Virus record (IMG/VR): IMGVR_UViG_3300037851_000865
Location: 29,232 to 93,231 of that record
DNA length: 64,000 bases
Strand: one strand, 5' to 3'
Source: a virus
How positions within the stretch are numbered: the stretch's first letter is position 1; each line of letters starts with the position of its first letter. Both the position numbers and the translations under genes were made by a program. Under the pieces are notes generated by a model, which ran no database searches, had not been told where the DNA came from, and saw only the letters and a list, made by a program, of their open reading frames with translations. This document shows positions 1 through 64,000 of this stretch, piece by piece.

Positions 1-865
1 GACCTGTCCAGTAGAAGATGAAACGCGCTTTGAGAGGCTGTGTCAGGTCCTTGTGCAGAACGCGCCCTACGTGCATGTCAGCAATGACGTGCAGCCCGTC
101 CTCCCTTTCGGGTGTGGCGGTTAAGCAGTAACGCCTGCCGTAGAAAGCTGCCGCTGTTTTGGAGAATACAGGAGCTGAGAGGTGATGCCCCTCGTCCCAG
201 TACACCCCACCGAACCAGCGGCGAACTTCTTCAGGCATTGTGTCTACCCAGTTCGAGACTGAAGTGTATGTGCCAAGCACAAGACCCTTCTGCCAATCCT
301 TCTGTCCCGCGGCGATGATGCCGAGGCCCCCGGGGATGTCTAAGAAAGCCTCGGCTTCTTGTCGCCACTGTTCGAGCAGCTGCGCATTGTCGAGCATCAC
401 CAAGGCAGGAACCTTCTGCTCGGAGATGAAATGCAGCGTGGTTGGCGTCTTGCCCTTTCCACATGCCAGCTGAAGTACGCCTCCCATGGCGCCGTTCATG
501 GCGTCGAAGGACAGCTGCTGAACGTTGTCTCCTGTTGGAAGAAGTTCGTCCATGCCCTGGGCATTTGCCTGGATGCGATGGTCGAGCTTTACCTTGGAGG
601 AGAAGTCCACCCGAGCGTAGCTGCGCGGGCGGCAATCCACCACAGGGAACAAAAGCTCTTCTGCGCGCCAGAAGGCCCTGGGAACAAGAAGATGGTGCGG
701 TGCTTCTCTGTACAGGTGCAGAACCTTTGTAGCGCCTCCGTACCTATCCACCATCACATGTGTCAGGCTTTGTTTGGTGCCCTCGACGTTGATGTACGTC
801 TTGGGCACCCAGAGCCAGGTGTCAACATAGCCAAAAGAGGGGTCTCTTCTTATTACTTGCATCAT
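1..865 (-). CDS. Superfamily 2 (DExH) helicase, UvsW/XPB-like; runs off the left edge (not in ORF track)
   Basis: Manual translation from ATG at 865 (ATGA overlap with upstream stop): MMQVIRRDPSFG... with Walker A LACGKGKT, motif II WDEGHH and motif III LTATPEREDG; open to position 1. Confidence 0.9.
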   Translation of the reverse strand, partial: MMQVIRRDPSFGYVDTWLWVPKTYINVEGTKQSLTHVMVDRYGGATKVLHLYREAPHHLLVPRAFWRAEELLFPVVDCRPRSYARVDFSSKVKLDHRIQANAQGMDELLPTGDNVQQLSFDAMNGAMGGVLQLACGKGKTPTTLHFISEQKVPALVMLDNAQLLEQWRQEAEAFLDIPGGLGIIAAGQKDWQKGLVLGTYTSVSNWVDTMPEEVRRWFGGVYWDEGHHLSAPVFSKTAAAFYGRRYCLTATPEREDGLHVIADMHVGRVLHKDLTQPLKARFIFYWTG

Positions 866-1491
866 GCTCCTGGAGGTCTGCCCCCGATGGCGTAATAGTC
901 CATGTAATTCGCCACGGCGATAGCTGCCGCCTTGGTCATCGACCGAAACATCGTTCGAGCCAAACGCTGCCCGTGCGATACCCCGTCATTCAGGTAAGGC
1001 TCGGGCACCGTAACAAAGCTGGGAATCTGTGCCCCCATCATTGCGTGGTTTGCAGGGACCATGGCCGGCATTGCTGCGGCATGTGGCTGCGCGTACATGA
1101 CCCCGTTGTGGTACACCTGCTGAGGCTGGGCATACTGCTGAGGCATTACTTGCACCGGCTGCTGCTGCATCGTCGGTGGTACTGGAGGCGCCGCGAAGGG
1201 CGCTCTTTGTATTTGCTGTTGTGGTTGTGGTACTGGCGGAGCGAACATGGGAGATGGTGCCGGAGGGGCCGGCGGCGGCTTCAGCAGATTGGTAGGAGGG
1301 ATGACCCCCTGAGCGCCTTGCTGAACTCGACTTCCTGTAGTTGTCTGCGCGCAAGAGCTGTACCACTTGCACTTATCTCGTACGTGGCTCCCGTTCTGGG
1401 GATTCACGTACATGGGGTCTGTTCCCCCCTTGCATTCCGGGGCATTCGCCTCCCATTGTTTTCCGTAGCAGGTAGGCGCCTTGTCGACCAT
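862..1491 (-). CDS. Hypothetical protein: Cys-rich N-terminus (4 Cys), Pro/Gln-rich disordered middle
   Basis: 209-aa ORF, GGAG RBS upstream, coupled to the helicase start. Confidence 0.8.
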   Translation of the reverse strand: MVDKAPTCYGKQWEANAPECKGGTDPMYVNPQNGSHVRDKCKWYSSCAQTTTGSRVQQGAQGVIPPTNLLKPPPAPPAPSPMFAPPVPQPQQQIQRAPFAAPPVPPTMQQQPVQVMPQQYAQPQQVYHNGVMYAQPHAAAMPAMVPANHAMMGAQIPSFVTVPEPYLNDGVSHGQRLARTMFRSMTKAAAIAVANYMDYYAIGGRPPGA

Positions 1492-1525
1492 AAACTCTCC
1501 TTTGGCTATGGACTGTGTCCAGTTC

Positions 1526-1554
1526 TCTTATCCGGCATAATCGCCTACTATTGC
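1526..1554 (-). promoter_or_regulatory. Candidate phage promoter GCAA-N19-ATAAGA (copy 1)
   Basis: Plus strand TCTTAT 1526-1531, 19 nt, TTGC 1551-1554; 34 nt upstream of the 1491 start. Confidence 0.65.
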
Positions 1555-1593
1555 AGGTGACCTGCGTACCGGTTACGCTCCTGTGGAGGCCTG

Positions 1594-2115
1594 ATGCACA
1601 AACTCAGCGGACTGATTCTTGACGTTGCAGATGACCAGAGGGGAGAAATTCTCCGTTCTGTTTTCCCGACAGCGGCTTCCATGCCCAACTTCGTCAAGAG
1701 TGCCCAATACGTCGGTGAGTCTCAGCGCAGCAGCCTGCCGGACACCATGTTCGCTCTTGTCCTTCGAGACGGAGACGTCAGCCTTCGGAAGTTTGCTTGT
1801 GCCACTTCGGGTGATACAGCCCTGAGTGTCGAGTACTTCATGAAGACTGCCCACAAGCTGCCTGTCGAGGCGCAGAAGGTGGCCGCCAGGAACCTTTGCG
1901 AGGCGTGCTCGTGGTACGATATCGAGCCGCCAGAGGGGTTGCAGAAGGTAGCTCTTGGGTTGGGAACAATGCTCAGCGCGGCCTTCATGGCCCCTGAGGC
2001 CGTGAACCAAGCGAAGGCAATAAAGGGTAACCTACAGATAGCGAAGCAGTCCGGCGGGATGGTAAATCCCGCTCTTGCCGGCGGGGCACAAGCAGCTCCC
2101 CCACAGGTGCAATGA
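1594..2115 (+). CDS. Putative virion (head) protein with K-x-A motifs
   Basis: 173 aa, GGAGG RBS; VKSA, MKTA, QKVA x2; first gene of the operon leading to portal. Confidence 0.7.
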   Translation: MHKLSGLILDVADDQRGEILRSVFPTAASMPNFVKSAQYVGESQRSSLPDTMFALVLRDGDVSLRKFACATSGDTALSVEYFMKTAHKLPVEAQKVAARNLCEACSWYDIEPPEGLQKVALGLGTMLSAAFMAPEAVNQAKAIKGNLQIAKQSGGMVNPALAGGAQAAPPQVQ

Positions 2116-3152
2116 TGGAACAAATCGGTCGTATTCAGTTGTGGCGAAAAATTGGCGGTGATGTTCTCGAGAAGGGAGCGGAGCTGGCCAGCACCTACGA
2201 CATGCCTGCGCAAGAGCCTCTGGACAAGATGCCCAACAAGGGGCAGCCGAAGGCTGTTCTGCGGAAGGTGGCTTCTGCCGGACATCTTGTGCAAACTTCA
2301 TCTGAGCCCGACCATGACTTTGTCTCCTTCTTGGAAGGCAAAGAGAAGGAGCTCGAGGGCGGTGTGCTTGGCGAGCAGAAAGACTCCTTGCCGCAAATGG
2401 CCGCGCTCGCACCACACGTAGACGTGAGCTCGTTTGAGCCGCCGAAGGTGCTCGAAGAGAAGAAGGCCAGCTACTACGCCCTCCCTGACTACGAGATGTA
2501 CCCGCTGGACAGCTACGTCCAGGTCAAGACGGCGAAGCGCTACTTCCTCGACAACTACCGGTACATGGCTCCCGAGGACCGCCATGAGTACTGCGCGAAT
2601 CTGACCAAGCGCGCCTCGGCACTGAACATTGTGACGGACCCTCTCATCGAGAAGTACGGGTCGGCTACGTATGCTCACCCCGATGCTATCGATGCTTGTT
2701 TGGCAGCTCGCCGCGAGTTCCTTCAGGACGAGGACCACATCGGCATTCTGGACAAGCTGGCTTCTGTTCGCCACGCCGTGGACCCCGACGTCTTCGCAGA
2801 GACTCTTGAGCGCTTTGACGTCTCAACAGGCATCGCCAACCAGTACAACGACTCGATGCCCGACGCGTACTTCAGCACCTTCGGGAAGACGGCCGAAGAG
2901 CTTGTCGAGCAGACCAGTCCCGAGACTTCTGTGGTGATTGGTAACGAGTACATCACTCGTCGCCGCCTAGCCGAGTACCTGCAGAACAACGTGAGCACAG
3001 TAGCGCAGCGCTTCGGCGCGGACGTAGCCAAGGAGATGTCCAACAGCCCCAACGACATCTTCGACAGCCTGCCTCGTGACCAGAAGCTGGTCATCATGCG
3101 CATGGCAAACAATGATGATTCCCCAGTCCGTCAGGCTATCCAGACTGCATGA
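2112..3152 (+). CDS. Putative virion (head) protein with K-x-A motifs
   Basis: 346 aa; RKVAS, EKKAS, VKTAK, DKLAS, GKTAE; ATGA-coupled. Confidence 0.75.
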   Translation: MMEQIGRIQLWRKIGGDVLEKGAELASTYDMPAQEPLDKMPNKGQPKAVLRKVASAGHLVQTSSEPDHDFVSFLEGKEKELEGGVLGEQKDSLPQMAALAPHVDVSSFEPPKVLEEKKASYYALPDYEMYPLDSYVQVKTAKRYFLDNYRYMAPEDRHEYCANLTKRASALNIVTDPLIEKYGSATYAHPDAIDACLAARREFLQDEDHIGILDKLASVRHAVDPDVFAETLERFDVSTGIANQYNDSMPDAYFSTFGKTAEELVEQTSPETSVVIGNEYITRRRLAEYLQNNVSTVAQRFGADVAKEMSNSPNDIFDSLPRDQKLVIMRMANNDDSPVRQAIQTA

Positions 3153-4003
3153 CCTTCGACACCGACGTCTTTGACCTTCGCTTCAAGAACGCCGCTGCTG
3201 GTCTGGGTCTCACAAAGACCGGCGCCGACGTCGTTGACGGAGTTGCGCCCGAAGACAACGATACGGTCATTGAAGACGACGATGATGTCACGGACGTTGA
3301 GGTAGAGGAGGAGCAAGACACCCCCCTGCCCGACGTCAATGTGGCGTCTGAAGATGACAAGACACGCCGTGTTCAGGTCAGCAACTTCTTCAGCCATCCG
3401 GATTCTCACCCAATCATCCTGGACCTTCTTCTTCTTCAGAAGTACGGTCCCGAGTGGTTTGATTGGGAGCACGAAACGCTTGAGCTTCGAGTGCAACATG
3501 ACTTCGGTCAGGCCGTCAGCGAGCTGAACATGCACAAGATTCAGGCCGCAAAGACGCTGCACTTCATCGATACGTACTGGAAGGAGTGGCACGTCTTCTG
3601 TTGGGTGACGATGGCCTTCAACGGCCTCTACCCAGACTTCGAAGTGATGCAGGTACCTACAGTCGCTCAGGCCATGGTCTCGGTCGACATCGCAAACCGC
3701 ATCCGCCAGGACGTGCCTTTCAGCCAGGAGCTCAACGATTTTCTCGAGCAGGTGCAGATGCATGACGGCATCTTTGTTCCCATCGAGCCTCTCACGTTCG
3801 TGACCATGGACGACGTGGACGACTACGTGGTGGACGTAGAAGAGGTGAAGAACCGCTGGCCTGACGTGCGCACATCAGGTAGGGCCCCGAAAGGCGACAC
3901 CGTAACGGACGAGCAGCTTCGTAGGATGCTTGACGTGCGAGAAATCCTCGAGGAGTCTCGCCAGGAGCTCAAGGAACAGCTGAGGCTGGTGGCACGTGGC
4001 TGA
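3149..4003 (+). CDS. Hypothetical protein with acidic N-terminal region
   Basis: 284 aa, translationally coupled within the portal operon. Confidence 0.75.
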   Translation: MTFDTDVFDLRFKNAAAGLGLTKTGADVVDGVAPEDNDTVIEDDDDVTDVEVEEEQDTPLPDVNVASEDDKTRRVQVSNFFSHPDSHPIILDLLLLQKYGPEWFDWEHETLELRVQHDFGQAVSELNMHKIQAAKTLHFIDTYWKEWHVFCWVTMAFNGLYPDFEVMQVPTVAQAMVSVDIANRIRQDVPFSQELNDFLEQVQMHDGIFVPIEPLTFVTMDDVDDYVVDVEEVKNRWPDVRTSGRAPKGDTVTDEQLRRMLDVREILEESRQELKEQLRLVARG

Positions 4004-4961
4004 ACAACTACCTAAGAATACGCTGGTGAAGGAAGGTGCCTCGCCTCTGGGTCTGGGACAGCGCGCCCTCGCCGCAGGCGGCCTTGGTGGTGTGGGTCTG
4101 GGTATCGGCGGGCTTGCGGGCGCACTCCTCGGAGGGGTGCGGGGTGCGCGCCGTGCGAAGGAAGAAGGCACCTCTGGTGTCTCCGGCGCTCTTCGTGGAG
4201 CTCTGGGGGGCGCCTCCAAGGGGGCTCTTCTCGGGGGGCTCGGAGGAGCGGTCGTTGGCGGTTTGGGCGGAAAAGCCACGCAGCAACTTTCTTCTAGCTT
4301 GGGCGGTGATGTTGGGGCGTTGGGCGCATTCAACCGTTTTGGTCAGCGCCAGGCCTATAGCCTGACTGGCGCTCTTCCCGAGGGAATGAGTGCCGCGAAA
4401 GGCAAGAAACTGCTTGGGCTGGGGCAGGCAAGTGGTCTGCGTGAGCAGGCTGCTCGCGAGGCCAGCACCGGTGCCAGCAAGGAGCAGGTGAGTAAGCTGC
4501 TTCGTGCCGCGAAAGCACACGCCGCTGCCGAGAACATGGGGCTAGACAACGTGCCGGGCTTCTTCAAGTCCCTGGCGTCTAAGCCGGCTGACACCCTCAA
4601 GACTCTTGCTGCTAAGGAGTGGCACGGCAGCCCCTCTGTCGCAGGGAAACTTTTGACCGTGGGCCTGCCTGCGGCAGCGCTCGCTGGTGACGCTTTTGGT
4701 CCTACAGGAGAAGGACGCACCAGGGCAGGTAACATCCTAGGTGGTGCTGGGTCTGCTCTTGGGTTTATGGCACCACTGCCTCTTGCGGGACAGGCAGTCG
4801 CTTCCGGTCTTTTAGGCGGTGCCGGTCGTCGCATGGGTAATCTCATCGGTCCCAAAGGCGCACGCCCCGCAAACCCGGGCCCCGAGCCTGAGCTTTCAGG
4901 AACTGAGTCGACCAGCGCTCCGCACGTCTACTCGCAACGTATGACTGGAGACTTCGCATGA
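3996..4961 (+). CDS. Gly/Ala-rich protein with several glycine-zipper hydrophobic segments; putative internal/ejection protein
   Basis: GLGGVGLGIGGLAGALLGG, GALLGGLGGAVVGGLGG, ILGGAGSALG...; GTG start; directly upstream of portal. Confidence 0.7.
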   Translation: MAEQLPKNTLVKEGASPLGLGQRALAAGGLGGVGLGIGGLAGALLGGVRGARRAKEEGTSGVSGALRGALGGASKGALLGGLGGAVVGGLGGKATQQLSSSLGGDVGALGAFNRFGQRQAYSLTGALPEGMSAAKGKKLLGLGQASGLREQAAREASTGASKEQVSKLLRAAKAHAAAENMGLDNVPGFFKSLASKPADTLKTLAAKEWHGSPSVAGKLLTVGLPAAALAGDAFGPTGEGRTRAGNILGGAGSALGFMAPLPLAGQAVASGLLGGAGRRMGNLIGPKGARPANPGPEPELSGTESTSAPHVYSQRMTGDFA

Positions 4962-7039
4962 GCTTCTGTGGTTTTGGCGCTGGGCCTGGCGGCACTTCTC
5001 TCGGCGGCCCTGCTGTTACGCGGGGGCGCATTCAGGGCAGTATGGGTGCGGTCAACTACCCGAACCCTTTCTTTGACATCGCGCACACGTACCTGCCGAC
5101 GACCGTCAAGGAGCTCTTCAAGTACTGCCGTTACTACTTTCTCACGAACCCGCTCATCAACGCGACGGTGTTCAAGCTGAGTGAGTACCCGGTCACCGAC
5201 ATCATCATCGACCACGAGAACGGTGAGGTGAAGAAGCGTTGGGAGGAGTACTTCCACGACCATCTGCAGTTCCGCCCTTTCCAGGTGGAGTGCGGGCTCG
5301 ACTACAACACATATGGCAACTGTATGGTCAGTCTCGCGTTTCCTTTCGCGAAGCACCTGACCTGCCCGAGCTGTGGGTACACCGAGAAGGCGAAGAAGAT
5401 TCGCCAGCACTGGACGTTCACGAACTATGGGTTTCGCCTGAACTGCCCCTCTTGCGGGATGACCGACGAGGCCCGGGTTAAGGATGTCTATTACAAGAAC
5501 GCGTCCGGCATCAAGCTCATCCGGTGGAACGTCGAGGATGTGGAAATCACGTACAACGACGTGACGGGCGAGAGCACGTACTTCTACAACATCCCCGGGC
5601 CGCTCCGCAGCGACATCGTCATCGGCAAGAAGGACATCGTCGAGTCGGTGCCGCAAATCTTCATTCAGGCCCTGCGTCAGCAGAAGGGCATCGTCTTCAG
5701 CAAGGACAATCTCTTCCACATGAAGCGTCCGACGCTCGCGTGGCAAGACCGTGGGTGGGGTATTCCGCTCATCCTCCCGGTCCTGAAGGATGCCTTCTAC
5801 CTGCAGCTGATGAAGAAGGCGCAGGAAGCCATCTTGCTTGAGCACATCGTACCTCTTCGAGTGCTCTTCCCGCAGGCCGCTACAGGGACCACCGACCCCT
5901 TCACCACCATCAACCTGGTGCAGTGGAAGGAGCAGGTGGCGGCTGAGATTGGTCGCTGGCGCTACGACAACAATTACATCCCCATCATGCCGCTGCCTCT
6001 CGGCAACCAGAGCATCGGTGGTGACGGTAAAGCCCTGCTCATGTTCAACGAGATGAACATGCAGCAGGAGACACTCATCATGGGTATGGGTGTTCCGCGC
6101 GAGTTCCTTCAGGGCGGTCTAAGCTACTCAGGCACCAACGTTTCGATGCGCATGCTCGAGAACGCGTTCATTGGATACCAGCTTCGACAGAAGCTCATGG
6201 CCAACTGGATTATGAAGATGGTCGCCGGGTACATGGAGTGGACCGAAGCGACGATTCGCTTCAAGCCCTTCAAGATGGCGGACGACATTCAGCGCAAGGC
6301 GTACATGCTCCAGCTGAACCAGGCGCAGAAGATTTCCGACACGACCCTCTTGGCCGATGCTGACCTTCGTCAAGAGGACGAAGACGAAATCATGATGCGT
6401 GAGACCGCGAAGCGTCTGCAGGCGACCCGCAAGCAGCAGCTCGCGATGGCTGACGTTCAGGGCGAGGCTCAACTCATCCAGATGAAGTATCAGGCCAAAG
6501 CCCAGCAGGCGATGGCGCAGGAGCAGGGCATGCCTGCTCCCGGGGAGCCTGGAGGAGCCGAGGGTCAAATGGACCCCATGGCTGCACAGCAGCAGGCGCA
6601 GACGGCCCAGCAGCAACAGCAGGCTGCCCAACAGCAGCAGATGGCTATGCAGGCCGGCGGCGGGGCTACGCAGACTCCTAAGCAAGGCCTGCAGATGATG
6701 GGCATGCCTTCACCGGAACAAATGCTGCCGAGTGGTGGTGTGGCTGACTCGAGTCTTGGCGGTATGCCGCAAGAAGCACAGAGCCAGCTTGGTGCCGGGG
6801 CACAGGGCGGCGGCATGGACATCCAGGCGATGGCCCAGATGTACGCTCAGCAGATTGTAGGCATGGACCCGCGGGAGCAGGACATGGCGATTCAGATGCT
6901 GCAGCAGCAGTCCCCACAACTGGCTCAGTTGGTCATGCAAATTGTCATGAGCATGCAGCCTCAGCAGCAGCCAACTGGAGTAGACCAGCGTCCACTTCCG
7001 AACCAGAAGCCCGAGCGTCGAGCCGCGGCATCTGTTTAG
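4958..7039 (+). CDS. Portal protein with zinc-ribbon insertion and Gln-rich C-terminal tail
   Basis: 693 aa; portal-like pattern (NPLINATVFKLSEYP; HMKRPTLA...WGIPLILP; LIMGMGVPREFLQGG...SMRMLEN); CPSCG x2; head-gene context. Confidence 0.8.
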   Translation: MSFCGFGAGPGGTSLGGPAVTRGRIQGSMGAVNYPNPFFDIAHTYLPTTVKELFKYCRYYFLTNPLINATVFKLSEYPVTDIIIDHENGEVKKRWEEYFHDHLQFRPFQVECGLDYNTYGNCMVSLAFPFAKHLTCPSCGYTEKAKKIRQHWTFTNYGFRLNCPSCGMTDEARVKDVYYKNASGIKLIRWNVEDVEITYNDVTGESTYFYNIPGPLRSDIVIGKKDIVESVPQIFIQALRQQKGIVFSKDNLFHMKRPTLAWQDRGWGIPLILPVLKDAFYLQLMKKAQEAILLEHIVPLRVLFPQAATGTTDPFTTINLVQWKEQVAAEIGRWRYDNNYIPIMPLPLGNQSIGGDGKALLMFNEMNMQQETLIMGMGVPREFLQGGLSYSGTNVSMRMLENAFIGYQLRQKLMANWIMKMVAGYMEWTEATIRFKPFKMADDIQRKAYMLQLNQAQKISDTTLLADADLRQEDEDEIMMRETAKRLQATRKQQLAMADVQGEAQLIQMKYQAKAQQAMAQEQGMPAPGEPGGAEGQMDPMAAQQQAQTAQQQQQAAQQQQMAMQAGGGATQTPKQGLQMMGMPSPEQMLPSGGVADSSLGGMPQEAQSQLGAGAQGGGMDIQAMAQMYAQQIVGMDPREQDMAIQMLQQQSPQLAQLVMQIVMSMQPQQQPTGVDQRPLPNQKPERRAAASV

Positions 7040-7051
7040 ATACCAGTTGTT

Positions 7052-7351
7052 TTGTGCTATGCTTTCGCAGTGTCACAAGACGGAGCTACTGAACGTGAGT
7101 TGGTACTTGTCCCATTAAGCTCTGTTCGCGAGGTAGATGAGTGCCTTCGCGAGCTGCTTAACTACGTCGACAGCACTGCACGGCTGCGCCCAGAGCTGCT
7201 ACGTATCCAGCGTATTGTGCGCGAAATGGACCCGGATAAAACAAACCCTGGGGGCATCGCGTCATCTAGCGCGCCGAATAGCGCCTATTCGGCCTCCTCG
7301 AAGTTCGACAGCGGGTTGTGGGGTCCACGCTTCGCGAAAGAAGATAAGTAG
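7052..7351 (+). CDS. Hypothetical protein (start uncertain)
   Basis: 99-aa ORF filling the gap between portal and a terminator. Confidence 0.5.
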   Translation: MCYAFAVSQDGATERELVLVPLSSVREVDECLRELLNYVDSTARLRPELLRIQRIVREMDPDKTNPGGIASSSAPNSAYSASSKFDSGLWGPRFAKEDK

Positions 7352-7355
7352 GGCT

Positions 7356-7382
7356 AAAAAGAAGGGGCCCTTAGGCCCCTTC
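7356..7382 (-). terminator. Intrinsic terminator for the leftward MoxR/vWA operon
   Basis: GAAGGGGCC-CTTA-GGCCCCTTC stem followed by T5 on the minus strand. Confidence 0.8.
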
Positions 7383-8693
7383 TCACGGAGAATCAAACTC
7401 CTCCACCACGCCATCGTCGTTTGAGCAGATGACGTAGTGGCCCCATTTCGTAGGCCGCATGCGCCACGAGGACGGCACAATGACCCAGATGACCGGGACC
7501 CCAGGAGGCGCTCGTTCAGGCGCAGGCCCTCCACCGTCCGTCACAATCATGATGACGTTCGGCTTGGGGCGCAGCTTCTTCAGGCGCTCGAAGACAGGCC
7601 TAAAGTCGGTACCGCCTCGGCCGTGTGCCTTGATGTTCTTCAAGTCGCGTAAGGAGGTTCGCTGAAAATCTTTGACGATTTGGGTATCGCCTTGCGCCAG
7701 CAACACGTGGTCGATACCCATCTGCGCCAGTACCTCATACGTCACCTGGACACACTTCTCGAGCTCCTTGGTGCCCATGGAGCCTGATGTGTCCCAGAAC
7801 ATCGCAATCTCCGCCTTCTGGTCAATGAGACCAGGTCGAGGAATGCCCAGCAGAATGGAGCGCTTTGACTGTCGAGCCATCGAGAAGTCAGAGCCGCCAG
7901 AAAGAGCAAGGCCAGTAGTACGTCGAACGACGTGCTTCAGGTCTTTCTCCCAATTGCGCTCTTTCTTCTTCTTCGTGCTGTTCAGAAGTTCTTCCACCCA
8001 GCCAGGGGCGGTGCCTCGGCCAGCACCGCCTTGGAAGTGCTTCTTGGCCTCAGACGCTGTGATGCGCTTTGTGTTTTCCTTCTCTGCCTCTGTTCTGCCT
8101 ACTCCAGAAGCGTTGGCTGCTGCTTCTGCCTGCGCGAGGTCACTGCCTTGTCCCCCGTCGTTGCCCGCAACGGAGCCGCATTGACCAGCACAGACATCAG
8201 GCTTCTGTTTGTCCTTGTTCTTCTGCGCATTCTTCATGAGCTCTTGGAAGTAGAACTCCATGGACTCATGTCGCGGCAGGCCGTAGGAACGCGAGAAGAT
8301 TGCCCAAGACGGCAGCTCCCACTCAGCGTCAACGAGGTCATCGTTGATGGGAATGTCTGCCGCCATGTTGGCTATCTGCATGTCTATCGTCGCAAGCTCT
8401 TTGATGCGGTCCATATTTCGAAGGATGTGCATCGCTTCGTGAACAAGACCACCCGCAAGCTTGCGCGGAAGACCGTCTGAATCCAGTGTACTGAACTCAG
8501 GGTCGTCTACGAGCCGCACTGGGTCGTATAGAAAAATCATCGTGTCGGTGACAGCGATGGTCCCAAGATTCGGAACCGGCACAGGCACTAAGCTGTAAAT
8601 CAGCCGAGTGAAGTAGGGCCCCTTCTTCTTGACGTAAATACGGGCCCTCGCCAGGAGGTCGAGGGCCTTTCGTTCGTATTCTTCGGGGTTCAT
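7383..8693 (-). CDS. vWA-domain protein with N-terminal HExxH metallopeptidase-like domain (DUF2201-type)
   Basis: HEAMH motif; MIDAS-like DTSGSM; GRGGTDFRP; VTDG; adjacent to AAA+ ATPase. Confidence 0.85.
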   Translation of the reverse strand: MNPEEYERKALDLLARARIYVKKKGPYFTRLIYSLVPVPVPNLGTIAVTDTMIFLYDPVRLVDDPEFSTLDSDGLPRKLAGGLVHEAMHILRNMDRIKELATIDMQIANMAADIPINDDLVDAEWELPSWAIFSRSYGLPRHESMEFYFQELMKNAQKNKDKQKPDVCAGQCGSVAGNDGGQGSDLAQAEAAANASGVGRTEAEKENTKRITASEAKKHFQGGAGRGTAPGWVEELLNSTKKKKERNWEKDLKHVVRRTTGLALSGGSDFSMARQSKRSILLGIPRPGLIDQKAEIAMFWDTSGSMGTKELEKCVQVTYEVLAQMGIDHVLLAQGDTQIVKDFQRTSLRDLKNIKAHGRGGTDFRPVFERLKKLRPKPNVIMIVTDGGGPAPERAPPGVPVIWVIVPSSWRMRPTKWGHYVICSNDDGVVEEFDSP

Positions 8694-9889
8694 GTTGTTG
8701 CGTACTTCGCCATGACTCCAATCGTCTTCATGGCTTTCTTGGCAGCTTCAGCAGCTGCCTTGTTGGGGTTGTTGTGGTTTAGCTGCGCGACAGCAAGGTC
8801 GTGAGCAATGGGGAGGACGATGTCCTTCATACCTGCTCCGAACGTGTCGAGGACAATGCTCCATGCGTTTTCTGCAAGCGCTTGTCGCGTAACCACATCC
8901 GGGTGCGAGCAAAGCCAAGAACTCATAGAGTTCAGGGCCGTCATTGTGATGTCGAGACGCTTTGAGTCGGCAATCCAGCCATTGCGCAGCATCTCTTCCG
9001 GGTGCGGAAGGTCCGCTTTCTGGCACCACTCCACCCACTCGACTTCATGCTTTGAGCCGATGCAGCCAAAGAGCAGTTCGTTCTCGAGCTCCTTTGGCAG
9101 GTTCAGGCAGCGCACAGTCGTAATAGCGCAGGTACCGAAGTACCAGGTTCGCGGGGAAGGCCATGCCCCGCTACCTTCCTCGCTATCTGGGGTTGGCTGG
9201 TTGTGCAGCATACTCGCTCCTTGTGCTTGCACGAAACCGACCACCAACGCACGGACCTGACCCCAGTGGTGGTGCCAGTTGTCTTTCACCATCTGCTCCG
9301 CCTGCTGGAAGCTGGGAAGACTGCTCATGGAGCGTCCCATCATCCAATCTCCCCAGGTACCTACCTCAGGCTTTCCGGCATCGATGTGCACGAAGCGGTT
9401 TGCTAGGGCTGCCTCAAGGGCGAACCCGCCGGCGGCGTACTCGGGAGGGTTCATACCTGCCAGAACACGGACCTTGTTAGGCAGCTGGTGGTCTCCTACT
9501 TTTCGTTCGTCCACTAGCCCCAAGCAGGGACCCTGGACAGCGGGGCGGGCCGTCGTGAGCTCGTCGATGAAGAGTACGCCCTGTCCGGCCGCCATTAGAG
9601 CTCGAGCCTGCGGCAGGATGCACTCCAGAACGACTCCGTCCGGCGTGGGTACGATGGCACCGCCGAAGTCTTCAGGCTGCTTGTGGCTGGGGAACACCTT
9701 CTGGAAGGGCAGTCCCAAAGAACGTACCGCAGCCCCTACTCGCTGGGACTTTCCGATACCGGAGAGTCCGACAATGTTTAGAGGCAGCCCCCACCGGCAG
9801 GTGGGGGAGTTCGGTCCCATCGGGTCGAAGGGGTCGACCTGAGGTACTGAGAGTGCTGCGAGGATTTTCTGCTCGAGTGTGACAGCCAT
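8690..9889 (-). CDS. MoxR-like AAA+ ATPase
   Basis: Walker A GLSGIGKS, Walker B LFIDE, ALANRF arginine finger, PSPRTW; start moved to the ATG at 9889 (TAATG overlap). Confidence 0.9.
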   Translation of the reverse strand: MAVTLEQKILAALSVPQVDPFDPMGPNSPTCRWGLPLNIVGLSGIGKSQRVGAAVRSLGLPFQKVFPSHKQPEDFGGAIVPTPDGVVLECILPQARALMAAGQGVLFIDELTTARPAVQGPCLGLVDERKVGDHQLPNKVRVLAGMNPPEYAAGGFALEAALANRFVHIDAGKPEVGTWGDWMMGRSMSSLPSFQQAEQMVKDNWHHHWGQVRALVVGFVQAQGASMLHNQPTPDSEEGSGAWPSPRTWYFGTCAITTVRCLNLPKELENELLFGCIGSKHEVEWVEWCQKADLPHPEEMLRNGWIADSKRLDITMTALNSMSSWLCSHPDVVTRQALAENAWSIVLDTFGAGMKDIVLPIAHDLAVAQLNHNNPNKAAAEAAKKAMKTIGVMAKYATT

Positions 9890-10446
9890 TATTCGTCTTC
9901 TTCCTGTTCGTGGTCGTGGGTGCAAGGCGTTCCTGTACGCCAGTTTCTTTCGTATGTGCAAATCGGGCATTCGCCCGCGTAAGAGATGTGAGGCCACATC
10001 TCGATAACGTCCTCGTTGACGGTACGAATACACGACAAGCAGAAGAACTGCGTCATGTCCCTGTACTCTGCAAGGTGAATAGAAGGCTCCCCTTCAGGGC
10101 TTCTAGGTGAGCGGTGAAACTCCCCAGTCGTGGACATGCCTGTTGGCTCGCCGGGGCGAATGTCACTCTCACACATAACACACTTGCAGACCCCGTATGG
10201 GTCAGGTACTGGTGTGGCTCCTTCATCATCCAGGATTTCAAACAGAGTATCCTGGAGCTTTGCCCAACACCCGTCATGGTAGAAGTGCGGCTCATAGAAG
10301 AACTCACCGTTAGCTCCTGAAAAGGGTGTGACGGTAAGTCTTCCTTCGTTGTCTCGTTGTGGAAGCACTATTTGAATCAGGGTCACTATACTGGTGAATG
10401 GGAACTCTTCTTCGCAGTCCCCGCAGATGTGACCTGTGCCGTGCAT
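9889..10446 (-). CDS. Cys-rich (multi zinc-finger) hypothetical protein
   Basis: CGDC, CKCVMC, CLSC, CPIC...CTH; start placed at ATG 10446 just after the upstream stop (track start 10503). Confidence 0.7.
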   Translation of the reverse strand: MHGTGHICGDCEEEFPFTSIVTLIQIVLPQRDNEGRLTVTPFSGANGEFFYEPHFYHDGCWAKLQDTLFEILDDEGATPVPDPYGVCKCVMCESDIRPGEPTGMSTTGEFHRSPRSPEGEPSIHLAEYRDMTQFFCLSCIRTVNEDVIEMWPHISYAGECPICTYERNWRTGTPCTHDHEQEEDE

Positions 10447-10454
10447 AAAAGCTT

Positions 10455-11057
10455 CTACAGCACTCTGTCCCATATAACCTTTCTGTGCTCGACGGAGCAC
10501 CACCTTCTCTCTAGTGTTTCGAAACGGCCGTCTGGGCCGTACTGTGTTTCTGGGTCTTTGTCCCAGAGAAAGGTGAGCAACTCTTCGTAGTCCACCTTGT
10601 CTTCCTTGTGCACTTTCCTTGTGTACTCAACGCCCGAGGGTACGTAACCACACTGATAGTGCTCCAAGTACTGCTGCCGAAGAATCAGCTCGTGCTCGTG
10701 GAGCTCGTCGAGCAAATCCACGCTGTCGCAGCACAAACCAATCCACCCATCATCAGTGTCGTTGATGTACGGGTAGGAGGCACCAAGCCAAGGACACCAC
10801 GCCCCTGGCTTGGCTAGCTCCAACAGCAGCTCCAGGTCGCGCTGGTTCACAAAAGATATGAACCCCTTGTTGTCAACGACCTTCGCGCGTATGCCCCCAA
10901 GCATTCTGCTGCTCAGCGGAGCAAAGAGGCGATGGATGGTCCAAATTCTTCCAGTATCTACAGGGTCTTCGAACTGCGTGCCCGCAAGACCGAAGTCCTC
11001 AGTAAGGATGTGCGTACTGGGGAGGATTGGCAGCGCGCCGTTCGGATTCAGCAGCAC
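10455..11057 (-). CDS. Hypothetical protein
   Basis: 200 aa, GTG start with GGAGG RBS. Confidence 0.75.
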   Translation of the reverse strand: MLLNPNGALPILPSTHILTEDFGLAGTQFEDPVDTGRIWTIHRLFAPLSSRMLGGIRAKVVDNKGFISFVNQRDLELLLELAKPGAWCPWLGASYPYINDTDDGWIGLCCDSVDLLDELHEHELILRQQYLEHYQCGYVPSGVEYTRKVHKEDKVDYEELLTFLWDKDPETQYGPDGRFETLERRWCSVEHRKVIWDRVL

Positions 11058-11120
11058 TTAGTTCCTCCAGTATTGCGAGCACCAGGCCGTTTACTATGCC
11101 GGCAAAGAACAGAGCCCACA

Positions 11121-11231
11121 TCAACTCTCTTTTTCTTCCTCGGTGTCGTAGTCACTACCGCCGTACATCTCATCGATGTCAGCTTCCATCTGTGCCCCAG
11201 AATTGTTGTACTCTTCGTCTTCTTCGCCCAT
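11121..11231 (-). CDS. Small highly acidic peptide (36 aa)
   Basis: MGEEDEEYNNSGAQMEADIDEMYGGSDYDTEEEKES; AGAAAGG RBS; first ORF downstream of promoter motif copy 2. Confidence 0.55.
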   Translation of the reverse strand: MGEEDEEYNNSGAQMEADIDEMYGGSDYDTEEEKES

Positions 11232-11266
11232 GGCGGCCTTTCTGAAGCAGCTTCCTGCTCCACTTT

Positions 11267-11295
11267 TCTTATTCCGCGATATCTGCAGTACTTGC
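11267..11295 (-). promoter_or_regulatory. Candidate phage promoter GCAA-N19-ATAAGA (copy 2)
   Basis: Plus strand TCTTAT 11267-11272, 19 nt, TTGC 11292-11295. Confidence 0.65.
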
Positions 11296-11336
11296 GGGGC
11301 ATTCCTGGGCCGGGGTAGGCTACAATAGGCGGGCGC

Positions 11337-14300
11337 ATGGCACATCTGGACCACAACGAGGCTTTCGAGGAGTTCAAGAACCGAACCCTGGAAGGAATTA
11401 AGGCCAACTTCCCCATCGAGGGGCGAGACCGTTCTCTCGTCCTGAAGGGGTTGGAGGTTGCAGATGCGGCGAACGCATCTGATGACCTCGACGAGCAGCA
11501 CAAGGCGAAGGTAGAAGGGCGCACGTTCAGTCGTCCTATCTATGCGACCGTCTCTGTCGTGGATAAGCAGACGGGTAAAGAACAAACAGAGCGCATGAAG
11601 ATTGGTGAGCTCCCTGTGCTCACCCGCCGGTACAGCTACATCGTTGGCGGGCAGGAGTACCAGGTAGACAATCAGTGGCAGCTGAAGCCCGGCATCTACA
11701 CGCAGCGCAAAGCTGACGGCTCGCTGAAGTCGGAGTTCAACATTCAGGGAAAGAAGTCTTTCAACCTGAAGTTCGAACCTGAGACCAAGCAGTTTCTCAT
11801 GGAGCGCGGCAGTTCCAAGACAATCCCCGCCTATCCCATCCTGAAGACGATGGGTATCGACGACGAAACTCTTGAGCGTCAGTGGGGGAAGGACATTCTT
11901 CAGGCGAACAGGGACTCACGCAACTCCGCTACCGCTCTGTCGCGTTTCTACAAGGCCGACAAGAAGCGCATGCCCGCGGACACCACAACTGCTTCGACGT
12001 ACGTACGCCAGACGCTGCTCGGTTCTCAGGTACGCGCGGACGCCGTAGAGAAAACGCTCGGGCGCAACACGTCGACCGTAGACGGTGACATTCTTCTGCG
12101 GGCTACCAAGCGCATGCTGGACATTCAGGGAGGTGCTCCTGAGGATGACCGCGACAGTCTTGTGTTCAAAGACCTGCGCTCTGTTGGTGACTACGCGTAT
12201 GACAAGCTGACAGACTGGCGCACACAGAGCATGATTCGCACGAAGATTCAGCGGCAGCTCAACAGCGCAAAGGCCACCTCTCCTCGAGACATCCTCCGTA
12301 CGGCTTCTTTTGGACAGCCCATCATGGCGACGTTCAAGAAGAACTCAGCCGCGCGCACCGCCGACCAAATCAATCCGGTTGAGATGCTTGCGTCTTCGAT
12401 GCAGACCACTGTGATGGGCCCTGGTGGTATTCAGTCGGAGCACGGCATCACCCCTGAGGTGAAGTACATCAATCCGTCGCACTTTGGGTTCCTCGACCCA
12501 CTTCACACACCAGAGGGTGGAAAGACCGGCGTAACCCTTCATTTGCCTATGGGTGTGAAGAAGGTCGGAAAAGAGCCCCGAATTCCGGTATATAATTTGA
12601 AAACGGGCAAGAAAGAACTTATCGGTCCGGCGGCATTTATGTCGTCGTCGGTTGCGCTCCCTGACCAGATGAAGTGGGACGACAAGGGCCGACCTGTGCC
12701 TGTCGCTGCCAAAATCAAAGTCTCTTCAAAGGACAATGAGATTGAAGAGGTCTCGTCCAAAGACGTGCAGTACGCGATGTATCACCCGTCGCAGGCGTTC
12801 TCTTTGACCTCGAACCTAATCCCCTTCATGGGCAACACCTCGGGTAACCGCGCCAGCTACGCGACTCACCACATTGAGCAGGCTATCTCGCTAGCGGACC
12901 GGGATGTGCCGCTTATTCAGGCGGGTACTGGCGTAGGCAGAGGCGGCATCAAGAGCTTCGAAGAGTTTGTTGGACGTAACTCTGCACATACAACTCCTGT
13001 TGCAGGTGTTGTTGTGAAGGCGGACAAGCAGCACGGTATTGTGGTCAAAGACGACAAAGGGCAGACCCACAAGGTTCCGCTGTACAACAACTTCCCGCTG
13101 AACGATGCCAAGGCGGTTCTGGACTCCACGCCCATTGTAAAGCCAGGTGACCACGTTCGTGCGGGGCAGGTGGTGGGCGATACAAACTTCACAAAGGGCG
13201 GCAGTCTCGCGCTCGGGAAGAATCTTCGAGTCGGCTACATCCCCTACAAGGGCTACAACTTTGAAGACGGCGTGGTCATCAGCGAGTCGGCCGCGGACGC
13301 TCTCAAGAGCGTGCACATGCACAAGCCGAGCATGAAGCTGCAGCCTACGGACACGACCGATGTCAAGAAGTTCACAGCGCAACATCCTGAGGCTTTCAGG
13401 AAAGAACAGCTACAGAAGGTAGGTGCCGACGGCATTGTTCAGGTAGGTCAGCGCATCAACCCTGGTGACCCGCTTGTGTTGGCGATGAGGCCGCTCAACA
13501 TCAACGACCAGTCTGGTATCGCGCGTGTGCGTAAGAGCTTGTCTGGTCAGCAGACTGACGCGTCTTTGCGCTGGGACAAGGACTACGCCGGCGAAGTTGT
13601 AGGCGTGCACCAGAACAAGAAGGGCGAGGTCACTGTCCACGTAAAGACCATCGAGCCCATGACGGTCGGCGATAAAATCACAGGTCGCTACGGCAACAAG
13701 GGTATCGTCACAAAGGTCATCCCTGACGCTGAAATGCCTCGAACAAAGGACGGACAGCCCATTCAGGTGGCTCTCAATCCCGCTGGCATCCCAGGCCGTA
13801 TGAACGTTGGTCAGGTGCTTGAAACGGCCCTGTCCAAGGTCGCGCGCAAGACCGGGCAGCCCATCATCGTGAACAACTTCGAGTACGGAGTTGACCAACT
13901 TGAGAAGGCCAAAGAAGAACTGAAGAAGCATGGTCTCGAGGACAAGGAAGAGCTCATTGACCCGAAGACCGGCTTGTCTCTCGGCAAAGTGCTCGTCGGC
14001 GAGCAGCACATGCTCAAGCTTCAGCATCAGGTAGACAAGAAGGTCTCGGTCAGAAGCGGTATGGCGCTGCGTGGTGAAGAGGCTGAAGGTTACGACAACA
14101 ACCTCATCCCTAAGGGTGGCGGCAAGGCCGGTGCGCAGTCGATGGGTAACCTCGGCATGAACGTCCTGCTTGCTCACGGAGCCACCGCGAACATCCGCGA
14201 GATGCAGACCTGGAAGTCTCAGGGAGAGGACCCCGCGCCCGAGCACAAGCGCTGGAGGTCTCAACACAACGACGTGTGGAACGCCATTCAGACTGGCGCT

Positions 14301-17300
14301 CCCCTTCCTGCACCCAAGCCTACGTTCGCCTTCCAGAAGTTCACCGACATGCTCAAGGCGTCGGGCATCAACGTAGAGAAGAAGGGCAACAAGATTCAGC
14401 TCACGCCTCTCACCGACAAAGAAATCGAAGCTATGTCTTCGGGCGAGCTGTCTAACCCAAGCCGCCTCACGTACGCGAAGACGGACAAAGATGGGCAGCT
14501 GAAGCCCATCAAGGGTGGCTTGTTCGATGAGGCCAAGACTGGTGGCGTTCACGGGAAGAAGTGGGCTCACTTCAGCCTGGCGGAGCCCATGCCGAATCCC
14601 ATCTTTGAGGAACCTATCAAGAAGGTTCTGGGGATGAACAAGAACCAGTTCGCCGATGTGGTGAACGGGGACAAGGCTATCGACCCCAAGACGGGGCAGG
14701 TTGTGGCTCTCGGAAAAGGGTTGTCTGGTGGTGCCGGCATCGCTGCTGCTCTGAAGAACGTTGATGTGGCCAAGGAGCTCGAGCTTGCAAAGAAAGAGCT
14801 TGAGGCCGTGAAGATTTCTCCTGACTTTGCTCACGGAGCAAATACGCAGAAGCTCGACACGGCCCTCAAGAGGGTGAAGTACTTGAGTGTTCTGCAGGAC
14901 AAGGGCATTCGTGCTGACGAGGCTTACGTGCTCACGAAGCTTCCGGTCATTCCTCCAGCGATGCGCCAGCCGAGCATCATGAACGACGGCAATGTTCGCT
15001 GGGAGGACATCAACGGCCTCTACAAGAGCTTCGCCGAGGTCAACGATAAGCTCAAGGAGCTCAAGGGCTACGAGAGTATCGGCATCGGGGATGCGGACAT
15101 GAAGGTGCCGCGCCAGGGCATGTACGACGGACTCCGCGCACTGGTTGGCGTTGGGCAAAGCGCCGCGGAGCGTGATGAGGACAAGCCGAAGGGTATCCTT
15201 CGTATGATTCACGGAAGTATCCCGAAGGAGGGTTACTTCCAGAAGACGCTCATGTCGCGCAAGCAGGACATGACGATGCGCTCTACCATCGTGCCTGAGC
15301 CTGCCATGAACCTGGACGATGTCGGTGTTCCAGCTGCCAAGGCACTCACGTTGTTCCGTCCGTTCGTAATCAAGAAGATGACTGACATGGGCGTGGCGCA
15401 GACCCCACTTCAGGCACAGGAGATGCTTCGAGACAAGAATGCCATCAAGAATCAAGGCATCTTCAAGGCCCTTGAGGCCGTCACGGCAGAGCGGCCTCTA
15501 CTGATGAAGCGAGACCCCGCGCTGCACATGCACAGTATCCAGGCCTTCAACGCACGACCGGTTAAAGGCAACGCCATCAAGATTCACCCCCTCGTCGTGG
15601 GCGGGTACAACGCAGACTTCGACGGCGACACAATGAGCATGTACGTGCCTATCAGCAACGAGGCCGTAGAGGAGGCGCGCGGCATGATGCCGAGTCGCAA
15701 CCTGTTCAACGCGGCCTCGGGGCATGTGGCCCATGCTCCTTCTCTCGAGAGCTCGCTCGGTCTGTACAAGATGACACAAGTCCAGGGCTCGGGAAGCAAG
15801 TCTTTCAAGAGTGCGGGAGATGCCATGAAGGCAGTACAAGCAGGCAAGCTCAGCATCGACGAGCTTGCTAACATCAGCGGGTACGGGAAGACTACTGCTG
15901 GCCGTGTTCTTCTTGCGGACGCTCTCCCTAAGTCGATGCAGGACAAGATGCTGCATGACCATTCCTTTGTGATGAACAAGAAGGGTGTGAATCAGCTGTA
16001 TGGGGACCTTGCAAAGAACCACCCGGATAGTTTTGCTGATGCAGCAAATCGTCTGAAGGATTACGGCTTTGATGCCTCGTACGGCCAGGTGCGTCTCAAG
16101 CACCCGACTATACACGTGGGTCAGGGCGCTATTGATGCAGCAGAGCAGGGAAAGTTTGCTGTGCTTCCTATTGGGTCGCACAGCCTCGGGCTCGATGACC
16201 TCGCCCCGGACAAGGCCGTTCGTGACAAGATTGTCAATGCGACCCAGCGCCGTGTCGACATGGTGAACCGCTCCAATCTGACGAAGAGCCAGAAGGAGGC
16301 TCGTGCGGTGGAAGAGTGGACCAAGGCTACTGCCGAGATGCAGAAGGCGCACGTCGAGTCCGCCAAGAAGAAGCCTGACAACTTGTTCAAGATGTACGAC
16401 GCAGGCATTAAGCCGGGCATGTCTCAGTACCAGCAGCTGAAGCTTGCCCCGATGCTGCTCGAAGACGCGTCTGGTCGAACCATCCCCATGCCTGTCACGA
16501 AGTCGTACTCTGAAGGTCTCGATATGGCGGGTTACTGGATTCAGTCCAGCGGTGCTCGTAAGGGCTCTATCCAGAAGGTGCAGGAGGTCCAGGACCCTGG
16601 CTACTTCTCGAAGCAGCTCATCAACACGGCCATGAACCTGCAGATTCGCGACGAGGACTGCGGCACGCAGCGCGGCGTTGGTCTTTCTGTCTCAGATAAG
16701 GATGTCTATGACCGAGAACTTGCGTCCGACCTGAAGGTAAAAGGACGTACGTTTGCGAAGGGTACTGTTCTTTCTCCTGATGTGGTCGGGCAGATTCGCA
16801 AGCTCGACAAGGGTGCACAGGTCGTTGTCCGTTCCTCTTTGAAATGCGAGCACGGCAAGGGTCTATGCCAGCACTGTGCAGGTATCAGCCCCACCGGGAA
16901 GTATTACGACGTCGGTACTAACCTCGGTATCTTGTCGGCGCAGTCTCTTGGTGAGCGCTCTGTTCAGCTCGCTTTGAAGGCATTCCACTCTGGTGGTGTG
17001 AAGTCTACCGGCGGGGCTGGTGTGCTCGGCGCTTTTGACCGCACAAAGCAGCTCACGGCACTGCCGAAGAAGATTCCTGACGCAGCCTCCTTGGCTATGA
17101 CCTCGGGTAAGATTGAGAAGGTGCAGGAGGACCGGACCGGCACCAACATCTGGATTGCTGGGCAGAAGCACTTTGTACCCAAGGACCGCGCAGGCCGTAC
17201 CTTGACGACGACGCTTCCTGGCGTGGCGCCTCCTGGCTGGGCTCCACCGAAGGTGGGTGCGTTCGTAGAGGCGGGACAGTCCCTCAGCGACCCGACACGT

Positions 17301-17816
17301 TCTTTCGTGAACCCGCACGACCTATACAAGGCGACGAGGAACATCGAAAAGGTTCAGAACTTTCTCACGAACGAGCTTCACGGCATCTACAAGGATGAAG
17401 GTGTTCGACGGCAGCACATCGAGACGGTTGTGAAGGCACTGAGCAACACTTCTCGCGTACGTAGCCCTGGAGATGCTCAGAACATCCTTCGAGGAGAGTA
17501 TCAGCCTACGTCTCAGATGCGGGCCCTGAACGCAGAGCTCACAAAGGCTGGCAAGCGCCCTGTGAGCTATTCCCCTATTTTGAAGGGTGTCGATGTGGCG
17601 CCCTTGACGGTTCACGATGACTGGATGGCGAAGCTGAATTACGCGCAGCTCACCAAGACGTTGACGGAAGCCGCGGCAGAAGGTTCTATCTCCGACCTGC
17701 ATGGTATGCACCCGGTTCCAGGAGCAGCCTACGGGGCAGAGTTCGGTATCGCGAAGAAACACAAAGACCCCTTCGCGCCACCCCATATCAAGAACCTTCC
17801 AACGTGGTCGTACTGA
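11337..17816 (+). CDS. rpoBC: Fused beta-beta' multisubunit-type DNA-directed RNA polymerase (2159 aa)
   Basis: Beta motifs GYNFEDG, GDKITGRYGNKG, LNPAGIPGRMNVGQ; beta' motifs LPVIPP, catalytic NADFDGD (15609-15629), bridge helix GARKG...GY, CEHGKGLCQHC, trigger loop AQSLGE...AFHSGG. Confidence 0.97.
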   Translation: MAHLDHNEAFEEFKNRTLEGIKANFPIEGRDRSLVLKGLEVADAANASDDLDEQHKAKVEGRTFSRPIYATVSVVDKQTGKEQTERMKIGELPVLTRRYSYIVGGQEYQVDNQWQLKPGIYTQRKADGSLKSEFNIQGKKSFNLKFEPETKQFLMERGSSKTIPAYPILKTMGIDDETLERQWGKDILQANRDSRNSATALSRFYKADKKRMPADTTTASTYVRQTLLGSQVRADAVEKTLGRNTSTVDGDILLRATKRMLDIQGGAPEDDRDSLVFKDLRSVGDYAYDKLTDWRTQSMIRTKIQRQLNSAKATSPRDILRTASFGQPIMATFKKNSAARTADQINPVEMLASSMQTTVMGPGGIQSEHGITPEVKYINPSHFGFLDPLHTPEGGKTGVTLHLPMGVKKVGKEPRIPVYNLKTGKKELIGPAAFMSSSVALPDQMKWDDKGRPVPVAAKIKVSSKDNEIEEVSSKDVQYAMYHPSQAFSLTSNLIPFMGNTSGNRASYATHHIEQAISLADRDVPLIQAGTGVGRGGIKSFEEFVGRNSAHTTPVAGVVVKADKQHGIVVKDDKGQTHKVPLYNNFPLNDAKAVLDSTPIVKPGDHVRAGQVVGDTNFTKGGSLALGKNLRVGYIPYKGYNFEDGVVISESAADALKSVHMHKPSMKLQPTDTTDVKKFTAQHPEAFRKEQLQKVGADGIVQVGQRINPGDPLVLAMRPLNINDQSGIARVRKSLSGQQTDASLRWDKDYAGEVVGVHQNKKGEVTVHVKTIEPMTVGDKITGRYGNKGIVTKVIPDAEMPRTKDGQPIQVALNPAGIPGRMNVGQVLETALSKVARKTGQPIIVNNFEYGVDQLEKAKEELKKHGLEDKEELIDPKTGLSLGKVLVGEQHMLKLQHQVDKKVSVRSGMALRGEEAEGYDNNLIPKGGGKAGAQSMGNLGMNVLLAHGATANIREMQTWKSQGEDPAPEHKRWRSQHNDVWNAIQTGAPLPAPKPTFAFQKFTDMLKASGINVEKKGNKIQLTPLTDKEIEAMSSGELSNPSRLTYAKTDKDGQLKPIKGGLFDEAKTGGVHGKKWAHFSLAEPMPNPIFEEPIKKVLGMNKNQFADVVNGDKAIDPKTGQVVALGKGLSGGAGIAAALKNVDVAKELELAKKELEAVKISPDFAHGANTQKLDTALKRVKYLSVLQDKGIRADEAYVLTKLPVIPPAMRQPSIMNDGNVRWEDINGLYKSFAEVNDKLKELKGYESIGIGDADMKVPRQGMYDGLRALVGVGQSAAERDEDKPKGILRMIHGSIPKEGYFQKTLMSRKQDMTMRSTIVPEPAMNLDDVGVPAAKALTLFRPFVIKKMTDMGVAQTPLQAQEMLRDKNAIKNQGIFKALEAVTAERPLLMKRDPALHMHSIQAFNARPVKGNAIKIHPLVVGGYNADFDGDTMSMYVPISNEAVEEARGMMPSRNLFNAASGHVAHAPSLESSLGLYKMTQVQGSGSKSFKSAGDAMKAVQAGKLSIDELANISGYGKTTAGRVLLADALPKSMQDKMLHDHSFVMNKKGVNQLYGDLAKNHPDSFADAANRLKDYGFDASYGQVRLKHPTIHVGQGAIDAAEQGKFAVLPIGSHSLGLDDLAPDKAVRDKIVNATQRRVDMVNRSNLTKSQKEARAVEEWTKATAEMQKAHVESAKKKPDNLFKMYDAGIKPGMSQYQQLKLAPMLLEDASGRTIPMPVTKSYSEGLDMAGYWIQSSGARKGSIQKVQEVQDPGYFSKQLINTAMNLQIRDEDCGTQRGVGLSVSDKDVYDRELASDLKVKGRTFAKGTVLSPDVVGQIRKLDKGAQVVVRSSLKCEHGKGLCQHCAGISPTGKYYDVGTNLGILSAQSLGERSVQLALKAFHSGGVKSTGGAGVLGAFDRTKQLTALPKKIPDAASLAMTSGKIEKVQEDRTGTNIWIAGQKHFVPKDRAGRTLTTTLPGVAPPGWAPPKVGAFVEAGQSLSDPTRSFVNPHDLYKATRNIEKVQNFLTNELHGIYKDEGVRRQHIETVVKALSNTSRVRSPGDAQNILRGEYQPTSQMRALNAELTKAGKRPVSYSPILKGVDVAPLTVHDDWMAKLNYAQLTKTLTEAAAEGSISDLHGMHPVPGAAYGAEFGIAKKHKDPFAPPHIKNLPTWSY

Positions 17817-19091
17817 ATGGCAGTCAAAGGAATCTCAGAGGGGCATTTCAACCCCTTCAACTGGACAAGCTTTGCGCGTACTGGTTGGACGCAGCCAGAG
17901 GGCATGGTCCCGGCACACGTCGTGGAGGCGCGCGTATTCAACGTCAACCTCCCTAACTGGACCATCGATGTTCAGTCTGTGTTTGACCAGCGGACTATGC
18001 TCGACGTCCAGGTGGGTCAGCCCTACCTGCATTCGACGGGTGGCGAGGGCAGCTATTGCGTCCCGGAGGTGGGCGCGAAGTGCCAGGTACTCATTCCTTC
18101 AGATGGCTCTCCTCCGTGTGTCCTCTGCTTCATCATGCCGATGGAGACGCTAGAAGACACCAGCACTCCTGAGGCCCCTGCTGGAACGGCTCCTCGAGGA
18201 GGAACAGAGGGCGGGTCCAAGGATTACTCGTTCTCTGGAGGACGTCAGCGGCCAAAGCCTGGCGACATCATCAGCAAAGGCAGGGACGGTAACTTCATGA
18301 TTCTGCACCGAGGTGGTGTGGCGCAGTTTGGTGCCAGTCCTTTGGCGCAGCGTATTTGTATTCCGCTGAACAATCTGGTGACGGACATCAGCCAGAACTA
18401 CAACCACTACAACGGTAGCGGCTCTGTGAACTGGGGTGTGCAGGACAGAGGAAGCAAGAACCCGACAGGTGAGTATCGGCACACTCAGCGCATATACGCC
18501 AACGACGCGTACGCAGATATTCGCTTCGCAATGGGGTATGTACGTAGCCCTGTGCCCGAGCCTACAGGGGACGCCGGTGAGACGTCGAACTTGAATCAGC
18601 TTAACATCGGCACGAATGCCGATACTGTGTTTGAGTTTGTTCTGTCAAAGGACGGCTTTGAGACTGACGCCGGTGAGTTCCACGCCACGGCTGGTGATGT
18701 GAAAATTCGTATGTTCTTCGACCGTAACGGTAGCGCGATGGCGCGCTTTGAGGGGTCTGTAGACCTTCGCATCAAAAAGAAGCTCCGAATCACTATCGAC
18801 GACAATGCTGACATCTTCGGGAAGAAAACCATCACCATCGACGCCAAAGACGCATTAAAGCTGTTTGGCGGAAGTCTTGCAGAGCTAGGTACTGCTGGCG
18901 GGAACGTTGTACTCAACGGGGGCTCAAAGGCTGTGGCATTCGTTGGTTCCCGTGTACAGGTAGCAATTACTCCCCCAGGAATCATTGCACAGGCTATTGT
19001 TCCACCGACACCTACACCACAACCAATCACCATCATGGCGGGTGTCTTTGAGGGTGTAGTACTCTCAGGCAATCCAACCATTCTAGTCTGA
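17817..19091 (+). CDS. Baseplate central spike-like protein (gpV/gp5 OB-fold type)
   Basis: N-terminal OB-fold-like segment ending PEVGAKCQV, then beta-rich repeats and GNVVLNGG...VAFVG at the C-terminus; ATG abuts the RNAP stop. Confidence 0.6.
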   Translation: MAVKGISEGHFNPFNWTSFARTGWTQPEGMVPAHVVEARVFNVNLPNWTIDVQSVFDQRTMLDVQVGQPYLHSTGGEGSYCVPEVGAKCQVLIPSDGSPPCVLCFIMPMETLEDTSTPEAPAGTAPRGGTEGGSKDYSFSGGRQRPKPGDIISKGRDGNFMILHRGGVAQFGASPLAQRICIPLNNLVTDISQNYNHYNGSGSVNWGVQDRGSKNPTGEYRHTQRIYANDAYADIRFAMGYVRSPVPEPTGDAGETSNLNQLNIGTNADTVFEFVLSKDGFETDAGEFHATAGDVKIRMFFDRNGSAMARFEGSVDLRIKKKLRITIDDNADIFGKKTITIDAKDALKLFGGSLAELGTAGGNVVLNGGSKAVAFVGSRVQVAITPPGIIAQAIVPPTPTPQPITIMAGVFEGVVLSGNPTILV

Positions 19092-19744
19092 TGGCCATAC
19101 CTGACGCATACAGAGCAATCACGCTCGCTGAGTTCAATGTTGGTGCCGCGGCTGCGGTTGCCTTCTTGAACCCTTTGTGCGCACAGATAGACGCTCTTCT
19201 TGCTTTAGGGCTTGGCCCGTTTCAGGCCACGCTTGCTGCCCAGTTCAATGCCGCACTGGCTGCTCAGGCTCAGCTGGCGCTCACGGTCAATCTGGGAGCA
19301 GCAGCGCAGCTTGCAGCAGCTATCGCCGCCTTAGTGCAGCTGCAGGTCGCTCTGTCTGTTTCTCTTTCTTTAGGCATCCCTCCGATAAGTATTGGGCTGA
19401 GCGCTGAGCTGAGCGCAACAGTAGCCCTCGGAGCTGCTCTCAAGATACAGCTGGGAGGGCTGCAGCTTCTCATCAAAGCTGCTCTCGCGGTAAAGATTCC
19501 GGCGATACAGGCAGCTGCGATGCTGAATGCGTCCCTGCCCGTAGGGCCCTTCTTCGCCATCTCCTTCAGCAACGTTCAGCTGCAAAACGTGTCCAGCTGG
19601 CTGTCCTCCGAGGTGCTGAGCGGAGGTCTTTCAGCAGACAGCCAAGTACTGCTTCCAACCGACCCGACCTACGGTGTTTTGGTCTTCGGGAAGAACCCTT
19701 CTTTTCAGGCACAATTCGGTGCCATAATCAGCGTACCCACGTGA
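19091..19744 (+). CDS. Ala/Leu-rich, nearly uncharged putative baseplate/virion protein
   Basis: 217 aa, long hydrophobic helical stretches, coupled to the spike gene. Confidence 0.6.
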   Translation: MAIPDAYRAITLAEFNVGAAAAVAFLNPLCAQIDALLALGLGPFQATLAAQFNAALAAQAQLALTVNLGAAAQLAAAIAALVQLQVALSVSLSLGIPPISIGLSAELSATVALGAALKIQLGGLQLLIKAALAVKIPAIQAAAMLNASLPVGPFFAISFSNVQLQNVSSWLSSEVLSGGLSADSQVLLPTDPTYGVLVFGKNPSFQAQFGAIISVPT

Positions 19745-19751
19745 GGATGAA

Positions 19752-21932
19752 ATGACCGAACCCCTGTTTATCCAGCCTGATGTTGTCTTCGAGAAGCTCT
19801 CTGCTGAGGTGGACCTTAGCGAGGACCCCAACCAGTGGCCTCATGAGGTGCTTCAGGAGCTCTACAAGCAGGTCCCGTACATCGCTGATTTTGACCCCAG
19901 TGTGGAAATGCAGAAGGTCGACTCTGAGCGAGGCTACGGCATCGGTCAGGTTGTACTTTCTATTCGCAGTGAGGCGCAGGACGGCACAGACCCTGCGATG
20001 ATGGCGGCAACGGGTGTGCGCTCGGTACGCATCCCCCTCATCATCAAGGAGCGCAAGCTCTCGCCGTTTGACCTGCTCGTGAACGACACCGCCAAGGTTC
20101 TTCCCCTCACGGAGAGTCGTTTGCGCACTTCGTTGTTCCGCCCGCAGATGTTCGACGTGACGAGCCAGACCCCTGGCGACCAGTCGATGATTGGCCAGCT
20201 GTACCCGCCCTATCGGCAGAACTACGGTTTCGGTGGCGGCGGTATCTCCATCGGCGGTTCGATGGGCAAGAATGCTTCGGCGGGCAGTCTTGAGTCGTAT
20301 CTTCTCGGAGGCAAGACCAAGACGGCTTCTGTTTTTGACGAGCAGCGCATCAAAGAGCTCGAGTCAAAGGACGCAGGTTTCCGGTACGTGCCCTTCAAGA
20401 AGACGAGCTCTCTTCTGCGCGCAACATTCTCCTCGTACAACCAGACCGATATCAATAGCTTCTTCGACAAGCTCGGAAGCGATGAGAGCCTTCAAGCGGC
20501 CTACAGCCGAAACCGAGAAGCCATCCTTGGCCCGTTGTCGGTCTTGGCGGGAAATGAGCCCTTCACCGTGGAGAAGCGCGCCTCGGCGCTCGAAGGGGCA
20601 ATCCCTCCCACGGTTACGCAGCTGACCAAGACGGCCAGTGGGTACTTGGTTAAGACCGCAAACCACGCCTACTGGCGACCTGAGACGCGCGAGCTCTCGC
20701 GACGGGATGTGATTCGTCAGTACGGGGAGAAGGTGGCGCTTGCGGCCGATGAGGCCGGGCAGGTCACCATGTCTGAGGGTACGGGGGTCTCGGCGGGCCC
20801 ATCCGCTGCTGAGGTACCTGTGCCGGCGCCCATCACCGCCCCAGGCGTCTACAAGGTAACCGTCGACGACGAGACCAAGAAGGAGCTCATCGGCGTGGTT
20901 GTCACCAATCTGCTAGACACCGATGGGACCATGTTGCCCTTGTCGCTGTTCTCGAACGGCTCTCAGACGGCTGTGCAGCCCGACATTATGGGTCTCTCCG
21001 CAGGCGACAGCGCTAGTTTACCGACTGCGCGCCCCGGCGGCGCAGGTGCCTTCTTCAGTCACGGGCAGGACGGGAAGCTCGTCGCAACAATTCCGCTGGA
21101 ACTGAACGGCTCCTATACGATGCCTGGACAGCCTGCCACCTTCAACGGGGTCACCTTCGACGGACGCCCTATCGAGGTGAGTGTGCAGCCGAACATCCAG
21201 TCCGTTCTAGGCACGCCCGAAGGCAAGATGCTCATCCCAGTCTCCTGGCAGTGGACCCCACTTGGTTCCGCGGAGATTGTGGGTCTGGTTGGGTTTGATA
21301 CCGGCAACGAGTCTTCCCCAGAGGACTGGCACGAAGGTTCAGACCGAGAAGACCCGGAGCTTGCGCAGGAAGAAGCCAAGCAGAGCCACGTGGTCGTCCG
21401 CGGTGACCACGACTGCTTCTCCTTCGACGGGCCGGCTGTTGCCAAGCTGGCGAGCTCGGAGACCCAGGGGGTTTCTCTTGACCAGGCCATGTTCCTCCTG
21501 GCCGGTCTGGGTGTGGGGTACGACTACATGACGTCCAAGCTGGCGAGCTCGCTCAGCGGCCCAGCGCTCATTCATACTGGACGCGCCATCACCACAGCCT
21601 CGGAGCAGGAGAAAGTAGCAGCTGAACGCGCTCGGGCGTTCGTTGCTTTGGTTCCCTCTCTGAAGCGAGACCTCACCAAGGAGGCGGCCGTCATCCCAGA
21701 CCCGACGGCTGTCGATGCGGTTTTGTCCCTCGGGTTTATCAATCCCGAGAACATCATGACGTACGTCAGCTATCTGCCCACGCTCGAGGACGCGCAATCC
21801 AAGATGTGTGAGCTTCTTCTGGCTGCTCGTGTAGGGCTTTCAGACGTACCGGCCTCTGCCCTCGAGCGCGCCGTACGCTCCACAGAAGAGGCTATCGAAG
21901 GCCTCAAAGTGCTGGCCTTCCAGGGCAACTGA
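19752..21932 (+). CDS. Large putative internal head protein rich in K-x-A motifs
   Basis: 726 aa; GKNAS, TKTAS x2, EKRAS, VKTAN, EKVAL, AKLAS, SKLAS, EKVAA, TKEAA. Confidence 0.75.
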   Translation: MTEPLFIQPDVVFEKLSAEVDLSEDPNQWPHEVLQELYKQVPYIADFDPSVEMQKVDSERGYGIGQVVLSIRSEAQDGTDPAMMAATGVRSVRIPLIIKERKLSPFDLLVNDTAKVLPLTESRLRTSLFRPQMFDVTSQTPGDQSMIGQLYPPYRQNYGFGGGGISIGGSMGKNASAGSLESYLLGGKTKTASVFDEQRIKELESKDAGFRYVPFKKTSSLLRATFSSYNQTDINSFFDKLGSDESLQAAYSRNREAILGPLSVLAGNEPFTVEKRASALEGAIPPTVTQLTKTASGYLVKTANHAYWRPETRELSRRDVIRQYGEKVALAADEAGQVTMSEGTGVSAGPSAAEVPVPAPITAPGVYKVTVDDETKKELIGVVVTNLLDTDGTMLPLSLFSNGSQTAVQPDIMGLSAGDSASLPTARPGGAGAFFSHGQDGKLVATIPLELNGSYTMPGQPATFNGVTFDGRPIEVSVQPNIQSVLGTPEGKMLIPVSWQWTPLGSAEIVGLVGFDTGNESSPEDWHEGSDREDPELAQEEAKQSHVVVRGDHDCFSFDGPAVAKLASSETQGVSLDQAMFLLAGLGVGYDYMTSKLASSLSGPALIHTGRAITTASEQEKVAAERARAFVALVPSLKRDLTKEAAVIPDPTAVDAVLSLGFINPENIMTYVSYLPTLEDAQSKMCELLLAARVGLSDVPASALERAVRSTEEAIEGLKVLAFQGN

Positions 21933-21992
21933 CCGATTTCCTCAACTTGTGCCTCTTGAGAATTGCAGCAAGGTGGTACATGTTGAGGAACG

Positions 21993-22934
21993 ATGATTCG
22001 GCACTCACCTTGCGAGAAGTACATCCAGTACCTTCTGGTTCACCCAGAGCAGTACAAAGATGAAGTCATTATCTCGAGGCTGCGAGAGTTGCAGCTCGAT
22101 TTCATCGGCCCTAAGTACTTCATCAAGCTGCGCGAAGGCTTGCGTCCACCGACACCGTTCAAGCCCTTCGATGAGTTCCATCTTCCTTCGAAACGGTTCA
22201 TCACAGCACACAAGCTGTACTACTTGTTCTTCCCTGATGCGGCGATGGAACAAGCGCTGTGCATGTTGAAAGAACCTCGAGCAAAAGAAATTGTAGAGGC
22301 CATGCTCATCTCGCATGACCCTCCAGGCCTGATTGCGCGCCGTCTTTCGAAGCTGTGGCGCGCCTGTACCGTGGAGGCGGTGAACCGGTACAAGTTCTTT
22401 TTCTACGACACGGACCTGGTGGACAGCACGGAGATTCAGGCCTTGTTGATGTTCAGAACAGACTTTGTTGATTCGCAGAGTGATGAGTATGACGACCAGA
22501 TGCGCAGCGCTCTGAAGCTAGCGGCAGGTACAGACCCTCGGCGGATTGCTGCCCGTCAAGCTTTGCCCGACCTCACGGGGGTCATGACCGGGATGCGCTA
22601 CGGGTACATGCCCAACCAGCTCGACCTCAACCGGGTGCTGACCAGCACACAAGCAGCAGCAATCAACCGAGTGCACATTCTAGCCCTCAGCGGCTTCGGC
22701 AAGAACAGCGCGGAAGAGGCGCGCGACTGGTCTATGGTCGGTAAGATGATGAGCGAGCTCAAAAGCGAGCTAGGCAGTCCTGATGCCTCGCTACAAAGAG
22801 AGCTTCAGACGTTGGCTCTTGCCACCGACAACTCGCAGGTGCCATACATAGCTCAACTGTCAGGCGGTAATCACACCGTTGACTTGCAGCCCATTGAAGT
22901 AACGGCTGAGGGGATAGTGTCCGATGACGAATGA
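21993..22934 (+). CDS. Hypothetical protein with a possible HTH; candidate terminase small subunit or transcription factor
   Basis: 313 aa, GAGG RBS; segment EQALCMLKEPRAKEIVEAMLISHDPPGLIARRL...VEAVNRY resembles an HTH; two genes upstream of TerL. Confidence 0.5.
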   Translation: MIRHSPCEKYIQYLLVHPEQYKDEVIISRLRELQLDFIGPKYFIKLREGLRPPTPFKPFDEFHLPSKRFITAHKLYYLFFPDAAMEQALCMLKEPRAKEIVEAMLISHDPPGLIARRLSKLWRACTVEAVNRYKFFFYDTDLVDSTEIQALLMFRTDFVDSQSDEYDDQMRSALKLAAGTDPRRIAARQALPDLTGVMTGMRYGYMPNQLDLNRVLTSTQAAAINRVHILALSGFGKNSAEEARDWSMVGKMMSELKSELGSPDASLQRELQTLALATDNSQVPYIAQLSGGNHTVDLQPIEVTAEGIVSDDE

Positions 22935-23391
22935 ACGACAAGTTGCTCTTGGTGGTGTCTCCGAAGAACAGGCTGTAAAGCTCCTGCAAACAGAAGGCTT
23001 GATGGAGGGTACTGTGGATGACGTAGCGAAGGCTGTGCCTCGTTTCACCCAGAAGAGCTTCAAGTCCTTTTACGCAGAGTACGGCATTGTCAATGCGGAC
23101 TTGGTGGTGCACTTCTACCTCCCGAAAAACTTGAACGTCGGGGCTATGGATGTGCGTGAGCAAAAGGCGTGGAGCGCATGGTGGGGCGGTACCTTCCCTG
23201 ATGTACTCAGCTCTGTCGCTCAGGAGTTCTTCGAGGTGGAGTATCCCCGTGTTGTAGCAAAGTACACCGAGGAGGTAGCTAGCTGGTGGTTTGCCGCCCG
23301 CGGTTTTGCTTCTTCGATGGACCCGCAGAAGCTTCTCGAGGTCTTTCTTCAGAAGATGGACTCCGCGCTTTCCCGACCCAACGAAACGTGA
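22924..23391 (+). CDS. Hypothetical protein
   Basis: 155 aa, overlapping start with the previous gene. Confidence 0.7.
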   Translation: MTNERQVALGGVSEEQAVKLLQTEGLMEGTVDDVAKAVPRFTQKSFKSFYAEYGIVNADLVVHFYLPKNLNVGAMDVREQKAWSAWWGGTFPDVLSSVAQEFFEVEYPRVVAKYTEEVASWWFAARGFASSMDPQKLLEVFLQKMDSALSRPNET

Positions 23392-23647
23392 ACTCTAGGC
23401 GGTACGCTGGAAAACTAATCTGGTCTACCTCCCACCCACTTTCCCTCATGTACTGACGCACGTAGCCCCTGACGAAGGGGCGTGCCTCTCTGGCTATCTT
23501 TGAACGCAATCGAAACGCCGCATGGTCTCCCTCTTCTGTGCTCCATACAGCAGTCTGTCCTGTCAGGTTGTCGTTTGCGCGCTCGAGCGACTCTCCAAGT
23601 CTGTGAAGAGTAGCTTCGATATCGCTGCAGAGTTCGGGAGGGTACAT
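23279..23647 (-). CDS. Possible small leftward ORF (122 aa)
   Basis: MYPPELCSDIEATLHRLGE...FVRGYVRQYMRESGWEVDQISF; fills an otherwise empty 255-nt gap, but has no RBS and overlaps the 3' end of the convergent gene. Confidence 0.35.
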   Translation of the reverse strand: MYPPELCSDIEATLHRLGESLERANDNLTGQTAVWSTEEGDHAAFRLRSKIAREARPFVRGYVRQYMRESGWEVDQISFPAYRLEFTFRWVGKARSPSSEERPREASAGPSKKQNRGRQTTS

Positions 23648-25454
23648 GGGAGCTGCTGAACAACTGTACGACGAAGACGACTGGGACGATACCTGGGACG
23701 AGACATCGACCTGGAATCCGGAAAGTCCGATAGTCGAAGACGAGCGTCTCCTACAGAAGAAGCAGAAACAGCTCAAAGCATTGCCGGCTTTGAAGCCGTC
23801 ACAGTTCACGTCATACGCGTTCTGGATGCCTAAGACAGAGCGTGGCGTCACCGAGGAGGGCGAGGAATACGAACGGGTCGTCATGGACCGGTTTACCTTC
23901 GACGGTCGCCGGCACATGATTCGCCCCTACGATACGCCAGCGAAGCGCTTGCTTCTGTTCTGCGGTCGTCAGGTGGAGAAGTCCACGCTGCTGGGCAACA
24001 TCATGCTCAGCTACATGTGCCTAGTTAGTGGGTACAGGGCTCTGTACGTCTCGCCGTCGATGACGCAGACCAAGACGTTCAGCTCTGACCGTATTCGTGA
24101 GCCCATGGAGACAAGCCCTGTCTTGTCTAAGTTCACGACAACGATGCTCTCGCAGAACATTCTCGAGAAGCAGCTTGTCAACCGCAGTAAGCTAACGCTG
24201 CGCTACGCGTACCTGAACGCCGACCGCACGCGCGGTATCCCGGCGTACTTGCTGGCCATCGATGAGTTTCAGGACATCCTGCAGGACAACGTTCCTGTCA
24301 TGCAGCAGTGCTTGTCTCACGCACCGCAGTCGCTGAAGCGGGAGATTTACTCAGGCACGCCCAAGTCCTTGGACAATCACCTTGAGTACTACAGGGCCAA
24401 CCTCAGCACGCAGGGGGAATGGGTTGTTCCCTGCAATGCCTGTAACCACTGGAACGTCCTGGGCGAGAAGAACATCGGCAAGAACTGGCTGTGTTGCGAG
24501 AAGTGCGGCAAGCAAATCAACCCGATGGACGAACGGGCCCAATGGGCCAACATGGTGAAGGGCGATGTTCCGTGGGAGAGCTACCGCATCCCTCAGCTGA
24601 TGGTTCCGTGGCTGAACTGGAAGAAGGACATCCTTTACAACTACGAGAACTACTCTCGAGAGAAGTTCTACAACGAGGTCCTGGGCATCAGTTACGACTC
24701 AGGGCTGCGACCGCTTACAACCCAACAGCTCAAGGATGTCTGCAATCCAGACGTCACCATGATGGAGCTTGGGTGGTACAAAGAACAGAGCCACGCGCAG
24801 CCCATTTACGCCGGATTGGATTGGGGGACCGGAGAGCACTCGTACACGCTCCTGACGCTCGGCACCTACGTGGGTATGAAGTTCCGCGTTTTCTACGCGC
24901 ATCGCTTCACCGGCGAAGAGATTGACCCTGAAGTACAGATAAAGAAAATCATCGAGATTCTTCGGTACTTCAATGTGAAGTTCGTAGGCTCTGATTACGG
25001 CGGAGGCTTCAATCAGAACTACATCCTCGCCAAGACGTTCGGAGCACTCAAGCTCAAGAAGTTCCAGTATCTGGCTCGCAGCTCCGGCGGCAAGGTGAAG
25101 TGGGACCCCAAGTTACTTCGGTACAAGGTGTCCCGCACAGAGGTGATGAGCGACGTCTTCAACGCCGTGAAACAAGGCAAGCTCGAGTTCCCCAAGTGGG
25201 ATGAGTGGCACGACCCGTACGGCCAGGACATGCTCAACATCTACAGCGAGCACAACGCTCAGCTGAACATGATTCAGTACAAGCACGGTGTGGATAAGCC
25301 GGACGACACCATGCATTCGGTCTTGTACTGCTTCCTGGCTTCCATGTTCGACTACCCGCGTCCCGACATCATCACGCCAGATACGGAAGACCAGCACGGT
25401 CGTCGGCGAGAGAACTGGCCCGGTCCTATTGACCAAGGCGGGACCTACTACTGA
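23646..25454 (+). CDS. terL: Terminase large subunit (gpA-like, with zinc finger)
   Basis: Walker A variant GRQVEKS, Walker B AIDEFQD, IYSGTPK, CNAC...CEKC, nuclease motif YAGLDWG; GGAGG RBS. Confidence 0.92.
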   Translation: MGAAEQLYDEDDWDDTWDETSTWNPESPIVEDERLLQKKQKQLKALPALKPSQFTSYAFWMPKTERGVTEEGEEYERVVMDRFTFDGRRHMIRPYDTPAKRLLLFCGRQVEKSTLLGNIMLSYMCLVSGYRALYVSPSMTQTKTFSSDRIREPMETSPVLSKFTTTMLSQNILEKQLVNRSKLTLRYAYLNADRTRGIPAYLLAIDEFQDILQDNVPVMQQCLSHAPQSLKREIYSGTPKSLDNHLEYYRANLSTQGEWVVPCNACNHWNVLGEKNIGKNWLCCEKCGKQINPMDERAQWANMVKGDVPWESYRIPQLMVPWLNWKKDILYNYENYSREKFYNEVLGISYDSGLRPLTTQQLKDVCNPDVTMMELGWYKEQSHAQPIYAGLDWGTGEHSYTLLTLGTYVGMKFRVFYAHRFTGEEIDPEVQIKKIIEILRYFNVKFVGSDYGGGFNQNYILAKTFGALKLKKFQYLARSSGGKVKWDPKLLRYKVSRTEVMSDVFNAVKQGKLEFPKWDEWHDPYGQDMLNIYSEHNAQLNMIQYKHGVDKPDDTMHSVLYCFLASMFDYPRPDIITPDTEDQHGRRRENWPGPIDQGGTYY

Positions 25455-25465
25455 TTCAGGGCTAG

Positions 25466-25498
25466 AGAAAAAGCAACCGATGACTCGGTTACTTTTCT
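25466..25498. terminator. Bidirectional intrinsic terminator (stem perfect on the minus strand)
   Basis: Minus strand AAGTAACCGA-GTCA-TCGGTTGCTT-TTT; on plus the stem has a C-A mismatch and T4. Confidence 0.75.
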
Positions 25499-25710
25499 CC
25501 CACAGGTCACACTTATGCTTGAGAGTTTTGCCTACTGTGCCTCAAGCAAGTCCACCTTTAGTCTCGCGGTGGTTCGGGATGCAGTTACGTCGCAGACTCG
25601 CTGCCGCATCTCAGGAGGCGCTTTTCTCGGGGTTCTGGTTTTACGTGCGTGTGGGGCTCTTAGGTCCCACAGCTACGATATTCTCCAGGCTTGACCGAGG
25701 TGTTTCCTCG
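25466..25710 (-). ncRNA. Candidate structured small RNA (~245 nt)
   Basis: Lies between promoter motif copy 3 and the terminator; five visible hairpins; no convincing ORF. Confidence 0.4.
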
Positions 25711-25714
25711 ATAT

Positions 25715-25743
25715 TCTTATACCATGTTTACTGGGGTTTTTGC
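25715..25743 (-). promoter_or_regulatory. Candidate phage promoter GCAA-N19-ATAAGA (copy 3)
   Basis: Plus strand TCTTAT 25715-25720, 19 nt, TTGC 25740-25743; also reads as extended -10 TGGTATAAG. Confidence 0.65.
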
Positions 25744-25753
25744 GTAGAACAGC

Positions 25754-26506
25754 CTACTGCTGAGAGCGCATGCCCTTGTGTTTTGAAGCAGCTATGGCCA
25801 GCATTGTGATGCGATGATTCTCTCCCGCGAAGTCCGCTTCAAAGGCGCGCATGGCCGCGCGCTTTCCGTACCTCTGAATGTGATACATGAAGATAGCGTT
25901 ACGCAGAGTCTTCCTGGCAGCATTGAGCCGCCGATAGGCAAGAACCTCCGCAGGGTTATACGCCATGTCTTCAGCGTTCTGGCACCTCAGCAGGTGGGTG
26001 ACGAGGTCGTTGTATACACGCCACGGTTCTTCCTTGTCGTTGGTCACCGACGCGACCCGAAGAAAGTACTGCTCACACAGAGAGCCAAAGATGTCTGCCC
26101 AGTAAGTGACGCGTTCTTCGCCGTTGATGGTTTTTGCCAGTGCCTGGTAGGCCTCTTCGTGCAGGGCTTGAATGCTCTCCGCGTCGAGCTGGTATGCTGG
26201 AGAGACATGCATACCGAGCAGCCTCTCGAGAGCTTCGACTCTGCGCTGTGCGACCCTCGCGGCCGCCCAGGCCTGCTCAGCTGTTTCGGTGGTGGCCAGC
26301 AAGGAAATTTCCCGCTCACGGACCTCCCGCAGGGCCGCAATCTCCTCAGGGTCGAACAGCGGGGCGTTGAAAGGCCCGGTTCTTCCTACGATTCGGAGGG
26401 TGCCTTTGCGCATCATCTTCTCGACGCTACGCTCGGACACATCCAGAATTTCCGCCACTTCCTCCTTGGGGATACCTGATACACTTCCCATGACGCTGTT
26501 TTGCAT
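25754..26506 (-). CDS. DNA-binding protein with N-terminal excisionase/MerR-type HTH
   Basis: KEEVAEILDVSERSVEKMMRKGTL...LFDPEEIAAL; divergent from the head operon, starts only 35 nt apart. Confidence 0.75.
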   Translation of the reverse strand: MQNSVMGSVSGIPKEEVAEILDVSERSVEKMMRKGTLRIVGRTGPFNAPLFDPEEIAALREVREREISLLATTETAEQAWAAARVAQRRVEALERLLGMHVSPAYQLDAESIQALHEEAYQALAKTINGEERVTYWADIFGSLCEQYFLRVASVTNDKEEPWRVYNDLVTHLLRCQNAEDMAYNPAEVLAYRRLNAARKTLRNAIFMYHIQRYGKRAAMRAFEADFAGENHRITMLAIAASKHKGMRSQQ

Positions 26507-26541
26507 GGTATTTCTTTGAAGCACAACTGAGAGGCCTTCAG

Positions 26542-28023
26542 ATGCACGACCTACCATCTATTCTGTTGGAGCAGCAGTCACATGCTCCACCCAAATCCGG
26601 TGAAGAGCTCGAGGTTTTGGGGAAGTGTGCTGCGAAGAAGTACATCGACGGCACCTGCAAGAGTCTGAATGAAGCTGTGGTCGATACCATCAAACATGCA
26701 GGGTTATCGCCCGAGCAGGTTCGACGGGTCATCGAGTTCACAAACACAGACGCGTTCCTGACGGAGCACAAGAAGGAAGGCTCGAGCCGCTACGTCGACT
26801 TCCACGGTGGGCCTGCTGACCCCGGTGAGGTTCTTAGGGACCTCAACGATGGTGGTGGCGGAACGGTGTTCGACCGTGGTCTGGCCGACTACAGCCTTCC
26901 TCCCGGGACCAAGACGGCGCGGGCGCACACGCTGGGCGGGCAGGAGAAGACGGCAGCCGCCTCTGAGTTCGGCCCCACCCTTGGGGACATCGCGGGCGAC
27001 ATGCACGGCAAGGTCATGCGCTCCTACAAGCTCCCTCCCTATCAGGGCTACGACCCGTTCGGCCAAGGAGAGGCAAAGCACAAGGTCAAGATGCTGGGTG
27101 CGTTGGGCTTCAAGGGTGTGAAGGTCGGCAGTGCTGAGCCCATCCCGTTCCTCGACAATGACCCCGCAGAAGAGGCGCTTAAGCAGGCTTTTGCCTCTGA
27201 AGAAGAGGCGCTGCCCTTCGCTGACCCTCTGGCTCCCGCCATCGCCACGAGCGACAAGCTCGCCGGCGCAGTTGACCATCTGACCGCAGAGCTCACCGAG
27301 CTCGAGGGTGCTTTCCACGACAGCCTCGACGACGTGTACCAGCACGTGAAGCAGGCGAGCTTGGAAGGCATCCCGCTCGGGCACGTTCTGACGGCCTGGC
27401 AGTCAGTTGTTCCTGACGCCGACTATGTGAAGGTAGCTTTCTCCCACATCAGCCCTCGCCTGGTCCGTGATGGGGTGTTCGCCGGCTTCGATGACGTCGG
27501 TGACTCTCTCCAGAAGACTGCGCACGTTGGTCACGTGAACTCCAGCCATCCTCTGGTCGGCTCCATGGCCCTCTTCTGCATGACGCTCGACAAGCTTGCA
27601 GAGACACGCGCTGCTCGCGCGGAGCTCATTCAGGCTCGAGACGCTATGCAGGACTTCACGCAGAAGACCGCGAGTGTGTTCAAGCGGGTCGCTGATAGTG
27701 GAGGCGTCCTCCCAAAAGTAACAAGGGCGTTCCGGTCTGCGGGTGAGTCCGCAGGTAAAGGCACCAAGACTCTAGGAGAAGTTCTCCTCGGTACTGGTTC
27801 TCGGGGCGCCCAGACCGCCGCCAACGCCGTCGAAAAGGGCATCACATACACCCCGCACGCCGCTGCTACTCTGGCAGGACTTCTCGCCGTCGCTGACATG
27901 CGCGAGCGCGCAAGGTACAGCCCCGCTTTTCAGACCGCGAAGAACTTCGCGCTAGCACGCGTTCCCTACACCCACCAGAACATGGTCTACCAAAATCAGT
28001 TGGCCATGGAAGGCCAGTACTGA
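26542..28023 (+). CDS. Putative internal head protein with K-x-A motifs and C-terminal amphipathic/hydrophobic segment
   Basis: 493 aa; TKTAR, EKTAA, VKQAS, VKVAF, QKTAH, QKTAS. Confidence 0.8.
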   Translation: MHDLPSILLEQQSHAPPKSGEELEVLGKCAAKKYIDGTCKSLNEAVVDTIKHAGLSPEQVRRVIEFTNTDAFLTEHKKEGSSRYVDFHGGPADPGEVLRDLNDGGGGTVFDRGLADYSLPPGTKTARAHTLGGQEKTAAASEFGPTLGDIAGDMHGKVMRSYKLPPYQGYDPFGQGEAKHKVKMLGALGFKGVKVGSAEPIPFLDNDPAEEALKQAFASEEEALPFADPLAPAIATSDKLAGAVDHLTAELTELEGAFHDSLDDVYQHVKQASLEGIPLGHVLTAWQSVVPDADYVKVAFSHISPRLVRDGVFAGFDDVGDSLQKTAHVGHVNSSHPLVGSMALFCMTLDKLAETRAARAELIQARDAMQDFTQKTASVFKRVADSGGVLPKVTRAFRSAGESAGKGTKTLGEVLLGTGSRGAQTAANAVEKGITYTPHAAATLAGLLAVADMRERARYSPAFQTAKNFALARVPYTHQNMVYQNQLAMEGQY

Positions 28024-28029
28024 GGCACT

Positions 28030-28500
28030 ATGAACCCTCTCGATGAAGCACTCATGAGCAAAGAGGCAGGATTTCTCAGCAGTCTGAAGTCCTTCGGCAA
28101 CACACCGCTCGGCGGCAACATTGCAGCAGGCCTTGCTACTGCCGGTGCAGCCGGTGCCGCCGCTGGTGTTGCGGCAGGTGTCAAGAAACTGGTGAGCTCG
28201 GCGACCGCGCGACGCGACTACAACGCCATGATGTCGCTCGACCCAGAGCTCGAGCAGATGCGTGCCGACAACCCCAAGTTCTTCAACACGGCGTATACAT
28301 CGCTTCGCAAGATGAACCCCACCTACGGCAACGACCCCATCGTGGCCAGCGCCATGATGCGGCGCATGATGGAGTCTCCTGGCGGCGCGGGGATGATTCT
28401 GGCAGGTTCTCTCAAGCCCCCGTCTCCCTTGTCTGAGGCAGGCTTGGGCCTCTCTGTTGGGACAGAGTTTGGGCCCGTGCGTTTTGAGCGGCGTTTCTGA
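28030..28500 (+). CDS. Putative head protein: SKEA followed by a glycine-zipper segment
   Basis: 156 aa; MNPLDEALMSKEA-GFLSSLKSFG...IAAGLATAGAAGAAAGVAAGVKK. Confidence 0.75.
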   Translation: MNPLDEALMSKEAGFLSSLKSFGNTPLGGNIAAGLATAGAAGAAAGVAAGVKKLVSSATARRDYNAMMSLDPELEQMRADNPKFFNTAYTSLRKMNPTYGNDPIVASAMMRRMMESPGGAGMILAGSLKPPSPLSEAGLGLSVGTEFGPVRFERRF

Positions 28501-30221
28501 TGTACAAACTGAGTACTTTCTTATCTGAGAGCGACCGCGGTTATGCCGCGGTTCCTCTCTTCGGCCCTGCCGATGCTGTCTTCGAAAAGACCGCGTCGGC
28601 TTCGCTGCTTCCTGAAGTGCTCCTCTACATCTCGAACTTGAAGCCTCGACCAGGTTCTCAGTACGTTCTCGTCAACGCCATGGGTGCAGGCGAGTACTAC
28701 GGCTCGAACGTGAACGGGGACCACTTCGAAGAAGCAGGCCTCATACACAAGCCCCCGGGATGGACCGGTGACCCGCTGGTCGACAAGGCTCTGGGGAAGA
28801 ACTGGACCTACGGTTTTCCCACCTTCTACAACGCCTACCCGTACCTTCACCACCGGAACAAGGACCCGAGCCGGGCCTACGGTGAGGTGGAGATGGCCGT
28901 CTGGAACGACGGCATGAAGCGTGTCGAGCTCGTCTGCCGCGTTGACCACGACAAGTGCGTCAAGTTCGGCGGCATCAGCGTGTGGGACAAGCTGAGCTCC
29001 GGCATGTTTCCCGACGTCTCGATGGGCTCAAAGGTCTGTTACGACCTCAGCTCGGTGGCGACCGACTGGAAGCTGTACCGAGAGGCTCTCGACACCTTCG
29101 ACCCCAAGAAGCACCAGTACCCCGGCCTCGCGGCCCTAGAGTTCCATAAGAAGCTCAAAGAGAAGACCGGCCGAGGCATTCCTGGGCTGAGCATCACCCG
29201 CAACGACTACGACGAGTACACGAAGAACCACATGAACCGCATCCTGCCCGACGGCAGGAAGGTTTGGGTCTACAACCCGTATCCCCGGTTCTTCGACATC
29301 AGCTTTGTTTTCATCGGTGCTGACCGTACCGCCAAGACGATGGTCTTCATCGTTCGCCGAGGGGACTCACGGTACGTCCCCAGCGCTGAGGCGGGCGAGA
29401 AGATTGCTGCTGTGTCCTTCGGTCCACAATCTTCCTCGGACGAGCTCGCAAAAGTAGCGAGTGTTACGGACTCTTCTGTGCGTCATTTGTTCGGAAAGTC
29501 TGCTGCAGACAAGCTGAGCGAAATTACAAAAGAGATTCCTGCGGATGTTGCTGTTCCGCTTCTCGAGAAGAGCGACGAAGACTTGCCTGAGTCGGCAATA
29601 CAGGCGCTGAGCGCTGTTCCTGAAGAGAAGGCTCTAGGAACTACAGCAGCGATGGGCATCGTGCTGAAGCCTAAAGAGTTTCAGCGCATCACTCTAATTC
29701 GTTTGGGTAAGAGTGATTTGGCCAATGAACTTGCGGCGGCCAACAGGGTCTTTCCTCGAGTAGAGGAAGTGAGCTCCTGCCCGTGTGGCGGCGGTTCTTC
29801 TGGTTTCATGCCTTCTCTTGCGCGCATGCTCATGCCGCTTCTTGCAGGTCGTTCTGCTTTAGCACCGTTTGCTTCTACTCGTGTTGTAGTTACCAAGAAT
29901 GAGGGAGAAGAAGCGCCTTCTTCCCTTAATACGGAAGAACTCCGTAAGATGAGTGCTGCGTATAACGGTTACCGGCAAGAGCTCATGAACATGGTGGCGA
30001 CAGCGCAGGATGTACTTCCCTCAGCAGCTCCGAAAGATGAGAGTGTGCTGAAGCTCGCCTCTGCCCCGCCGGAGCAACTGTTTACTGACCTCACGGTTGC
30101 GTACTTGAAGGAAGCACACTTGCCTCCTCTTCTCGTTTCCGATGAGGTAGTATCTACCAACAATCAAACTGCCAACGTGAGAAGGGCGCTTAGCCCCTTC
30201 ACAGACACGTCACTCTTCTAG
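28500..30221 (+). CDS. Prohead (capsid maturation) serine protease
   Basis: His motif LHHRNKD, Ser motif DVSMG, FFDISFVFIGADRTAK resembling the HK97-family E-x-S-x-V-x-x-P-A motif; upstream of scaffold and capsid genes. Confidence 0.8.
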   Translation: MYKLSTFLSESDRGYAAVPLFGPADAVFEKTASASLLPEVLLYISNLKPRPGSQYVLVNAMGAGEYYGSNVNGDHFEEAGLIHKPPGWTGDPLVDKALGKNWTYGFPTFYNAYPYLHHRNKDPSRAYGEVEMAVWNDGMKRVELVCRVDHDKCVKFGGISVWDKLSSGMFPDVSMGSKVCYDLSSVATDWKLYREALDTFDPKKHQYPGLAALEFHKKLKEKTGRGIPGLSITRNDYDEYTKNHMNRILPDGRKVWVYNPYPRFFDISFVFIGADRTAKTMVFIVRRGDSRYVPSAEAGEKIAAVSFGPQSSSDELAKVASVTDSSVRHLFGKSAADKLSEITKEIPADVAVPLLEKSDEDLPESAIQALSAVPEEKALGTTAAMGIVLKPKEFQRITLIRLGKSDLANELAAANRVFPRVEEVSSCPCGGGSSGFMPSLARMLMPLLAGRSALAPFASTRVVVTKNEGEEAPSSLNTEELRKMSAAYNGYRQELMNMVATAQDVLPSAAPKDESVLKLASAPPEQLFTDLTVAYLKEAHLPPLLVSDEVVSTNNQTANVRRALSPFTDTSLF

Positions 30222-30256
30222 GCAGTCTTCACGCAAGAAATCACAGGAGAATCCAG

Positions 30257-31228
30257 ATGAACCATTTTCTCGCAGAGATGTACGGCACAGGTGGTGCTGG
30301 TGAAGCTGCCCCCGACGAGTCCGCAGCCAAGGTCGCCCAGATGGAGCTGTTCGCGAAGGTCGCTGCCGACAACGGCGTGGACCTGACCAAGCTCACCCCC
30401 GACCAGGTCAACGCCCTTTGGAGCGAAGTCATGCCGAAGCTCGCTTCGGAAGACGAAGACGAGGATGACGAGGAAGGCGACGAAGACAAGGCTCCCCCGT
30501 CCGAGAAGAAGGACGAGAAGAAGGACGAGGAGAAGGAAGAGGAAAAGGCCGCTGCTGCCCTCCAGGCTGCTGCCCTCGCCGAGTTCGAGCAGCAGAAGGA
30601 GGCTCAGGCCAAGCTTGCTGAGGCAGAGCTCATGGGCCAGGTCATGGCTCACTCGTTCGTCCGCGAGCTGAACGAAATCGAGAAGTCCGCCGGCGCTGGT
30701 GAGTTCGCTCAGAAGGCTCTCAATTCCGTGAAGGACGTCGCGGGCAAGGCTTCTGGTCGCGCCAAGGGTGCTGTTCACGCTGTCGCAAAGGCAGAGCGCG
30801 GTGCATCGCAGTCGCTGGGCGACAAGGTTCTCAAGGGCATCAACCGAGCAGGTAGCTCCCTTGGTGCTGAGAAGAACGTCGTCAACCGAACGGTCGCCAA
30901 CAAGCGTCTCGCAGGTCGATTGACGGCAGGCGCTGGCGCAGCTGGCGTTGCTGGTGGTGCGTACGCGGCTACCCGTGGCAAGGACAAGGAAGCTTCGGCT
31001 TTCGACACCCTCGCAGCAGAGAACGCCATCAAGATGGCAGCCGAAGCGGGCTACGACGTTCAGGAAGCAACCGACCGTCTGAACGCTCTGTTCACGCTCG
31101 GTCAGGTGCAGGACAGCCAGAAGGTTGCCTTCGTGGACGACCCGAACGCCGCCCTTCACGTTCGTTCGCTGGAGCTCCTCGAGAGCATCGGCGCTCCCGT
31201 CAATTGGGAAGAGGTCTTCGGCGGTTGA
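30257..31228 (+). CDS. Scaffold-like protein with an embedded cationic glycine-zipper segment
   Basis: 323 aa; acidic/charged linker; AKVAQ, AKVAA, PKLAS, AKLAE, EKSAG, DKEAS, IKMAA, QKVAF. Confidence 0.7.
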   Translation: MNHFLAEMYGTGGAGEAAPDESAAKVAQMELFAKVAADNGVDLTKLTPDQVNALWSEVMPKLASEDEDEDDEEGDEDKAPPSEKKDEKKDEEKEEEKAAAALQAAALAEFEQQKEAQAKLAEAELMGQVMAHSFVRELNEIEKSAGAGEFAQKALNSVKDVAGKASGRAKGAVHAVAKAERGASQSLGDKVLKGINRAGSSLGAEKNVVNRTVANKRLAGRLTAGAGAAGVAGGAYAATRGKDKEASAFDTLAAENAIKMAAEAGYDVQEATDRLNALFTLGQVQDSQKVAFVDDPNAALHVRSLELLESIGAPVNWEEVFGG

Positions 31229-31242
31229 GCCGTAAGGAGCTG

Positions 31243-32841
31243 ATGGTGTGGAAACAAGCAGCAGCGTTAGGCTCAGCTTTGGTGGACGAGACGAAGTCTC
31301 AGGCCGCCGCCACGCCGTCGGCTCCTGTCGTCATTGGGAACGCTCCGGCTCCGGGCCAGAAAGGTCCAGTCGGGACGTCCCCTCGTACCACATACTCTCG
31401 CGCCAACACTGGCGCACAGGAAGTACCCTCACTCGGGGAACAAGCCAAAGCGCAGCCACCGCGGGGTCTCGAGTCCCTGCCCAAGCTGGCGCACAAGGAG
31501 ATTTCAATGGCCAATGAATTCATGCCGCGTCCGGGCCTTCAGGACCTTGTGAAGAGCGCAATGGAGAGCACTCTTTCCCGCGCTCAGATTGTCGCCGAGG
31601 CTGCTCGTCAGTTTGGGCACGAGGTCGAAGCACCGGTGACGAAGACCGCCTCTGCAAAGAGCGACAACCACATACCTTCCGAGGTCTGCGAGAAGTACGC
31701 AAGTGCTCTCGAGTTCCTCTCCAAGCAGGCAGCTGACCCGGGTAGTGCCGAGGTTGCTTCCCCTGGTGTCGGCCCCGGTATGGGCGCCAACGCCACCGAG
31801 GTGCTGGTTTCGAACCGCACCGAGAACATCAAAGCTCAGAACATGGGCCAGGCGAAGGTACAGCCGCCGACGAGCCCCGGTTTCGAGAGCGACCCGGGCA
31901 AGTCATCGGACCCCACCAACGCGATGGCGACCAACGACGAGATGCAGCACGGTGAGCAGCCCGTTGACCCGATGGGTAACGCGCATGCTTCGAACGCTGC
32001 ACAGAAGCAGGCCTCTGCCAACCTGGCGTACCTCCAGAAGATTGCGAAGCTGCCCGATGCTGTCCTGAAGACGATGGCGGACGCCGCGAAGAAGGCCCCG
32101 AAGACGGGCGCCTTCCCGGTCGACAAGACCATCAAGGCTGTCGGCGGGCGCCTCAACGCAGACAAGCTCAAGCAGCTTGCTGCTCAGGCTGGTCCGAGCC
32201 GCAGCGGCGCCATCATGCCCGGCCAGCTCTCCGTCAAGGACCTGCTTGGGGGCGGTGGCGGCGGTCTTGGCAAGGTGGCCGGCGTCAAGCTGAGCTCAGC
32301 TCAGCTGACGTTCCTTCGCAACCTCGACGCTCTCGGTGTTGAGTACATCAGCCAGGACAAGCTCATGAAGATTGCCGAGGATGCCATCAACCCCGCACAG
32401 ATTTCGGCCGGTCCGGCGTCTGCTCAGGGTGCTGAGGCTCCTGATGGTGTGAGCGGTTCTGAGGACGGTCCCGAGCCGCCCAAGCCCGGCCCCGCCAATA
32501 CGCAGGCAAGCCTGATTGGCTCCAATGAGTCGGCCATCAACTACGACAAACGTCAGGCGAAGGCCAACATGCGCTCCGACATGTCGAATCTGCTGAACGA
32601 GCCCATGCAGGCTTCGAGTGGCGACTCCACGTTGCAGACCATGCTCGACCACACCGCTCAGTCGGGCGCCAAGATTGCTCAGCAGCAGACCAAGACGGCT
32701 GCCGCACACGCACTTCTTCTGAAGCTCGCTCAGGCGCAGGACGCCGAGAAGAAGAGCAAGAAGGAGAAGACCTCGAACATGGGAGGCGGCTTGTCCACCC
32801 CCCAGGGCCAGAGCGGTTTCAGTGCCGCCAACATGATGTGA
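31243..32841 (+). CDS. Low-complexity scaffold/inner-core protein; second in-frame start at 31507
   Basis: AAGGAG RBS before ATG 31243 and before ATG 31507; many K-x-A motifs (TKTAS, SKQAA, QKQAS, GKVAG, TKTAA, LKLAQ). Confidence 0.75.
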   Translation: MVWKQAAALGSALVDETKSQAAATPSAPVVIGNAPAPGQKGPVGTSPRTTYSRANTGAQEVPSLGEQAKAQPPRGLESLPKLAHKEISMANEFMPRPGLQDLVKSAMESTLSRAQIVAEAARQFGHEVEAPVTKTASAKSDNHIPSEVCEKYASALEFLSKQAADPGSAEVASPGVGPGMGANATEVLVSNRTENIKAQNMGQAKVQPPTSPGFESDPGKSSDPTNAMATNDEMQHGEQPVDPMGNAHASNAAQKQASANLAYLQKIAKLPDAVLKTMADAAKKAPKTGAFPVDKTIKAVGGRLNADKLKQLAAQAGPSRSGAIMPGQLSVKDLLGGGGGGLGKVAGVKLSSAQLTFLRNLDALGVEYISQDKLMKIAEDAINPAQISAGPASAQGAEAPDGVSGSEDGPEPPKPGPANTQASLIGSNESAINYDKRQAKANMRSDMSNLLNEPMQASSGDSTLQTMLDHTAQSGAKIAQQQTKTAAAHALLLKLAQAQDAEKKSKKEKTSNMGGGLSTPQGQSGFSAANMM

Positions 32842-32851
32842 GGAGACAGCG

Positions 32852-33226
32852 ATGAACCACAAAGAGAAGACTGCACAGGTACTGCAGGACGCGGCCAACA
32901 TCGTTCGCGCTGTGTCCGCTGAACGCGATGAGCTCGCAGAGAAGCTCGCCGCCGAGCAGCGCAAAACCGCATCCTACGAACGCCGCGTGTCGGCCGAGAA
33001 GGTCGCGGCAATGATGCACCAGAAGGGCATCAACACCGACATCGATTTTCCCACCTTGGTAGCCGACCTTGAGAAGGCTGCCTCGGAGGGCAAGCTGGAC
33101 ACCATCGAAGAAGCGGTCGAAATGGTGGGTCCGGATATGGGTTTGAAGACCGCATCAATCAACCATGATGCACCCGCTGCAACTGGGTCCGACTTTGAGC
33201 GGTTCCTGACCGGCACAGTCGGCTGA
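32852..33226 (+). CDS. Coiled-coil head assembly protein
   Basis: 124 aa; EKTAQ, EKLAA, RKTAS, EKVAA, EKAAS, LKTAS. Confidence 0.75.
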   Translation: MNHKEKTAQVLQDAANIVRAVSAERDELAEKLAAEQRKTASYERRVSAEKVAAMMHQKGINTDIDFPTLVADLEKAASEGKLDTIEEAVEMVGPDMGLKTASINHDAPAATGSDFERFLTGTVG

Positions 33227-33269
33227 TGCGGTTTGCACAACATTCGAGCCAGAAAGAGGAGAAACAGAA

Positions 33270-33770
33270 ATGTCTGTAACAAAGGTCAACTTCGAGCCCG
33301 TCTCGAACGTGCTTCACATCCAGCGCCGGGACTTCCCCTTGGACAACCCCGACCTGGCAAACCCGCTCAAGGCCGGAGCTCTGCTCGACGGCGAGTGGAT
33401 GTCGGTCACCGGCGCGGGCAAGATTGTTCGCGCTGCGGACATCTCTCAGGCCGACGGCACCGCCGCAGCTTCTAAAATCAGCTACCCCTGCTGGAACGAG
33501 AAGGGTCGCTACGACAACCAGGCTATGGGTGAGCGGAAGAAGACCGTCATCTACCTCGGCCCCTGGGAGTTCGACACCCGCATCTTCAACCCGGCATCAA
33601 TGGCTCAGGACCACTACGTCAGCGTAGCGGTCGTGACCATCGACGGAGTCAAGTACTCCGGCTTGGTCGACGCAGGCACCACCCTCGCCGCTGGCGTGGT
33701 TGGCGTCATCACCCGCTTGCCCACCGTCAATGGTGGCAAGCTCCGAATCCGAGGCGGCGTCTTCTTCTAA
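33270..33770 (+). CDS. Putative head decoration/cement protein
   Basis: 166 aa beta-rich protein directly upstream of the capsid gene; GAGGAG RBS. Confidence 0.6.
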   Translation: MSVTKVNFEPVSNVLHIQRRDFPLDNPDLANPLKAGALLDGEWMSVTGAGKIVRAADISQADGTAAASKISYPCWNEKGRYDNQAMGERKKTVIYLGPWEFDTRIFNPASMAQDHYVSVAVVTIDGVKYSGLVDAGTTLAAGVVGVITRLPTVNGGKLRIRGGVFF

Positions 33771-33809
33771 GAAGTCAGCTAGTCCAAGAATCAAGAAGGA
33801 GAATCATCA

Positions 33810-34931
33810 ATGTCTGCAAGAATGCTCAATGATGCCTTCGCCGCCAAGCTCTCGACTGCTGACGGCAAGGAAAAGCTCGCTGCGTATGGCGGCTCGTACA
33901 TCCGAGACCGTCTTCGTGAAGTGAGTTTCGCACGCAAAGTCCTGCCTCCTGAGCAGGTCACCCGCCAGGACTGCCAGCGCTCGACGCAGCACGACACCCT
34001 CGTGAAGATTGTCGACATCGAGCCGAAGAGCCGCGCGATGGCAATCAGCTTCCGTGGCGAGTCCACCACGCGGTTTATCCGCGGTGAGCGCGCTGAGGCG
34101 GCGTTCTTCACCATCACCTCGGAAATCTTCCAGAAGACCGAGCAGGAGCTTCTCGCCTACGAGATGCCCATCACCAAAATCATCGAAGAGAACTCGGTGA
34201 AGGATATCCAGGAGATTGAGGACCGCGAGTTCCTCCTCCACATCGAGGCAGCCGTCCAGGCTCTCCAGACCGAGGCCAACGGTGGTACCCCCACCGCGCT
34301 CAACAACACCAACATCCAAGCTGGTTCTGTTGTGGAGTTCTCGGTTCGCAAGGGTCTTCTCGCTCGTGAGGACACCAATGCACCCAGTGCTGCGGTTCGC
34401 CCCATTCAGCGTCCGGACATCGTCGAGCTCTTCAAGATGCTCGACGGCAACCGTCTCCGTGCGGAACGCCTCCTCATGACCGAGGTTGATTACGACGACG
34501 TCCTTCAGTGGACCGTTGACGACAACGGCGACCGTATCCAGTCGGAGACGACGGTCGACGGGTACAAGTACAACACGCTCCTCGGCCGCGCGTACATCCG
34601 CACGGTCAAGACGGACATCCTCCGTCCGGGCAACGTGTATGTCTTCACCCGCCCCGAGTTCCTCGGGAAGTTCTTCGTGCTCAACAACACGAAGTTCTAC
34701 ATCGACAAGGTCGCAAACCTCATCTCTTTCCAGGCTTGGGAAGACATCTCGATGATGATTGCGAATATCGCATCGGTTCGAAAGCTCGAGCTCTACAGCG
34801 CGGACGCGAACCCGACCACCAACGCGGACAGCCTCCTCGCCAACTTCATCCCGAAGGCGGAAGAGGACCTCGGAGCGGCCAACAACCGCGTCGAGGAAGG
34901 CCTCAAGTTCCCGCAGGTCGTCCAGTTCTGA
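33810..34931 (+). CDS. Major capsid protein (HK97-like fold inferred)
   Basis: 373 aa, strong RBS, strongly biased codons, follows protease/scaffold/decoration genes and is followed by a terminator. Confidence 0.8.
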   Translation: MSARMLNDAFAAKLSTADGKEKLAAYGGSYIRDRLREVSFARKVLPPEQVTRQDCQRSTQHDTLVKIVDIEPKSRAMAISFRGESTTRFIRGERAEAAFFTITSEIFQKTEQELLAYEMPITKIIEENSVKDIQEIEDREFLLHIEAAVQALQTEANGGTPTALNNTNIQAGSVVEFSVRKGLLAREDTNAPSAAVRPIQRPDIVELFKMLDGNRLRAERLLMTEVDYDDVLQWTVDDNGDRIQSETTVDGYKYNTLLGRAYIRTVKTDILRPGNVYVFTRPEFLGKFFVLNNTKFYIDKVANLISFQAWEDISMMIANIASVRKLELYSADANPTTNADSLLANFIPKAEEDLGAANNRVEEGLKFPQVVQF

Positions 34932-34962
34932 GACTGACCATATTGGTCGGCCCGAGCGAAAC

Positions 34963-35003
34963 AGGGCGTCGGTGCCACTTGGTTACCGGCGCCCTTTTCT
35001 TTT
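34963..35003 (+). terminator. Intrinsic terminator after the capsid gene
   Basis: GGGCGTCGGT...ACCGGCGCCC-TTTTCTTTT. Confidence 0.85.
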
Positions 35004-35027
35004 GGTAACCTTCCTCAGGAGGAAAAC

Positions 35028-35639
35028 ATGCCTGTAGCGCAGTATCAAATTCACAACACGTCGAAGGACGTGCGTACCAAGACCCAGCGCGTAACTGCCG
35101 CCGGGAACCCGAAGACTCGTTTGTTCTTGGCTGGCGGAAGCATACAAGTGCTGCGTCAGCGCCCCTACCCGGCAACGGAGGCTTTGATTCGCCGTCTTGC
35201 GCCCGAGCTTCTCAAGTACGAGCAGCGCGGATTCTGCAAGGTGACGGATTACCTCGGCGCTCGAGTAGACCTCAACTCCTTCGTAGCCGCAGACCCTGTA
35301 GCAACGAAGCCCGCACCGACTCCCTCTCCGGCCCCTCCGGCACAGTCGCCTGTTGTTCAGCCTCCGGCACCCGAGCTCCCGCCAGCTGTGGTAGTTCCTG
35401 TCGTCGAAGAACCACCGGCTCCTGTGGCTGAACCGGTGGTCGAGGAGCCTGTGGTTGAAGAGCCCGTGCAGTCTGAAGAAGCTATCCCGGTGGCCGAAGA
35501 GGCGTCGACTGAGGTGTCTGCGGACGAACCTGCCGGTGTCGCTGCTTCGACGACCAACGAGGTGGACGAATCACTGACGGCCGCTCCCGCGGACCCGGTG
35601 GCTTCGTTCGGCGGAAAGAAGAACAAGAATCGCCGCTGA
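35028..35639 (+). CDS. Hypothetical virion-associated protein with Pro/Glu/Val-rich tail
   Basis: 203 aa, AGGAGG RBS. Confidence 0.7.
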   Translation: MPVAQYQIHNTSKDVRTKTQRVTAAGNPKTRLFLAGGSIQVLRQRPYPATEALIRRLAPELLKYEQRGFCKVTDYLGARVDLNSFVAADPVATKPAPTPSPAPPAQSPVVQPPAPELPPAVVVPVVEEPPAPVAEPVVEEPVVEEPVQSEEAIPVAEEASTEVSADEPAGVAASTTNEVDESLTAAPADPVASFGGKKNKNRR

Positions 35640-35647
35640 GGTAAAGC

Positions 35648-36166
35648 ATGTCCGAAGTTGGTCTCACCAGTCTTGATAGTATCCCGGGCGTAACCGTGAC
35701 CACGCGCAAGTTTGTGCAGATGGTTCGGTTGTACTTGCGCGACTTCTCAGAGCTCAACAGGCTCATCAAGGGTGAGGAGACCAACGATAGGATGATTCTC
35801 TGGGCCGTGAAGGATGCCGTGAGCGACTTCAACGGCACCCCTCAGTTCACCAACTTCACGCTGGACAGCTTGTTGGACATGAACCTGCAGCACTTGATGC
35901 TGCGCCTCACCGTCATCTCCATCATCGAGTCCGTGGGTCTTCTTCAGACCCGAAACCACATCAACTACTCGACGGGTGGCATCAACGTGGGGGTCAACGA
36001 CAAGACCGGCATGCTGATGAACTGGCTGCAGTACTTCAAGAGTACGACCGAGCAGAAGAAGCAACAGGTCAAGGTGGCCATCAACGTAGAGAGCATCCTC
36101 GGCGCCGGAGAGCGTGGGGTGCACAGCGAGTACTGGGCTGTGAATAGTACGTACCTCAGCTATTAG
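35648..36166 (+). CDS. Putative head-tail adaptor (neck) protein
   Basis: 172 aa; VQMVRLYLRD pattern and position after the capsid gene. Confidence 0.55.
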   Translation: MSEVGLTSLDSIPGVTVTTRKFVQMVRLYLRDFSELNRLIKGEETNDRMILWAVKDAVSDFNGTPQFTNFTLDSLLDMNLQHLMLRLTVISIIESVGLLQTRNHINYSTGGINVGVNDKTGMLMNWLQYFKSTTEQKKQQVKVAINVESILGAGERGVHSEYWAVNSTYLSY

Positions 36167-36195
36167 TCCCTTGAAAAGACTAAGGAATTAGCAAC

Positions 36196-36645
36196 ATGTC
36201 ATACAAGACCTACAACTTTACCAACGCCACGGCGATGGACCTGTTTCTCAACGGTGGCGTGAGCGGTGGGCGCAAGGTCGTCTCTGCCAACGATAAGGGC
36301 CGCATCCTTGGGCTGCACAACAAGACGCTCATCATCAACGGCAGCACCTGTACGTTCTCCGACGCAGCGGGTACCGGCCTGACGCTGGCTCAGATTAAGA
36401 CTGCCATCCAGGCAGCTGCTGCGGGCGTGACCGCCGCCTTCATCGACGGCTCTCTCACACTGGAAGCCGCTACGGCCATCACGGTCGCCAAGACAGGAAC
36501 CGCCAACAGCGTGTTCGGCTTCAGCAGCAACGAAGACACGGTTGGAACAGTATTCAACCCCTACGACGGCGTTGCGCCTCGTGTTCTTTTCATTGGCGCT
36601 AGCCCTACACAGGACAGCTACGCCGTAACCACGGAGCTCGCGTAA
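36196..36645 (+). CDS. Virion protein consisting of one copy of the domain repeated in the sheath
   Basis: TLIINGSTCTFSD...TLAQIKTAIQAAAAGVTA...LTLEAATAITVAKTGTANSVFGF. Confidence 0.6.
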   Translation: MSYKTYNFTNATAMDLFLNGGVSGGRKVVSANDKGRILGLHNKTLIINGSTCTFSDAAGTGLTLAQIKTAIQAAAAGVTAAFIDGSLTLEAATAITVAKTGTANSVFGFSSNEDTVGTVFNPYDGVAPRVLFIGASPTQDSYAVTTELA

Positions 36646-36646
36646 C

Positions 36647-38473
36647 ATGCGTACGAAGTTCGAAGAACAGATTCTTTCCAGTGAAGGCATTCCCTTCAAC
36701 GTCGCTGCTGACTTCTTCGTCGGCATCCGACAGCCGGTTCTCGACGGCAGTAAGACCGCCAGCATGTCCGACGCTCCCGATGAGACGGGTGAGCTTGAAG
36801 GCATGTTCGAGGTCTCGCCGGAGCAGGTGTGCGGCCTCATTCAGAACGTCATTACCAAGGCAGCAACGCTTCAAAGCGCGGCGCTCTTGTACTCGGGTTC
36901 CATCCGCAGCCCGCTCAAGCCTGTGTTTATGGAGTGGGACTACACGCACCTCATCAAGAACATGTCTGCTCGGGCAGCCGTTCTTGCAGGCCCCGTTCAC
37001 CTTGGCGAAATTGAGCCTCCGCCGGCTACCACTGACCCGCGGTCCGCGGTCCGCGCCATGATTCGCGGCGAGCAGGAGCTCATCCACGCCCTTCGTGAGC
37101 TCAAGACCGTCTGCGGCGAGAACCCCATGAGCTTCATGGCTTCGCAGGAGATGCGCTCCGCGCAGTGCCGCATGGATGACTTCTGGCGCTATCTTGAGCC
37201 CGAGGCTCCGCAGATGCCTGGGGTCACCGAGCCCCGCGGGCTGATGGAGCATGAGGCAGACGAGACGCCCGAGGAGGCCGAGCAGGAGTCCCCGGAGTTC
37301 GAGGCAGCCGAGGAAGCTGCCGGTACCGAGGCGCACGAAGAGCCGAAGACAGCCTCTTCTCGTACGCTGGAGAAGAGGGCCTCGGCGCTTTTCCGGCAGG
37401 CATTCAAAAAGCTCGCCGAGGGGGAGATGGGGATGACGCAAGAAGCTCCCATGTCTGCACCCTCGGATACTCGGCAGCTCGAGCCCGCCAACTACCTCCA
37501 GGCTGAGCTCATGGGCCGTCAGGCGCAGGAGCAGAACGAGTCGGGCTACTACAAGCAGCAGCTTCAGTCGGCTAGCCAGACCTTGCAGCAGATGCAGCAG
37601 CAGATGGAAGCTGCGAATCAGCAACTGATGCAGGTGCAGCAGCAGGCCGAGATGTCGGGCCAGCAGATTCAGCAGGCCACCCAGCAAGCTGTTCAGGCCA
37701 ACGACGAGGCGCTGCGCCAGACGCAGATTGCCGCCAACATGAGGATGGGCATGCAGCAGATGCGCGCCCAGATGATGGAAATCGCGAGCCAGGACCCGAC
37801 GCAGTCAGCTGCCCAACAGGTGCAAACTCCTCCCGGTGCCGAGCAGCAGATGGCCGCCGGCGGCGAGGAGGCGGGCCCTGGTGGTCAGCTCATCAACGAG
37901 CTCGCCCAGCAGCCCGGACAGGCAGGCGAGCAGGCCCGCCAAGCTCAACGTGCGGACATGAACGCCGAAGAGCAGACCGTGCAGGCAGAAGCCACCGCGG
38001 CGAACCAAGGGGCTGCCGCACAGTCTCCCATGGGCGCCGTCGCTCCGAACGGCACCAACGGCCCCGGAGGCAGCGGGATGGCGATGCAGAATTCCGCCGG
38101 GGCTCCTGGGATGGACCCTATGACGGCGGAGCCTGAAGGGTTCGCTGGTGTCAAAACCTCTGCCGACCCCGTGAACATCGCCGCGGGCGCTGCGATTGGC
38201 GTTGGTTTGGGGTACGCCTACCACAAGCACCTTGCAGCAGAGGCGGACCGCATGAGGGCGAACATGAGCAGTGAGTCCCCCACGACCTTCATGGGGGCTA
38301 TGCGGCAGGCGCTTCAGCAGAGGACTATTGACTCAGCCGAGCGTGCAAAGAACTTCCCCACGCAGTCTGCTCTCATGCACACTGCTAGAGGCGCCCTTGC
38401 TGGCGGTGTTGCAGGAGCATCCTCTATCGAAAACGTTCGGCACATGCTGAACCCCAAGAACAGCCAGGTGTAA
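36647..38473 (+). CDS. Multi-domain head-associated protein: ferritin-like helical segment, Gln-rich coiled coil, C-terminal glycine zipper
   Basis: 608 aa; SKTAS, PKTAS, EKRAS, KKLAE, VKTSA. Confidence 0.7.
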   Translation: MRTKFEEQILSSEGIPFNVAADFFVGIRQPVLDGSKTASMSDAPDETGELEGMFEVSPEQVCGLIQNVITKAATLQSAALLYSGSIRSPLKPVFMEWDYTHLIKNMSARAAVLAGPVHLGEIEPPPATTDPRSAVRAMIRGEQELIHALRELKTVCGENPMSFMASQEMRSAQCRMDDFWRYLEPEAPQMPGVTEPRGLMEHEADETPEEAEQESPEFEAAEEAAGTEAHEEPKTASSRTLEKRASALFRQAFKKLAEGEMGMTQEAPMSAPSDTRQLEPANYLQAELMGRQAQEQNESGYYKQQLQSASQTLQQMQQQMEAANQQLMQVQQQAEMSGQQIQQATQQAVQANDEALRQTQIAANMRMGMQQMRAQMMEIASQDPTQSAAQQVQTPPGAEQQMAAGGEEAGPGGQLINELAQQPGQAGEQARQAQRADMNAEEQTVQAEATAANQGAAAQSPMGAVAPNGTNGPGGSGMAMQNSAGAPGMDPMTAEPEGFAGVKTSADPVNIAAGAAIGVGLGYAYHKHLAAEADRMRANMSSESPTTFMGAMRQALQQRTIDSAERAKNFPTQSALMHTARGALAGGVAGASSIENVRHMLNPKNSQV

Positions 38474-38484
38474 AGGAGCACAAC

Positions 38485-39834
38485 ATGTTGGACGCATTTC
38501 TCGCAGTGACCTGCGAACACGAAAAGAAGGCTGCTGCATACGACAGCATGGTGCAGGATTTCATGAAGCTCCCCATGTCGGAGCTCAAGAAGATTGCTTC
38601 GGGCAAGACGAAGCTCGCCTACCACGACGAGGAGTGGCTCGAGAAGTTCGAGGGCTCGCCGCTGTATGATGAAGCGCTTGCCCTTGAAGAGGCTTGTCTG
38701 AGTCTGGATATCGAACAGAAGCAGCGTGACATCGCGCGACAGGCTGAGCGCGCTGAAGACAGTGACCTCTGGAAGCAGCGTGATGCCATCAGCCTGAAGA
38801 AGCGCATTCTCGAGCTCGAGCTCACTAAGTCTCGTCTAGGTGCCGGTCACTCAGGCACTAAGGAGGACGAGAGTGAAGAGGAGGAGTACGAGACCGCCGT
38901 AGCCTCTCCTGCCGTGGAGGCTCGTACGAAGGAGGCCGGACTCATAACACGCGCAGGTAAAGCTCCTTCCGATATTATGGCGGAGCGTGAGGCACAAGGC
39001 AGAGGCCATGGAGGCAGCGTGGGGGCTAGTGCCGGTGCTTTGCTAGGAGCGCTGGAGGGTTTGCGTCGTTCGGGTATGCATGGTCTGCCTGCCTCCCTGG
39101 GGTATGCTGCCGGAGGAGCGGCGCTCGGTGGTCTTGGCGGGGGTCTGACCGGTTCTGCTCTTGGCGGACATATTGGACGCAATATAGCTGCTGCTGACCT
39201 TGAGGCGGCACGTTCTGGCGAAGCGTCGCTGGAAGAAGCAGATGAGCTGGACGCTGCTTTTGACCAGTACCGCAAAGCAACAAGTCACGAGCGCGACGTG
39301 GCAGCTCGTGGAGCTGCCTACGGCGTCCCCGTTGGGGCTCTTGCAGGCGCCTCGCTCAGCCATGCGCTGGGGGGCCGTCCTGGTGTAGGTGCTTTGCTGG
39401 GGGGCGGCGCAGGTTCTGTCATGGGAACGCTCGCTGGCGGCGCCATAGGTAGAAGGGGAGATAACGCCGCTGCCAGAGAGTTGGCTGATAAGCGTCTCAC
39501 GAAGGCTATGGAACACCTGGACCGAGAGCCGCAGAAGCTCGCTGGTATCTCCCAGGAAACCGTTGAGCAGATGCGTAAAGAAGCCTTTGGCGCCGCCATG
39601 ATGGCAGGGCTGAAGGGTCTCGGGCAGGGAGCTGCTACAATGGGCAAGGCCGTCCAGTCTGGCTTCGCTCGAAAAGGCATGGCGGGTGCCCTCAGTAATG
39701 CGAAGCGCCTTGGCGGTGCGCAGCTTGGGCAGGCCGCGAAGTGGGTAGGGCAGAACCCTGGCGCAGCTGCCGGTCTGGCAGGTGCAGGTCTTGCTGGTGC
39801 TGCCGGGGCGGGATACCTGGCAGGTCGTGACTGA
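38485..39834 (+). CDS. Putative internal/ejection protein with multiple glycine zippers
   Basis: 449 aa; EKKAA, KKIAS, TKLAY, TKEAG, QKLAG, RKEAF; about five Gly-zipper segments. Confidence 0.75.
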   Translation: MLDAFLAVTCEHEKKAAAYDSMVQDFMKLPMSELKKIASGKTKLAYHDEEWLEKFEGSPLYDEALALEEACLSLDIEQKQRDIARQAERAEDSDLWKQRDAISLKKRILELELTKSRLGAGHSGTKEDESEEEEYETAVASPAVEARTKEAGLITRAGKAPSDIMAEREAQGRGHGGSVGASAGALLGALEGLRRSGMHGLPASLGYAAGGAALGGLGGGLTGSALGGHIGRNIAAADLEAARSGEASLEEADELDAAFDQYRKATSHERDVAARGAAYGVPVGALAGASLSHALGGRPGVGALLGGGAGSVMGTLAGGAIGRRGDNAAARELADKRLTKAMEHLDREPQKLAGISQETVEQMRKEAFGAAMMAGLKGLGQGAATMGKAVQSGFARKGMAGALSNAKRLGGAQLGQAAKWVGQNPGAAAGLAGAGLAGAAGAGYLAGRD

Positions 39835-40751
39835 TGAGCTCATGCCCTCTCACCATCAAGAAGTTGAAGGTGCGCTCGCTCTCGGTCGACTTCAATGAAG
39901 TCTCCTGGGAAGTAGAAGCGACCACCATCGATGTTCTTGACTATACCTTTCAGGTCCTTCGTAGTGAGGGGCCTGAAGGGCCGTGGGATGAGTTGTCTCC
40001 GCAGTTCGAGGACCAATACCTGTACTTAGATGATGCTGTGATGAAGCAGCATAGGTACCGCCAGTGGTACTACAAGATTCGCGTCCGTAGGAAGAGCAGC
40101 CAACAGTACTGGGACTCTCCAGCAGCAGAACTGGGACAAGAGGAAGACCTCATTGCAGGCGAGCTTCGAACGCACATCAACATTCTGATGCGCGAGTTCA
40201 TCGGAGAGCGTTGCTGGGTTCTTCCTGTCCGCACATTCGGTACGCGTTGTAGTTGTTACAGCACAACGCTTCGAAACAAGACCCGTTCCGGCTGTCGGTT
40301 GTGTTGGGATACATCCTTCATTCGAGGGTACATGCACCCCATCGAGTCTTGGATTTCTTTTGACCCCAGCCCTGCGAACGAACAGTTCACATCTGTTGGC
40401 AAGCTTCAGCAGAATGAAACTACTGCCCGTATGGGTTATTTTCCGCCGCTCAAACCAGGTGACCTCATCGTATCGAGCGCAACTGTTCAGCGGTGGTCCG
40501 TAACGCAGGTCAGCGAGACGCGGCATGTTGGTACCCCTGTCCACCAGGAAGTACAGCTTCACGAAGTTCCTCAGACCGCCATCGAGTACGACATTCCCTT
40601 GAAGCTCTGCGATGAGCTTCGCAATCTATTTCTAAAGCCCGAGCGCCAATTCACCAATCCGACACAGCTCGATGCTTTGGATGATGAGGCGTATAACGGT
40701 ATCTTCAGTATCTACAACACCCACAATTGTGGAGACCCTCCATGTCGCTGA
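39834..40751 (+). CDS. Putative head-closure/neck protein with FN3-like N-terminus and Cys cluster
   Basis: VSWEV...YTFQVLRSEGPEGPW...YYKIRV; RCSC...CRLC; position between head and tail genes. Confidence 0.55.
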   Translation: MSSCPLTIKKLKVRSLSVDFNEVSWEVEATTIDVLDYTFQVLRSEGPEGPWDELSPQFEDQYLYLDDAVMKQHRYRQWYYKIRVRRKSSQQYWDSPAAELGQEEDLIAGELRTHINILMREFIGERCWVLPVRTFGTRCSCYSTTLRNKTRSGCRLCWDTSFIRGYMHPIESWISFDPSPANEQFTSVGKLQQNETTARMGYFPPLKPGDLIVSSATVQRWSVTQVSETRHVGTPVHQEVQLHEVPQTAIEYDIPLKLCDELRNLFLKPERQFTNPTQLDALDDEAYNGIFSIYNTHNCGDPPCR

Positions 40752-41077
40752 AGTACACCGAAGTCGCCTCCATGTCTCGTGAGTTTTCGAAGCTTGCTGA
40801 GGAGGATTCTCCTAAGAAGTTGCCCGAGCACCCCATGAAGACGTTCGCCAAGGGCGTAGGTGCGTATGGTCTCGGTACCGGCCTTGGCTATGGCGGCGTC
40901 ATGGCCGCTCGTCACTTCTACCCCGAGAGCACCTCCAAGCTTTTGCGCGGTCCTGGTGCAATGGTTCTTCCCGTCGCTACCGGTCTGGGTGCGCTTCTGT
41001 TTCACATCGGACAGGACGAAGGCTTTCATCGCATCCGAAAGTACCGCGATGCAAAGGACAAGCTAGATGACCGGTAA
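40742..41077 (+). CDS. Small protein: SKLA followed by two glycine-rich hydrophobic segments
   Basis: GVGAYGLGTGLGYGGVMAA and MVLPVATGLGALLF. Confidence 0.65.
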   Translation: MSLKYTEVASMSREFSKLAEEDSPKKLPEHPMKTFAKGVGAYGLGTGLGYGGVMAARHFYPESTSKLLRGPGAMVLPVATGLGALLFHIGQDEGFHRIRKYRDAKDKLDDR

Positions 41078-42011
41078 GCTGACAGAGACGGCAGCGATGC
41101 CGCAGTTCCCGGAGAGCAGCTTCAAGTACAACCCGCTGCTTCATGTCCGGGTGCTGTTCATTCGCTTTGTTCAGGGTCTGTTCTCTTCTGCTCCCTCTGG
41201 TTGTTACCGCTGGTCTGATGATGACGAGACCACCGAGCTCTACATCTCCGGCGAAGAGGAAATCTCCCCAGTGGTAGTGGAGAAAGTCCCCGCCATCTCT
41301 TTTGTCAGAGGTCCTGTGAGCTTTTACAGCCTCGGTATCGACGACATGGACGGGTACGACTTTGCTCTCGATAAGAAGACAAAGGACGTTCTGATTCCAG
41401 GAACAATGACCATCAATGCTGCTTCTCGTGCGTCGCTTGAGAGTGAGCAGATTGCATGGGTTGTTGCAGACCATATCTGGCTTCTTCGTGACCTCTTGAT
41501 GAAACTCGGCTTCTTCGAGATTGGTCGAGGTATTCAAGTAGGCGCGCCGTCAAAGGCCGGTTCTATTATCTCTGGTGACCGCGGTACCGAGTTCTTTGCC
41601 ACGTCTGTCAGTGTGCCGTTTCAGTTCTCGCGACGCTCTTCTTTCACACCGCTTGGTCTCGAGATTGCGCGCAACATTGACCAGCACTTGAATCTGCGGC
41701 CTGGGCTTCCCGTACGGAGCGAAGGAGCTCCTGGTACGTCTCAGCTGTCCCAAGGACAAGGGCATGAGGTACCCGTTGGGTACAAGTACACATTCCCTGA
41801 ATCCTTCGCGCCACAAGCGCGCGACCTGAAGCAACCGATTACAGCACTTCAACCTCACCCTCTGAACCCTTCGCAGATGGTCTGCGTGAGAACGGTGAGA
41901 CCAAACAGGGCGGGCGCGAACCTCCACCTCAGCAGGGCTGCTATTCCCATACAGCAACCATGCGTGGAACAATCTTCGTTACAAGCCCCGGCATTTGAGC
42001 AGAAAGGCTAA
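41067..42011 (+). CDS. Putative tail-completion/terminator protein
   Basis: 314 aa; position before the sheath; beta-strand pattern IPGTMTINAAS...SVSVPFQF. Confidence 0.5.
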   Translation: MTGKLTETAAMPQFPESSFKYNPLLHVRVLFIRFVQGLFSSAPSGCYRWSDDDETTELYISGEEEISPVVVEKVPAISFVRGPVSFYSLGIDDMDGYDFALDKKTKDVLIPGTMTINAASRASLESEQIAWVVADHIWLLRDLLMKLGFFEIGRGIQVGAPSKAGSIISGDRGTEFFATSVSVPFQFSRRSSFTPLGLEIARNIDQHLNLRPGLPVRSEGAPGTSQLSQGQGHEVPVGYKYTFPESFAPQARDLKQPITALQPHPLNPSQMVCVRTVRPNRAGANLHLSRAAIPIQQPCVEQSSLQAPAFEQKG

Positions 42012-42016
42012 GAACA

Positions 42017-42652
42017 GTGGCAGAGAGGAGCAAGAAGCACTACCGCTCCCGCAAGCAAGCGGGAGGATGCGTTCGTTGCCGCGAAGAAGCGGTACCGGGC
42101 AAAGTGCTGTGCTCTTCCTGCAGCACGCAGCGCTTAGCCGAAAAAGTCCCTAAAGGGTTGTGCAGGGATTGTCGCACCCCTGTGACCGACGCTAGTCGAT
42201 GCGCTAAGTGCAAAGACAAGGCACATAAGAGCTACCGTCGGCGAATTGCTGAGGGGGTGTGCGCAAAGTGCAGAAACGCCGCAGTAGCTGGTGCGTTTTG
42301 TCTGGAGCACTGGTTCGCGAATATCGGCCTAGCGCACGGCCTCACCAAGAAAAATGGAGGGGTGCGTCTTCTGCAAGAGCTGTGGGCGGAGCAGAAGGGG
42401 CTGTGTGCTGTTACGGGAGTAAGGCTGGTCCCTGGCACCAACGCCAGCGTAGACCATTTGGTACCAAAGGTCCGCGGTGGAGGCAGCAGCAAGGGCAATC
42501 TGAGATGGGTCACGCTTCACGTTAACCGCATGAAGTGGGACATGTCCGATATAGAGTTTGTGGCTATGTGCGTTACAATCGTGCGCGCAGCCGGTCATGT
42601 GGTCGTAGATACGCGCACCGAGGCCGCCTCGGTAGATACAAGGAGCAACTAA
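42017..42652 (+). CDS. HNH endonuclease with N-terminal Cys-rich repeats (free-standing homing endonuclease)
   Basis: SVDHLVPKVRGGGSSKGNLRWVTLHVNRMK; five CxxC-type units N-terminal. Confidence 0.85.
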   Translation: MAERSKKHYRSRKQAGGCVRCREEAVPGKVLCSSCSTQRLAEKVPKGLCRDCRTPVTDASRCAKCKDKAHKSYRRRIAEGVCAKCRNAAVAGAFCLEHWFANIGLAHGLTKKNGGVRLLQELWAEQKGLCAVTGVRLVPGTNASVDHLVPKVRGGGSSKGNLRWVTLHVNRMKWDMSDIEFVAMCVTIVRAAGHVVVDTRTEAASVDTRSN

Positions 42653-42653
42653 A

Positions 42654-45600
42654 GTGGCAGACGAACTAGCCAGGCCTGGGGTTGAGGTCATCCAGGAGTT
42701 TCGCACGGTAACTCCGTCCATCATTACTCCCACGCTGGTACCGAACGTTCTCGGCGTGGCGAAGCAGATTGTTGAAGTACAGATTCCCAACGGCTCGGGC
42801 GGCGTTCAGTTGAACCCGAATGCGCTTGTGGTGATGCCTGCTTTCTTCATCGCCGCCCCAGGTAGTGGCAATCCTTTGCGCTACACAGGTCTTGGTGGGC
42901 TCCTGCTTGTCATCTCCGCAAATGAGTCCCCTGACATCACCCTGGTCTTCAGTGACCCTACGGCTTTTGGCCTGACACCGGCTACCGTGGTCGACCAAAT
43001 CAACAAGCAGCTTGCAGCGCAGCTTGTCACGTCTGTGGTCGCCGAGACGGTCGGCGCAGATACTTGGCAGCTCCGCACTGTCGGTGTTGGTGAGTTCCAG
43101 TCCATCGCTGTGGTCGCTGGAACGTCGCCTGTGGTGGCGAGCACCTTCGGTCTCGGTATCGGTCAGACGTATCTGGGGCTCACCTCGTACAACCAGTACG
43201 CGGTGGTCATCCCCCCGACGTCACTGCCGGACCCGAACAACAACCTCGACGAGCTTGCAGTAGAAGCATCCACCGTCCGGGTGTTCCTCTCGACAGGTTC
43301 TGGCGGGCTTCAGGAAGCACTTCGCACCAGCTCCTTCTTGAGCCGCGGTGAGGTGTCCTGGCCAGGTCAGACGACTGAGGGTACAGTCAACCTTACTGGT
43401 CCGTTCCCCTTCTTCTCGGGCCAGGTCATCTGGGTACGCACTGAGGTGGGGGAGATTCAGGTCGTTGCTATCCCGGCAACCGTCAACACGTCTGCCCAGC
43501 TGCTCGCCCTGCTTAACGGCATGTCCGGTCTGGTCGGCATCACGGCGTCCCTTGGGGCCGGCAATGGTCTGGTTCTGACACGCAGCACAGGTGAGGGCGG
43601 CCAGAGCTCGTTCGTTGAGATTCTGCAGCCCGACGTCAACTCCGCAAACCTTCTGCTCGGGCTCACCCCGCAGAAGGCGGAGGGCGTCAGCATCGCGGTC
43701 ATCGACGACGGCAACGGGGACGCCATCAGTCCCTTGGTGCAGTTCGACGGGCTCGACTTCACCACACCCGGAGGCACTGCGGTTCTTTCGGGCGGCGGTG
43801 CTGTAGACTTTCCGCTTCTCGCTAACACCACCCTGGTGCTTAGTGACGGCGGGCAGCCTCAGACCATCGACTTCGGGGCAACTCCTCCGGCAAACATGAC
43901 GCAGCTCAAGGCTGCCATCGAAGCAGTTGTGGGTCCTGTCGCTGGCGGGAACATCGTTGTTACGTCCCCTTCGCCGAACCTCATTCTCACCAACACGCTC
44001 CTGGGTGACCAGTCGTTCGTGCAGGTGATTGGAGGCACGGCTTTGCCGAAGCTCGACAGCGGTACGACTGTCGCGTCGTCGTCAGAGGGCTCGGTCAGCC
44101 TCAACCCGAACTTGCCGGCAACCACCACGGAGGGCACCGTCAATCTGGCGGACGGCATCACCTTCCCTGTGCTTGGTACGCAGACCTTCAGCATCAATAT
44201 CGGTGGCGGCCCCATCCTGGTGACGCTTGCTAGCGAAGCAACGTTTGCTGCGCTGAAGGCCAACATCGAAGGCACCATCGGCCTGGTCGGCCAGATTGTT
44301 GTAACCCGTGCGTCAGGCACCACGGGCGGTATGGTCATCAAGACAGTTGCTACTGGAGGTGCGGCGACCATCACGGTAACCGAAGGCACTGGTGCAGCTG
44401 CTCTCCTCGGCCTCGCGCTGGAGACCGTGCTCGGTGTGACTGTGTTCCCGACCATTGCCGCGCAGACCTTCAGTGTTGATGTGGACGGCGCAGGTCCTAC
44501 GCTGGTCACGCTGGCAAGTGAGACCAACTTTGCTGCCGTCAAGGCGAACATCGAAGGCGTAGTTACCGACGTTGTGGTCACACAGGGGCCGAACGGAGGC
44601 ATCGTCATCTCAGGCGACGGCACATCCGTCGGCGTCGGCAACACCATCGAGATTATCGAAGGTGCTGGCGGCGCGGCTCTCCTGGGACTCCCGGTCGGTA
44701 CTGTGTTCGCAGGCAACGGTGAGCTCATTGTGGCTGGTGCTTCGGCAAACGGTGCTCCGTTCCCGCCGGCTCCCGGCGACCAGCTCTACATCGATGGCGT
44801 GTATTTCGCAGACATCACCAAGGTCGCTCCTGGCGGTCTCTCGGATGTTCTTCGAATCAATCGCCAGGTCCCCATCGACGTCAACATCGGCCAGTACTTC
44901 TACCTCGTTGCGAAGAATCTGGTTGCTGGTGACCCGCTGAATGGCGTGACTCGTCCGTTCCCGGACCTCATCGTTGATGGGGCCAACAACCTCCTCTTGA
45001 AGCCCAATCAGCTTCGGGACATCCGAGGCGTTCCGGTCCCCAGCAAGGCACCGCTCTACGTGGCCTACTCGGCCGTCCGTCAGGACGTTACCGCTCTGGC
45101 GGCACAGCCTGGTCTCCTTCGCTTCAACGACACACTATCACTCGAGCAGACGCTTTCGCCCATCAACACCGACAACCCTCTCGCTCTCGGGCTCTTCTTC
45201 GCGCTCGTGAACGCCCCGGGTATCGAGGTGACGGGGCTTGGCGTTGATGCTGTGAGCGCAGATGCTCCGTACGGCACGGTCGAGGCCTTCACCCGCGCTT
45301 TCGAGTACCTCGAGAGCTTTGAGGTGTACGCCATCGCACCGCTGACGCACGACCAGACGGTTGCTCAAGTGGCCAACACCCACGTCAACTTCATGTCGAG
45401 TCCGACCCAGAAGGGCGAGCGTATCACCCTCTGGAATCCCGAGACTCCCACACGCGAAGTGGACAAGCTCGTGGCTTCCGGCACCGACGGTGATGCTCTG
45501 ACCACGGTGACCTTCGATACGAAGGTTGCTGGTTTGTCTGCGCTGCTCAACAACGCAGGCGTCAACCCAGTGGGCATCATCCCGACCACCGCAGGTGTGT

Positions 45601-46442
45601 TCCTGGATATCGCAGGCGATGACAGTGCCTACTCGGTCGAGAGTATCTCGGGCGGCGTGGTTACTATTCGCACGCTCTTCCAGGCAGGCACCAACGACGA
45701 TTCGTTCTACTCCACGACTCCTCTAAGTCTGCCCATCATCTCAACCGCGTTCGCTATTCGTGTACGCGGCTCTGAGCTTGTGACGACCGCGGGTACGACG
45801 GACAAGCCTCGAGTCGCGACCACGGTCGCAGCACTCGGAAAGTCTTTCCAGAATCGTCGGTTCTGGATGACCTTCCCCGATGCTTGCGGTGCAACCATCG
45901 AAGGGCTCGAGCAGCGCATCGAGGGCTTCTACATGAATGCCGCCATCGTCGGCATGATTGGACAGCAGCCTCCGCAGCAGTCGTTCACCAACTATCCGAT
46001 GGCGGGCTTCACGCGCGTCTTCGGGTCGAACGACACCTTCTCGGAGAGCCAGCTGAACCAGATGGCGGCCGGCGGTGCGTATGTCATCGTGCAGGACACC
46101 CCTGGGGCACCGCTCACGAGCCGCATGGCGCTGACCACGGACCTCACGTCCATTGAAACTCGTACGGACTCCATCACAAAGGTGGTGGACTTCACGGCGA
46201 AGTTCATGCGGCGCGGTCTGCGCAACTTCATCGGGCGGTTCAATATCACGCAGGGCTTCCTCGACACCCTCGGCTCTGTCATTCAGGGTCTCGGCGGGTT
46301 CCTCGTGGAGACCGGCGTACTCATCGGGCTCACCTTGAACAACCTTGTTCAAGACGAAGACGCTCGCGACACCGTGCTGGTCGATTGTACTCTCGACCCG
46401 CCCTACCCATGTAACTACATCCGTCTGACCCTCGTGGTGTGA
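42654..46442 (+). CDS. Contractile tail sheath protein with large repeated insertion domains (1262 aa)
   Basis: N-term ELARPGVEVIQE; C-term sheath core (FEYLESFEVYAIAPL...SITKVVDFTAK...VLVDCTLDPPYPCNYIRLTL); precedes the tube gene. Confidence 0.88.
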   Translation: MADELARPGVEVIQEFRTVTPSIITPTLVPNVLGVAKQIVEVQIPNGSGGVQLNPNALVVMPAFFIAAPGSGNPLRYTGLGGLLLVISANESPDITLVFSDPTAFGLTPATVVDQINKQLAAQLVTSVVAETVGADTWQLRTVGVGEFQSIAVVAGTSPVVASTFGLGIGQTYLGLTSYNQYAVVIPPTSLPDPNNNLDELAVEASTVRVFLSTGSGGLQEALRTSSFLSRGEVSWPGQTTEGTVNLTGPFPFFSGQVIWVRTEVGEIQVVAIPATVNTSAQLLALLNGMSGLVGITASLGAGNGLVLTRSTGEGGQSSFVEILQPDVNSANLLLGLTPQKAEGVSIAVIDDGNGDAISPLVQFDGLDFTTPGGTAVLSGGGAVDFPLLANTTLVLSDGGQPQTIDFGATPPANMTQLKAAIEAVVGPVAGGNIVVTSPSPNLILTNTLLGDQSFVQVIGGTALPKLDSGTTVASSSEGSVSLNPNLPATTTEGTVNLADGITFPVLGTQTFSINIGGGPILVTLASEATFAALKANIEGTIGLVGQIVVTRASGTTGGMVIKTVATGGAATITVTEGTGAAALLGLALETVLGVTVFPTIAAQTFSVDVDGAGPTLVTLASETNFAAVKANIEGVVTDVVVTQGPNGGIVISGDGTSVGVGNTIEIIEGAGGAALLGLPVGTVFAGNGELIVAGASANGAPFPPAPGDQLYIDGVYFADITKVAPGGLSDVLRINRQVPIDVNIGQYFYLVAKNLVAGDPLNGVTRPFPDLIVDGANNLLLKPNQLRDIRGVPVPSKAPLYVAYSAVRQDVTALAAQPGLLRFNDTLSLEQTLSPINTDNPLALGLFFALVNAPGIEVTGLGVDAVSADAPYGTVEAFTRAFEYLESFEVYAIAPLTHDQTVAQVANTHVNFMSSPTQKGERITLWNPETPTREVDKLVASGTDGDALTTVTFDTKVAGLSALLNNAGVNPVGIIPTTAGVFLDIAGDDSAYSVESISGGVVTIRTLFQAGTNDDSFYSTTPLSLPIISTAFAIRVRGSELVTTAGTTDKPRVATTVAALGKSFQNRRFWMTFPDACGATIEGLEQRIEGFYMNAAIVGMIGQQPPQQSFTNYPMAGFTRVFGSNDTFSESQLNQMAAGGAYVIVQDTPGAPLTSRMALTTDLTSIETRTDSITKVVDFTAKFMRRGLRNFIGRFNITQGFLDTLGSVIQGLGGFLVETGVLIGLTLNNLVQDEDARDTVLVDCTLDPPYPCNYIRLTLVV

Positions 46443-46473
46443 TGCGGTAAGATAAGGCAAGGAGACCGACAAA

Positions 46474-47238
46474 ATGGCAGGTAACTTCAGCGACTGGTCG
46501 CCCTATACCAACTATGTCCAAGCAGGCATGTTGGACGGCCAGTACGTCAACGCAGCACACACACTTCTTGCCGCCGGCCCGCCGCGCATCGCCAACATCG
46601 GCGGTGTTGCGGCCTTTGCCCAGGCGGTGAGCGGCAGCGGACAGGCAGCGAATCAAATCGTTCTGCCTATCGGCATCGTTCAGAACTTCAGCGTCAGCCA
46701 CAACCGGCAGTTCAGCCGTATCTTCGAAATCGGTTCGGAGCGCAGCTACTACATCTCCGGTCGTACGGTGGGGCAGATTGGTCTGGGACGCGTGTACTAC
46801 CACGGAGCATCACTGCTTCGCATCATGTACGCGTATTACCAGGACCTCATCCCTCCGACGGTCGTACCCTCGATGTGGCCGAACTCTGGCGCTGCTTCTA
46901 CCGCCAACCCGCACGATGTGGTTGTGCCTCCTGGTTACGAGAACATCTTCTTGAACCTGGCGTCCGACCTCTTTGCGCAGCCGGTCGGTATGCTGATGTA
47001 CATCCGGGACATCAACCAGGACGCGCTGGGTGCCGGTTACTTCGAAGCCTGCTACTTGCCGAACCACAGCATGTCCACGGACTCGCAGGGCGTGCTCGTA
47101 CAGGAGCAGGTCGGTATTCAGTTCGAGCGCATGGTGCCTGTCGCTATCTCGAGCCTCACCCTCATCTCGAACGGCAGTTCGCAGAACGCAGGCGGAGCAA
47201 ATCTCAGTGAAACGTACCTAGGCATTCCTGGGTCCTAA
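46474..47238 (+). CDS. Tail tube protein
   Basis: PIGIVQNFSVSHNRQFSRIFEIGSERSYYISGR pattern; directly after the sheath. Confidence 0.8.
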   Translation: MAGNFSDWSPYTNYVQAGMLDGQYVNAAHTLLAAGPPRIANIGGVAAFAQAVSGSGQAANQIVLPIGIVQNFSVSHNRQFSRIFEIGSERSYYISGRTVGQIGLGRVYYHGASLLRIMYAYYQDLIPPTVVPSMWPNSGAASTANPHDVVVPPGYENIFLNLASDLFAQPVGMLMYIRDINQDALGAGYFEACYLPNHSMSTDSQGVLVQEQVGIQFERMVPVAISSLTLISNGSSQNAGGANLSETYLGIPGS

Positions 47239-47250
47239 TAGGAGCACGAC

Positions 47251-47643
47251 ATGGCTGTTGCACCTTTTTCGTATCTTGCTCAGATTCAGTTCCCGCCGGA
47301 CGTTGGGGCACCCAACGTTCAGATTCCGGTGAGCCTCTCTGGTCAGTTTGAGTCGGCTTCCACCTTCGTCTACAAGTTGACGGGGGTGGGTTCTCAGGCT
47401 GTGGACTTCGGCACCATTTTTCCGAATGGCGCCAAGCTCATTTCCATCGAGGTCGACGCGGACCCCAGTCCAGCAGCACAGCCCATTGTAGTTACATTCA
47501 ATGGGTCCCTCACTGGTGGCGTTGAAATCTCTCCTGGAGGTTTCATGACCGTCGGCAGTCCGAAACCCACCGCTGCTGGTGTGCTTTCTATGCTCATCAC
47601 GCATGCGGCTGATGTTTGTGTCCGCGTGCGCGTGTTGGGCTAA
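47251..47643 (+). CDS. Putative virion structural protein (beta-rich)
   Basis: 130 aa, AGGAG RBS. Confidence 0.6.
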   Translation: MAVAPFSYLAQIQFPPDVGAPNVQIPVSLSGQFESASTFVYKLTGVGSQAVDFGTIFPNGAKLISIEVDADPSPAAQPIVVTFNGSLTGGVEISPGGFMTVGSPKPTAAGVLSMLITHAADVCVRVRVLG

Positions 47644-47646
47644 AGC

Positions 47647-47982
47647 ATGGAACAGAAAGTACTCGACACTGGCGTGAAGGCTGGGCTCTCCATCGTGGAG
47701 TCCAGCCTTCTTGGCGCTTTCGCTGTGCTTTGTCTTACAGTCGCTGTGTTTTGTGTCGTACTTACCTTTAGGACACAAAACGCCCGAGTGGCCGACCAAA
47801 AAGCGCTTTCTGAAAAACTTGAGGCTCTTATTGAAAAACAGGCTGACTTCAACACCAAAACGACGTCTGCCATCGAAAAGTTGAACGACTCTGAGCGCCA
47901 GCAAGTTACACTCCTCACGGAGTTAAAGCTGCAGATGCAAAACATCTCACTAGGACTGATGACTCGTGGAAGGAATAGCTGA
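47647..47982 (+). CDS. Membrane protein (one TM helix plus coiled coil); holin-like candidate
   Basis: LLGAFAVLCLTVAVFCVVLTF followed by a coiled coil. Confidence 0.55.
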   Translation: MEQKVLDTGVKAGLSIVESSLLGAFAVLCLTVAVFCVVLTFRTQNARVADQKALSEKLEALIEKQADFNTKTTSAIEKLNDSERQQVTLLTELKLQMQNISLGLMTRGRNS

Positions 47983-47986
47983 ACCA

Positions 47987-48262
47987 ATGGCGTTCGTGAC
48001 GTTTCTCAAGCGCTTAGTCGGTCAAGACCAAGAAGCGATTGATACAGAGAGACGTTTCAAAGCGCGTCTGCAAGATGTCGACGACCGCACCAGTGAGCTG
48101 GCCGCTGCCAGTAAAGCTATAGAAGCAATCCTGTGTTCCGTTGAGACCAAGAGCGAGAACATAGCGATATCCGTAGCCAGCTCTGGGGTTTCTGGGGAGC
48201 ACCGTATTACACTGCCTGCTGAGCAAGCAGGAGTAAGAGACGATGCACGAGAAGATATCTGA
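47987..48262 (+). CDS. Small coiled-coil hypothetical protein
   Basis: 91 aa from ATG 47987. Confidence 0.55.
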   Translation: MAFVTFLKRLVGQDQEAIDTERRFKARLQDVDDRTSELAAASKAIEAILCSVETKSENIAISVASSGVSGEHRITLPAEQAGVRDDAREDI

Positions 48263-48833
48263 CATCGATTCACAGGTTATCCGGCGTAAAGACCTCGTAG
48301 AGCTCGGTGACGACTTCAAGCGAGCGCTGAGCCCCATCACGGTGGTCATCTCCCACCTAGAGCGTACGAATAAGGATGTACGTCTTACACGCCTGCTGGT
48401 CCTGCTTGTGGCCGCGCTGGCTGCTGTGGTGCTTGTCGTCCTGTTTCTTGTAGTAAGGCAAGTAGCAGGTGTTGTTCAGCAGGTAGAGGGTCTCCACAGC
48501 CGGGGCGTGGTTGCTGTCGAGGAGCTGGAGAAGCTCACCGTCGCAGTAACACAAGCAAAGGCGAGCACAGAGCGTGTGGAGGAGGCTAGTAAGTCTCAGT
48601 CTACTCTTCAGCTGGTTGCTGAGACTGACCCTGTGAGGGCCCGGAAGGCGCCTGTCAAGCTTGTCATTCAGCCCCCGGCTGCTTCGACATCTTCGCCCCC
48701 AGAGAAGAAGCCCGTAATGTCTACGGGCTTTGGGAGTGCCCCGCGCTCGGCTAGCATGAAAGAAGTTCCCGAGTCCCCGGTTCCGCCGATGCCTCCGCTA
48801 GAAATACCCATCACAGATTTAGGGCCAAGATGA
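48243..48833 (+). CDS. Single-pass membrane protein with coiled coil and Pro-rich tail; spanin-like candidate
   Basis: LLVLLVAALAAVVLVVLFLVV TM segment. Confidence 0.55.
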   Translation: MHEKISDIDSQVIRRKDLVELGDDFKRALSPITVVISHLERTNKDVRLTRLLVLLVAALAAVVLVVLFLVVRQVAGVVQQVEGLHSRGVVAVEELEKLTVAVTQAKASTERVEEASKSQSTLQLVAETDPVRARKAPVKLVIQPPAASTSSPPEKKPVMSTGFGSAPRSASMKEVPESPVPPMPPLEIPITDLGPR

Positions 48834-49753
48834 ATCAGCCAAACCCACAGCTTCTTCAGCGATACGGTACCAGCGACTTCTACCTAGGTAACTTGGAGAA
48901 GAAGGCCAACACACCGTCTTTGACGCAGCTACTGGGCGCGGGAGGCACAGCAATGCTGCTTCGAGCTCAGGGTGAGCACCAGGAGCGACAAGTACAGGAG
49001 GCGGTTGTGATGACCGCTATGCTGCGAGAGCTGGCGGCACGTAAACAGCAGGGTGTCATCGCAGGCTTGTCCGGAAAAGGTGCCGCCCTCTCTGCGTCAG
49101 GCAGGGCCGCACAAGCACTGAACGAGATGCGCCAGTACCAGTCGATGATGTCTCTTTTGGACAAGCGTGCGAGCGCTGCACAAGAGGAGCTAGAGAAAGA
49201 AGCTTTTGTTGGCAGGCTGATGGCTTCTGCGGGTAAGGGGCTGGGTTCCATGGGTCGCGGGCTTGCAGGTACCGCGGCACAGCAGGCAGTAGGTAAGGGA
49301 CTCGCTCCTGGTATCGGCAATAGCTTGCGTGAGATGGGGGCGAAGATGCAGGCTACGGGTATGCGCCTTGACCGGCACGGATTTGGTGCTCAGGGGCGTC
49401 TCTCCCAGGCCATGGCTGAACAGGGCATGAAGCTTCCTGGCGCTGCTCGCGCCCCCGCTGCAGGTGCTGCTCGTGCAGCCGCACCTGCGGTGAAGGGTGC
49501 CCCCGGTATTCAGGGAGCCGCACAAGCGGCAGTTCAAAGCAAAGGCCCAGGAGTGCTCCAAGGAGTCAAGGATGCGCTAACCCCCGGGTGGAAAACCAAG
49601 GCTGGTCTCATCGCTGGGGGTCTCGGTGCTGCGTATCTCGGGTACAAAGGCCTGCAGGCAGTCAAGGACTACATGATGATGCCTTCTGGAGGGCATCATC
49701 CAGGCATGCTGCCTGGGCGTCTTAACGAGTACGGATACGTCAATCCCTACTGA
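48830..49753 (+). CDS. Putative internal/ejection protein: K-x-A motifs then a cationic amphipathic Gly-rich region
   Basis: EKKAN, DKRAS, EKEA-FVGRLMASAGKGLG...; AGLIAGGLGAAYLGYKGL. Confidence 0.7.
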   Translation: MNQPNPQLLQRYGTSDFYLGNLEKKANTPSLTQLLGAGGTAMLLRAQGEHQERQVQEAVVMTAMLRELAARKQQGVIAGLSGKGAALSASGRAAQALNEMRQYQSMMSLLDKRASAAQEELEKEAFVGRLMASAGKGLGSMGRGLAGTAAQQAVGKGLAPGIGNSLREMGAKMQATGMRLDRHGFGAQGRLSQAMAEQGMKLPGAARAPAAGAARAAAPAVKGAPGIQGAAQAAVQSKGPGVLQGVKDALTPGWKTKAGLIAGGLGAAYLGYKGLQAVKDYMMMPSGGHHPGMLPGRLNEYGYVNPY

Positions 49754-49754
49754 A

Positions 49755-50351
49755 CTACTTCTGCCACCACATTGTAGAGGGCGCGTCCATCGGGATGTCA
49801 GGCACGTTCGTTAGCGGGACGTGCTTGCCGTCTTCTCGGTATTCGAGCTCAACATCATCATCGCTCATCAGTTCCTGGTGTGTCAGGTGCTCCACCGCTG
49901 AGTGTGGCTGCGAGTCGAGCTTGTTGTTGTCGAATTGCTTCTGGGAGTGCCTCGGTGATGCGTACTCGATTGTCGCCAGGTCCAGGAGTTGTAGTTCCTC
50001 TGGACTCAAATCCGACAGAAGACGAGTTCCATGTGACAGCTGCTGAATCAGTTCGGCTGTTGCGGCGTCGAACCTTCTTGGGTCCTCCAAGTATTCCCGT
50101 AACAAGATTTTGGGGTCGCCAACTAGGGCCGTGAACAAGCTCTGCTTTCCGAACAGACTCCCGCTGGGAGCGGAGGTCTGCTGCTGAATCTCCTTTGCAT
50201 CTTGCTGCGCCATTTCGAAGAATGTCGGCAAGGTCAGAGCCGTCGGTGGCTGCAATGGCTGCAAGTCTTTCAGGGCTAAAAAATCTGGGTACCCTGCTTC
50301 GAGCATCGTTGGCGACAAGTTCACTGTAGTATTCGTCGATTTCGGCTGCAT
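49755..50351 (-). CDS. Hypothetical protein (overlaps next ORF in another frame)
   Basis: 198 aa, AGAAGG RBS, natural-looking C-terminal half. Confidence 0.6.
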   Translation of the reverse strand: MQPKSTNTTVNLSPTMLEAGYPDFLALKDLQPLQPPTALTLPTFFEMAQQDAKEIQQQTSAPSGSLFGKQSLFTALVGDPKILLREYLEDPRRFDAATAELIQQLSHGTRLLSDLSPEELQLLDLATIEYASPRHSQKQFDNNKLDSQPHSAVEHLTHQELMSDDDVELEYREDGKHVPLTNVPDIPMDAPSTMWWQK

Positions 50352-50538
50352 GGGTTACGACCTTCTCTGCAACGATAGCACTTACCACGTCGGAGAGGCT
50401 GAGTATTGGCTGGTCTGGGTTCTTCGAGAGAGATGCTGCGTCGTAGATGCGTGAGGCGCAGTAGCGCGGGAGCATCCGCGCTACTGCCCTCGGCAGTTTC
50501 AAGACGATTGTCGTGTACTCGTAGTCGTCTTCGGACAT
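49858..50538 (-). CDS. Hypothetical protein with RHH-like N-terminus (overlaps previous ORF by 494 nt)
   Basis: TTIVLKLPRAVARML; natural-looking N-terminal ~110 aa. Confidence 0.5.
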   Translation of the reverse strand: MSEDDYEYTTIVLKLPRAVARMLPRYCASRIYDAASLSKNPDQPILSLSDVVSAIVAEKVVTHAAEIDEYYSELVANDARSRVPRFFSPERLAAIAATDGSDLADILRNGAARCKGDSAADLRSQRESVRKAELVHGPSWRPQNLVTGILGGPKKVRRRNSRTDSAAVTWNSSSVGFESRGTTTPGPGDNRVRITEALPEAIRQQQARLAATLSGGAPDTPGTDER

Positions 50539-50553
50539 GCCGGAAAAGTACTA

Positions 50554-50811
50554 CTACACGAATGGTAGTGCCAGCTGCTTCTGCTCACGCTGCCAGCGGG
50601 CGGGAAGAAACCCACCCTTTACAAGCCACTCGTCCAGGTCTTCCAGGCCGAAGACAAGGCACGTCAGTGCTTGTTGAAGGTCAGTGTTTCCTTTCTTCGT
50701 CTCAGACACTATCGCGTCTAGCAGCGCCGCCTCTGGGTCAGGCGCCTCCATCACAAGCTTCAACGTGTCTTTGGCGGCGAGCAGTTGCGTAAGGGTTGCG
50801 TTAGGGTCCAT
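50554..50811 (-). CDS. Small phage hypothetical protein (MDPNATL...WLxKGGFLP..W type)
   Basis: 85 aa, AAGGAG RBS. Confidence 0.75.
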   Translation of the reverse strand: MDPNATLTQLLAAKDTLKLVMEAPDPEAALLDAIVSETKKGNTDLQQALTCLVFGLEDLDEWLVKGGFLPARWQREQKQLALPFV

Positions 50812-51043
50812 GCTTTCTCCTTTGTCCTTGTAGTTTGTATTTCAGCGCATCTGCCGCAGCGCAGCCTGTGGCAGCTTCTTCGTCTTCGTCGTCGAAAGGC
50901 TCGTGCGCGAATCCGTCGCGGCGGTACTTAGGCGAACTTCGCCAATACGTGCTATCATCCAAGGCAGTGATGAGGGTCTCGAACTCTGCCTCAGAGACGT
51001 AGAGCTTGATGTCCTTTTTGGTCTGTTTGTCTTCACTGGTCAT
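50801..51043 (-). CDS. Small hypothetical protein
   Basis: 80 aa from ATG 51043 with GAGG RBS, just downstream of promoter motif copy 4. Confidence 0.7.
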   Translation of the reverse strand: MTSEDKQTKKDIKLYVSEAEFETLITALDDSTYWRSSPKYRRDGFAHEPFDDEDEEAATGCAAADALKYKLQGQRRKHGP

Positions 51044-51057
51044 GCGGTCCTCACTTC

Positions 51058-51086
51058 TCTTATCGCTCAAAGTGCGCGAGAATTGT
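51058..51086 (-). promoter_or_regulatory. Candidate phage promoter ACAA-N19-ATAAGA (copy 4)
   Basis: Plus strand TCTTAT 51058-51063, 19 nt, TTGT 51083-51086. Confidence 0.65.
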
Positions 51087-51117
51087 GCTCCGCATCGTTT
51101 TCTAAGGAGAAACACAA

Positions 51118-51810
51118 ATGAACGGTTCTGGTATCTACGACAACAATCCCCGTCAGCGTCGCTTCACGGAAGGCGGCGGCGTTCAAGGCGAAATCGGTGA
51201 GCTCCGCAAGGACCTCCGCCACGTCAGTGCCCTCGCGGCACTCACCGTCGAGGAGTACACCAACGCTCTCGCTGGCGGAGCAGCCACACTCAAGGCCGCT
51301 ACCGCAACGGTGGCATCCGAGGTTGTACTTCTTCCCGCAGACCTCCTTCAGCCTGCGCTGTTGAATCTCGCGGTTGCGCCCCGCAAGCTCACCTTCACGA
51401 CCGCAGGTGCTACTCCCGCAAACGCTCCCGCCAGTGTCACCATCAAAGGCACTAACGCGCAAGGCGAATCGCAGAGCGAAGTACTTGTTTTGGCACAGAC
51501 AGCTGCTGCTGTGACTAGCGCCAAGTTCTACGCGAGCATCGAATCGCTCACGTACCCGGCTGCTGACGGCACCGCGGCCACGGTGGCTATCGGAACGGAA
51601 GCCACCAAGATTGGTCTCACCTACGCTCCGAAGGCGCGCGCAGGACTCACTACGCACCTCTTCAAAGAGATTTCAGCAGGCGCTGTTGTTACCACAGGTG
51701 CGCTTACGACTCCGGCCGCCGACGCGCCGTTTGGGGCATACGTGCCCGCGGCAGCACCGAATGGAACGGTGGATTACGCCATCTACTATGAGTTCGACCC
51801 GAGCATCTGA
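51118..51810 (+). CDS. Ala/Thr-rich putative virion decoration protein
   Basis: 230 aa, AAGGAG RBS, beta-rich composition. Confidence 0.6.
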   Translation: MNGSGIYDNNPRQRRFTEGGGVQGEIGELRKDLRHVSALAALTVEEYTNALAGGAATLKAATATVASEVVLLPADLLQPALLNLAVAPRKLTFTTAGATPANAPASVTIKGTNAQGESQSEVLVLAQTAAAVTSAKFYASIESLTYPAADGTAATVAIGTEATKIGLTYAPKARAGLTTHLFKEISAGAVVTTGALTTPAADAPFGAYVPAAAPNGTVDYAIYYEFDPSI

Positions 51811-51829
51811 TTGCTGTAGTCTGTGACGC

Positions 51830-52609
51830 ATGTCACTAGAGAGCATCAAGAAAGGCGCCCGAGGGGAAGCAGTTGCCGACTGGCAGTACTTCCTTCTCGG
51901 GCGTGGCATTTACAAGGGCGAGGTTCACGGGGAGTTTGACGATGCGACGCATCGAGCTACTGTGGCCTTTCAGAAAAACAACAATCTCAGCCCTGTTGAT
52001 GGCTGGGTAGGGACGAGTACCTATGCGGTTGCGCTGGGTCTCGGCTTCGACCCGCTCGTCTACACGTTAGAGAACTCGAAGGACTTTCCTGGTCCGCCCG
52101 ACTTCAAGCCGTTGACGGTAGCAGAGAAGCATAAACTGTTCGGTACCATTCAGTTCGTCGACGCGCCTACGAAGAGCAATCCAGAGGCGGTGCGAATCTC
52201 AAACGGCTGGGAGAAGAACATCACGCAAGTCAGCATTCCTCAGCTGGTGGGCCTCGAGGGTACAGGGCGCGCCAAGACCTTCTCGTTTCACAAAAAGATT
52301 GCTGAGCAGGTGCAGGCGCTATTCCAGGCCTGGGACGACGCAGGTCTGAAGAAGTACCTGCTCACCTACGCAGGTGACTGGGCGCCCCGGTATGTCAGAG
52401 GGTCCAGAACTACACTGAGCTCTCACGCTTGGGGGACGGCTTTCGATATCAATGCGGCCTGGAATATGCGTGGGAGCCGCGCAGCCGCCAGAGGAACAGA
52501 AGGGTCTGTGCGTGAGCTTGTGTTGATTGCCTATGAGCACGGGTTCTATTGGGGAGGGTACTTCCAGCAAACAGATGGCATGCATTTCGAGGCTACAAAG
52601 ATTTTGTAG
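51830..52609 (+). CDS. Endolysin: peptidoglycan-binding domain plus M15-family zinc peptidase
   Basis: IKKGARGEAVADWQ...GEFDDAT...FQKNNNL..DGWVG; SSHAWGTAFDIN; DGMHFE. Confidence 0.9.
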   Translation: MSLESIKKGARGEAVADWQYFLLGRGIYKGEVHGEFDDATHRATVAFQKNNNLSPVDGWVGTSTYAVALGLGFDPLVYTLENSKDFPGPPDFKPLTVAEKHKLFGTIQFVDAPTKSNPEAVRISNGWEKNITQVSIPQLVGLEGTGRAKTFSFHKKIAEQVQALFQAWDDAGLKKYLLTYAGDWAPRYVRGSRTTLSSHAWGTAFDINAAWNMRGSRAAARGTEGSVRELVLIAYEHGFYWGGYFQQTDGMHFEATKIL

Positions 52610-52614
52610 CTTTT
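52592..52614 (+). terminator. Intrinsic terminator overlapping the endolysin stop
   Basis: GCTACAAA-GAT-TTTGTAGC-TTTT. Confidence 0.65.
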
Positions 52615-52618
52615 CCTC

Positions 52619-52670
52619 TTGACCTGTGCTGTTGTATTTCTACAACTACAGTCTGGAACAGGGAACAAGA
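52619..52670 (+). promoter_or_regulatory. Overlapping sigma70-like promoter (TTGACC-N16-TACAAC) and phage-motif variant ACAA-N19-ACAAGA (copy 5)
   Basis: TTGACC 52619-24, TACAAC 52641-46; ACAA 52642-45, ACAAGA 52665-70. Confidence 0.5.
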
Positions 52671-52712
52671 GCCCTGACGTACTGTTTGCCCACATAGGGT
52701 GAAGGAGAAACC

Positions 52713-53483
52713 ATGCCCACGTACAAGATGATGAGCGTTGCGGACTTCCGCACAAAGATGAAGAACGGTGATTACGACTCTGCTGGCGGCGCACGTAAGG
52801 CCATCGGCAAGATGAAGGAGTGGAGCGAGGCTGACCGCGATACCGCCAAGTCGTTCGTCGCAAAGCACTTCGGTGAGGATGCTCCCGCCAAGAAGACGGA
52901 AGGACGCAAGCCTCGTCCGGAGAAGAAGGCGGCGAAGAAGGTTGCTGCGAAGGCAAAGCCTGCCAAGGCAGAGAAGGCTACCAAGGCGGCAAAGCCGGCC
53001 AAGGCAGAGAAGAAGATTGCAGCCAAGCCGGCTGCTAAGGTCAAGCCGGAGAAGAAGGCTGCTGCGGCGAAGACCAAAGCAGTGAAAGCAAAGATGCAGG
53101 CGACGATGCTCGAAGACGACGGAACGTTTCGTGACCGTCTCACGGAGTACCAGGATGCGGTCGGCGTCTACAAGGACGCAGCAGACACCTTGAAGAAGTG
53201 CGAGTCCGAAGGTCTCAACGTCTCCGAGGGGCTGAAGACCTGCGCAGACGGGCTTTCGGCACTCATCAAGGGCATGGACAAGCACATTGTTCAGCCGCTG
53301 ACGAGTCAGGAGCAGGCAGGCGCTGAGCTGTTCGCAAAGGCGGCTGCGATTGCACCGCCTGTTGTGGCCCCGTTCAGCTCTGATGACGAAGAGCCCTCGT
53401 TCAACCACACGTTCAACGGAGCGCCTCCGGCGTTCCCGACGGCAGGTGTGGTGCCTCCGCGTCTTCCCGGCGCATCCGCATAA
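52713..53483 (+). CDS. Histone H1-like Lys/Ala/Pro-rich DNA-binding protein
   Basis: KKAAKKVAAKAKPAKAEKATKAAKPAKAEKKIAAKPAAK... flanked by helical domains; AAGGAG RBS. Confidence 0.75.
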   Translation: MPTYKMMSVADFRTKMKNGDYDSAGGARKAIGKMKEWSEADRDTAKSFVAKHFGEDAPAKKTEGRKPRPEKKAAKKVAAKAKPAKAEKATKAAKPAKAEKKIAAKPAAKVKPEKKAAAAKTKAVKAKMQATMLEDDGTFRDRLTEYQDAVGVYKDAADTLKKCESEGLNVSEGLKTCADGLSALIKGMDKHIVQPLTSQEQAGAELFAKAAAIAPPVVAPFSSDDEEPSFNHTFNGAPPAFPTAGVVPPRLPGASA

Positions 53484-53504
53484 CAAGCCACCGGCCCAGT
53501 AAGT

Positions 53505-53545
53505 GCCCGTCACCTGTTTTACAGTTGGCGGGCGTTTGCTATTTT
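53505..53545 (+). terminator. Probable intrinsic terminator
   Basis: GCCCGTCA...TGGCGGGC stem, then GTTTGCTATTTT. Confidence 0.55.
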
Positions 53546-53550
53546 GAGCC

Positions 53551-53832
53551 ATGAACAAAGTCATGCGGCAGTTCAGACACGACCTTCTTCAGTGGGAGGC
53601 TCGTATGCGCCGCGCAGGGTACTTGACCTCTATCGAAGTTCGTGACCTTTCTGATGGAGAGTTCGAGCTAGTAGGAAAGTGGAACGGAGGGGAGTTTGTA
53701 CAGGCGTTCACGCGCCAGTATGTAATGGGTCCTCTCATGTTACGAACAACGGCGCAGCAACGTCCGCAGCGTCGTGTGTGTTGGTTCAGGGACGAGTTCG
53801 TAAGGAGAGCGTTAGCTGCAAGAGGAGTATGA
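53551..53832 (+). CDS. Hypothetical protein
   Basis: 93 aa, coupled to the next gene. Confidence 0.65.
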   Translation: MNKVMRQFRHDLLQWEARMRRAGYLTSIEVRDLSDGEFELVGKWNGGEFVQAFTRQYVMGPLMLRTTAQQRPQRRVCWFRDEFVRRALAARGV

Positions 53833-54023
53833 AGAAGGGAATCTACTGCACATCATTCTGCAATCACGGCCACAGACTGGAGGACGGTAAGCCCGTCAAG
53901 CACGAGTGCTATGTACTTCCTACGGAAGCTTTGCACGCAGAGCAGAGAGGCGACCACGCTCGAGCAAAAGAAGTGCTTAGTACGTGGAAGAAGCGCAAGG
54001 TACACAACGGGGTCTACTCATGA
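53829..54023 (+). CDS. Small Cys/His-rich hypothetical protein
   Basis: MKKGIYCTSFCNHGH...HEC; GAGGAG RBS; ATGA overlaps. Confidence 0.7.
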   Translation: MKKGIYCTSFCNHGHRLEDGKPVKHECYVLPTEALHAEQRGDHARAKEVLSTWKKRKVHNGVYS

Positions 54024-54226
54024 CGTTCCCTGACAACGCCGTCTTTGAGGACGTGCACATCTCCAAACTGCGCGCAGGTGATATGGTCGTGCACGACAGT
54101 TGCCTGAAAACAGTCTGTTCGAAGGACATCAGGTACAACAGCTTCATGGGGCTTACCCTCTGGGGCGACAGTTACAAGCTAGGAACCGTCCCAGTCAGGA
54201 GGCTGAAATGCTTTTGGGTCTCGTAG
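54020..54226 (+). CDS. Small hypothetical protein
   Basis: 68 aa from ATG 54020 (ATGA overlap). Confidence 0.65.
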   Translation: MTFPDNAVFEDVHISKLRAGDMVVHDSCLKTVCSKDIRYNSFMGLTLWGDSYKLGTVPVRRLKCFWVS

Positions 54227-55008
54227 GAAGAAGCATCGACCCAACGGGTGCGATGTGTAGTCTCGGTACAGGCAAGGACACGGTCGCTGACTTTCTCGTC
54301 GCAGGGGAGACCTTTGCCAAGATTGGTCTGGCTGACCCTCTGAAACGTTTCGTTCGCGATGTGTACGGCTTCACGAGAGAGCAGCTGTGGGGGCCTAGCT
54401 CTGAGCGCAACCGTATCGACACCAGGTACCCAAGAGCGCAACATATCTGGATACCGACAGACAACTTGCATGAGGAGGTGTGTGAGTGCTGTGGCATCAC
54501 CCGTCGTCCCAACCTCAAGTACGACTCCTTTCCAGGATGCTTTCTCACTCCTCGCTTCGCCCTTCAGAAGCTCGGTACAGAATGGGGACGACACTGCTGG
54601 GAAGACACTTGGATACACAAGGCGGTAGACGAAGCGCTCAGCCTGATGGACGACCCGGAGTACCACATGTACGACCCTGAAGAGGGTGTGGTCAATCGCA
54701 TGGAAGACACGTACGACCGAGAGAACGCACCAGAAGGACCCATCAACGGTGTTGTGTTCTCGGACATACGCTTCAAGAATGAAGTGCAGCACATCAAGGC
54801 GTCGGGCGGGAAGATTGTACTGGTCTACCGTGAGGTCGACAAAGTGGCGGCTTCCGCGAAGGACATGGCGCATCAGTCAGAAAACGATTTGAATGAGTAT
54901 GGTCTCGACAACCCCTTGTGGGATGCTGTCGTTCGAAACGACAGTGGCATAGAGGCCCTCTCAGGCAAAGTACAAGAATGCCTAGCACTCCTTCGCATAC
55001 AGAAGTAG
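54208..55008 (+). CDS. Deoxynucleoside monophosphate kinase (T4 gp1-like)
   Basis: GTGKDTVA, LADPLK, RFALQKLGTEWGR, VFSDIRFKNE, HQSE; AGGAGG RBS before ATG 54208. Confidence 0.88.
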   Translation: MLLGLVGRSIDPTGAMCSLGTGKDTVADFLVAGETFAKIGLADPLKRFVRDVYGFTREQLWGPSSERNRIDTRYPRAQHIWIPTDNLHEEVCECCGITRRPNLKYDSFPGCFLTPRFALQKLGTEWGRHCWEDTWIHKAVDEALSLMDDPEYHMYDPEEGVVNRMEDTYDRENAPEGPINGVVFSDIRFKNEVQHIKASGGKIVLVYREVDKVAASAKDMAHQSENDLNEYGLDNPLWDAVVRNDSGIEALSGKVQECLALLRIQK

Positions 55009-55034
55009 AAGGGTCCCTTCGGGGATTCTTCTTT
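55007..55034 (+). terminator. Intrinsic terminator with UUCG tetraloop
   Basis: AGAAGGGTCCC-TTCG-GGGATTCTTCT-TT. Confidence 0.8.
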
Positions 55035-55078
55035 AGCCCAGAAACAGCAACTGCTAGACTCCGTGCTGGAGAAACACA

Positions 55079-55477
55079 ATGACAGACCCTCTCACATTCA
55101 CGTTGGACCGTCAGGAGTACGAAGCCTTGATTGGCTTCGCTCGCCAGGCCACTCTCAAGTCTGATGGTCAGGTGGACCACGAGAAGGCGCTGCGCTTGGA
55201 CATGTTCCTGCAGAGCATCGAGAAGAAGAACGGCATCACGCGCCACATCATCTGGGTGCAGTGGCAGGAACTTGATGCCCCGCTGCCGCCTAACACGCGC
55301 TTTCCTGATGTGTGGCCGCCGAACCTTCGTATTCGCATCGAGCAGGTTACAAGGCCCATCAGCCGCGCAGACATCGACCAAGTGCTTGCCGAGAACGCCA
55401 AGAAGCCAATCAGCGTGCTCTTCACGCGAGACCCGGGAGCCCGTTATGGATGGACAGAACTTGACCAGTACACCTGA
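55079..55477 (+). CDS. Hypothetical protein
   Basis: 132 aa, GGAG RBS. Confidence 0.75.
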   Translation: MTDPLTFTLDRQEYEALIGFARQATLKSDGQVDHEKALRLDMFLQSIEKKNGITRHIIWVQWQELDAPLPPNTRFPDVWPPNLRIRIEQVTRPISRADIDQVLAENAKKPISVLFTRDPGARYGWTELDQYT

Positions 55478-55739
55478 GCTTGTCGACCCTTCTAAGGTCA
55501 TCATGTCGGCCTCTGGCGGCAGCGTAGTACGCGTTGAGACTACGATGGGCGCTCAGTATGTGTTTCCTGACATGGACGGCCCGGCAGTGAAGGCTGTGAT
55601 TCCTGAGTCTGGGCGCATCCTTGCCAACCAGCCATCTCTGATGCTGACCAACGTTAGCCTCGCTGTTCTGTTGGTGCCCTTTCGCATCATCAAGACCATT
55701 CACGTCGGAGAGGAGCTTGTATGGGCCTTCCGTGCATGA
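55446..55739 (+). CDS. Hypothetical protein
   Basis: 97 aa from ATG 55446 with GGAG RBS. Confidence 0.65.
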   Translation: MDGQNLTSTPELVDPSKVIMSASGGSVVRVETTMGAQYVFPDMDGPAVKAVIPESGRILANQPSLMLTNVSLAVLLVPFRIIKTIHVGEELVWAFRA

Positions 55740-56185
55740 ACTGCAAAGTCGACGTCGGCGCAGACAGCGGTAAGTTCTTCGCACAAGCTTTTGTTTGTGC
55801 TGACTGCTTCCGCGTCGCCGAACGCATCTTCGTACAAGGCAACGCTGAAATTGAACAGCTTCGTACCACTCTTCGTGAGGTGATTCGTTTGGCAATCATC
55901 CAGGGCCAGCTCTCTTTTCCAGAGGCACAGGCTGTTGATGAAAACCGCGGTGAGATTCCGCAGAAGAAGGCCCTAGAAGCGGTCTTCGCTATGATGAAGA
56001 AATGCCCACCGACATCAAAGACCCGCTCGACGGAGATTACGAGGCAGCCTGCACCCACCCAGGCTGCGGCTGGACCAACAAGTTCAGAATGCAAGCCAAT
56101 CTCCTCAACACAGGAGACAGCATCCCCAGAGACCCCACCAATGGAGAGTTCGGAAAATGCAGGAAGTGCAAAAGACACAGTTTGA
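55721..56185 (+). CDS. Zinc-finger hypothetical protein
   Basis: CMNC...CADC; disordered C-terminus overlapping the next ORF. Confidence 0.6.
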   Translation: MGLPCMNCKVDVGADSGKFFAQAFVCADCFRVAERIFVQGNAEIEQLRTTLREVIRLAIIQGQLSFPEAQAVDENRGEIPQKKALEAVFAMMKKCPPTSKTRSTEITRQPAPTQAAAGPTSSECKPISSTQETASPETPPMESSENAGSAKDTV

Positions 56186-56259
56186 CCGTCACGAAGGTGC
56201 CGGCTCGAGTCTTGACGACTCCGGGACACCCCGGTTTCTGGAAGGTCCCAACGGAGTAG
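56002..56259 (+). CDS. Small zinc-ribbon protein
   Basis: CTHPGC...CRKC. Confidence 0.6.
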   Translation: MPTDIKDPLDGDYEAACTHPGCGWTNKFRMQANLLNTGDSIPRDPTNGEFGKCRKCKRHSLTVTKVPARVLTTPGHPGFWKVPTE

Positions 56260-56603
56260 TCGGTCTATACTTCTACGGACAGCCTCTTGCTCTGGTCCGA
56301 GGACACGCAAGCACCTGGACTTTTCTTCTAGCTAACGAGCCATATCGCGTGACGCGTATCTATGACCTTCACTGGCTTTGGCCGTCGGTGATGCGGCTCC
56401 TTCAGGGCGACTCTCTTCAGGGGCTGCTCGGGCCGCGCTACTTCGTCGTCGATTTCAGCAACGCCCCCATCTACAGCCCGATACCGAAGCTTCGCTACCT
56501 CGCGGTTGTGGAGCCTCTTTTCCCTGTTCCGCTCGAGCGCGCCGGCGATGTGCTGGCCAAGCTCTACACCTACGTCCGGCCTGCTCTTTCCTCTCTGAAC
56601 TGA
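56157..56603 (+). CDS. Hypothetical protein (start uncertain)
   Basis: Natural-looking C-terminal ~115 aa. Confidence 0.55.
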   Translation: MQEVQKTQFDRHEGAGSSLDDSGTPRFLEGPNGVVGLYFYGQPLALVRGHASTWTFLLANEPYRVTRIYDLHWLWPSVMRLLQGDSLQGLLGPRYFVVDFSNAPIYSPIPKLRYLAVVEPLFPVPLERAGDVLAKLYTYVRPALSSLN

Positions 56604-56609
56604 GAGTGC

Positions 56610-56661
56610 TTGACGGCTCGACACAACCCGCGTATCAATGCGGTGTACACTTGTACACCGC
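56610..56661 (+). promoter_or_regulatory. Sigma70-like promoter followed by a perfect 10-bp inverted repeat
   Basis: TTGACG-N17-TATCAA (56610-56638); GCGGTGTACA-CT-TGTACACCGC (56640-56661) just before the GGAGG RBS. Confidence 0.5.
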
Positions 56662-56672
56662 CCTGGAGGACC

Positions 56673-57965
56673 ATGGCCAATCCGAATGCCGACCCAAATA
56701 ACCCAGCCTCTTTCTCGCCCTCGATGGAGCAGGTGAGAGAAGGAGCCCAACAGCCATACGTACATCCTTCGCTGCAGGGTAGTCCTGAGGCCTTGGCCTA
56801 CGCCATTGGTGCTGCCGCTCGTCGCGGCGGCGGGCTTCCGAAGTACAACGCGCCTACCCCCGGCGCCGGGCCGGCGATGCCTCCCCTCGATGCTCCGCAC
56901 CAGTCCGGGCTGACCATTGAGCAGCAGGCAGGTTTCCACGGACAGACTCATGCGCAGCAGGCCCAACAGGCAGCTCGCACCGCAGGCTCTATCGTAGATG
57001 GCGGTGCGCGGCCCGTCGGAATCGGCTCCATGCAGCCTGGGGCAGCCCGTCCCGCCCAGCCTTCTCCTGCGCAGATGGGCATCCTGCAGACCGACATGCT
57101 TCCGCAGGAGGCCATGAATGACCCGAACTTTATCAGGGGTCAGGGCGCAATGTTCGCGGCCAACCAACCTAACATGGCCCTTCGCTACGGCGTGGTACGG
57201 AATGGGCAGCACGTTCCGCCGCAGGCCTTGCAGGCCAACGTCGGAGGCGCCGGGCAGTCAGGGCAGATTGGAAATCGCCCGCTGAGTCAAACGCTGCAGG
57301 ACCTACAGAACCTGAGCAGCGTACAGCAGCCCAAGCAGGTGCACGACACAGAAGAAGAGGCGGAGAAAGAAGCTGCCACAAACTCTGCGGCGAGCTCGGC
57401 GAATGCTGGCAAACCTGCTGAGCAGCCTTTCACCAAGGAAGATATCGAGAACGTCATCAAGAAGATGGACGACTTCGACTATGCGTCGTTCCGCAAACAG
57501 CTGATGCACGACCAGCTAAACAATCCCGAGCAACGTCTCTTGATTGAGTCTCGGTTAGAGGAGCTCAGCCTCGACGAACTTATTATGAAGGACCGCGTAA
57601 CGCAGCGCGTGCCAGTTATCCCAGACCGCTTTGAGATTGTGTTTCAGAGCATGACAGGGGACGAGGACCTGGCGCTGAAGCGTCTTCTTATGAAAGAGTC
57701 TACTAACGTAGAGGTCACGGATAAGTATGTGCTTGATAAGTTTGCCCTGATGGCGCTTACCGCTGGTCTGTACAAGTTGAACAAGAACCCGGTCCCATCG
57801 CACCTGAACGAGAAGGGTCTGTTCGACGAGAAGCTATTCTGGGCCAAGTTTGATTGGGTGCTAAAGCGTCCTCTGCACATGCTTGCTTCTATCGGATGTA
57901 ACCACACTTGGTTTGAAATCCGCGTACGCAAGCTGTTCGTTGCTGAGAAGGTAAAAAATGGCTGA
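56673..57965 (+). CDS. Tail assembly chaperone (G-type) with long Gln/Pro/Ala-rich N-terminal extension
   Basis: ATG 56673 with GGAGG RBS; C-terminal globular domain (EIVFQSMTGDEDL...LYKLNK); ends on slippery A AAA AAT. Confidence 0.6.
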   Translation: MANPNADPNNPASFSPSMEQVREGAQQPYVHPSLQGSPEALAYAIGAAARRGGGLPKYNAPTPGAGPAMPPLDAPHQSGLTIEQQAGFHGQTHAQQAQQAARTAGSIVDGGARPVGIGSMQPGAARPAQPSPAQMGILQTDMLPQEAMNDPNFIRGQGAMFAANQPNMALRYGVVRNGQHVPPQALQANVGGAGQSGQIGNRPLSQTLQDLQNLSSVQQPKQVHDTEEEAEKEAATNSAASSANAGKPAEQPFTKEDIENVIKKMDDFDYASFRKQLMHDQLNNPEQRLLIESRLEELSLDELIMKDRVTQRVPVIPDRFEIVFQSMTGDEDLALKRLLMKESTNVEVTDKYVLDKFALMALTAGLYKLNKNPVPSHLNEKGLFDEKLFWAKFDWVLKRPLHMLASIGCNHTWFEIRVRKLFVAEKVKNG

Positions 57966-58393
57966 CCACTCCTGGAGGATGGGCTCGAGCAAACCTTTTG
58001 CTTCAGACCCTGAAAGCGCCGCCCGAAGTTGGGTCGCTCCGGGAGTGGGTACTCGTCTTGCTGCTGCACCGACTCGAGGATATCGAGCACGCAAGACTGC
58101 GCGCGGTTGTTCAAGTCCTAGTCGACAAGGAACAGGGTGTTACTGCGTTCGAGGACTACATGAAGATTGCGTTTCCTTATCTCGAGACGCGTAAGAGGCA
58201 GGAGAAGGACGACGCAAAGAAGGCTCTCATGTCCTGGGTGAAGAGTGGTCCGCTAAAAGTCACCCCGATGAACCAAGAAAAGAAAATCACGAGCCGAATG
58301 AAGGAGCGAGTAGTCGCTCGAATGGCCACACAAGAAACTCAGACAAGACACAGTCGTTTGGAGGAGCAATGGAACAAGAGAAGACCAACGTAG
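57947..58393 (+). CDS. Frameshift-accessed C-terminal extension of the tail assembly chaperone (GT-type)
   Basis: KWLTTPGGWARANLLLQTLKAPPEVGSLREW...; no ATG start in the 5' part, only a weak TTG at 57998. Confidence 0.65.
   Translation, partial: EGKKWLTTPGGWARANLLLQTLKAPPEVGSLREWVLVLLLHRLEDIEHARLRAVVQVLVDKEQGVTAFEDYMKIAFPYLETRKRQEKDDAKKALMSWVKSGPLKVTPMNQEKKITSRMKERVVARMATQETQTRHSRLEEQWNKRRPT
57953..57959 (+). other. Programmed -1 ribosomal frameshift site A_AAA_AAT
   Basis: Codons GTA AAA AAT GGC TGA; the -1 frame is open from 57947 to 58393; hairpin CCA(C)TCC-TGGA-GGATGG begins 6 nt downstream. Confidence 0.7.
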
Positions 58394-58752
58394 CCTACTT
58401 CTGCCCCGAGTGCGGGTCCGCGAGTGTCGAGTTCAGCGGGCTCGTAGGCGGAGGTGCTTCCTGCCGTGTATGCAAGTGGGAGGGAGCCAAAGATAAGCTA
58501 CTCGCGCACGTGTTCTCGCACGAGCATGGCGACGGCTCTCAGGTCACCCAGGCTATTCTGAACGACTTTCGCCGGGCGTGCGCAGTCTCTGCGCAGTCCT
58601 TCGGGCAAATCCTCGTTAAGTGGGGATTCATCACCGACCCTTCCAACGTAAAAACGTTGTCCCGCTACATCGCGGCTATCTGCCGGGCATCGCTGTTGGC
58701 GGTGCTTGAAGAGCGTCAGAAAATTGAACAGGAGCGCGTCAATGGGAACTGA
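58369..58752 (+). CDS. Zinc-ribbon hypothetical protein
   Basis: CPECGS...CRVCKW; GGAGGAG RBS. Confidence 0.75.
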   Translation: MEQEKTNVAYFCPECGSASVEFSGLVGGGASCRVCKWEGAKDKLLAHVFSHEHGDGSQVTQAILNDFRRACAVSAQSFGQILVKWGFITDPSNVKTLSRYIAAICRASLLAVLEERQKIEQERVNGN

Positions 58753-59089
58753 AGAGCAAGAAGAAGAGCTCATCGAACAGAGCGAGATGCGTCCGCCGGA
58801 GACAGGTCTGTACTGTTTCCTGGACGCCAAGCGGCCTTGTGGCGCCTCCTGTATGGCGTTCGTGACGCACCCGAACCATAAGACGGTCGCTGCCTCTGAG
58901 CTGAGTGAGCAGCAGATTCACTGCGCGCTCATCACGGGTGTTGAGCGTACGGGACGTAATCTCGTCATGTTGGCAAGCTCTGCCTCGGGCATTTTGAAGA
59001 AGCAGAGCATCAAGGAGACGGACGACCGTAGGGCCGCGCAGTTTCAGCAGGGCTCAGTGTCGCCCTTTGGGAAGAAGGACGGACAATGA
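58742..59089 (+). CDS. Cys-containing hypothetical protein
   Basis: CFLDAKRPCGASCMAF...HC; AGGAG RBS. Confidence 0.7.
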   Translation: MGTEEQEEELIEQSEMRPPETGLYCFLDAKRPCGASCMAFVTHPNHKTVAASELSEQQIHCALITGVERTGRNLVMLASSASGILKKQSIKETDDRRAAQFQQGSVSPFGKKDGQ

Positions 59090-59805
59090 TTCAAGCGAAC
59101 ATCCTCGGCGTCGAGCAGAAGATGGACTTCAGCACGAAGGTCATCCGTAACTACGTGCTTCTCGAGATTGGTGGTAAGCAGATTCACGCAGAGGTACCTG
59201 ACATCAGTGAGTTGTCTGAGCTTATCAGCGCGGGCATGGGCGGGGATGTTTCTGCGCAGGCGGCTCCTGAGGTAAAGCTTGTCCACAAAGAGGAGCTGTT
59301 TACCTCTCCATTGCCTCGTGCCTCCTCACAAGAGCCGCAGGAGGCCCTGTTCAACTGGAGGAACTTGGATGACAATCTCTTGCCTGCTGAGGTCAAAGCA
59401 GCGATGCGCATGATGGAGGTGCCTGCTGTTCTCCCTGCGTCCAGTATTGATGAGATGGCCAAGGCCATTCTCGACGAGTTCACAGAGGACGATTGGGCTA
59501 ACGTGCGCGCGCACATGCAGTCGCAGGCAGTCTCCGTCGAGATGAAGACTGCCTGGCAGGTAGTGCCCGAGCAAGCACAACCAGTCTCGCCACCGCTTGC
59601 CGCCCCTCCTGTCACCGCCCCAGAGCAGCCAGTCGTAGGAAAGGTTCAGTGGACCAACGGATTCGTCATGAAGAATCCGCGCCCTGCGAGGACTGTGCAG
59701 GCGGATGACTACGGGTATCCAGTGGTCAGCGGCTCCGGGGTGAACCCCTCTGATGTTGTCGGCAGCAGCGACGTTGTCGATGAGGATGGTATCGGTCAGG
59801 TATGA
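59086..59805 (+). CDS. Hypothetical protein
   Basis: 239 aa, ATGA-coupled. Confidence 0.75.
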   Translation: MIQANILGVEQKMDFSTKVIRNYVLLEIGGKQIHAEVPDISELSELISAGMGGDVSAQAAPEVKLVHKEELFTSPLPRASSQEPQEALFNWRNLDDNLLPAEVKAAMRMMEVPAVLPASSIDEMAKAILDEFTEDDWANVRAHMQSQAVSVEMKTAWQVVPEQAQPVSPPLAAPPVTAPEQPVVGKVQWTNGFVMKNPRPARTVQADDYGYPVVSGSGVNPSDVVGSSDVVDEDGIGQV

Positions 59806-60242
59806 TTTTCTTTGCATGCTCCGGTGAGTGCGACTTTGTCGGTCGTGTTCATGTGGAAGATGAGGCAGAGGCTGCTCACCTCATCGGGCCAAGCTCGGAG
59901 TGGTACCCCAACAAGTACCCATGTCCGAAGTGCGGCAGTTCGTGCACGTTCTCTGCACGCTCTGACCCTATGTCCCGCTTCACCGACCTGACGACGAAGG
60001 AGGCTTTTATCGCATTCTCCGGTGTCGGCCTCCCTGAAGAGCAAGAGTGTGGGGCTTCTGTGGTGCGCAACCTCATTCTCGAGCAGGGTGTGAAGGATGT
60101 CACGACCAGGCACATTGCAAACACAAAACGCTGCCTCCTCGAACGCATCACGCTGAACGATGGGACCGAGCTGTACTTGGGTGCGAGTTCTCTTGGTGCC
60201 TGTGTGTACCGAATCAAGAAAGCCTCCAGCTATGTCGAGTAG
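59802..60242 (+). CDS. Zinc-finger hypothetical protein
   Basis: CSGEC...CPKCG. Confidence 0.75.
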   Translation: MIFFACSGECDFVGRVHVEDEAEAAHLIGPSSEWYPNKYPCPKCGSSCTFSARSDPMSRFTDLTTKEAFIAFSGVGLPEEQECGASVVRNLILEQGVKDVTTRHIANTKRCLLERITLNDGTELYLGASSLGACVYRIKKASSYVE

Positions 60243-60972
60243 CATCAAAATTGTCCTTAGGTACAAGCGTCAGCAGGAGCTCGTGAAGAACGAGCACTTG
60301 TTCACGGGCTCATTTGTGTTGACCGATGAAGAACGAGAGACCAAGCAAGACTTTCTTGGCTTGAAGTTCCACCAGATGATGACTGCTGCTTCTCGGCTTC
60401 TCCGTAAGCACGAAGACGCAGTCATGTACCTGGAGCGTACTGAGCGAGAAGGGCTTCGTCCCATTCGGCTTGAAGAGGACATGCGTGTACTTCTTCGTGA
60501 CGACCCTGTGAGTGCCATCGACGCTATGACGGTGCGTACAGGTTCGAAGGTTACCCCGCGCCTTGACCCGCAGGCATCCCCTTACGACTTCGAGGCGTCG
60601 GTCTTCAGTGATGTGGTGTACCTGCGCATGAAGAGCGGCAGTGTCGAGAACCCTTTGACAGGTCGGTGGTCAACGCTTGCCGCCTTTGTGAAGACCGGTG
60701 AGTGGGCTATTCGTGGTGAAGACAACCGTTCTGCCTCCTGGCTGCGTATCAAGCTGCCGGAGTTCAGCGGCAGCCTGAACGACCAACAAGAGTTGGCGGA
60801 CGGACTTCACAAGTGTCAGTGGGCTACCGTCCGTGTGGAGGACCTGCTGAAAGAAAGTACCAACAAGTTCTTCTTGCCACGTCGATGGAACAAGTGGCAG
60901 TGGATTAGTCGTCGAGACCTGCAACAGCTGCTCGACCAGTGGAACGGAAACAAGAACGGAGAAATGTCATGA
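60232..60972 (+). CDS. Hypothetical protein
   Basis: 246 aa from ATG 60232. Confidence 0.7.
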   Translation: MSSSIKIVLRYKRQQELVKNEHLFTGSFVLTDEERETKQDFLGLKFHQMMTAASRLLRKHEDAVMYLERTEREGLRPIRLEEDMRVLLRDDPVSAIDAMTVRTGSKVTPRLDPQASPYDFEASVFSDVVYLRMKSGSVENPLTGRWSTLAAFVKTGEWAIRGEDNRSASWLRIKLPEFSGSLNDQQELADGLHKCQWATVRVEDLLKESTNKFFLPRRWNKWQWISRRDLQQLLDQWNGNKNGEMS

Positions 60973-61319
60973 ATCGTCCTCAAGGTGTAGTTGTGCCGCA
61001 GAGTCAGAAGCGTTCTGAGCGGAAGGGTGAGCCCAACAAGGTCTATGCGGCCGTACCTGCAACGATGGTTGCTGTGCAGTACGCAGACGGCAGCGGGAAT
61101 CTCATCAAGGAGTTTTGGTACAAGGTTGGTGACCAGTACTACATCCCGCCGCAGGCTGAGCAGTTTGCCAGCCAGCTTCGCTCCGTGAAGGAAGGTCACG
61201 CAGCTCAGGTGAACAACCTGTTGGCTGCCTATCACAGCGACCCGAACGACATTCCTGAGCAGGACCCTGTCAACGTGGTGACCAACGCAGTCGCCTCAGA
61301 CAACGGTGTCGACGTATGA
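60969..61319 (+). CDS. Hypothetical protein
   Basis: 116 aa, ATGA-coupled. Confidence 0.7.
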   Translation: MNRPQGVVVPQSQKRSERKGEPNKVYAAVPATMVAVQYADGSGNLIKEFWYKVGDQYYIPPQAEQFASQLRSVKEGHAAQVNNLLAAYHSDPNDIPEQDPVNVVTNAVASDNGVDV

Positions 61320-61678
61320 GTGACTTCGCTGACCGGTTTCGGCCTCTCAACGACGTCGTCCTGGTGAAGGTCGGTCCTCTGCAGAAGTTTTCGGACATCA
61401 TCGAGATTCCGGACTCCATCGCACAGAATCACCCGGTCAGCGTCGGCGTCATCGTGAAGGCTGGTCCTGGGCGCTGGAAGGCCAAGAAGGCTGGAGAGCC
61501 CAAGCGGGTATTCATCCCCACAGCCTCTCGCCCCGGGCAGCACGTAGTGTTCTTCTCGGCGGCTATGCACGGCAAGAAGGGTGAAAGCTTCTGTCACGAC
61601 ATGCCTGACGACCACGCGCTCATTCGTGACGGAGACGTTCTGTTTGAGTACGACGAGGATGTAAAGGTGGATGTGTGA
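61316..61678 (+). CDS. groES: GroES-like co-chaperonin
   Basis: FRPLNDVVLVK...IIEIPDS...GVIVKAGPG...PGQHVVF...LIRDGDVL. Confidence 0.88.
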   Translation: MSDFADRFRPLNDVVLVKVGPLQKFSDIIEIPDSIAQNHPVSVGVIVKAGPGRWKAKKAGEPKRVFIPTASRPGQHVVFFSAAMHGKKGESFCHDMPDDHALIRDGDVLFEYDEDVKVDV

Positions 61679-61962
61679 TGTATGCCGTAGTTAGTCCTGC
61701 GCCAGGTGTTCTCGAGCTCAACTATATGTGGCTCCCCACCTGGATTGGTATGAACACTGCGCTCCTCAAGGAGCTTGGCGAGGTTGCCTCTAAAGCAGCT
61801 GTTGGGCGCCCTCTCACAGAAGCAATAGAAGAAAGTCATCAAGCAGTTCTGGACCACCTGAGCGAGAAGTACCCAGATATCGAAGGTCTGAAAGACTGGC
61901 TACAAGGTATGAAGTTGGTGTTCGTCAATGGCAGCGACAAAGAAGGCAACAGCCAAGGATGA
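61675..61962 (+). CDS. Hypothetical protein
   Basis: 95 aa, coupled. Confidence 0.65.
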   Translation: MMYAVVSPAPGVLELNYMWLPTWIGMNTALLKELGEVASKAAVGRPLTEAIEESHQAVLDHLSEKYPDIEGLKDWLQGMKLVFVNGSDKEGNSQG

Positions 61963-62125
61963 GCGTCTTCCCTTGCGTATCAGGGCGGACCTAAAGAAGG
62001 ACATCAAGGAGTACGCAAAGCGAAACAGCACATCGCCTAGCGAGCTCGTCACGAGGTTCTTTGAAGGGCTTCTGAAGCGTGACGAGGAAGAGCGACAGAA
62101 GACGGCGAAGAAGAAGTTTTTCTGA
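61928..62125 (+). CDS. Ribbon-helix-helix DNA-binding protein
   Basis: ERLPLRIRADLKKDIKEYAKRNSTSPSELVTRFF. Confidence 0.8.
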   Translation: MAATKKATAKDERLPLRIRADLKKDIKEYAKRNSTSPSELVTRFFEGLLKRDEEERQKTAKKKFF

Positions 62126-62697
62126 TGGACGACTACCAGGAGATAACCGACACGATTGATGTGCCGCGGAATACAGGGCTCGAAGGCTTTCTGTACACCG
62201 TACGCACGCTGCTGCGACGTCCGCGAGTCCAGGAGATTCGTATTGACCATCGTGGTGTTGTTACGTGCCGTCGGTATGCTCGGGTGAACGACACTGAGCG
62301 CAACTTGGGGGTGGACTTCTCAGAGCTTCAACCTAGCGGGATTGTCAGAAATACACATGTTGAAGAGGTTCCTGTTTACGACGGCGCAAACGCAGCTGTT
62401 GTGGTCGGCGGCTTACTTGACCTTGTAGCGGTTGAGCAGCACAAGCCTTTGGCGTTTATGACAGGAGCAGCCTCGGTTCTCTGGGATTGGTACAGAGCGA
62501 CCACGAAAGTGTCACTGCGCAACAAGGAGACTCTGCACGGGTTGCCCTTGTACGGTGACAGGCTACTACCAGACACGGCGCTGATTCTTGTTTCGGGGTA
62601 CGGGCGAGAGGCTGCATTGTCAGACGCCCGGCGTTCGTACAAGATAGAGATGCCGCAATACGAATACCCATCAGATGAAGTAGAGGTGATGCTGTGA
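62125..62697 (+). CDS. Hypothetical protein
   Basis: 190 aa, TGATG-coupled. Confidence 0.75.
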   Translation: MDDYQEITDTIDVPRNTGLEGFLYTVRTLLRRPRVQEIRIDHRGVVTCRRYARVNDTERNLGVDFSELQPSGIVRNTHVEEVPVYDGANAAVVVGGLLDLVAVEQHKPLAFMTGAASVLWDWYRATTKVSLRNKETLHGLPLYGDRLLPDTALILVSGYGREAALSDARRSYKIEMPQYEYPSDEVEVML

Positions 62698-63179
62698 AGT
62701 CAGTAGCAAAAGCAGTCGTAGAGGCCGGGTTGGTGGACGACAGCGTCCTGGGTGAGATGCGTCGTTGGGGCGTGCCTCTTCCGGACGCTGAAGCGCAGGA
62801 GTCCGTTCTCCGTAACAAGGACACCGTGCTGCTTCACATCCGTGAGGCCATCGAGAGCGAGGACCAGGTGCGCATGGACGAAACAGAGCTCGACCTGTTG
62901 AGTCGGTACCTTGATAAGAAGAATCAGCTGCACGGCCGCCTCATCCTCAAAGAGGGGAAAAAGCACCAGACCACTAATGTCTCTTTCTGTCTCACCACTT
63001 TGGGTGAGTACGCTATTCCGTGGACTGACGACGACGAGCCTGAGATTCTGGTCAACGGTGAGACCCACCTGAAGTGGGAGGATGAGGAGGGAAAGCACGA
63101 TGTGCATTTCTCTAGCTACCGTTCTGTCTACTTCGGTAACCGTAAGGCCTTCGTAGTCTGTGAGGGAACAAATGTCTGA
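62694..63179 (+). CDS. Hypothetical protein
   Basis: 161 aa, GTG start, coupled. Confidence 0.7.
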   Translation: MKSVAKAVVEAGLVDDSVLGEMRRWGVPLPDAEAQESVLRNKDTVLLHIREAIESEDQVRMDETELDLLSRYLDKKNQLHGRLILKEGKKHQTTNVSFCLTTLGEYAIPWTDDDEPEILVNGETHLKWEDEEGKHDVHFSSYRSVYFGNRKAFVVCEGTNV

Positions 63180-63612
63180 CGCGCAAGAACTCATCAAGGT
63201 GCTACATCAGCGTCTCGGCTACGAGACGGTAAAACCTACAGTCTCAGCAAATCAGATTCGCCTGGCTGGCCGCGTAGGCACAGCGCACATGCGTAACTGG
63301 GTTGTTGCCGCTGCTCACCTGCTTCAGGTCGCGGAAGGCGCCACATGGTCTCTTGACCTGTCAAAGCATTACTTCTTGCGCGCAGGGCAGATGGTGTACA
63401 CCTGGCGCCTCATCTTCCAGGCAGAGAACGTTGCTCAACACCTCCCTTCAATCATCGGCGCCATCAACAACTCCCCTCGAGCTCGCTTTGAGGTGGAGGA
63501 GCAAGCGCTGCCTGGTGTCAACGGTCCTCGCACCATGATGAACAAGCGGGGCAAGGGCGCGGCCTCTGCGGGCTCTACTCCCATGCTGATTCGTCAGAGG
63601 GCTGGCGGATGA
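63172..63612 (+). CDS. Hypothetical protein
   Basis: 146 aa from ATG 63172 with GAGGG RBS. Confidence 0.7.
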   Translation: MSDAQELIKVLHQRLGYETVKPTVSANQIRLAGRVGTAHMRNWVVAAAHLLQVAEGATWSLDLSKHYFLRAGQMVYTWRLIFQAENVAQHLPSIIGAINNSPRARFEVEEQALPGVNGPRTMMNKRGKGAASAGSTPMLIRQRAGG

Positions 63613-64000
63613 GTGGTGTAGCCAAAGAACTGTCGGCAGAGCTTCTGAGCGCGCCTGACGTGACCCGCATCTCCCCTGAGGAGGCGGAGAATCTCAAGAA
63701 GCGCCAGGAGGCTTTGGACAAGCTCCTCGAGGAGAAGAACCTGGCCAAGTATAAGCTTGAGGTCATGTTCAGCCACAGGCACACGTCTCGGGCCCCCACG
63801 GCAGGCACCGTGACCTGGTGGGAGAGCGGGACCAAGCTTCACGGTGGAGGGGATGCCAAGCTGTACCTGTGCGACAACAGCGTGCCAGGCTCCCGGTACG
63901 AGGGCCGCGGTTGCGGGAAGTTCATCCCCGACAGCGCCAACGGTCTCAGTTTCATCGTCTGCCCTCACTGCCAGATGATGTGGAAGCCGGAGTATCTGGT
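63609..64000 (+). CDS. Zinc-finger hypothetical protein, runs off the right edge (not in ORF track)
   Basis: Manual translation MSGVAKELSAELL...LYLCDNS...GCGKF...IVCPHCQMMWKPEY. Confidence 0.7.
   Translation, partial: MSGVAKELSAELLSAPDVTRISPEEAENLKKRQEALDKLLEEKNLAKYKLEVMFSHRHTSRAPTAGTVTWWESGTKLHGGGDAKLYLCDNSVPGSRYEGRGCGKFIPDSANGLSFIVCPHCQMMWKPEYL

Follow-up and report, generated by a model that had tools for sequence, protein, structure and literature searches.

Phage morons were described by Juhala and Hendrix in HK97 and lambda, and the classical ones, such as lambda bor and lom, carry a protein gene. Short phage RNAs are known as well. The oop RNA of lambda is antisense to cII, and the lambda 6S RNA, which is made between pR' and tR', serves as late-operon leader and is lengthened through antitermination by Q. 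In enterobacteria, type I 3'-UTR-derived small RNAs with a promoter of their own (MicL, DapZ) are conserved, bind Hfq and have mapped targets.

The stretch analysed here resembles each of these systems in part. It is the 299-nt gap (25455-25753) between the convergent genes for the terminase large subunit and a helix-turn-helix (HTH) protein in an uncultured phage (IMG/VR record IMGVR_UViG_3300037851_000865, 175,761 bp). The window is the whole stretch of 64,000 nucleotides that was analysed, corresponding to bases 29,232-93,231 of that record, and positions refer to the window unless genome positions are stated. Our preferred reading is that of a young, lineage-specific insertion of about 300-335 bp, built like a moron without a gene. 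Its RNA would be a by-product or a lineage-specific accessory RNA, and not a conserved structured RNA. We assign this reading a probability of roughly one half.

The terminase/HTH junction

ORF 11337-17816 encodes the RNA polymerase of the phage, in which beta and beta' are fused. From 25466 leftward to 11337, a distance of approximately 14 kb with the terminase, RNA polymerase and virion genes, every long and evidently coding ORF lies on the plus strand. The first 180 nt of the record (1-180) are repeated at 175,582-175,761, which fits either a short terminal repeat or the overlap of a circular assembly. Table 1 lists the features of the gap and the two genes flanking it.

Table 1. Features at the terminase/HTH junction, in window coordinates.
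Feature	Position	Strand	Remarks
Terminase large subunit gene	23646-25454	+	left flank; Pfam GpA_ATPase match; homologues 47-84% identical
Direct repeat, left copy (CCTACTACTGA)	25444-25454		11 nt; includes terminase stop TGA
Intrinsic terminator	25467-25497	-	13-bp stem, GUCA loop, UUUUUCUCU tail; bidirectional, stronger on minus strand
Body of predicted non-coding transcript	25498-25709	-	about 240 nt including terminator; four internal hairpins plus 5' hairpin at 25696-25710
ORF of 59 aa, called as gene in source record (P0121)	25515-25694	+	no ribosome-binding site; downstream of terminase terminator
Longest minus-strand open frame, 46 codons	25532-25672	-	from CTG at 25672; basic, low complexity; GGAG upstream at 25683-25686
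ORF of 25 codons (MRQRVCDV...)	25532-25609	-	inside 46-codon frame; ATG without Shine-Dalgarno sequence
Phage promoter motif, GCAA-N16-GGTATAA	25717-25743	-	points left; starts 10 nt past HTH stop (25754-25756)
Direct repeat, right copy (CCTACTGCTGA)	25753-25763		includes HTH stop (CTA at 25754-25756)
HTH gene, 267 aa	25754-26557	-	right flank; Pfam HTH_17; MerR/excisionase-type winged helix, N-terminal

Matches of the HTH protein to PDB profiles are restricted to its N-terminal part and concern mostly DNA-binding (HTH) proteins. Among PHROG families it matches an excisionase/regulator (phrog_66) and, weakly, a terminase small subunit (phrog_57, E = 0.004). The supposed HTH regulator could be the small terminase subunit instead of a transcription regulator. 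Across the phage family its gene is convergent with the gene for the large subunit and normally abuts it. At the other end, its annotated start (26557, minus strand) and that of a 493-aa gene of the virion cluster (26542, plus strand) form a divergent overlap of 16 nt (26542-26557), so that the promoter of either gene must sit within the coding sequence of the other. Several terminase homologues (P0002, P0015, P0017, P0059 and P0092) measure 930-1,020 aa and contain domains of the intein or LAGLIDADG type (PF14528, PF14890). Some relatives thus have a terminase interrupted by inteins; the phage studied does not.

The metagenomic terminase family comprises 1,383 homologues, the closest being 84, 76 and 75% identical, and the curated phage collection holds only distant terminases of at most 27% identity (for example those of Vibrio phage D69 and Salmonella phage Arash). 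For the comparison of related loci we used the DNA of 167 loci, with terminases 26-70% identical and all but three above 45%. Both genes were detected in 43 non-redundant loci. In approximately 30 of these the distance from terminase stop to HTH stop lies between -35 and +14 nt, and the commonest value is -4 (overlapping stops). An ORF-based survey of about 100 related loci agrees: the convergent genes usually end on each other, mostly at -4 to -17 nt. For the four closest loci (68-71% identical) the values are -17, -4, -4 and 0.

The protein sequences tell the same story. The terminase of the phage studied ends in ...IDQGGTYY, with four extra residues (GTYY), and this extension is absent from the 39 closest relatives compared. 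The 30 closest terminases compared (P0002-P0031, up to 84% identical) all end in Q-G/S/D. Since the genes of the relatives abut and these terminases end without GTYY, the 299-nt gap, together with a few codons at each gene end, is best described as a lineage-specific insertion. The comparison covers DNA up to approximately 70% terminase identity, and protein for the relatives at 75-84% (P0003-P0005). The cassette has a GC content of 51%; that of the genome is about 57%.

The insertion is bracketed by a direct repeat of 11 nt. The empirical chance of a repeat of this length at such a pair of sites is about 0.05, which makes it weak evidence, and transposition cannot be proven from the repeat at that value. 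The left copy is probably not ancestral, since the terminases of the relatives all end at QG. As for features of a miniature transposable element (MITE) other than this repeat, no convincing terminal inverted repeats were seen by eye, and there was no second copy in the genome, the relatives or two exact-word scans of IMG/VR. A packaging site (pac or cos) was considered as well and rejected because the relatives lack the stretch altogether.

Other members of the family carry different DNA at the same place, and the junction is an insertion hot spot across the phage family. One locus (L092) has a promoter-like site, a 100-aa ORF and a terminator; another (L120) has two small ORFs, and other small ORFs are found in L124, L082, L020 and L075. 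L051 and L138 share an insert that is 62% identical over about 500 nt and contains a plus-strand ORF resembling an HNH endonuclease, as read by eye.

The cassette of greatest relevance here is found in the clade of L011, L012, L013 and L103 (terminase 58% identical). At the junction it has a promoter GCAA-N16-GGGGATAA of the same class and direction as the one studied. This is followed by approximately 115 nt that contain a hairpin (CCUGCGC/GCGCAGG) and lack a credible ORF, and by a terminator directly before the terminase stop. The cassette is flanked by a direct repeat TTGAGGCTAAA(A/G)A in which 12 of 13 positions match, and L019 represents the empty site (near 1690-1740). In L011 it spans about 165 bp (L011:1946-2110), and it is also present in L012, L013, L102 and L103. 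Its promoter and that of the neighbouring gene, located approximately 660 nt upstream, share 83% identity over 42 nt. Homology between this cassette and the one studied was rejected, as the local alignment score of the transcribed parts equals the shuffle mean. Given this lack of similarity, the L011-clade cassette is an independent insertion and not a homologue.

Promoter motif, terminator and coding potential

A preliminary description of the stretch had noted a leftward copy of a promoter motif at the right end of the gap. The minus strand at 25743-25717 reads GCAA-aaaccccagtaaacat-GGTATAA-gaa, and the copy proves to be a genuine member of the class GCAA-N16-GGNATAA. The spacing within this class is strict. 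Searching the 175,761-bp genome for GCAA-N(x)-GGNATAA yields 14 matches at x = 16 and none at any other x from 12 to 21; the related loci, non-redundant and 1.0 Mb in total, have 20 at x = 16 against 0-2 at other spacings. When the site is left out and a position weight matrix is made from the other 13 copies, it ranks 6th among 351,430 positions. Using a relaxed form of the motif, an ORF starts at most 55 nt downstream in 15 of the 18 copies in the genome, mostly with a ribosome-binding site. Based on the spacing-specific counts, the ORF starts downstream and the weight-matrix rank, the motif is a real, family-wide promoter-like signal, of which the site at 25717-25743 is a good copy. Downstream of this particular copy, 280 nt contain no ORF of 30 aa or more.

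Of the other copies, three outside the window were noted. Those at genome positions 96,423 and 96,799 (both minus strand) are located just past its end, 376 nt apart; each drives a small ORF (about 72-75 aa) that has a terminator to itself, the one behind 96,423 being about 75 aa long. At genome position 150,816 (minus strand; 121,585 on the window scale) the copy is immediately followed by a hairpin that resembles a strong terminator (AAGGAGAGG-UUUUA-CCUCUCCUU and a run of U, -17.9 kcal/mol), and then by the ribosome-binding site and ATG of a 186-aa ORF. This hairpin is a possible attenuator or leader. A 5' hairpin is not a hallmark of the promoter class, as the 40-mers downstream of the copies are no stabler than random 40-mers of the genome (p = 0.19).

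At the left end of the gap the hairpin at 25467-25497 has a predicted stability of -16.6 kcal/mol on the minus strand against -10.0 kcal/mol on the plus strand, where the stem contains an A.C mismatch. The earlier remark that the stem is better on the minus strand is thereby confirmed. Judged from these stabilities, the hairpin would end the HTH mRNA as well as the short transcript, and its weaker version would end the terminase mRNA. A conserved terminator tail, TTYTYYTAGC, was considered and rejected (9 occurrences against 0-10 for scrambled variants).

The hairpin is the sole terminator in the gap. Since only 10 nt, without a terminator or hairpin, lie between the HTH stop and the promoter, the stretch must be part of the 3' UTR of the HTH gene. 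This agrees with one of the two roles suggested in the preliminary description, and the stretch would fill it in addition to giving rise to a transcript of its own.

It might be argued that the stretch is nothing more than a 3' UTR and terminator for the HTH and terminase transcripts, with a promoter that is silent or without importance, such as a duplicate that came along with the insertion. Read-through into the stretch is certain if the HTH gene is transcribed. In addition, a copied module is suggested by the resemblance of the promoter to the copy at genome position 96,423 (83% identity over 35 nt), and the cassette promoter of the L011 clade is likewise an 83% copy of the promoter of its neighbouring gene. 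However, the promoter is intact and ranks among the best in the genome, and a lone terminator would need only about 40 nt, not 300. We consider this explanation quite improbable.

Coding potential is low on both strands. Log-odds of codon usage amount to -0.08 for the 46-codon frame, 0.05 for the 25-codon ORF and -0.04 for the 59-aa ORF on the plus strand. For real in-frame segments of 46 codons the median is 0.25 and the 5th percentile -0.11, which places the minus-strand frames near the 5th to 15th percentile of such segments. A PHROG search of both minus-strand frames and the 59-aa ORF gave no match, and translated similarity (tblastx) of the frames to the loci of relatives or to the phage genome was confined to chance matches. 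No homologue of the 59-aa ORF was found among 5.8 billion proteins, and it forms a one-member cluster in the protein collection. With closed frames, low log-odds, no PHROG match and no homologue of the called ORF, the approximately 240 nt contain no convincing ORF, as the preliminary description had it.

The gene call at 25515-25694 is probably spurious and conceals the non-coding nature of the stretch. In favor of a real gene one can point to its presence as a called protein in a public collection. Its lack of homologues and of a PHROG match, its negative log-odds, its missing ribosome-binding site and its position downstream of the terminase terminator all make this very hard to believe.

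A small-protein moron is a further candidate, either decayed or coding via an unusual start, with the CTG frame from 25672 or the 25-codon ATG ORF as its product. The junction of the relatives mostly holds cassettes of a promoter, a small ORF and a terminator (L092, L120, L124, L082), and most other copies of the promoter in the genome drive an ORF. On the other hand, both frames have the low log-odds given above and show no translated similarity and no PHROG match, and the ATG lacks a Shine-Dalgarno sequence. Neither is there a long frame broken by one or two stops, as would be expected of a recently broken gene. A small-protein moron thus seems distinctly unlikely to us, and the insertion is more readily understood as one without a gene.

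The predicted transcript

The promoter at 25717-25743 would presumably be read leftward by a phage-encoded sigma factor together with the RNA polymerase, and from the motif we infer a transcript start near 25709-25711. The promoter and terminator signals combined predict a discrete non-coding RNA of about 240 nt, from approximately 25709 to approximately 25467. We conclude that a short non-coding RNA is probably made from the stretch.

All five hairpins listed in the preliminary description are present in the predicted fold of minimum free energy: CGAGG/CCUCG (25696-25710), GUGGG/CCCAC (25647-25673), GAUGCGG/CUGCAUC (25578-25610), CCACC/GGUGG (25552-25572) and GCUUGAG/CUCAAGC (25516-25548). 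Also present, at 25676-25684 and 25709-25717, is the direct repeat AGAAUAUCG that had been reported alongside them, but it is at chance level (our estimate for a repeated 9-mer within 300 nt is about 0.17). For the predicted transcript (25466-25709) the fold z-score is -3.0, and none of 200 shuffles is equally stable. Among 81 random 244-nt windows of the same genome the mean z is -0.66 (sd 1.18), and 5-9% reach the observed value. The stability of the fold is only moderately unusual. The body hairpins do not consistently favour either strand.

Within the predicted fold the region 25610-25630 is largely unpaired. This includes a stretch at 25610-25621 (GCGCCUCCUGAG) that contains CCUCCU and resembles an anti-Shine-Dalgarno sequence. 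RNAduplex was run against 283 translation start regions of the phage, and the best duplex is no better than that of shuffled RNAs (67% of the shuffles reach it). There is no extended antisense match to the predicted RNA in the phage genome.

Searches for relatives of the interior were uniformly negative. At gathering thresholds, Rfam 15 gives no match in the whole window. With E-values up to 10, the region 25300-25900 yields two chance-level matches only (E about 5; 14-17 bits against cut-offs of 37-48), so no family corresponds to the stretch on the Rfam check that had been suggested early on. ARAGORN finds no tRNA or tmRNA. A DNA search of 25300-25900, which comprises the gap and about 150 nt of each flanking gene, gave no match in 50,697 phage records. 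Compared with the full records of the five closest IMG/VR loci, the interior shows a single 24-nt chance match, and two exact interior words of 20-23 nt were not found in IMG/VR. Sensitive blastn and tblastx searches of the interior against the 167 related loci and the whole genome produced chance matches only. On this evidence the candidate RNA does not belong to a conserved family of structured RNAs.

The preliminary description had proposed an independently transcribed small RNA, possibly acting as a decoy for RNA polymerase or in anti-defence. At the level of sequence the leftward transcription unit is supported, given the class of its promoter, the bias of its terminator towards the minus strand and the lack of a credible ORF. 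A structured and functional RNA is unsupported: Rfam has no match, the stretch is absent from the related loci compared, its stability is moderate, and no target signal emerges from the start regions of the phage. For a role as polymerase decoy or in anti-defence we found no evidence. A 6S-like decoy was rejected, as this would be expected to form a long irregular hairpin with a central bubble resembling an open promoter and to match a 6S model. The predicted fold consists of multiple hairpins and not of one long helix, and the 6S models of Rfam give no match.

A functional, structured small RNA acting in trans is nevertheless an explanation to be weighed. Such an RNA would be made early and be stabilised by its 5' hairpin and terminator, and it would pair with host or phage mRNAs, for example via GCGCCUCCUGAG, or bind a protein. 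The strong promoter, the terminator, the absence of an ORF, the z-score and shuffle result, and the largely unpaired region all fit, as does the RNA-only cassette, unrelated in sequence, that the L011 clade has at this junction. Against this, no relative was found in the collections searched, so there is neither covariation nor a sign of conservation, and no Rfam family matches. Random windows that fold as well, body hairpins without strand preference, duplexes no better than shuffles and the missing antisense match point in the same direction. Overall we judge a functional small RNA of this kind unlikely.

We therefore return to the young insertion with an RNA that is a by-product or an accessory of one lineage. 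A counterpoint to the by-product is again the fold, whose z of about -3 with 0 of 200 shuffles as stable leaves room for selected structure. Any function of the RNA would be recent and specific to the phage studied. The hairpin at 25467-25497 may also matter to the flanking genes, as it would provide each of the convergent units with a definite end, a feature missing from relatives whose stops overlap. The overlap of the two transcripts would then be limited to about 30 nt, whereas those of the relatives would run into each other's coding regions. Leftward read-through past the terminator would be antisense to the terminase gene.

RNA-only cassettes have been gained at this junction at least twice independently, in the phage studied and in the L011 clade. 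That another clade has an unrelated cassette gives a hint that selection, and not accident, may account for such units. Taken further, cassettes of a promoter, a short non-coding RNA and a terminator might be acquired repeatedly and independently at the junction and be kept because the RNA is useful. Such an RNA, abundant and early, might for example pair with late plus-strand transcripts reading through the junction, or act on the host. This more general proposal appears to us a rather long shot.

Comparison with known systems

Among the results, the firmer ones are that the 59-aa gene call is probably spurious, that the junction behaves as an insertion hot spot and that the candidate RNA does not represent a conserved structured family. 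If the RNA is made and has a role, the gene-free moron would be a case of a phage gaining a regulatory RNA as a ready-made unit of promoter and terminator. If true, the unit could also conveniently serve as a reporter of this promoter class, which is still uncharacterised and belongs to a large group of uncultured phages whose RNA polymerase is of the bacterial type.

In comparison to phage morons, the unit has, at the level of sequence, a promoter and a terminator of its own; it lies between genes that are adjacent in related phages, is lineage-specific and deviates in GC content. Unlike morons it has no credible protein-coding gene, as none of its ORFs is backed by a ribosome-binding site, codon bias or homologues.

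The arrangement is also similar to that of type I 3'-UTR-derived small RNAs such as MicL and DapZ. Here too the promoter sits right where the upstream gene ends, and one terminator serves both the RNA and the mRNA of that gene. The difference is that the predicted RNA is not conserved. With lambda oop and 6S RNA it shares the short length, a phage promoter and an end at an intrinsic terminator. In contrast to these, the predicted RNA is antisense to no gene, and no co-oriented genes follow downstream for about 14 kb. An antitermination leader of the pR'-tR' type was rejected on the latter ground, since there are no co-oriented genes left of the terminator down to 11337.

The closest parallel comes from within the phage family. 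The L011-clade cassette and the one studied are alike in promoter class, direction, non-coding stretch, terminator and flanking direct repeat. They differ in length (about 115 nt there, about 240 nt here), and their transcribed parts are dissimilar. The appearance of a second, unrelated RNA-only cassette at this junction is the aspect that we consider most worth attention.
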